The notes under the pieces: model-generated | Seen by the model: only the letters and a program-made list of their open reading frames with translations | Told to the model about the DNA's origin: nothing | Databases searched by the model: none | Shown: positions 1-6,992 of the stretch, piece after piece | How the letters are laid out: each line of letters begins with the position of its first letter | How positions within the stretch are numbered: the stretch's first letter is position 1 | Made by a program: the position numbers and the translations under genes | From: a virus | Lineage: Duplodnaviria > Heunggongvirae > Uroviricota > Caudoviricetes | Direction: 5' to 3' (one strand) | DNA: 6,992 nt | IMG/VR virus record: IMGVR_UViG_2778260997_000016 | Span: 1-6,992 of that record

Positions 1-56
1 GGTATCCGTTCTGCTGAAGTGTCATGGCGTTGATTTTACGGTGACTCTTCGACAGT

Positions 57-83
57 GAAAAGAAAAAAGGCCGCAGAGCGGCC
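57..83 (-). terminator. Rho-independent terminator for the leftward C-int-cargo transcript
   Basis: Perfect inverted repeat GGCCGC-aga-GCGGCC at 69..83. On the minus strand the hairpin is followed directly by TTTTTTCTTTTC (complement of 57..68). It sits about 110 bp downstream of the last minus-strand stop codon (193..195). Confidence 0.55.
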
Positions 84-192
84 ATAATTACATTCAAAAA
101 TCAATAAGTTACATGATTATCAATAACTTACAGACACACAAAAACACAGCCAACCACAGCAAGTAACAGTGATGTGGTCACTTTGTGGATCA

Positions 193-630
193 TCAGCCAA
201 CAAATTTAGCAACAAAATACGCGACCGCCGCCGTGAAAATGGTTGTGCACACTGGCACAATAATGCCACTCCAACGCCACTTCGTATTATCATCAACCTT
301 GTCAAACCGCCGATTCATCTCATCCATAATCTTGTCAAAGCGTTTATCCATCGCTTCGGTAAGCTCACCCTTCAGGCTGTTAATGTCTGATTTGAGCTGC
401 TCTTTCAGGTTAGCTGTATCAGATTTAAGCTCACCTTTCAGATTCGCAATATCGCATTTAAGCTCACCTTTCAGATGAGCAATGTCTGCTTTGAGCTCAC
501 CCTTCACCTCACCAACATCGGCTTTGGTTGAGAGGTTTGTAGTGCGTTCAGCAAGCGTCGCAAGGTCGTTTCTTGTTAGCGATAAATCACTTTCGAGTCG
601 CTCAATTCGCCTTTCAAGTTTATCTGACAT
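193..630 (-). CDS. Tail-anchored coiled-coil membrane protein with five 11-residue repeats (145 aa from ATG at 628..630; the in-frame upstream ATG at 745..747 would give 184 aa)
   Basis: Listed ORF 193..747. The internal ATG at 628..630 is preceded by GGAGGTGGA, while the extra 39 N-terminal residues are Gly/Ser-rich low complexity, so the shorter form is preferred. Five tandem units D-x-x-x-L-K-G-E-L-K-x are followed by a basic stretch and a C-terminal hydrophobic helix WRWSGIIVPVCTTIFTAAVAYFVAKFVG. Architecture resembles small coiled-coil plus C-terminal TM proteins; no homologue confirmed. Confidence 0.65.
   Translation of the reverse strand: MSDKLERRIERLESDLSLTRNDLATLAERTTNLSTKADVGEVKGELKADIAHLKGELKCDIANLKGELKSDTANLKEQLKSDINSLKGELTEAMDKRFDKIMDEMNRRFDKVDDNTKWRWSGIIVPVCTTIFTAAVAYFVAKFVG
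355..519. repeat. Five imperfect tandem 33-bp repeats inside the membrane-protein gene
   Basis: Units at 355..387, 388..420, 421..453, 454..486 and 487..519 share the core (T/G)AGCTCACC(T/C)TTCA. On the minus strand they encode DINSLKGELTE, DTANLKEQLKS, DIANLKGELKS, DIAHLKGELKC and DVGEVKGELKA. Confidence 0.8.
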
Positions 631-730
631 TCCACCTCCACTACTGCCGCCATCGCCGCCATGATAAAGCACATCACGCTCAGAATGCGACATACTACCT
701 GCTGAATTACCGAAAAGGTTTCTTGCTACA

Positions 731-1231
731 TTACCCATTTTCACCATCCTGTGCTTTGTCTTTCTCCAACCACTTCAGCACCGCAGACGTACGGTAAAGG
801 CTCAGGTAACCACAATTCAGGCAATGCAGCGTGTAATAAGTTTTGCGCATATCAGGTATGCTCTTAACATCACCCAAAAAAGTATAAGATACATAATGCT
901 TTATGTTCTCTTTAATTAACTCACTCTGCTCCTCCAAGGGTAGATTGTTAAAATTTTCTGGTTTCTTATTTTTATCCCAGCAAAGATCCATACTTTCAGG
1001 CACAGATAATCGAGACGATCCACATGAAGGGCAGACACTGGAAACCCCCCTCTCAGACAAGAAACGGAAGAAGATTTCTGGCGTAATCTCCATCAGCCGC
1101 TCCTTATGTTTATTGACACGACTCATCGACTTCTTATTGATTTCATCAGCTTCTTCTTTGCATTTATCTTCTATATATTTCGATAGTAAATAGTCATATA
1201 ACTCTTTTTTTGTAGGTTTTTTTATTTCCAT
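731..1231 (-). CDS. Zinc-ribbon-like hypothetical protein (166 aa, two Cys pairs CPSCG and CLNCG), AT-rich cargo gene translationally coupled to int
   Basis: ATG at 1229..1231 lies 2 nt downstream of the int stop (TAA, 1234..1236). The minus-strand sequence reads GGAGGAATGTAACTATGG, placing a GGAGGA Shine-Dalgarno 8 nt upstream of the start, inside the last int codons. The gene is visibly more AT-rich than int or gene A. Lys/Glu-rich N-terminus. Confidence 0.7.
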   Translation of the reverse strand: MEIKKPTKKELYDYLLSKYIEDKCKEEADEINKKSMSRVNKHKERLMEITPEIFFRFLSERGVSSVCPSCGSSRLSVPESMDLCWDKNKKPENFNNLPLEEQSELIKENIKHYVSYTFLGDVKSIPDMRKTYYTLHCLNCGYLSLYRTSAVLKWLEKDKAQDGENG

Positions 1232-1233
1232 AG

Positions 1234-2211
1234 TTACATTCCTCCCAAGGGATTAAACCTCACCGCATCCTGCAGGTAATCCGGCGCAAGATGGGCATAA
1301 ATCATCGTTGTCTGAATCTTTGCGTGCCCCAGAATTTTCTGGAGCGTCAGAATATTGCCGCCGTTCATCATGAAATGACTGGCGAAGGTGTGGCGCAGCG
1401 CATGAACAGCCTGGCCGTCAGGAACATCAGGTGCGACCGTTTTGATGACATCGCGAACCAATGGATAATCCAGCGTCGGAAACACCAGTTTCCCGCCCCG
1501 TTTTTTGATCTTTTCAAACAGGCTTTCAGAAATAGGAACGGTACGGTTTTTGCTGTTCTTCGTTTTTGAAAAAGTGATTCGACAATGAAGAACACGGCGC
1601 TGCTCCAGTGCCGCTACCTCGCCCCATCGCGCCCCGGTCGACAGAAGGATTTCGACAGCCAGCCGTTCATCGGGATTTTCAGCCAGTGCATCCAGCAACT
1701 GAACACATTCAGACTTACTCAGATATCCCATTTCGCGCTCGTTAACCTTCATTCCTTTAAGGCCTTGAACGGGGTTATCGTTAAGAAAATGGCCGGATGA
1801 GATGAGTGCGGTAAACATCGCGCTTAACGCCCCAATCTCTCGATTTATGGTGCTGGGCTGTATCCCCTGCTCTATCCTGGACACACGTAGCTCGGTGAGC
1901 ATCGTTGTATTAAGTTTATGCACGCACGGGTCATCCATTGCCTCACTCAAGCGCAGCAATTTAAGGCGCGTGTTATGCCCTGACTTCATTAGCTGACCGT
2001 GGTATTTCCACCACAAGTCAATAAGCACTGACAGCGGACGGCGATCAATGGAGTTTCCTTTCCACTCATTGTTATGCTGTTGCGCCAGCACCCACCGCTC
2101 ATATAAAACTGCATCCGATTTCGTTTTAAATTTTTTACGAATGCGTTTGCCTTTACGCCCCTCCGGGCGCATGTCAAGAAGATATCCTCCCGGAATTGAT
2201 TTTATGCTCAT
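1234..2211 (-). CDS. int: Tyrosine recombinase, P2-family phage integrase (326 aa)
   Basis: Translation from the ATG at 2209..2211 begins MSIKSIPGGYLLDMRPEGRKGKRIRKKF, typical of P2-like Int N-termini. The C-terminal catalytic region has HALRHTFASH and GHAKIQTTMIYAHL, consistent with the R..HxxR..Y signature. The listed ORF extends to 2361 only as open frame overlapping the repressor 3' end; that extension is rejected. Confidence 0.9.
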   Translation of the reverse strand: MSIKSIPGGYLLDMRPEGRKGKRIRKKFKTKSDAVLYERWVLAQQHNNEWKGNSIDRRPLSVLIDLWWKYHGQLMKSGHNTRLKLLRLSEAMDDPCVHKLNTTMLTELRVSRIEQGIQPSTINREIGALSAMFTALISSGHFLNDNPVQGLKGMKVNEREMGYLSKSECVQLLDALAENPDERLAVEILLSTGARWGEVAALEQRRVLHCRITFSKTKNSKNRTVPISESLFEKIKKRGGKLVFPTLDYPLVRDVIKTVAPDVPDGQAVHALRHTFASHFMMNGGNILTLQKILGHAKIQTTMIYAHLAPDYLQDAVRFNPLGGM

Positions 2212-2260
2212 TCGTGAAACCCCAGCGTTACAAGACCACCATGCCCCCAGCGCTCCATGA

Positions 2261-2569
2261 TTAGCCGGGCTGTGTGCCAGTCTTGCGGGGTTTTTGAGAA
2301 GGCGATGTGCTTTTTGGCCCATCAGGGGAGAGAGACGGACTGATCTGCCCAGCAGCCTCATTTGTTTTTCCCGTCATAAGCCAATTCATGTACTTAAAAA
2401 AGCGAGGGTGATTAACAATCTTGATAAGCACTTCGCCCCCTATGTTTTCAATCCGCCCCGTTTCATAACGACGCAAAGTGCCGATAGGCACATCAATCAG
2501 GCCGCAAAATTCTTCGCGCGTTAAATCCTCTGATTCACGAATCACTCTAATTTTTTCACCGATAAGCAT
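2261..2569 (-). CDS. C: Immunity repressor, P2 C-type (102 aa from ATG at 2567..2569)
   Basis: Translation MLIGEKIRVIRESEDLTREEFCGLIDVPIGTLRRYETGR with a Ser/Pro/Gln-rich tail resembles the P2 C repressor as I recall it. An AGGA Shine-Dalgarno sits 9 nt upstream of the ATG. The listed ORF start at 2605 is a GTG that would lie inside the operator palindrome region. The gene is divergent from the rightward early operon and directly upstream of int. Confidence 0.8.
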   Translation of the reverse strand: MLIGEKIRVIRESEDLTREEFCGLIDVPIGTLRRYETGRIENIGGEVLIKIVNHPRFFKYMNWLMTGKTNEAAGQISPSLSPDGPKSTSPSQKPRKTGTQPG

Positions 2570-2665
2570 TGACAGTGTTCCTATAAGTACACTAAGCTTG
2601 CGCACAAGGTGTACTTATAAGTACACCAGATCACAAACAACCACAGATAGCGCAGGTTATCACAC
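2570..2665. promoter_or_regulatory. Divergent immunity switch region (early rightward and repressor leftward promoters) with operator-like repeats
   Basis: Perfect 20-bp palindrome GGTGTACTTATAAGTACACC at 2608..2627. The 11-mer TATAAGTACAC occurs as a direct repeat at 2582..2592 and 2616..2626. A consensus TTGACA hexamer lies at 2569..2574. Exact -10 elements could not be assigned with confidence. Confidence 0.6.
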
Positions 2666-2944
2666 ATGGCAAAAGTCCTGAACACACACGAACAGGCAGA
2701 CTTTGAGCGTTTAGCAGCGTTCTATCCCTACCGCGATGAGCATGGGTTACCAGTACTTGAAGAAAGCCTGAAAGATTACGCAAAGCGTACCAACCAAGCT
2801 GTTAACACAGTGAAAAGACAGGCTGACAGAGGTTCAATTCCCATCAACCAGGATGAAAAGAACTCAAGACGCACAGTAAATCTCTTCGCTCTTTTCCTGA
2901 AAACAATCAGGAGCGCAGAAAAATACGTGCAGATGACAAAATAA
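2666..2944 (+). CDS. Cox/Apl-position small early protein (92 aa), putative excisionase/switch regulator
   Basis: First gene of the rightward operon, immediately after the switch region, which is where cox (P2) or apl (186) sits. ATG at 2666, stop TAA at 2942..2944. Function assigned by position only; no sequence motif was confirmed. Confidence 0.55.
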   Translation: MAKVLNTHEQADFERLAAFYPYRDEHGLPVLEESLKDYAKRTNQAVNTVKRQADRGSIPINQDEKNSRRTVNLFALFLKTIRSAEKYVQMTK

Positions 2945-2958
2945 CGAGGTGTCATTTT

Positions 2959-3297
2959 ATGCTGAAGCAACGCCGTAATTTTCGTACCGGAACAGAACGC
3001 CACGCTAACCGTTTCACTACCAGTGCATCACGCAGCAACATCCGCTACAGCCTGAGTGATACACACGCAACGCCGGATGGCTACCCAGTAAAACAAATCG
3101 GCGAGCACGCCTGGCTGATTGAGAAAGCTGGAATCGTGATCCACAAATGCCCACGCAATCCGTTTACCGGAAACCGCATTTTTGCATTGAGCTGTGGCGA
3201 CAATCAGTTCGGGCAGGATTTCACATTATACGAAGCACTTCGCACGGTTGATCGTCTGCTTCGCGGGCAAAGTTTTATTAAACAGGCTGATTTATAA
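2959..3297 (+). CDS. Hypothetical early protein (112 aa)
   Basis: ATG at 2959 with GAGGTG Shine-Dalgarno at 2946..2951 (7-nt spacing). Same strand and tight spacing as the rest of the early operon. Confidence 0.6.
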   Translation: MLKQRRNFRTGTERHANRFTTSASRSNIRYSLSDTHATPDGYPVKQIGEHAWLIEKAGIVIHKCPRNPFTGNRIFALSCGDNQFGQDFTLYEALRTVDRLLRGQSFIKQADL

Positions 3298-3307
3298 CAG
3301 GTGCTTT

Positions 3308-3622
3308 ATGACCAAAAACCATGCACAAGGTGTATTTATCCGTTTTATTGATTTTCGCGGTGAACTGTTATTACGTGCATCCGCTATTGACGGAGTGACT
3401 CCGGCGGGTAAAAACGGAGCCGACGAAGCCACTTACGTTTATCTGAACGGCACGCGACTGCTTGTGGAACTTCCTACCAGACCGTACGAGAAATCATTAG
3501 CGAAGCTGAAAAGGCACGCCAAGTTAATGGCGATGAACCCTATATCGAAATTATTTGTATGGATTCAGAAGCTGAAATACAGAAAGCAGATTAAAGGGTG
3601 TTGCAATGGACAAAGAATATAA
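3308..3622 (+). CDS. Hypothetical early protein (104 aa as written); 3' part may be frameshifted
   Basis: ATG at 3308 preceded by AGGTG. The listed ORF start at 3194 would overlap the upstream gene and is rejected. The 3' third uses AGA/AGG/ATA codons, while the overlapping frame (3481..3594) reads TVREIISEAEKARQVNGDEPYIEIICMDSEAEIQKAD with common codons; see findings. Confidence 0.45.
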   Translation: MTKNHAQGVFIRFIDFRGELLLRASAIDGVTPAGKNGADEATYVYLNGTRLLVELPTRPYEKSLAKLKRHAKLMAMNPISKLFVWIQKLKYRKQIKGCCNGQRI

Positions 3623-3848
3623 AACACTCATCAACAAAGCACTTGAGCGTTTTTATTTTCGCTTAAGTGCATCAGGTACTCATGCTGAACGTGCAGCCCG
3701 TGACTCATTAACCAGGGCAATCCGGAGTCTGTATGACGTGGCTTTTTACGCTGATGATCTGGATGCACTTAACGAACTTTCCGAGCTGATCTGTGCCGCA
3801 GAATGCGGGGAGCATATTGAACCGTATAAGCTGGGGAATATTGCATGA
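3606..3848 (+). CDS. Hypothetical early protein (80 aa)
   Basis: ATG at 3606 with an AGGGTG-like Shine-Dalgarno upstream. Its stop TGA (3846..3848) overlaps the next ATG (3845..3847). Confidence 0.6.
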   Translation: MDKEYKTLINKALERFYFRLSASGTHAERAARDSLTRAIRSLYDVAFYADDLDALNELSELICAAECGEHIEPYKLGNIA

Positions 3849-3958
3849 GTATATTTATCTCATGGCTTGTTCTGATTATTTCGGTGGTCTGCGCCATTGG
3901 GATTATGCGAATTATTCGTTCAGTAAAAAAGATTGACCGCTTTTTCACTGGCGAATAA
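3845..3958 (+). CDS. Small hydrophobic membrane peptide (37 aa), not in the supplied ORF track
   Basis: ATG at 3845..3847 overlaps the upstream stop as ATGA. Translation is MSIFISWLVLIISVVCAIGIMRIIRSVKKIDRFFTGE with stop TAA at 3956..3958: one predicted TM helix followed by a basic tail. Confidence 0.4.
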   Translation: MSIFISWLVLIISVVCAIGIMRIIRSVKKIDRFFTGE

Positions 3959-4045
3959 CAGCGCAAATAAAAACCCTAGGTTAAATAAGAAAATGTAAAA
4001 ACAATCCGCATTCGCGGAGGTATTCGCACACGCCCAGGAGGTGTA

Positions 4046-4249
4046 ATGGCAATTAAGCATTTTCCTGTCGTTCGTTTCACTTCCAGAGGACGTGAATACG
4101 AAGTCGACGAACGCCTGATTACCACAATCGACAAACACCGCTCAGAAAAGGATGCACACCACATCTATCTCACTGACGGTACTTACTTCTGCGCCACTAA
4201 TGTGGCGCGGGTGAATCTTATCCGACAGGTACAGGATCCACGCAAATGA
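4046..4249 (+). CDS. Hypothetical early protein (67 aa)
   Basis: ATG at 4046 with a strong AGGAGGTG Shine-Dalgarno at 4036..4043. Its stop TGA (4247..4249) overlaps the next start. Confidence 0.65.
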   Translation: MAIKHFPVVRFTSRGREYEVDERLITTIDKHRSEKDAHHIYLTDGTYFCATNVARVNLIRQVQDPRK

Positions 4250-4464
4250 GCAGGAGAAGAATCACTCGCAAACATCACCGCACACACCTGAATTCCTCAG
4301 CAACGCTAAAGGCACTTATTAAAAGCGAGATCGGTGATTTCTTCGCGGGAGTTGGCTCGCCAGGTGAACCAGAAACACCAGAAGCGATACAGCGTGAGCT
4401 CATGATACGCATAGATAGCACTTTTGATTTCTTCTACAGCATGCACGGAATTAAACAGAAATGA
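4246..4464 (+). CDS. Hypothetical early protein (72 aa)
   Basis: ATG at 4246..4248 overlaps the upstream stop (ATGA), with an AGGA about 9 nt upstream. Stop TGA at 4462..4464. Confidence 0.6.
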   Translation: MSRRRITRKHHRTHLNSSATLKALIKSEIGDFFAGVGSPGEPETPEAIQRELMIRIDSTFDFFYSMHGIKQK

Positions 4465-4572
4465 ACCTCAAGCCAGCAATAACTACTCGTAGAACGCCAA
4501 TTCCTGTAACCGACCGCTTCTGAGTTTTTTGGCAGGAAGCCTTCGCACATCCTTAGTAGAGAGAATTGCAGC

Positions 4573-4962
4573 ATGATTGACGCTCATGACTTCACAAGAT
4601 GGGTGCGCACACAGGACACCCGTCTGGCTCCCGTTCTTCAGGGATTATTTGATCTCTACATCCGTAGTCGTGACAACAGAGCACGCACTACAAAACCGGA
4701 GAATGCAGACACCCTTTATTTCACAGTAGACGACTGCTACCGCGTGGACTTAACACCACACGGACTGGCGTTGCACTGCCTGACACCGCACGGCGAATCA
4801 CTGCTGGCGTATTACGACTCCCCGGCCTCCGTATTTGCGGCAATGCTGGCGCATCGCACTGCTGGCGGGTGTGCCTCGCTGAGTGAATACACCGCTGAGT
4901 TTAACCGCCTTTCCGCCCTCTTCTCGCAGGAGTGGCAGCGCGTGACGGGATACCAGCCATGA
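4573..4962 (+). CDS. Hypothetical early protein (129 aa) immediately upstream of, and coupled to, gene A
   Basis: ATG at 4573. Its stop TGA (4960..4962) overlaps the gene A start ATG (4959..4961). Confidence 0.65.
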   Translation: MIDAHDFTRWVRTQDTRLAPVLQGLFDLYIRSRDNRARTTKPENADTLYFTVDDCYRVDLTPHGLALHCLTPHGESLLAYYDSPASVFAAMLAHRTAGGCASLSEYTAEFNRLSALFSQEWQRVTGYQP

Positions 4963-6992
4963 GTGCGTTTGCATGGAGCTGGAATGAACCACGACCAGCT
5001 ATTGATCCGGCCAGATTTACGGAGCGCAGGCAGGAAACTGAAACCGACCTGCAACGCGCCATCCGTTACTACCTTGAGGCGGACAAAAGGGCACAGGAAG
5101 AACAGGAAGCGAAGGAAGAAGCCTTTTTCGCACAATCCGCCATGGGTAAAAAACTCATGGCATCCCTTGAGGAAGCCGGACAGCGTGAAAAGCTGGCACA
5201 GAGCATCATCAGTAAGCGCCGGGCAACAGAACAAGACCCGGTGGCCCGTGCTTTTGCCACACTGAAGGTGCTTCCCGTTTATCTGCGTGAACCTCTGAGC
5301 CGCCACCTCTCTTTCCTGCGCAAAAAACAGGAATCCGATCGTCAGAAAGGCAAAAAGAGCTGGCAGGCTGAACGCTACGCGCGCGGAACCCTGCGCAAAA
5401 TATTCGTACGTCTGGACCGCACCGACAGCCGTTGGCTGACACCGGGTTATCGGTCCCTTGCCGGACGTGAACGCCTGGACGATTTGCTTTACCTGCCGCA
5501 GCTCAACAAACACCAGATACAGACGCTGGCCACCATGACGGCGGCGATGTTCAGCAGCACCTTCGAAAAACTCTGCGATGGCTTTGGCGCGACCGATGGC
5601 GAACTGACCATGGATGTAACGCTGAAGGCGTATCAGATGCTGGCCCGCATGGCGTTACACCTGCACATCATGCCTCCACATTATGACGCACTGACAACAG
5701 ATAAAGACCGGAGGAACGAACCGGACACGGAGCTGCTGCCGGGCGCAATCCTTCGCCTGACCTGTACGGAATGGTGGAAACGCAAACTGTGGCTGTTACG
5801 TTGCGAGTGGAGAGAAGAACAACTCCGCGCCGCCTGTCTGGTTTCCAGAAAAACATCGCCCTATCTGAGCCAGGACGCATTAAGCGAGTTTCGCGCACAG
5901 CGCGAGAAAACACGCGATTTCCTGAAAAGTTTCATGCTGGAAAACGAAGATGGATTCACGATTGATCTCGAGACAGTGTATTACGCGGGAGTAAGTAACC
6001 CGGTTCACCGTAAGGCAGAAATGATGGCCACCATGAAGGGGCTGGAACTTCTGGCCGAAGCCCGTGGCGACAAAGCGGTGTTTCTGACTGTCACCTGCCC
6101 GTCAAAATACCACGCCACAACAGAGAACGGTCATCCGAATCCCAAATGGAACGGGGCCACCATGCGCGACTCCAGCGATTACCTGGTTAACACGTTTTTT
6201 GCGGCGGTCCGCAAAAAACTGAACCGCGATGGCCTGCGCTGGTATGGCATCCGCACGGTGGAGCCTCACCATGACGGCACCGTGCACTGGCATATGATGG
6301 TCTTTGCTCATCCGGAAGAAATCGACACTATTGTGTCCCACACCCGCGATATTGCCATTCAGGAAGATCGTCACGAGCTGGGTGATGATATTACCCCACG
6401 CTTTAAGGCGGAGTACGTCGACGGCTCAAAAGGCACACCGACCAGCTACATCGCCACCTACATCGGGAAAAACCTGGACAGCCGTGCCGTGGATGGCATC
6501 GACCCGAAAACGGGCAAGCCACGCGTTGACCACGAAACCGGAAAATCAATGGCCGAGAGCGTGGAACGCGCCATCGGCTGGGCGCGCCTTCACCGGGTCC
6601 GCCAGTTCCAGTTCTTTGGCATCCCCTCCCGCCAGGTATGGCGTGAACTGCGCCGCCTTGCCAGCCAGATGGCACGCAACCCGGAAGGCCCGCAACGGCT
6701 GAAGGATGACGCAATGGATGCGGTTCTTGCCGCCGCTGATGCCGGATGTTTTGCCACCTACATAGAGAAACAGGGCGGCGTACTTGTTCCACGCAAAGAC
6801 TACCTGATTCGCACCGCCTACGACCTCGCCGATGAGCTGAACGATTACGGCGAACAGAGCGTACAGATTTACGGGATCTGGTCGCCATTCATCGGGGAAT
6901 CCTCCCGTGTGTGCACGCATCCGGATAACTGGAAGCTGGTAAGACGTAAACCGGAAGCGGAAGACAGCGCCCGCGAAAATGGTTTTGACCTT
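4959..6992 (+). CDS. A: Replication initiation protein A, HUH-type rolling-circle endonuclease; 3' end truncated by the window (678 codons present)
   Basis: Frame opens at ATG 4959 and continues without a stop to the window end, so it is absent from the ORF track. Translation contains the HUH motif VHWHMMVF (codons at 6285..6293) and paired tyrosines YIATY (6447..6461). Overall resemblance to the P2 gpA family, last gene of the early operon. Confidence 0.9.
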   Translation, partial: MSAFAWSWNEPRPAIDPARFTERRQETETDLQRAIRYYLEADKRAQEEQEAKEEAFFAQSAMGKKLMASLEEAGQREKLAQSIISKRRATEQDPVARAFATLKVLPVYLREPLSRHLSFLRKKQESDRQKGKKSWQAERYARGTLRKIFVRLDRTDSRWLTPGYRSLAGRERLDDLLYLPQLNKHQIQTLATMTAAMFSSTFEKLCDGFGATDGELTMDVTLKAYQMLARMALHLHIMPPHYDALTTDKDRRNEPDTELLPGAILRLTCTEWWKRKLWLLRCEWREEQLRAACLVSRKTSPYLSQDALSEFRAQREKTRDFLKSFMLENEDGFTIDLETVYYAGVSNPVHRKAEMMATMKGLELLAEARGDKAVFLTVTCPSKYHATTENGHPNPKWNGATMRDSSDYLVNTFFAAVRKKLNRDGLRWYGIRTVEPHHDGTVHWHMMVFAHPEEIDTIVSHTRDIAIQEDRHELGDDITPRFKAEYVDGSKGTPTSYIATYIGKNLDSRAVDGIDPKTGKPRVDHETGKSMAESVERAIGWARLHRVRQFQFFGIPSRQVWRELRRLASQMARNPEGPQRLKDDAMDAVLAAADAGCFATYIEKQGGVLVPRKDYLIRTAYDLADELNDYGEQSVQIYGIWSPFIGESSRVCTHPDNWKLVRRKPEAEDSARENGFDL

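What the first reader, a model, noticed from the sequence alone, without database searches (positions are those of the whole stretch)
193..1233. Two-gene cargo module translationally coupled to the integrase: zinc-ribbon protein plus hendecad-repeat membrane protein
In P2-like phages the att site normally follows int closely. Here about 1 kb of extra coding sequence sits between int and the terminator. The first gene (731..1231) is visibly AT-rich compared with int and gene A, starts 2 nt after the int stop with a GGAGGA Shine-Dalgarno inside the int 3' end, and encodes a 4-Cys zinc-ribbon-like protein. The second (193..630/747) encodes a coiled-coil, tail-anchored membrane protein. Co-transcription with C and int implies expression in the lysogen, which fits a lysogenic-conversion, superinfection-exclusion or abortive-infection module (nucleic-acid sensor plus membrane effector). 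That functional reading is hypothesis only.
Basis: partly seen in the sequence, partly recalled or inferred. Interest (0 to 1): 0.8.

Follow-up and report, generated by a model that had tools for sequence, protein, structure and literature searches.

The report
Prophage zinc-ribbon plus membrane-anchor gene pair
Between the integrase and the attachment site of a P2-like E. coli prophage sits a mobile two-gene cassette (a four-cysteine zinc-ribbon protein plus a tail-anchored coiled-coil membrane protein) that recurs in the lysogeny operons of several unrelated prophage types; it is an uncharacterised candidate for phage exclusion, and its function is untested.

Summary
On the minus strand, a 166-aa 4-Cys protein (731..1231) starts 2 nt after the int stop. 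A tail-anchored hendecad coiled-coil protein follows. Its true start is ATG 738 (181 aa, 8-nt overlap), not 747 or 630. The "terminator" is the 25-bp att core (59..83), a copy of the ihfA terminator, so both genes are phage cargo between attL and int.

Among 299 E. coli genomes with this integrase, the slot holds either this kind of pair (about 140 genomes, at least four very divergent alleles) or one unrelated 131-aa gene (158 genomes).

The pair always travels together. It appears in P2-like (C-int-pair), 186-like (cI...pair-int) and lambdoid (cI-pair, the rexAB position) prophages.

A 590-bp segment (zinc-ribbon gene plus the partner's N-terminal peptide) is swapped as a unit, with one breakpoint in a Gly-linker.

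There are no PADLOC or significant Pfam hits, no structural neighbours and no literature.

The zinc-ribbon proteins are mostly acidic, which argues against "nucleic-acid sensor".

My best reading is a lysogen-expressed, Rex-like exclusion or abortive-infection module with an XhlA-like membrane effector (about 0.4). The function is inferred, not shown.

The parts
59..83 (.). att core (attL), AAAGAAAAAAGGCCGCAGAGCGGCC. It is the duplicated host ihfA terminator. On the minus strand, the hairpin at 83..69 plus a T-run ends the phage C-int-cargo transcript.
   Evidence: The same 25 bp recur at the other prophage end, next to ihfA. The terminator scan finds it. Host btuC begins just left of the window.
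84..192 (.). Phage arm of attL, non-coding. It contains the direct repeat ATCAATAA[G/C]TTACA at 100-113 and 119-132.
   Evidence: The region is 94% identical in the L002 prophage.
193..738 (-). Gene 2: a 181-aa tail-anchored membrane protein. Domain order: N-terminal peptide (661..738), Gly-rich linker GGDGGSSGGG (631..660), helix, beta-layer motif LSTKAD (517..534), hendecad stalk (about 340..504), TM helix (about 208..264), tail KFVG.
   Evidence: Pfam CCDC90-like scores 25.8 bits, below the 33.5 cut-off. phrog_9415 matches at 3e-15 with unknown function.
731..1231 (-). Gene 1: a 166-aa cytoplasmic 4-Cys zinc-ribbon-like protein (CPSC at 67-70, CLNC at 137-140). It has a long N-terminal helix and a C-terminal helix with an invariant Trp.
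   Evidence: phrog_4293 matches at 1e-22 with unknown function. No Pfam family reaches its threshold.
652..1241 (-). Exchangeable cassette: the zinc-ribbon gene plus the codons for the partner's N-terminal peptide. It is replaced by 480 bp with no detectable DNA similarity in prophages whose flanks are 96-99% identical. The left breakpoint lies in the Gly-linker codons and the right breakpoint in the last codons of int.
   Evidence: blastn of the window against L002 finds homology only at 1..651 and 1242..3000. The encoded zinc-ribbon proteins are 25% identical, E 1e-11.
1240..1245 (-). Shine-Dalgarno GGAGGA for gene 1, inside the 3' end of int.
   Evidence: Read directly from the sequence.
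1234..2211 (-). P2-type tyrosine integrase (325 aa).
   Evidence: Pfam Int_N 2e-28 and Phage_integrase 4e-20. PGAP coordinates in L001.
2261..2572 (-). C-type immunity repressor (HTH_3). It is the first gene of the presumed C-int-gene1-gene2 transcript.
   Evidence: Pfam and PHROG (phrog_147, 3e-30) hits. PGAP annotation.

Best explanation
The region is a horizontally mobile two-gene accessory cassette. It sits in the int-attL cargo slot of a P2-like prophage integrated at the ihfA terminator, next to btuC.

What is shown:
- Gene 1 encodes a soluble four-cysteine zinc-ribbon protein.
- Gene 2 encodes a tail-anchored inner-membrane protein. Its parts, in order, are a short N-terminal peptide that is disordered in the model, a glycine-rich linker, a hendecad coiled-coil stalk that begins with a beta-layer motif, and one C-terminal transmembrane helix.
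- The two genes overlap, always occur together, and are nearly always embedded in the repressor/integrase (lysogeny) operon of temperate phages.
- The zinc-ribbon gene and the partner's N-terminal peptide are exchanged as one unit. The stalk and anchor behave as a second unit.

What is inferred:
- The pair is expressed in the lysogen from the C promoter and terminated at the att-core hairpin.
- The zinc-ribbon protein docks on the partner's N-terminal peptide and so sits tethered under the membrane. It acts as the specificity (sensor or regulator) part.
- When a superinfecting phage perturbs this complex, the XhlA-like coiled-coil anchor oligomerises and compromises the inner membrane, aborting or excluding the infection.
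- In logic and genomic position this is a Rex-like module, but it is built from unrelated proteins.
For: Cargo status:
- The att core at 59..83 is repeated at the far prophage end, so the genes lie inside the element.
- GC drops to 0.385 in gene 1.

The slot is variable among the 299 E. coli genomes that carry this integrase:
- 158 carry one unrelated 131-aa gene.
- 86 carry an SE11-type pair.
- 39 carry the window-type stalk. Of these, 23 have the window's cassette and 14 have a different cassette.
- 15 carry a further pair allele.

The pairing was found in every locus fetched:
- Each locus retrieved with either protein has a 4-Cys gene immediately followed by, and overlapping or abutting, a gene for N-peptide, Gly-linker, coiled coil and TM.

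Lysogeny-operon position:
- C-int-pair-att in P2-like elements.
- cI...pair-int in a 186-like element.
- cI-pair directly downstream of the repressor in a lambdoid prophage and in Enterobacter phage BHUENT6.
- Genes in that position include the exclusion system rexAB (PMC11077077).

Modularity:
- The breakpoints are at 651/652 and 1241/1242.
- E. coli-type and Salmonella-type stalks each occur with both zinc-ribbon types, and the N-peptide follows the zinc-ribbon type.
- Mantel test: zinc-ribbon versus N-peptide similarity rho 0.23, p 0.011. Zinc-ribbon versus stalk rho -0.05, p 0.62.

Membrane-effector hint:
- Short partner homologues give sub-threshold XhlA hits of 30.5, 24.3, 20.2 and 17.6 bits against a cut-off of 34.7.
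- XhlA is a membrane protein required with the holin XhlB for PBSX lysis (PMC6834076, PMC5589764).

Hotspot context:
- The int-att region and the cI-int region are reported defence hotspots in P2-like phages (PMC13586616; PMC9122126).
Against: - There is no experimental or homology link to any defence system. PADLOC gives only coiled-coil noise.
- No expression data exist, and co-transcription is inferred only.
- The docking of the zinc-ribbon protein on the N-peptide rests on co-inheritance and a weak Mantel signal. The window's own N-peptide is barely alignable to the Salmonella and Providencia peptides that accompany related zinc-ribbon proteins (similarity 0.04 and -0.02).
- XhlA and CCDC90-like matches are all below the curated thresholds.
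- Stalk length varies from 42 to 154 residues, and it is not obvious why an effector would tolerate this.
- Genes co-transcribed with repressors can instead tune the lysogeny switch, as RexA and 434 Hex do (10.1101/2021.04.19.439022; PMC3564112).
Confidence: 0.4

Rival explanations
1. Toxin-antitoxin-like addiction or stabilisation module. The upstream acidic zinc-ribbon protein neutralises a membrane-damaging tail-anchored toxin. The pair stabilises the prophage, or the int end of it, rather than sensing phages.
For: - The arrangement is typical of type II TA pairs: a small acidic upstream gene overlapping the downstream gene by 1-17 nt.
- The downstream protein is small, oligomerising and single-TM, with XhlA-like features.
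- The other end of the same prophage carries a Hok/Gef toxin gene, so membrane toxins are cargo here.
Against: - No antitoxin-type DNA-binding domain was detected.
- In L029 the zinc-ribbon gene is truncated by an IS element while the partner ORF stays intact. That is hard to reconcile with an unneutralised lethal toxin, unless expression was lost.
- The hypervariability is concentrated in the presumed antitoxin plus its docking peptide. That pattern fits a specificity arms race better than plain addiction.
Confidence: 0.2
2. The pair modulates the phage's own lysogeny-lysis decision or integration and excision. It would be analogous to RexA biasing the lambda switch or to 434 Hex protecting the repressor. 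One version: a membrane-tethered factor that sequesters or releases a regulator.
For: - The pair is tightly embedded in and translationally coupled to repressor or integrase genes in three phage types.
- There is precedent for non-defence roles of genes co-transcribed with repressors (10.1101/2021.04.19.439022; PMC3564112).
Against: - 53% of prophages with the same integrase (98-99% identical) carry an unrelated 131-aa gene instead.
- The pair associates with unrelated repressor and integrase families. In Providencia it sits next to ogr, away from int.
- tblastn of the deposited-phage collection recovers the pair only in one Klebsiella P2-like record and three Enterobacter phages.
Confidence: 0.15
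3. Classical superinfection exclusion at the inner membrane. The tail-anchored protein blocks DNA entry of incoming phages, and the zinc-ribbon protein is an assembly or stability factor.
For: - The pair combines a membrane location with a lysogeny-operon position.
- Many prophage Sie proteins are small inner-membrane proteins (general knowledge).
Against: - Only 1-17 residues lie beyond the TM helix, so almost nothing is exposed to the periplasm where ejection machinery acts.
- All the variable, apparently specificity-determining parts are cytoplasmic.
Confidence: 0.1
4. Host-physiology conversion unrelated to phages. The protein would be a tail-anchored scaffold comparable to ElaB/YqjD or MCUR1-type proteins, tethering a partner to the membrane for stress or metabolic effects.
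For: NCBI names the protein DUF1640/CCDC90 family. Eukaryotic members of that family are membrane scaffolds (PMC7519068 abstract).
Against: - The Pfam score is below threshold, and no separate N-terminal domain is present: only about 26 disordered residues precede the linker.
- The family was found here almost exclusively in prophages and phages.
- The allelic hypervariability is atypical for housekeeping scaffolds.
Confidence: 0.07

Closest known systems
Lambda RexA/RexB (genes co-transcribed with the cI repressor; exclusion by membrane depolarisation)
   Same: - Both are two genes in the lysogeny operon. In the lambdoid loci L038 and L042 the pair lies immediately downstream of the repressor.
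- Both pair one soluble protein with one membrane protein.
- The proposed logic is the same: a sensor plus a membrane effector.
   Different: - No sequence or fold similarity was detected.
- RexB is a polytopic membrane protein, whereas this partner has a single C-terminal TM helix.
- RexA binds DNA (PMC11077077), whereas most of these zinc-ribbon proteins are acidic.
- Function here is untested.
XhlA (PF10779), the membrane protein of the PBSX xhlA-xhlB-xlyA lysis cassette
   Same: - Both are small proteins with a coiled coil followed by one C-terminal TM helix.
- Short partner homologues give XhlA hits of 17.6-30.5 bits.
- XhlA contributes to membrane permeabilisation together with a holin (PMC6834076, PMC5589764).
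   Different: - All scores are below the 34.7-bit cut-off, and the window protein gives no XhlA hit.
- The genes sit in the lysogeny operon, not the lysis cassette, and no holin or endolysin lies next to them.
- The N-peptide, the Gly-linker and the obligate zinc-ribbon partner are extra features.
DUF1640 / CCDC90-like (PF07798; MCUR1, CCDC90B and prokaryotic relatives)
   Same: - Both are coiled-coil stalk proteins with a C-terminal membrane anchor.
- The stalk starts with the beta-layer motif [aliphatic]-A/S-T-K-polar-[DE] described for DUF1640 (PMC4786415). Here it is L-S-T-K-A-D, where the AF2 helix breaks.
- NCBI annotates close homologues as DUF1640/CCDC90 family.
   Different: - The Pfam score is 25.8 bits against a 33.5 cut-off.
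- Only a roughly 26-residue disordered peptide and a Gly-linker precede the coiled coil, with no separate N-terminal domain.
- The stalk is a hendecad repeat of variable copy number.
- The protein is always paired with a zinc-ribbon gene.
Accessory or defence hotspots of P2-like phages (old, tin, Z/fun loci; int-att and cI-int slots)
   Same: - The slot occupied here is the one reported as a minor defence hotspot, holding 3% of P2 systems (PMC13586616).
- The cI-int slot of the 186-like locus matches the hotspot described for K139-like phages (PMC9122126).
- Alternative contents occur in near-identical prophages.
   Different: The occupants here are not recognised by PADLOC, and no phenotype is known.

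Membership tests
Zinc ribbon (generic 4-Cys, two CxxC knuckles) | Two CxxC knuckles whose four Cys are conserved across the family | tested here: met
   C67, C70, C137 and C140 are invariant in 32 sequences with a mean column identity of 25%.
Zinc ribbon (generic 4-Cys, two CxxC knuckles) | Match to a curated zinc-ribbon Pfam or NCBIfam model, or a significant structural neighbour | tested here: not met
   [not shown]
Zinc ribbon (generic 4-Cys, two CxxC knuckles) | Zinc actually bound | not testable with these tools
   This needs metal analysis of purified protein.
DUF1640 / CCDC90-like (PF07798) | Pfam gathering score reached | tested here: not met
   25.8 bits against 33.5 for the window protein. 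Homologues score 25.2 and 20.4.
DUF1640 / CCDC90-like (PF07798) | Beta-layer motif [aliphatic]-A-T-K-[polar]-[DE] at the start of the stalk (PMC4786415) | tested here: met
   L-S-T-K-A-D is at residues 69-74 of the 181-aa protein. T74, K75 and D77 (184-aa numbering) are invariant in 22 homologues. The AF2 helix breaks at exactly this point.
DUF1640 / CCDC90-like (PF07798) | C-terminal membrane anchor | tested here: met
   There is one hydrophobic helix at residues 159-177, followed by a 4-residue tail.
DUF1640 / CCDC90-like (PF07798) | Folded N-terminal head domain and trimeric assembly (Adlakha et al. 2019, cited from memory) | tested here: not met
   Head: residues 1-38 are disordered (pLDDT below 50), and only 26 residues precede the linker. 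Trimer: not testable with a monomer prediction.
XhlA (PF10779) | Pfam gathering score reached, and location in a holin-endolysin lysis cassette | tested here: not met
   The window protein gives no hit. Short homologues score 17.6-30.5 bits against 34.7. The neighbouring genes are repressor, integrase and att, not lysis genes.
RexAB-type exclusion system | Homology to RexA or RexB | tested here: not met
   No Pfam, PADLOC or PDB match.
RexAB-type exclusion system | Two genes co-oriented with and downstream of the immunity repressor, expressed in lysogens | tested here: inconclusive
   The position criterion is met in L038 and L042, and met via int in the window. Expression was not tested.
Known anti-phage defence systems (PADLOC-DB v2) | Significant match of either protein to a defence-system model | tested here: not met
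   Only low-scoring coiled-coil matches to LmuB, ZorA or LeoBC (22 bits or less). Nothing for five zinc-ribbon alleles.
Type II toxin-antitoxin | Small upstream neutraliser overlapping a downstream toxin; the toxin is toxic alone | tested here: inconclusive
   The gene arrangement and the acidic upstream protein fit. Toxicity and neutralisation cannot be tested here.

The most novel reading that the evidence does not exclude
The pair is a previously undescribed two-component prophage immunity system that is widespread in Enterobacterales prophages. Its effector is a conserved tail-anchored alpha/beta coiled-coil protein related to XhlA and DUF1640. That effector is armed by a freely exchangeable 'zinc-ribbon plus docking-peptide' cassette, which sets the specificity for the phages that trigger it. 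The arrangement would be a plug-in sensor on a constant membrane effector, recombining at a glycine-linker hinge.
Probability: 0.3. Interest if true: 0.75.

Novelty: new variant of a known kind. Interest (0 to 1): 0.55.

Why it matters
If the pair is an exclusion or abortive-infection system, it would matter in several ways:
- It would add a compact (about 1 kb) defence type. About 2.6% of complete E. coli genomes carry it at this one site, including O157:H7, O145 and O103 lineages.
- It would give a first functional handle on bacterial DUF1640/XhlA-like tail-anchored coiled-coil proteins.
- It would offer a clean natural example of sensor-module swapping at a defined hinge, which makes specificity directly testable by cassette exchange.

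There are also practical annotation points. One allele of the zinc-ribbon gene is left unannotated by PGAP, and the partner gene is started at an internal Met. Both errors hide the pair from gene-based surveys of hotspots.

Tried and rejected
- **Known defence families.** PADLOC on seven proteins of the pair gave only coiled-coil noise, and the alternative 131-aa occupant gave no hit. I rejected membership of any listed system.
- **AF2 on a zinc-ribbon plus N-peptide fusion.** The second job went to the partner as a monomer. It gave low confidence (pLDDT 56) and was useful only for the disorder, helix and TM layout.
- **My first census was wrong.** I took the 300 megablast hits to mean that every prophage with this integrase carries the pair. 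Targeted searches showed that 158 carry an unrelated gene. The early notebook entries carry this error, and it is corrected in notebook entry 4.
- **'Molecular ruler' idea for the stalk.** I rejected this because stalk length ranges from 42 to 154 residues.
- **DksA/TraR-like or Ogr-like zinc finger.** There is no Pfam hit, and the knuckle spacing of 66 residues does not fit.
- **Apolipoprotein-like lipid-surface 11-mer helix.** The hydrophobic stripe is only three positions per 11 residues, flanked by Lys on one side and Asp/Glu on the other. This favours a coiled-coil core (sequence reading).
- **Other searches.** Rfam on the whole window found nothing. The genome-contig scan returned only two loci. 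The broad alignment A3 was too divergent for the locus finder. Literature searches by accession number and by DUF1640 plus defence found nothing relevant. No supplements were held for the 2026 P2 census.
Full report
**1. What is in the sequence**

The window is the left end of a P2-like prophage of E. coli.
- On the minus strand lie C (2261..2572), int (1234..2211), a 166-aa ORF (731..1231) and a 184-aa ORF (193..747).
- int ends at TAA 1236..1234. The next ATG is at 1231, preceded by GGAGGA at 1245..1240.
- GC content is 0.385 in the 166-aa gene and 0.458 in the second gene, against 0.495 in int and 0.563 in the gene A region.
- The only terminator-like element downstream is the hairpin at 83..69 plus a T-run.
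- No promoter-like site lies on the minus strand within int or the two genes, and the promoter-like hits in the whole region do not exceed chance.

**2. The terminator is the att core, so the genes are phage cargo**

- The phage therefore integrates into the ihfA terminator and regenerates it at both ends.
- The two genes lie between attL and int, and so between attP and int in the phage circle.
- This slot is unusual but documented. [quoted passage not shown]

**3. Gene 1**

- CxxC motifs sit at residues 67-70 and 137-140.
- A word-seeded search found 18 clusters in E. coli, Shigella, Salmonella and Providencia. An exhaustive profile search found 89 clusters at 50% identity.
- In 32 diverse members (mean column identity 25%), the four Cys and W154 are the only invariant residues.
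- The AF2 model (pLDDT 82.8) shows a long N-terminal helix, a short helix, beta strands around the two knuckles and a C-terminal helix.
- No Pfam or NCBIfam model is reached. phrog_4293, of unknown function, matches at 1e-22.
- Ten of 12 family members examined are acidic, with pI 5.1-5.5. The window protein has pI 7.55. This speaks against a general nucleic-acid-binding role.

**4. Gene 2**

- Homologues show that the residues upstream of PGAP's start (Met at 630) are coding. Two classes of N-terminal peptide, followed by a Gly-rich linker (GGxxGGxGGG-M), are conserved at the protein level across E. coli, Salmonella, Klebsiella and Citrobacter.
- The best start is ATG 738, giving 181 aa. This is the form called on 150 contigs (P0019). 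It overlaps gene 1 by 8 nt (ATGGGTAA), exactly as in Salmonella (ATGAGTAA).
- The architecture of the 181-aa protein is:
  - N-terminal peptide, residues 1-26.
  - Gly-rich linker, residues 27-36.
  - A first helix.
  - L-S-T-K-A-D at residues 69-74.
  - Five 11-residue units (KGELKADIAHL and variants).
  - A further helix.
  - A TM helix at residues 159-177.
  - A four-residue tail.
- TRF finds 4.5 copies of a 33-bp unit.
- The hydrophobic periodicity is 3.69-3.70 residues, with no power at 3.5. The stalk is therefore a hendecad (11/3) repeat.
- LSTKAD matches the beta-layer motif that Hartmann et al. described at the start of the stalk of DUF1640 membrane proteins (PMC4786415). The AF2 monomer breaks its helix exactly there and leaves residues 1-38 disordered (low confidence, pLDDT 56).
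- Allele lengths of 148, 159, 170, 181 and 192 aa show copy-number variation of the hendecad.
- Pfam CCDC90-like scores 25.8 bits, below its 33.5 cut-off.

**5. The two genes are a unit**

- Every locus fetched with either protein has the same pair. A 4-Cys gene is followed at once by a gene for N-peptide, Gly-linker, coiled coil (often with an ATK[A/S]D motif) and C-terminal TM. The second gene either overlaps the first or begins at a GTG directly after its stop.
- Partner length ranges from 91 to 220 aa, with stalks of 42-154 residues.
- Short partners give sub-threshold hits to XhlA (30.5, 24.3, 20.2 and 17.6 bits against 34.7). Long partners give sub-threshold hits to CCDC90-like.
- XhlA is a membrane protein required together with the holin XhlB for lysis by the PBSX prophage (PMC6834076, PMC5589764).

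**6. Where the pair sits**

- In P2-like prophages of E. coli, Salmonella, Klebsiella and others, the order is C, int, pair, att.
- In a 186-like prophage, the order is repressor, two other genes, pair, int. This is the cI-int hotspot noted by Rousset et al. for K139-like phages (PMC9122126).
- In a lambdoid prophage, the repressor's stop overlaps the start of the zinc-ribbon gene.
- In Enterobacter phage BHUENT6, the pair follows a LexA-type cI directly.
- This last position is that of rexA-rexB in lambda (PMC11077077).
- Two exceptions were found. In a Providencia P2-like element the pair sits next to ogr. A short metagenomic contig places it near a tape-measure gene.

**7. The slot and the cassette are variable**

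The integrase occurs in 299 of 5,426 complete E. coli genomes. Targeted searches partition the slot as follows:

| Slot content | Genomes |
|---|---|
| One unrelated 131-aa gene with no Pfam or PADLOC hit (O104:H4 C227-11, O26:H11 11368, E2348/69) | 158 |
| SE11-type pair | 86 |
| Window-type stalk (23 with the window's cassette, 14 with the L002 cassette) | 39 |
| A further pair allele | 15 |

- Between the window and L002, the flanks are 96.2% (1..651) and 99.2% (1242..3000) identical. The 590 bp in between are replaced by 480 bp with no detectable DNA similarity.
- That replacement segment still encodes a 4-Cys protein (25% identity, E 1e-11) and a different N-peptide.
- PGAP does not annotate this allele of the zinc-ribbon gene.
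- The left breakpoint lies in the Gly-linker codons.
- E. coli-type and Salmonella-type stalks each occur with both zinc-ribbon types, and the N-peptide follows the zinc-ribbon type.
- Across 14 pairs, zinc-ribbon similarity correlates weakly with N-peptide similarity (Mantel rho 0.23, p 0.011) and not with stalk similarity (rho -0.05, p 0.62).
- The N-peptides evolve fast. The window's own peptide is hardly alignable to those of related zinc-ribbon alleles. The case for physical docking is therefore suggestive only.

**8. Interpretation**

Shown:
- The region is a mobile two-gene cassette in a variable cargo slot.
- The genes are translationally coupled.
- The pair is nearly always in a lysogeny operon.
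- The cassette is modular at a Gly-linker hinge.

Inferred:
- The pair is expressed in lysogens.
- The zinc-ribbon protein docks on the N-peptide.
- The zinc-ribbon protein plus peptide act as the specificity part, and the coiled-coil anchor acts as the membrane effector.
- The outcome is exclusion or abortive infection of other phages.

The evidence favouring a conflict function is circumstantial. It consists of the hotspot location, the rexAB-like position, extreme allelic divergence confined to one module between near-identical flanks, alternative occupants of the slot, and the XhlA-like nature of the membrane protein. I put this reading at about 0.4.

The rivals are a TA-like addiction module (0.2), a modulator of the phage's own switch or integration (0.15; compare RexA and 434 Hex, 10.1101/2021.04.19.439022 and PMC3564112), entry-blocking exclusion (0.1) and a host-physiology scaffold (0.07).

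**9. Comparison with the known, and novelty**

- The gene families exist in catalogues: phrog_4293, phrog_9415 and NCBI's "DUF1640/CCDC90 family" label.
- I found no description of the pair as a system. There is no PADLOC model and no paper linking DUF1640/CCDC90, XhlA-like proteins or these accession numbers to prophage exclusion.
- I classify it as a new variant of a known kind, namely a lysogeny-operon accessory or exclusion cassette built from uncharacterised parts.
- Interest is 0.55. It is a concrete, easily testable candidate with an unusual modular design, but it has no functional evidence yet.

Noticed in passing
window 82-95 and 1228-1241: A 14-nt direct repeat, CCATAATTACATTC and CCATAGTTACATTC (13/14), brackets the whole two-gene module. 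One copy abuts the att core and the other spans the int stop and the gene 1 start. It may be a scar of the insertion that placed the cassette between int and att. The L002 allele lacks the att-side copy.
   Followed up: partly
window 100-113 and 119-132: The direct repeat ATCAATAA[G/C]TTACA, spaced 19 bp apart, lies in the phage arm of attL. These are candidate Int arm-type or IHF binding sites.
   Followed up: no
L002 6625..7023 (-) and window 631..738: RefSeq/PGAP leaves the divergent (type 2) zinc-ribbon gene unannotated in TUM1880, the one such genome whose annotation was inspected. It also starts the membrane-protein gene at an internal Met, dropping the conserved N-terminal peptide and Gly-linker. 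Gene-based hotspot surveys would see one gene instead of a pair.
   Followed up: yes
L010 2931-3563: The partner protein of a 186-like prophage carries six tandem 9-residue units, (F/T)ATKADLQ(N/S). This is the beta-layer motif repeated in nonad spacing, and would be a natural candidate for the alpha/beta coiled coil described by Hartmann et al. 2016.
   Followed up: no
L043 1082..1477 (-) (O104:H4 C227-11; also O26:H11 11368 and E2348/69): The alternative occupant of the same int-att slot is a 131-aa orphan protein with no Pfam or PADLOC hit. It is present in 158 complete E. coli genomes.
   Followed up: partly
[not shown]
   Followed up: no
L029 1747-3375: An IS-type transposase gene lies just upstream of the zinc-ribbon gene, whose 5' part is missing. 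The partner ORF (141 aa) remains intact. This is relevant to the toxin-antitoxin reading.
   Followed up: no
[not shown]
   Followed up: no

Follow-up and report, generated by a model that had tools for sequence, protein, structure and literature searches.

Proteins of the DUF1640/CCDC90-like kind are said to be trimers that are built of a head, a neck, a stalk and an anchor. The corresponding Pfam family (PF07798) includes MCUR1 and CCDC90B of humans, Fmp32 of yeast, homologues from archaea and bacteria, and PDB entry 6h9l. Rigid membrane-anchored coiled-coil rods with hendecad, i.e. non-heptad, periodicity, or with a length set by repeats, are also represented by subunit b of F-type ATP synthase (a right-handed coiled coil), Braun's lipoprotein Lpp and the stalks of trimeric autotransporters. 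A different use of regular amphipathic helices is found in the class-A lipid-binding helices of the Segrest classification, which have a broad non-polar face, basic residues at both interfaces, acidic residues in the middle of the polar face and units punctuated by Pro. In DUF1640 membrane proteins, a beta-layer with the consensus [aliphatic]-A-T-K-[polar]-[DE] occurs "prominently at the beginning of the C-terminal stalk", and all beta-layer constructs studied in that work were trimeric (Hartmann et al., eLife 2016, PMC4786415). The 11/3 periodicity is that of hendecad coiled coils too (PMC4786415). Because this periodicity is common to hendecad coiled coils and apolipoproteins, it is not decisive on its own.

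The window that we analysed is a stretch of 6,992 nucleotides (IMG/VR virus record IMGVR_UViG_2778260997_000016, positions 1 to 6,992). Near its left end, we found a gene for a repeat-containing protein, referred to here as the stalk protein, with the following parts.

193 to 738, minus strand: whole gene of a putative tail-anchored DUF1640/CCDC90-like stalk protein, 181 aa (ORF call, profiles, homologues)
631 to 738, minus strand: N-terminal extension of 36 aa, ending in the Gly-rich linker HGGDGGSSGGG (AF2, pN/pS, open frame)
535 to 630, minus strand: N-terminal helix MSDKLERRIERLESDLSLTRNDLATLAERTTN, with a heptad-like period of 3.56, starting at an internal Met
517 to 534, minus strand: neck motif L-S-T-K-A-D, with T, K and D invariant in 28 of 28 homologues
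355 to 519, minus strand: variable part of the stalk, five 33-bp units, each encoding a hendecad (TRF, unit split, shuffles, copy-number variants)
289 to 354, minus strand: two degenerate membrane-proximal hendecads, AMDKRFDKIMD and EMNRRFDKVDD, in the same 11-aa phase and conserved in homologues
208 to 270, minus strand: C-terminal TM anchor SGIIVPVCTTIFTAAVAYFVA (hydropathy, AF2, alignment)

The preliminary description of this DNA had placed five in-frame tandem repeats of 33 bp at 355–519, and TRF, a split into units and shuffles confirmed them, with exact coordinates and on the minus strand. When the ORF at 193–747 (minus strand) is split from D77 (184-aa numbering), the units lie at 487–519, 454–486, 421–453, 388–420 and 355–387 and encode, from unit 1 to unit 5, DVGEVKGELKA, DIAHLKGELKC, DIANLKGELKS, DTANLKEQLKS and DINSLKGELTE; the consensus that had been read from them, D-x-x-x-L-K-G-E-L-K-x, is correct. 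TRF reports the array at 360–506 (period 33, 4.5 copies, 72% matches, 0 indels, score 126). At a lag of 33 nt, 91–95 of 132 nt match themselves, as compared to a maximum of 61 at any lag or position in 200 composition-preserving shuffles. Pairwise identity among the units is 17–28 of 33 nt (52–85%), and units 2 and 3 align with 28 of 33 nt identical, including a perfect stretch of 21 nt. Differences from the consensus number 8, 8 and 16 at the first, second and third codon positions, so that half of them are at third positions, as is expected of a translated repeat. The two degenerate units at 289–354, which were absent from the preliminary description, carry the phase of the array on as far as the TM segment. 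Two antisense ORFs across the repeat (169–390 and 185–478, plus strand) are unsupported and are mirror images of it. Elsewhere in the window, TRF found low-scoring tandem repeats at 3281–3309, 5093–5120 and 6442–6465 (periods 14, 9 and 12; 2–3 copies) that are probably due to chance.

The start codon of the stalk gene is ambiguous between 738 or 747 and 630. The gene upstream ends in a stop codon that shares bases with the ATG at 738 (ATGGGTAA), the longest ORF runs from the ATG at 747 (184 aa) and a short form runs from 630. The internal Met at 630, with GGAGGT (634–639) before it, may serve as a second start; three Gly codons, GGA GGT GGA (window 628–639, minus strand), make up a strong Shine-Dalgarno sequence before this conserved Met. 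It is conceivable that long and short isoforms are made from the two starts. PGAP start calls differ among genomes, giving 145 aa (from the internal Met, in some) or 170/181 aa. Residues 1–35 of the N-terminal extension have pLDDT values below 50 in the AF2 model and are predicted to be disordered. The pN/pS of the extension is about 0.56 (Nei-Gojobori), which fits a weakly constrained coding region and is compatible with either start codon, and its frame is open and abuts the stop codon of the upstream partner gene in every lineage examined.

At the other end of the protein, the C-terminal TM anchor that had been proposed is correct. The best 19-mer of the segment IIVPVCTTIFTAAVAYFVA has a mean Kyte-Doolittle value of 2.14 (aa 159–177), while values elsewhere in the protein do not exceed 0.15. 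The anchor is preceded by the invariant W of NTKWRW (271–288) and followed by a 4-aa tail, KFVG, and the stop codon at 193–195. The 11/3 periodicity attributed to the repeats is genuine as well: over aa 77–153, the hydrophobic period is 3.68 (= 11/3), with a power of 103 as compared to 59 at the 95th percentile of shuffles, and it runs for 77 residues through to the TM segment. In an AF2 monomer model made from an alignment of 28 sequences, the disordered residues 1–35 are followed by one helix at 37–147 and a TM helix at 150–180, with pLDDT values of 70–86 over the repeats. The helix of this model, which contains a single chain only, is uninterrupted through TKAD. Foldseek returned one non-significant match for the monomer in the PDB, a search that is uninformative because a single long helix bears no fold information.

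When we compared the stalk protein with the DUF1640/CCDC90-like family, we found that LSTKAD matches the beta-layer consensus at the start of the stalk. The neck residues that are invariant in all 28 homologues (T71, K72 and D74) are located exactly where the array begins, and the D of the neck motif is also residue 1 of repeat unit 1. In the PDB, the family profile matches 6h9l (E=4.7e-5), a structure with three chains whose tandem ATKEDIEALRK 11-mers align with the KGELK units of the window protein, and it also matches the beta-layer constructs 7o92 and 5apz. The window protein itself matches the Pfam CCDC90-like profile (PF07798) with 26 bits and E=1e-5, below the gathering cut-off of 33.5, and the match covers positions 68–171 of 175, i.e. 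the stalk/anchor half only. Among the aligned homologues, 20 of 28 match this profile at E≤1e-3 (best E=6.4e-12), and PGAP names for the alleles are "DUF1640 domain-containing" or "CCDC90 family".

Like DUF1640/CCDC90-like proteins, the window protein has a single C-terminal TM anchor, an A-T-K-x-D neck at the start of the stalk and a coiled-coil stalk, which is continuous from neck to anchor at the level of the sequence (period 3.68, charge flanks) and is modelled by AF2 as a single helix. In contrast, a CCDC90-type N-terminal head is absent; profile positions 1–67 are unmatched, and the place of the head is taken by 35 disordered residues, a linker of Gly and a short helix with heptads. The window protein also differs from these proteins in having Leu at core position 9, where their ATK motif has Thr, in its prophage origin and the coupling of its gene to that of a zinc-ribbon protein, and in having no link to the calcium uniporter or mitochondrial metabolism. 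Taken together, these data suggest that it is most likely of the DUF1640 type, with head, neck, stalk and anchor, and that its head is non-canonical; a trimer and a beta-layer we infer by analogy.

A profile search of 1.84 billion representative proteins gave 3463 matches at E≤1e-3 and 381 at E≤1e-10. Among the best 137 small representatives, strong self-repeats at a lag of 11 occur in 115, a hydrophobic segment at the C terminus in 110 and the motif [AS]TK.[DE] in 79; the units of these small proteins read DIAxL[RK]xELKx, almost the same as the window units. The motif first noticed in the window is thus the stalk repeat of the family as a whole. Small bacterial proteins with the plan ATKxD + (DIAxLRxELKx)n + TM (P0083, P0091, P0094 and others) share both plan and unit consensus with the window protein, and gp26 of Liberibacter phage SC1 (LATKAD, five copies of DIANVRTELKQ and a TM segment) has the same plan with nearly the same consensus. 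SC1/SC2 gp26 and the small bacterial proteins are, like the window protein, borne by phages or mobile elements, but they have different heads, and the SC1 gp26 gene lies beside a primase gene with no zinc-ribbon partner seen. Giant proteins of 1,200–3,000 aa (P0075, with 3006 aa, P0079, P0116, P0152 and P0173) carry long related 11-mer arrays, for example LRGEIDSNxxT; they matched the profile through the repeat only and look like fibre or adhesin stalks.

More distant likenesses were found to other anchored helical proteins. XhlA of PBSX and small phage tail-anchored proteins are phage-encoded and have a short N-terminal coiled coil and a C-terminal TM segment, and a repeat-less orthologue from Providencia comes closest to them in look. 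Unlike XhlA, the stalk gene lies in the lysogenic C-int operon and not in a lysis cassette, and the XhlA profile (PF10779) gave E=0.19 and 12.4 bits against a cut-off of 34.7. The NCBIfam profile of ATP synthase subunit B' matched the stalk protein at E=0.0098, a weak compositional similarity; ATP synthase b and Lpp differ from the window protein in their opposite anchoring (an N-terminal TM segment in b, a lipid anchor in Lpp) and in their compartments and partners.

The preliminary description had expected alleles of variable length, and this was borne out. Lengths of homologues step by 11 aa in both the long form (192/181/170/159/148) and the short form (156/145/134/123/112/101). Parsed from the TKxD motif, enterobacterial alleles have 2–7 KGELK-type units, and homologues, which range from 0 to 7 units, differ by indels of 11 aa or a multiple of it in every case. 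Over about 570 nt, the allele P0003 (locus L020) departs from the window only by an exact 33-bp deletion, which leaves 4 units and has its junction within the 21-nt stretch common to units 2 and 3; in a further allele (P0002, L021), exactly 33 bp are inserted, i.e. one extra unit. The register from neck to anchor is kept in all length variants. In complete E. coli genomes that have the gene, almost every match spans the whole 5-unit query and is colinear with it, and the 5-unit protein clusters have 98 and 44 members as compared to 1–4 in the variant clusters. Because the 5-unit form dominates both genomes and clusters, turnover of the array is slow. A homologue lacking the repeats entirely, which the preliminary description had held would speak against its idea of a membrane-surface helix, does exist: the 107-aa Providencia orthologue has a head, an AKKEDV neck-like motif, an anchor and 0 repeats. 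What this orthologue points to is that the repeats are a dispensable spacer, one that would set the length of the stalk.

We consider it likely that the repeats form the rigid hendecad coiled-coil stalk of a small tail-anchored DUF1640/CCDC90-like protein, carried as cargo by a P2-like prophage. The preliminary description had read them as lipid-surface amphipathic helices rather than a coiled coil. The 11-mers would then lie flat against the inner membrane on its cytoplasmic side, like those of apolipoproteins, synuclein and LEA proteins, in a surface-active or permeabilising protein, which we regard as quite unlikely. The exchangeable apolipoproteins (A-I, A-IV, E), alpha-synuclein and group 3 LEA proteins do share 11/3 amphipathic helices and a tandem repeat origin with the window protein; apolipoproteins A-I/A-IV are matched weakly, below threshold, in Pfam and the PDB, and PHROG similarity to holin/XhlA-type proteins is weak. 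However, when the units are drawn on an 11/3 wheel, the strongly hydrophobic seam consists of L5, L9 and I2 only (3 of 11 residues, about 65°; 27% of residues), and it is flanked by acidic D1/E8 at –75/–108° on one side and basic K6/K10 at +56/+89° on the other, an arrangement that fits a parallel homo-oligomer, in which it would give inter-helix salt bridges. The class-A pattern is not seen in the repeats, where the seam is narrow and the charges are split by flank, and the sequence has no Pro between aa 37 and 156, so that the Pro-punctuated 22-mers of the lipid-binding proteins are absent. Of the 38 windows in the five units, only 2 have a HeliQuest-type D above 0.68 and none has one above 1.34, with a net charge of about –1 to +1. 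The membrane-proximal units (MDKRFDKIMDEMNRRFDK) reach D = 0.96, in the "possible lipid-binding" range, and they appear to be the only two stalk units that are mildly surface-seeking. The apolipoprotein profile (PF01442) scored 27.4 bits against a gathering cut-off of 90, and a PDB match to apoA-IV (E=0.03–0.06) had no significant stretch. The window protein has, in addition, an integral TM anchor, an array that starts at a motif specific to trimeric beta-layers, and an orthologue with zero repeats. Against the stalk stand the sub-threshold CCDC90-like score, the helix that AF2 draws straight through TKAD and the conserved Gly of each unit (KGEL), which is unusual for a coiled coil although it lies at the outer face of the wheel (154°). 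With a narrow seam, split charge flanks, the neck motif and a score of 27 bits against 90, a lipid-surface helix in place of a coiled coil is unsupported, and the charge pattern appears to be of the coiled-coil type and not that of a class-A apolipoprotein.

Two other explanations concern the DNA of the array. Attachment sites of the P2 type bear arm-type repeats near the junction, and the repeat lies about 270–440 bp from the prophage/chromosome junction; it could act primarily in the DNA, as arm-type sites for the integrase, iterons or some other protein-bound array near attL, with translation only incidental. We hold this to be highly improbable, since the units recur in frame at a period of exactly 33 bp, with half of the differences at third codon positions, the amino-acid consensus is kept where the DNA is not, and the genomic contexts with the same 11-aa motif number in the hundreds, are unrelated and include Liberibacter phages as well as non-phage chromosomes. 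Prophages of Providencia and Klebsiella with related integrases, moreover, have zero or two units. It is also unlikely, in our judgement, that the repeat is a contingency locus, in which slippage is frequent and length variants are selected for specificity or for escape from a phage counter-factor, so that the variability would be adaptive and not an occasional, neutral drift in length. The exact ±33-bp alleles on otherwise identical backgrounds, the range of 2–7 units within closely related enterobacterial alleles and the position of the module in a cargo slot that evolves fast and has no fewer than three or four divergent types of allele are what such a locus would be expected to leave; however, the colinearity of nearly all E. 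coli matches with the 5-unit query and the cluster sizes (98 + 44 vs 1–4) point to slow turnover, and units that are only 52–85% identical are a poor substrate for slippage.

The neighbours of the stalk gene place it in a prophage operon, with the following features.

731 to 1231, minus strand: partner gene, 166 aa, phrog_4293, with four invariant Cys (C67, C70, C137, C140; zinc ribbon) (alignments, PHROGs)
1234 to 2211, minus strand: P2-type tyrosine integrase, with its stop codon 2 nt from the start of the partner gene (Pfam, PHROGs)
2261 to 2572, minus strand: HTH repressor (P2 C-like), first gene of the leftward operon (ORF call, genome comparison)
60 to 83, minus strand: intrinsic terminator hairpin GGCCGCTCTGCGGCC followed by a T-run, with the stem read from 83 to 69; last chromosomal (core) sequence

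The partner gene is always directly upstream of the stalk gene, overlapping or abutting it, and the stalk gene appears to be translationally coupled to this zinc-ribbon gene (731–1231). Bases 1–83 of the window belong to the E. coli core and are present in each of 5426 complete genomes. Because the terminator hairpin is the last core sequence, the prophage/chromosome junction lies at about 83/84. From about 84 on, the window is the left end of a P2-like prophage with an integrase, a C-type repressor, DUF4761/DUF4754 genes and a GpA replication gene. The prophage sits between ihfA and btuC, directly upstream of btuC, and the gene pair ends the C-int operon, with only the borrowed terminator after it. 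This leftward operon points into btuCED, and read-through could affect expression of the vitamin B12 transporter. The longest integrase ORF (1234–2361, minus strand, 375 aa) extends 50 codons beyond the annotated start of the 325-aa form and overlaps the end of the repressor gene; the extension is probably an artefact of ORF calling. Rfam and tRNA scans of the window found nothing.

The order C, int, Zn-ribbon gene, stalk gene, att is found in E. coli and Salmonella prophages at btuC and also in Klebsiella prophages at dadX and a P2-like element of Providencia, and the module is present in pathogenic E. coli O157, O145, O103 and O26. There are long (160–166 aa) and short (120–133 aa) types of the partner, each paired with its own type of stalk N-terminal peptide. 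In E. coli STEC388 (L022 2982–3095 compared with window 631–651), the Gly-rich linker is the exact site of a mosaic junction, with a short partner and a type-2 peptide on one side and, on the other, a helix, neck, stalk and anchor that are about 96% identical to the window in DNA. The unit of exchange is the Zn-ribbon gene together with the N-terminal 36 aa of the stalk protein. That partner type tracks peptide type, together with the STEC388 mosaic, suggests that the partner may bind the N-terminal peptide of the stalk protein. In E. coli MS8345 (L024, 509–1308), there is a third, very divergent pair of 120 aa and 145 aa, with a FATKSD neck and 11-mers of the MAESRQSLKSE type, and in E. coli O55:H7 CB9615 (L023, 490–885), an unrelated 131-aa hypothetical gene occupies the int-att slot. 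Both lie in the same slot, behind an integrase that is about 98% identical, and the int-att slot is a variable cargo site. The int-att interval of P2 has been described as a minor defence hotspot (PMC13586616).

Searches for a function of the pair returned no functional label in PADLOC, NCBIfam or PHROGs, where phrog_9415 and phrog_4293 are both of "unknown function". With the defence models of PADLOC-DB 2.0, the stalk protein gave only coiled-coil noise (LmuB, ZorA; bits ≤22) and the partner gave no match. In tblastn searches of 50,697 phage records, the partner had no match, and the only matches of the stalk protein were to Liberibacter phages and to one P2-like record from Klebsiella.

From these parts, we propose the following working model. 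From N to C terminus, the stalk protein would consist of a disordered peptide of about 36 aa with a Gly-rich linker, a 32-aa heptad helix, the putative beta-layer neck (LSTKAD), seven hendecads (five near-identical KGELK units and two degenerate ones), a Trp-containing juxtamembrane turn, a TM helix and a tail of 4 residues. Residues 1–156 most likely lie in the cytoplasm, and by analogy with family members the stalk is probably a parallel homotrimer. In such a trimer, I2, L5 and L9 of each unit would form the core and K6 and K10 would pair with D1 and E8 of the neighbouring chain. Each unit would add three helical turns (about 16 Å from helix geometry) and leave the register between neck and anchor unchanged, so that repeat number could work as a spacer that sets the distance of the head from the inner membrane. 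Units would be gained and lost by unequal recombination or by slippage between near-identical copies. Based on gene order and the P2 paradigm, the pair is probably transcribed in the lysogen, where the stalk protein would tether the zinc-ribbon partner at the membrane. We infer that the pair most likely has an accessory role for the prophage, in conflicts among phages or between phage and host. A narrower proposal, that the pair is a rapidly diversifying superinfection exclusion or abortive infection system in the P2-like int-att slot, with the partner docked on the N-terminal peptide of a trimeric, membrane-anchored stalk, is tentative and in our view doubtful.

These findings replace an apolipoprotein-like membrane binder with the better-supported reading of a hendecad coiled-coil spacer in a DUF1640-type tail-anchored protein. 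The architecture of the stalk belongs to a structural kind that is already known, and the two-gene prophage cargo module is uncharacterised. The module is conserved in a P2-prophage slot that has recently been noted for defence systems (PMC13586616). The DUF1640/CCDC90-like family, with its human members MCUR1 and CCDC90B, is widespread and functionally obscure, and the alleles described here make up a natural series in which stalk length changes in clean steps of 11 residues and which could be used to test length against function. If the pair does act in superinfection exclusion or abortive infection, the number of 33-bp repeats would be an evolvable ruler that tunes the distance of a sensor or effector from the inner membrane.

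Follow-up and report, generated by a model that had tools for sequence, protein, structure and literature searches.

Positions 2569-2627 of the window, by which we mean the whole stretch of 6,992 nucleotides that was analyzed, quite probably belong to a lysis-lysogeny switch of the P2 type (C/Cox), as its early promoter Pe and its operators O1 and O2 in the geometry of phage WPhi, where one symmetric dimer of the repressor C would sit on each site and the two dimers would jointly block Pe. This reading is built on the homology of the repressor, the positional equivalence of the elements, their conservation among related loci and the co-inheritance of the sites with C. The layout of the operator is ordinary, and its sites are symmetric, unlike the non-symmetric ones of the model phages P2 and WPhi.

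The regulators and their prophage

The 102-aa repressor is a homolog of P2 C. Its residues 3-98 match the P2 C structures (PDB 2xcj/2l49) with E=2.5e-15, the protein matches phrog_147 (5.7e-30), and it shares 40% identity with canonical P2 C (E=3e-23) and 38% with WPhi C; the best repressor match among sequenced phages is 52% identical. The gene on the opposite strand encodes a 92-aa protein that we call Cox-like from three lines of evidence, namely a match to phrog_575, 'Cox-like excisionase and repressor' (1.1e-7), a short BLASTP match to the helix-turn-helix (HTH) of P2 Cox (E=6e-5), and an AF2 model (pLDDT 81.9) whose best geometric match in the PDB is P2 Cox (4LHF, probability 1.00, rmsd 2.4 Å over 61 columns), but with a weak E-value (E=0.09). 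For this protein, Pfam gave no match and the PDB no sequence match.

The gene order is also that of an int-C / cox-like arrangement, with C as the first gene of a leftward operon and int as the next; the early genes on the opposite side start with a wHTH gene of the Cox type. The integrase start was set at an internal ATG (Met51 of a 375-aa ORF), which gives about the length of a 324-aa RefSeq homolog. The earlier note, made from the letters of the sequence, had called the region a compact immunity switch, and this description is borne out by a P2-family prophage in which the repressor is a P2 C homolog and a Cox-like gene lies opposite. In Escherichia coli O55:H7 CB9615, the element adjoins btuC and comprises int, an HTH repressor, a divergent 92-aa gene, early genes, a gpA-type replication endonuclease, and P2-type late genes.

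Among 5426 complete E. coli genomes, 229 match the interval 2200-3000, including CB9615 and O157:H7 FRIK strains. The whole switch is found in 119 of these complete genomes (~2%), and another ~113 match only from ~2632 rightward, that is, on the Cox side. When the switch DNA was compared by blastn with 50,697 phage records, no genuine match emerged, so the search turned up no cultured phage with this type of immunity.

Compared with P2 and WPhi, the early region is a mosaic. Its early-operon genes include DUF4761 (1e-68) and DUF4754 (1.4e-54), at 2959-3297 and 3606-3848 of the window, and not the P2 orf78/B set. To the left of int, two overlapping minus-strand cargo ORFs (193-747 and 731-1231) encode a coiled-coil protein of 184 aa that has LKGELK-type repeats and is hydrophobic at its C-terminus, and a 166-aa protein with CxxC pairs. 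Searches of these two ORFs with Pfam and PADLOC returned only coiled-coil noise or weak Zn-ribbon matches, and CB9615 has other cargo at this position.

Layout of the switch

The elements of the switch are listed in Table 1. A consensus promoter and terminator scan of 2300-2900 called nothing, neither Pe nor Pc, and Pe was placed by homology instead; the assignment of the -35, O1, -10 and O2 in 2569-2627 follows from their positional match to WPhi and to the annotated P2. The candidate -10 is weak, matching at 3/6 positions, with an 18-nt spacer. TTGACA had been read in the earlier note as a -35 hexamer overlapping the repressor start codon, and the same arrangement is found in the annotated P2, in the WPhi Pe constructs and in the 39 classes of related loci described below.

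Table 1. Genes and predicted elements of the switch, with their positions in the window.
Feature	Position	Strand	Basis and remarks
Tyrosine integrase	1234..2211	-	Pfam Int_N 2.1e-28, Phage_integrase 4e-20; annotated integrase in CB9615; second gene of the leftward lysogenic operon
Immunity repressor, P2 C homolog, 102 aa	2261..2569 (stop codon included)	-	Recognition helix at about residues 28-38, PIGTLRRYETG
Pe -35, TTGACA	2569..2574	+	T2569 common to the C start codon (CAT 2569..2567 = minus-strand ATG); P2/WPhi position
O1 (predicted), imperfect dyad GTGTTCCTA/TAAGTACAC, 7/9	2575..2592	.	Fills the 18-nt Pe -35/-10 spacer; equivalent in position to WPhi O1
Probable C Shine-Dalgarno, AGGA	2579..2582	-	9 nt before ATG; minus strand ..TTATAGGAACACTGTCA-ATG
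Candidate Pe -10, TAAGCT (TAnnnT)	2593..2598	+	18 nt past the -35; predicted start ~2604-2606
O2 (predicted), perfect palindrome GGTGTACTTA/TAAGTACACC	2608..2627	.	~+3 to +23 of Pe; family O2 position, GGW...WCC ends
Hypervariable pentamer, C-module/Cox-module junction	2628..2632	.	Six variants among otherwise identical loci
Cox-module DNA: ACAAACAACCACAGA (2633-2647), AGGTTATCACA (2654-2664, including the cox SD AGG)	2633..2664	.	Invariant across C classes sharing the Cox type
Cox-like winged-helix protein, 92 aa	2666..2944	+	First gene of the early operon

The left arm of O1 may have a second use. The two bases that break the symmetry of O1 (GTGTtCcTA) would create the AGGA of the C gene on the other strand, and O1 is probably imperfect because this arm also encodes the C ribosome-binding site.

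With the Pe -35 directly at the start codon of C, only the region to its right is left for Pc. The mutually exclusive divergent promoters proposed at first are at odds with P2 (annotated) and WPhi (82-nt transcript overlap), in which Pe and Pc are convergent and face each other; by homology, the promoters would be convergent here as well. Two weak minus-strand candidates for Pc can be picked out by eye, TTCAGG(2682..2677)-17-TAACCT(2659..2654) and TTGCCA(2672..2667)-17-TATCTG(2649..2644). The TATAAG within O2 was also considered as a Pc -10 and was rejected, as it has no usable -35.

Two dyad sites in the spacer

The positions given in the earlier note for the palindrome (2608-2627), for TATAAGTACAC (2582-2592) and for TTGACA (2569-2574) are all three exact. 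The palindrome, GGTGTACTTATAAGTACACC, can be read directly from the sequence as 20 bp in two perfect arms (10+10), and no other perfect palindrome in the window has arms of 6 nt or longer. Somewhere in the 7 kb, an arm of at least 10 arose in 9/500 dinucleotide shuffles, which makes the palindrome alone only modestly significant (p ~0.02).

The 11-mer half-site TATAAGTACAC is present at 2582-2592 and at 2616-2626 as perfect direct copies. Its recurrence 34 bp upstream had been noticed before and stands, but the repeat was under-described, since a whole 18-mer recurs. In a repeat search, GTGTTCCTATAAGTACAC (2575-2592) and GTGTACTTATAAGTACAC (2609-2626) are identical at 16/18 positions, with starts 34 bp apart, and each of them is an inverted repeat in its own right. 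Overall, the half-site has three perfect copies and one copy with two mismatches (2575-2585, minus strand), and with these four half-sites the region consists of two dyad-symmetric sites rather than of a palindrome and a stray half-site. Both O1 and O2 are composed of outer arms GTGTAC and an AT-rich centre TTATAA.

With up to two mismatches allowed, the half-site has six matches against 0.81 expected, and at least six were reached in 0/200 shuffles. The 18-mer, with up to three mismatches, has exactly two copies in the prophage with its flanks (40.8 kb), where 0.00 would be expected, and both fall in the repressor/cox spacer of 96 nt. Distal operator copies, in the style of 186 or of lambda looping, were sought across the same 40.8 kb and none was found.

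The palindrome might also be read mainly at the RNA level, as a hairpin of 8 bp with a 4-nt loop that would stand at the very start of the Pe transcript, and as its antisense in the Pc transcript, and would act on stability or translation, the DNA symmetry being secondary. Folding of the RNA of 2603-2665 does form the O2 hairpin, at -17.7 kcal/mol and z = -6.6. Nevertheless, any DNA palindrome folds in this way, O1 has the same sequence although it lies upstream of the predicted start, and the O2 of WPhi, whose operator function is proven, occupies this position and has no hairpin potential (4/9 dyad). The sequence also co-varies with the repressor helix, as shown below, and we consider a mainly RNA-level role improbable. 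A hairpin role could coexist with operator function.

Comparison with known switches

The published WPhi Pe/operator region reads TTGACA-GTAACC[TATTGGTGAC]T-TATATT-...-[TATTGGTGAC] (PMC1904263; the genome agrees), and the window aligns to it as TTGACA-GTGTTCC[TATAAGTACAC]-TAAGCT-...-[TATAAGTACAC]. The WPhi Pe with its C operators O1 and O2 is attributed to Liu & Haggard-Ljungquist 1999 where that work is cited in PMC1904263 and PMC1904268. As in WPhi, TTGACA lies beside the C start codon, O1 would fall in the -35/-10 spacer and O2 past the start, with 34 bp between their centres, the repressor is a small HTH protein of the C type, and the early gene is divergent from C. The components themselves differ, with 38% identity between the C proteins, unrelated site sequences, Cox proteins without detectable similarity, and a C-cox spacer of 96 nt here versus 152 nt in WPhi. 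The sites also differ in symmetry, since the WPhi half-sites are 10-bp direct repeats whose dyads score 7/9 at O1 and 4/9 at O2, compared to 7/9 at O1 and 10/10 at O2 here.

P2 has in common with the window a homologous repressor, a -35 over the C start codon, two operators around the Pe -10 (annotated record), and a Cox-type partner. Its sites, however, are non-palindromic direct repeats of 8 bp, 22 bp apart, whereas those of the window are dyads of 18-20 bp, 34 bp apart. In P2 Hy dis, the C direct repeats are 8 bp long and 26 bp apart, and in WPhi they are 10 bp long and 34 bp apart; the repeats of P2 and WPhi flank the Pe -10 (PMC1904268). WPhi C is able to bind a single 'half-site' (PMC1904263), unlike P2 C, which is unable to bind a single site (PMC1904263, PMC1904268).

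The class of NC_041848 ('Escherichia phage P2', strain T22) shows the same skeleton as the window, the same 34-bp spacing, and a perfect palindromic O2, GGAACCTATATAGGTTCC, but its site sequence and its recognition helix (PLSTLKKYEGG) differ, and its C is about 46% identical. The record (NC_041848.1, locus 1365-1500, L083 in our survey) is named P2 and does not have P2 immunity; its C starts with MKLSEKIK, and its O2 is an 18-bp palindrome 34 bp from O1. L-413C, R18C, and several Peduovirus records have the same score to the C of the window (45.9%, 96 bits), suggesting that they have a C protein in common with this record. In the literature, we found no operator studies on this class or on that of the window.

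Phage 186 belongs to the P2 phage family, and its CI binds inverted repeats at the early promoter. Nevertheless, CI has 196 aa in two domains, forms a wheel of dimers and uses distal sites, and 186 has a CII establishment function (PMC1904263), while the repressor of the window has 102 aa and one HTH domain, and there are no distal sites in the 40.8 kb, unlike in this CI/Apl/CII switch. In its most likely working mode, the repressor would rather resemble C.Esp1396I and the lambdoid 434 and P22 c2 repressors, which bind as symmetric HTH dimers to palindromes whose centres are AT-rich; the likeness meant here is one of mode rather than of sequence family. C.Esp1396I, whose structure is similar to that of P2 C, places one dimer on each of two directly repeated palindromes (PMC2995052). 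Its sites are 15 bp apart, with dimer-dimer salt bridges (PMC2995052), compared to 34 bp here.

Comparative survey and module exchange

With the -35 as the anchor, 223 related loci collected from IMG/VR yielded 39 usable Pe/operator classes; L036 and L159, which were mis-anchored, and five loci without a TTGACA anchor were left out. The -35 hexamer is present in all of the 39 classes, in one of them as TTGATA, and the spacer that follows has 18 nt, or 17 nt in the WPhi group. In most of them, a -10 of the TAnnnT type is found at the same offset, such as TATATT, TAAATT, TAAACT or CATAAT. The paired sites are 30-37 bp apart, and 31-34 bp in most classes; in class L055, the site pair is not clear.

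L033 and L035 are two diverged relatives that belong to the same class as the window and provide a footprint. The C of L035 is 67% identical to that of the window, with an identical recognition helix, and here the -35 is kept at 6/6 positions, O1 at 17/18 and O2 at 20/20, compared to 4/9 in the inter-site spacer and 9/20 in the next 20 nt. When L033 is included, O1 is kept at 16-17/18 and O2 at 19/20 and 20/20, and the spacer and downstream DNA diverge. The Cox-like protein of L035 is diverged (27/65), and its C helix 3 is the same as in the window. The reverse combination is found in L055, L056, L061 and L063, where the Cox-like protein is 86-96% identical, C helix 3 is another one, and the best O2 match is 10-11/20. 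This natural module swap indicates that the palindromes belong to C and not to Cox.

These loci also bear on the hybrid operator suggested in the earlier note, in which the palindrome or the direct repeat would serve one regulator and the other arrangement, or a separate site, would serve the Cox-like protein, one half-site being present in both arrangements. The proposal finds no support, as the region holds two copies of one dyad and the sites track the repressor in module swaps: four loci share the Cox-like protein and lack the palindrome, and L035 has identical sites despite its diverged Cox. Moreover, Apl, the 186 counterpart of Cox, binds direct repeats one helical turn apart, and not 18-bp dyads (PMC7498355), and a separate Cox-linked DNA module is found at 2633-2664. 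We therefore regard a hybrid operator as very improbable, the least probable of the readings considered here.

The Cox-linked module runs from ~2633 to the cox ATG (ACAAAyArCCACAGA ... AGGTTAyCACA) and is kept wherever this Cox type occurs, whatever the C class. Its blocks within 2633-2664 are absent where Cox differs (L035, L053). From these comparisons, 2628-2632 is the joint at which a module with C, Pe and the operators recombines with a Cox module, and the latter probably holds the Cox operator and Pc, with 2633-2664 as the candidate region. The RNA fold of 2603-2665 also predicts a second hairpin, of 6 bp (GAUAGC...GGUUAUC), at 2646-2661 of the window, directly before the cox start and overlapping its Shine-Dalgarno.

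Dyad symmetry across the family

Over the 39 classes, the mean dyad score is 5.28/9 for O1, versus a null of 3.89, and 6.13/9 for O2, versus a null of 4.13. The O2 dyad reaches at least 7/9 in 14 classes and is perfect, within the survey, only in the class of the window and in that of NC_041848. The motif GGW-N(11-14)-WCC is found at the O2 position in 25/39 classes, versus 0 in a shifted control zone, and the mapped 10-mer of WPhi itself sits within a GGW...WCC 18-mer. O1 and O2 are mutually inverted in 8 classes, and the direct orientation is clearly better in only 3, including WPhi.

Some of the IMG/VR classes (L124, L130, L132, L142, L143, L204, L208, L213) have sites that are internally asymmetric and mutually inverted, ~10-60 nt past TTGACA, for example TTAATGAC ... 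GTCATTAA. In the literature examined, we found no description of such an inverted pair for P2-type switches, and a literature search for palindromic operators in P2-type C switches also found none.

According to the P2-style reading, C would recognize only the direct 11-mer TATAAGTACAC (2582-2592, 2616-2626) with one HTH per dimer, and the left arms would be incidental or have another use. This would follow the models for P2, P2 Hy dis and WPhi, with non-palindromic direct repeats and one specific and one non-specific HTH per dimer, and it is consistent with the 11-mers being perfect in both sites and the left arm of O1 being degenerate. We nevertheless find it unlikely. L033 and L035 keep the left arm of O2 perfectly although the spacer beside it has diverged, dyad symmetry occurs in many independent classes, the sites of 8 classes are inverted and not direct, and the two mismatches of O1 are accounted for by the overlapping ribosome-binding site.

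The operator copies of the window are not non-palindromic direct repeats, as O2 is a perfect 10+10 palindrome and O1 scores 7/9. The comparison suggests that non-palindromic direct repeats describe P2 and WPhi rather than define the family. Given the dyad survey, it is simplest to take each site as a full binding site for a dimer, with this locus as the fully symmetric extreme. A broader proposal, to which we give even chances, is that the 'non-palindromic direct repeat' rule for P2-type C is an artefact of the few phages studied. The 'half-sites' would then be pseudo-dyads of 17-20 bp (GGW...WCC), each for one symmetric dimer, the two sites could be direct, inverted or fully symmetric, and the class of the window and the T22 class would be the perfectly symmetric extreme. 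If this is true, the operator would be a clean substrate for the question of how the symmetric P2 C dimer reads DNA, left open by the crystal structure of 2010.

Proposed operation of the switch

In a lysogen, the C repressor, which is a dimer in P2 and WPhi, would fill both O1 and O2, as its homology and the position, conservation and co-inheritance of the sites suggest. Occupancy of O1 would stop RNA polymerase from binding, and occupancy of O2 would keep the polymerase from making its downstream contacts or from leaving the promoter; judging by WPhi and P2, the Pe spacer and positions +3 to +23 would be occluded. With both operators occupied, the Cox-like gene and the replication genes would stay off. 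In WPhi and P2, operator mutations relieve repression (PMC1904268, PMC1904263). The Cox-like protein would most likely act on the separate module at 2633-2664, as its co-inheritance with this DNA suggests, and Pc, judging from P2 and WPhi, is probably there too, firing leftward towards Pe.

Most likely, each site would take a symmetric dimer whose two HTH units read equivalent arms, and a whole operator would take two dimers. The crystal structure of P2 C shows a symmetric dimer like those of palindrome binders, which was noted as a puzzle, and it was proposed that one dimer binds each 'half-site' with one HTH specific and the other non-specific (PMC2995052). Several points count against the proposed reading of the region. 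The -10 is weak and the consensus scan called no promoter; the 34-bp spacing corresponds to ~3.2 helical turns, which would put the two dimers on slightly different faces of the DNA; fusion assays of P2 and WPhi C in vivo showed no higher-order oligomers without DNA; and, under the published asymmetric paradigm, the direct 11-mer alone might matter.

Immunity class and significance

We take the switch to be of the known P2 type and its immunity class to be new, as judged by comparison with the sequences of WPhi (class III) and UTI89 (class IX), and the locus may equal another of classes I-VIII or X. Classes I-VII were reportedly defined by Karlsson et al. in 2006. The locus falls outside the WPhi class III, where C identity of at least about 95% is expected, with its C identity of 38% and an operator unlike TATTGGTGAC.

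The analysis assigns a likely function to the repressor/cox spacer of a prophage that is present in ~2% of complete E. coli genomes, O55:H7 and O157:H7 among them, and points to an immunity specificity without a close counterpart among sequenced phages. It also locates, at 2628-2632, the point where C and Cox modules recombine. For work on P2, a natural and perfectly symmetric operator, together with the survey, offers a handle on the long-standing question of recognition by the symmetric C dimer; outside this field, a repressor on a palindrome is a conventional arrangement.

The class of the UTI89 prophage PhiECO5 (class IX, Nilsson 2011) differs from that of the window as well, with a C that is 40% identical and another C-cox spacer. 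PhiECO5 (3383-3485, L227) has the same early genes (DUF4761, DUF4754, MarR), another C of 113 aa, and a 173-aa 'Cox family' protein, and its O2 is an 8/9 palindrome, CTTCACCAC/ATGGTGAAG.

Follow-up and report, generated by a model that had tools for sequence, protein, structure and literature searches.

Small membrane-protein regulators work by binding a larger membrane protein through helix-helix contacts. The major coat protein of the filamentous phage Pf3, a structural component of the virion, is the paradigm of N-out/C-in, YidC-dependent insertion. The AcrZ, MgrB, MgtS, and SgrT class of bacterial small membrane-protein regulators and the type I toxins, including Hok, Ldr, TisB, Ibs, ShoB, Fst, and the prophage-borne BsrG/TxpA types, have been reviewed, and very small phage proteins, the peptide described here possibly among them, may insert into the membrane via YidC/Sec or spontaneously (PMC12648545). 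Among phage genes, the closest positional analogues of the gene described here are fil and dhr of phage 186, small overlapping genes directed at the host (division and replication) and located between the switch and the replication genes of a Peduoviridae early operon. In sequence, its closest described counterparts are gp07 of phage P88, annotated as "membrane protein" (YP_009113050.1) and 92% identical, and two RefSeq/PGAP entries, WP_000021671.1 of Escherichia coli 14EC001, a "hypothetical protein" with the identical 37 amino acids (aa), and WP_000021655.1 of the O157:H7 strain 86-24. These belong to the same family, share the length of the peptide, the ATGA overlap with a DUF4754 gene, and the operon position, and show no substantive difference from it.

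A sequence-only reading of this DNA had called the gene unlisted and supposed that it is missed by annotation. It is indeed missing from the open reading frame (ORF) track used for that reading, but public records annotate it, namely the P88 and RefSeq records cited above and that of vB_EcoM-569R5 ("putative membrane protein"), so the supposition of a missed gene does not hold. These annotations lack a family model and a function, and what is added here is mainly the evidence that this tiny ORF is under selection as a gene, along with a set of residues to target by mutation. The peptide gene goes undiscussed in the P88 and phiSM papers, and a literature search found no papers mentioning "DUF4754" or the peptide sequence. 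The Ribo-seq study of enterohemorrhagic E. coli (EHEC) EDL933 covered ORFs of at least 153 bp in uninduced cells, a size above that of a 37-codon ORF.

The window, which is the whole 6,992-nt stretch of viral DNA analyzed, makes up the left end of a P88-like prophage (Xuanwuvirus, P2-like). Beginning at about position 2990, it matches the Xuanwuvirus phages P88, P884B11, PhiR44_2, and Chuche and Citrobacter phage phiSM at 90 to 96%. The genes for an integrase (1234 to 2361) and a CI-like HTH protein (2261 to 2605) lie on the minus strand, and a Cox-like gene (2666 to 2944) lies on the plus strand, followed by the genes for DUF4761 (2959 to 3297), a phrog_3800 ORF (3308 to 3622), DUF4754, and the peptide, three small ORFs (4046 to 4249, 4246 to 4464, and 4573 to 4962), and the gpA replication endonuclease gene (4959 to the window end). 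This order is that of a temperate-phage early operon, as had been proposed. The peptide gene stands between cox and gpA, the genes of the operon are separated by short gaps or joined by 4-nt overlaps, and ATGA junctions recur at 3845, 4246, and 4959. No terminator-like site was found on the plus strand 3' of the peptide gene. A simple scan for sigma-70 consensus promoters found none between 2400 and 5000 on either strand, and the operon promoter is a postulated one. The records of P2 (Pe: cox...A) and 186 (pR: apl...A) show the same operon logic, and since the scan located no promoter, the timing of expression is taken from the P2/186 paradigm, by analogy with which the peptide gene would be repressed in lysogens. 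This differs from superinfection-exclusion proteins of the T4 Imm, P22 SieA, and HK97 gp15 type, which are lysogen expressed, whereas the peptide gene follows cox on the lytic strand and is coupled to early genes. A scan of the P2 and 186 early operons for a small ORF of the transmembrane (TM) type found none.

The peptide gene, a member of the P88 gp07/WP_000021671 family, is a 37-codon ORF at 3845 to 3958 on the plus strand, running from ATG to TAA, with the translation MSIFISWLVLIISVVCAIGIMRIIRSVKKIDRFFTGE. The window sequence and the ORF list agree exactly with the coordinates and length first reported for it. The gene for DUF4754 (3606 to 3848, plus strand; 80 aa), which is a full-length match to Pfam PF15946 (E = 1.4e-54), ends with a TGA at 3846 to 3848 that shares bases with the peptide ATG at 3845 to 3847, in the local context gcATGAgt. 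The stop-start coupling described earlier was thus confirmed, and the ATGA at 3845 to 3848 (plus strand) is a candidate signal for translational coupling. A Shine-Dalgarno (SD)-like GGGGA (3833 to 3837, plus strand) is located 7 nt 5' of the ATG within the last DUF4754 codons and may serve initiation at the peptide start. Near the 3' end of the gene, the codons GTA AAA AAG (3923 to 3931, plus strand) contain an A6 run, an indel hot spot that gives rise to minority variants with 30-aa or 45-aa products. The same run contains the in-frame heptamer A_AAA_AAG, and programmed -1 frameshifting was considered there and rejected. The heptamer is not conserved across the peptide family and is therefore probably incidental and was taken as a mutational hot spot only. 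The spacer to the next early gene (3959 to 4045, plus strand) contains a strong AGGAGG before 4046 and is a hot spot for cargo insertion in relatives, whose homology ends at about 4031 to 4035 and which bear inserts of about 280 to 760 bp there.

The chance that a frame stays open for 37 codons after an ATG is about (61/64)^37, or about 0.17, so an ORF of this length is not rare in itself. Conservation of the locus was examined in 91 loci anchored on DUF4754, in 80 for which the peptide served as the anchor, and in 45 retrieved with an alignment of divergent DUF4754 sequences. The 91 loci were anchored on the neighboring gene and hence were not selected for the presence of the peptide, and in all DUF4754-anchored loci the peptide follows DUF4754 through an [A/G]TGA junction. 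Of 99 distinct versions of the DUF4754-peptide pair, 98 overlap as ATGA, and in the further 45 loci the overlap is ATGA in 44 and GTGA, which still provides a start codon, in 1. Both the overlap and the peptide frame are kept in relatives down to 62% nucleotide identity. A purine-rich tract (GGGG, GGGA, GAGG, GGAG, or AGGG) precedes the start by 6 to 10 nt in almost all of 87 distinct versions, and the SD-like tract is kept even where the overlapping DUF4754 C terminus has diverged.

The product is 37 or 41 aa long in 95 of the 99 pair versions. The remaining four comprise two with a 45-aa product caused by a 1-nt deletion in a T5 run of the tail, one with a 30-aa product caused by an extra A in the A6 run, and the record of phage 503458, in which several indels occur across both genes. 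Counted another way, 218 loci yielded the 87 distinct versions of the ORF plus 25 upstream nucleotides, with products of 37 aa (70 versions), 41 aa (12), 30 aa (3), and 45 aa (2). A broken frame in close relatives had been named as the observation that would count against the gene; 82 of the 87 versions are intact, including subfamilies that are 51 to 65% identical. The 41-aa subfamily is one such group (51 to 65% identical), which ends in ...FTG[DE]KRRK and shows the same synteny behind DUF4754 proteins only 36 to 42% identical to that of the window. The peptide carries the family pattern M-[SN]-x-F-x-S-W ... A-x-G-I-M-R-I-I ... I-[ED]-x-x-F at 37 to 41 aa. The 30-aa truncated and 45-aa tail-frameshifted forms are a recurrent minority, which suggests that in some lysogens the tail is not needed or is under weak selection. 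In P0002, a 45-aa form in the databases, the 1-nt deletion is in the A6 run instead. Phage 503458 was considered as a broken relative and set aside. It has single-base gaps in DUF4754 homopolymers and a 4-nt deletion plus an extra A in the peptide ORF, and the spread of these indels over both genes points to record quality or general decay and not to a peptide-specific loss.

Among close relatives, purifying selection is weaker on the peptide than on DUF4754, with pooled pN/pS values of 0.26 among the 37-aa alleles and 0.07 for DUF4754. Overall, pN/pS in the peptide frame ranges from 0.26 to 0.5. In distant comparisons, the peptide (pN of 0.21 to 0.28) is better conserved than DUF4754 (pN of 0.47). 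The window and relative L086 differ with a pS of 0.53 and a pN of 0.21 (one-sided Fisher P = 0.0018 for the synonymous excess), and the window and relative L090 differ with a pS of 0.72 and a pN of 0.28 (one-sided Fisher P = 9e-5). The other five frames in the comparison with L090 show no synonymous excess (P ≥ 0.19). A chance ORF is excluded because relatives retain both the overlap and the frame and because the synonymous excess is confined to the peptide frame.

The selection data also bear on the opposite strand, where a 65-codon ORF (3769 to 3966, minus strand) could be the true gene, with the sense ORF as its shadow. That frame is free of stops over the region in all relatives and has a pN/pS of 0.30 among close relatives, a value explained by the coincidence of its third codon positions with those of the sense frame. 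However, its length varies from 42 to 146 codons, its start is not conserved and is a TTG in the window, it would overlap DUF4754 in antisense, and it is annotated in no record. It shows no synonymous excess in the most distant pair (P = 0.19, versus 9e-5 for the sense frame). The antisense ORF was rejected as a real gene on account of its unstable ends, the absence of a conserved start, and the loss of signal at distance, and the likelihood of this alternative is negligible.

The sense ORF could also be a translated spacer or a hitchhiking relic, the peptide itself being without function. The relaxed selection relative to DUF4754 among close relatives, the recurrence of tail frameshifts, and the recombination and insertion hot spot directly behind the ORF are in keeping with such an origin. 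They are outweighed by a synonymous excess that stays frame specific even at pS values of 0.5 to 0.7, by the conservation of length, start, and stop in both the 37- and 41-aa subfamilies, and by the helical periodicity of the amino acid conservation described below, and neither an RNA family nor a strong RNA structure was detected. A functionless peptide is therefore highly improbable, and the substitution patterns indicate that 3845 to 3958 is very probably a real, translated, and selected protein-coding gene.

The segment from 3500 to 4300 was found in 1,366 of 5,426 complete E. coli genomes, or about one-fourth, and carriers of the module include O157:H7, O104:H4, O111, and O121 strains. 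A search with the family profile retrieved 139 protein clusters at E ≤ 1 (best E = 5.6e-20), and the named matches listed are all from Escherichia, nearly all being "hypothetical protein" entries of E. coli, plus a small number of E. albertii and E. fergusonii entries. A scan of GTDB species representatives revealed two loci, one in E. albertii and one in a record titled Vagococcus that has a near-identical, E. coli-like sequence. Single records labeled Citrobacter (phage Shae_phiSM) and Salmonella (a plasmid) also bear the peptide. In effect, the family is limited to Escherichia and Escherichia phages. An exhaustive phmmer search of 1.84 billion representatives gave eight matches, all belonging to the peptide's own family, and no family match was obtained in Pfam, PHROGs, NCBIfam, PADLOC, the PDB sequences, or Rfam. 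The sole Pfam match of the peptide, to DUF2975, is far under the cutoff (13.7 bits versus 27).

The earlier description of a single TM helix followed by a basic tail is accurate. Residues 3 to 21 (IFISWLVLIISVVCAIGIM; 3851 to 3907, plus strand) form the TM helix according to hydropathy, Hessa energy, AlphaFold2 (AF2), and column conservation. Their mean Kyte-Doolittle value of 2.81 is that of the top 19-residue stretch among the 77 window ORFs of at least 30 aa, and their apparent insertion energies on the Hessa scale add up to -3.35. Residues 22 to 34 (RIIRSVKKIDRFF; 3908 to 3946, plus strand) form a basic amphipathic juxtamembrane helix with a helical hydrophobic moment of 0.9 to 1.0, which is predicted to be cytoplasmic. 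The tail (residues 22 to 37) has five K/R and two D/E residues. The 41-aa relatives carry an extra C-terminal KRRK, with a net C-terminal positive charge of up to about +5/+6. AF2, run with a 27-sequence family alignment, models one unbroken helix over residues 2 to 34 (mean pLDDT of 87.5). The N terminus is placed in the periplasm because just two residues, Met-Ser, precede the TM segment, and the net positive charge is all C terminal, which indicates an N-out/C-in topology by the positive-inside rule. The peptide is thus probably a membrane microprotein of N-out/C-in topology.

Two known kinds of phage membrane protein resemble this architecture. The Pf3 coat protein likewise has a short N terminus and a single TM helix, followed by a C-terminal tail that is basic and aromatic, and could serve as an insertion model, but the peptide has no homology to it and lies in a different genomic context. 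Holins and pinholins also have a TM helix and then a charged C-terminal tail; the peptide differs from holins in being far shorter and in its early position between cox and gpA rather than in a late lysis cassette, and neither Pfam nor PHROGs yielded a holin family match for it.

Conservation by residue was evaluated in 57 distinct full-length family sequences, consisting of 56 from databases and that of the window. M1, S6, W7, L10, and F34 are invariant, and I11, A17, G19, I20, I24, and I30 are nearly so. F4, M21, R22, K28, and E31 are each retained in about 85 to 88% of the weighted sequences, position 31 being E or D, and position 13 is S or A in 96%. Over residues 4 to 35, conservation peaks at about 105 degrees per residue (3.4 residues per turn), a peak reached by 19 of 5,000 shuffles. 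The conserved stripe, 6/7-10-13-17-20/21-24-(27/28)-30/31-34, spans the length of the predicted helix and holds a small-xxx-small pair, [S/A]13 and A17, plus G19. Such a stripe would be the signature of a helix-packing interface and not of a generic hydrophobic anchor, and one conserved face with a small-xxx-small motif suggests a specific helix-helix association. This helical-face signal is drawn from one narrow, Escherichia-restricted family.

Like the members of the AcrZ/MgrB/MgtS/SgrT class, the peptide is shorter than 50 aa and has a single TM helix, and the small-xxx-small motif on its single conserved helical face agrees with the binding mode of that class. In contrast to AcrZ and MgrB, it is phage encoded, comes from a lytic operon, and is unrelated in sequence. 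Small single-pass membrane-protein regulators are the best functional fit, which bears on the likely mode of action and not on membership in the class. A mechanism acting through a specific partner, rather than as a pore or toxin, is accordingly a plausible proposal, to be held with some reserve.

The small hydrophobic helix followed by C-terminal charged residues is also shared with type I toxins, some of which are prophage-borne, and the sequence-only reading had placed the peptide among small membrane-acting toxins and host-takeover peptides. As a toxin or "kil"-type peptide, it would oligomerize or perturb the inner membrane through its helix and depolarize the host or arrest its growth or division early after induction. 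Besides the short hydrophobic helix and basic tail, a shape common to type I toxins, such a role is favored by the parallel between the position of the gene and that of fil and dhr in the 186 early operon, and the small-xxx-small motif could equally drive self-oligomerization. Fil and Dhr, however, are 66 to 75 aa long, have no TM helix, and are unrelated to the peptide, with no resemblance by eye or by hydropathy. Type I toxin genes are transcribed from a promoter of their own and come with an antisense RNA, in cis or overlapping, whereas the peptide gene is stop-start coupled within an operon and showed neither a promoter-like site of its own nor an antisense RNA. No Rfam family or strong RNA structure was detected over the locus by scans whose reach does not extend to a novel sRNA. 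There is no homology to a toxin, holin, or defense family, and the type I toxin families Hok, Ldr, Ibs, TisB, ShoB, Zor, and Fst gave no match in Pfam, NCBIfam, or PADLOC. In addition, depolarizing the host before replication would be costly to the phage, the gene is intact in about one-fourth of the complete E. coli genomes with no recognizable antidote, and the conserved face with its small-xxx-small motif fits specific binding at least as well as nonspecific damage. A membrane-acting toxin is for these reasons unlikely.

A further candidate partner is DUF4754 itself, whose gene immediately precedes that of the peptide in all loci examined, even where the DUF4754 variants are 36 to 42% identical. 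This obligatory 4-nt coupling argues for coordinated synthesis of the two proteins. The AF2 model of DUF4754 is a three-helix bundle (pLDDT of 89), for which Foldseek retrieved only generic or designed helical bundles from the PDB, all with E > 1, and a sequence search of the PDB gave no match below E = 0.2. The peptide could act as a membrane anchor whose basic cytoplasmic tail holds DUF4754, as an acidic three-helix effector, at the inner membrane. The universal pairing with 4-nt overlaps favors equimolar and colocalized synthesis, and by residue count DUF4754 is net acidic, opposite a peptide tail of +3 to +6. Against an anchor of this kind, the same peptide occurs with DUF4754 variants sharing just about 40% identity, the DUF4754 fold offers no functional lead, and the database proteins include no natural in-frame fusions. 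Proteins of 103 to 128 aa that join the two were considered as fusions and rejected as frameshift read-throughs into the +2 frame in low-quality assemblies. The clearest case of mixed pairing is a 41-aa peptide, P0003, found in identical form behind two DUF4754 types sharing 84% and 42% identity with that of the window, which means that covariation does not support a tight interface between the two proteins. Recombination appears from the sequences to shuffle the pair, and strict covariation is absent. A role as an anchor for DUF4754 is thus quite doubtful. The pair may be a hitherto unrecognized two-gene host-takeover module of P88-like phages in which the conserved face of the microprotein docks on a specific E. 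coli inner-membrane machine, a suggestion that is possible but tentative; candidate machines include a divisome, transport, or respiratory component, to which the helix may also bring DUF4754.

Taken as a whole, the locus is best explained, with moderate confidence, as encoding a coupled early-operon inner-membrane microprotein of N-out/C-in topology that works by helix-helix contact. The peptide gene would be transcribed together with cox...gpA only upon infection or once the prophage repressor is removed, and its translation would be coupled to that of DUF4754 via the ATGA overlap and the SD-like GGGGA. The product would be a single-pass inner-membrane microprotein of 37 aa forming one continuous helix, with its N terminus toward the periplasm and the basic amphipathic segment 22 to 34 at the cytoplasmic side. 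The conserved face S6/W7, L10, [S/A]13, A17, I20, I24, K28, I30/E31, and F34 would mediate a specific helix-helix association with the peptide itself, a host inner-membrane protein, and/or the cotranslated DUF4754. The peptide may thereby change a function of the host membrane early in lytic growth, in the manner of a regulator rather than of a detergent-like toxin.

The present outcome is that a tiny ORF which was already annotated is confirmed as a selected gene, with specific residues to mutate. With DUF4761, phrog_3800, and DUF4754, the microprotein forms a conserved early-operon core that is common to the prophages in about one-fourth of E. coli genomes. If the proposed host inner-membrane target is true, the peptide would be a phage example among the small membrane-protein regulators, a counterpart of AcrZ and MgrB, and the inner-membrane protein that it targets could mark a vulnerable point of the host.

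The DUF4754 gene, which encodes an 80-aa protein directly upstream of the 37-aa membrane peptide gene (window 3845-3958, plus strand), ends in a stop codon that overlaps the peptide start as ATGA. In one relative, IMGVR_UViG_2711768053_000017, GTGA replaces ATGA at this junction; the peptide thus begins with GTG in place of ATG, which is still a valid start codon, and its reading frame is unbroken. The peptide gene contains the codons GTA AAA AAG (window 3923-3931), which include, in frame, the dnaX-like heptamer A_AAA_AAG. Slippage by -1 at this site would yield exactly a 30-aa product ending in VKKD, and this 30-aa form of the peptide occurs as a mutational variant too. The heptamer is missing from 19 of the 70 distinct 37-aa versions (DNA forms of the ORF with 25 upstream bases) and from all 41-aa versions, and it is therefore probably only an indel hot spot.

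The spacer 3' of the peptide gene (window 3959-4045) is a hot spot of cargo insertion in relatives. In most of them, homology with the window ends at about 4031-4035 and returns just 5' of the next gene, with inserts of roughly 280 to 760 bp at the break point that carry, for example, an uncharacterised ORF of 136-138 aa. The spacer also contains a small hairpin (4005-4018) followed by a T-run, which is terminator-like when read on the minus strand.

On the other side of the DUF4754 gene, the early gene matching the PHROG model phrog_3800 (window 3308-3622, plus strand) differs from its counterparts in strain 14EC001 and phage P88 by a 1-nt deletion near 3474/3475, where the window reads CTTCC-TACCAG and both references read CTTCCGTACCAG. 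The deletion changes the C-terminus, and the stop of the ORF therefore falls 17 nt within the DUF4754 gene. The PHROG model aligned to the window ORF over positions 1-65 only, of 95, and the gene also has a 9-nt insertion near 3414-3422. The deletion represents either a sequencing error or the beginning decay of this prophage copy.

The stretch from the integrase to the prophage end contains two cargo genes, both on the minus strand. The gene at window 193-747 encodes a DUF1640/CCDC90-like coiled-coil protein of 184 aa and contains 33-nt (11-aa) tandem repeats at 360-506, and the product of the gene at window 731-1231 has 166 aa and weakly matches a Zn-ribbon. Window 1-2650, comprising both cargo genes, the integrase, and the repressor, was matched over at least 80% of its length in no more than 23 complete E. 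coli genomes, most of which are O157:H7. Since all 5426 E. coli genomes match some part of it, the left edge (1-134) is presumably host flank adjoining the attachment site. The minus strand of this edge (1-134) matched the STnc540 family of enterobacterial sRNAs at 29.3 bits, below the gathering score of 38.

The DUF4754-peptide module also occurs in other records. In GCA_900536625.1 (locus positions 1-2795), the usual switch region of integrase, C repressor, and cox is replaced by the Mu-like transposition genes MuA and MuB, which directly precede the DUF4761-DUF4754-peptide block; this arrangement, found in one genome, suggests that Mu has inserted there or that the element is chimeric. This E. 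coli prophage module lies on a 226-kb contig titled Vagococcus sp. WN89Y (NZ_JBQPOM010000071.1), with identities of 98% for the DUF4754 protein and 94.6% for the DNA of the region. Vagococcus is a Firmicute, and the assembly is likely contaminated or mislabelled. The module is also present on NZ_CP148288.1, a circular, phage-sized record of 34.5 kb deposited as a "plasmid," and P88 carries ParM and partition genes 3' of gpA (8768-9884 of its locus). Together, these two observations suggest that persistence as an episome may occur in some P88-like phages.
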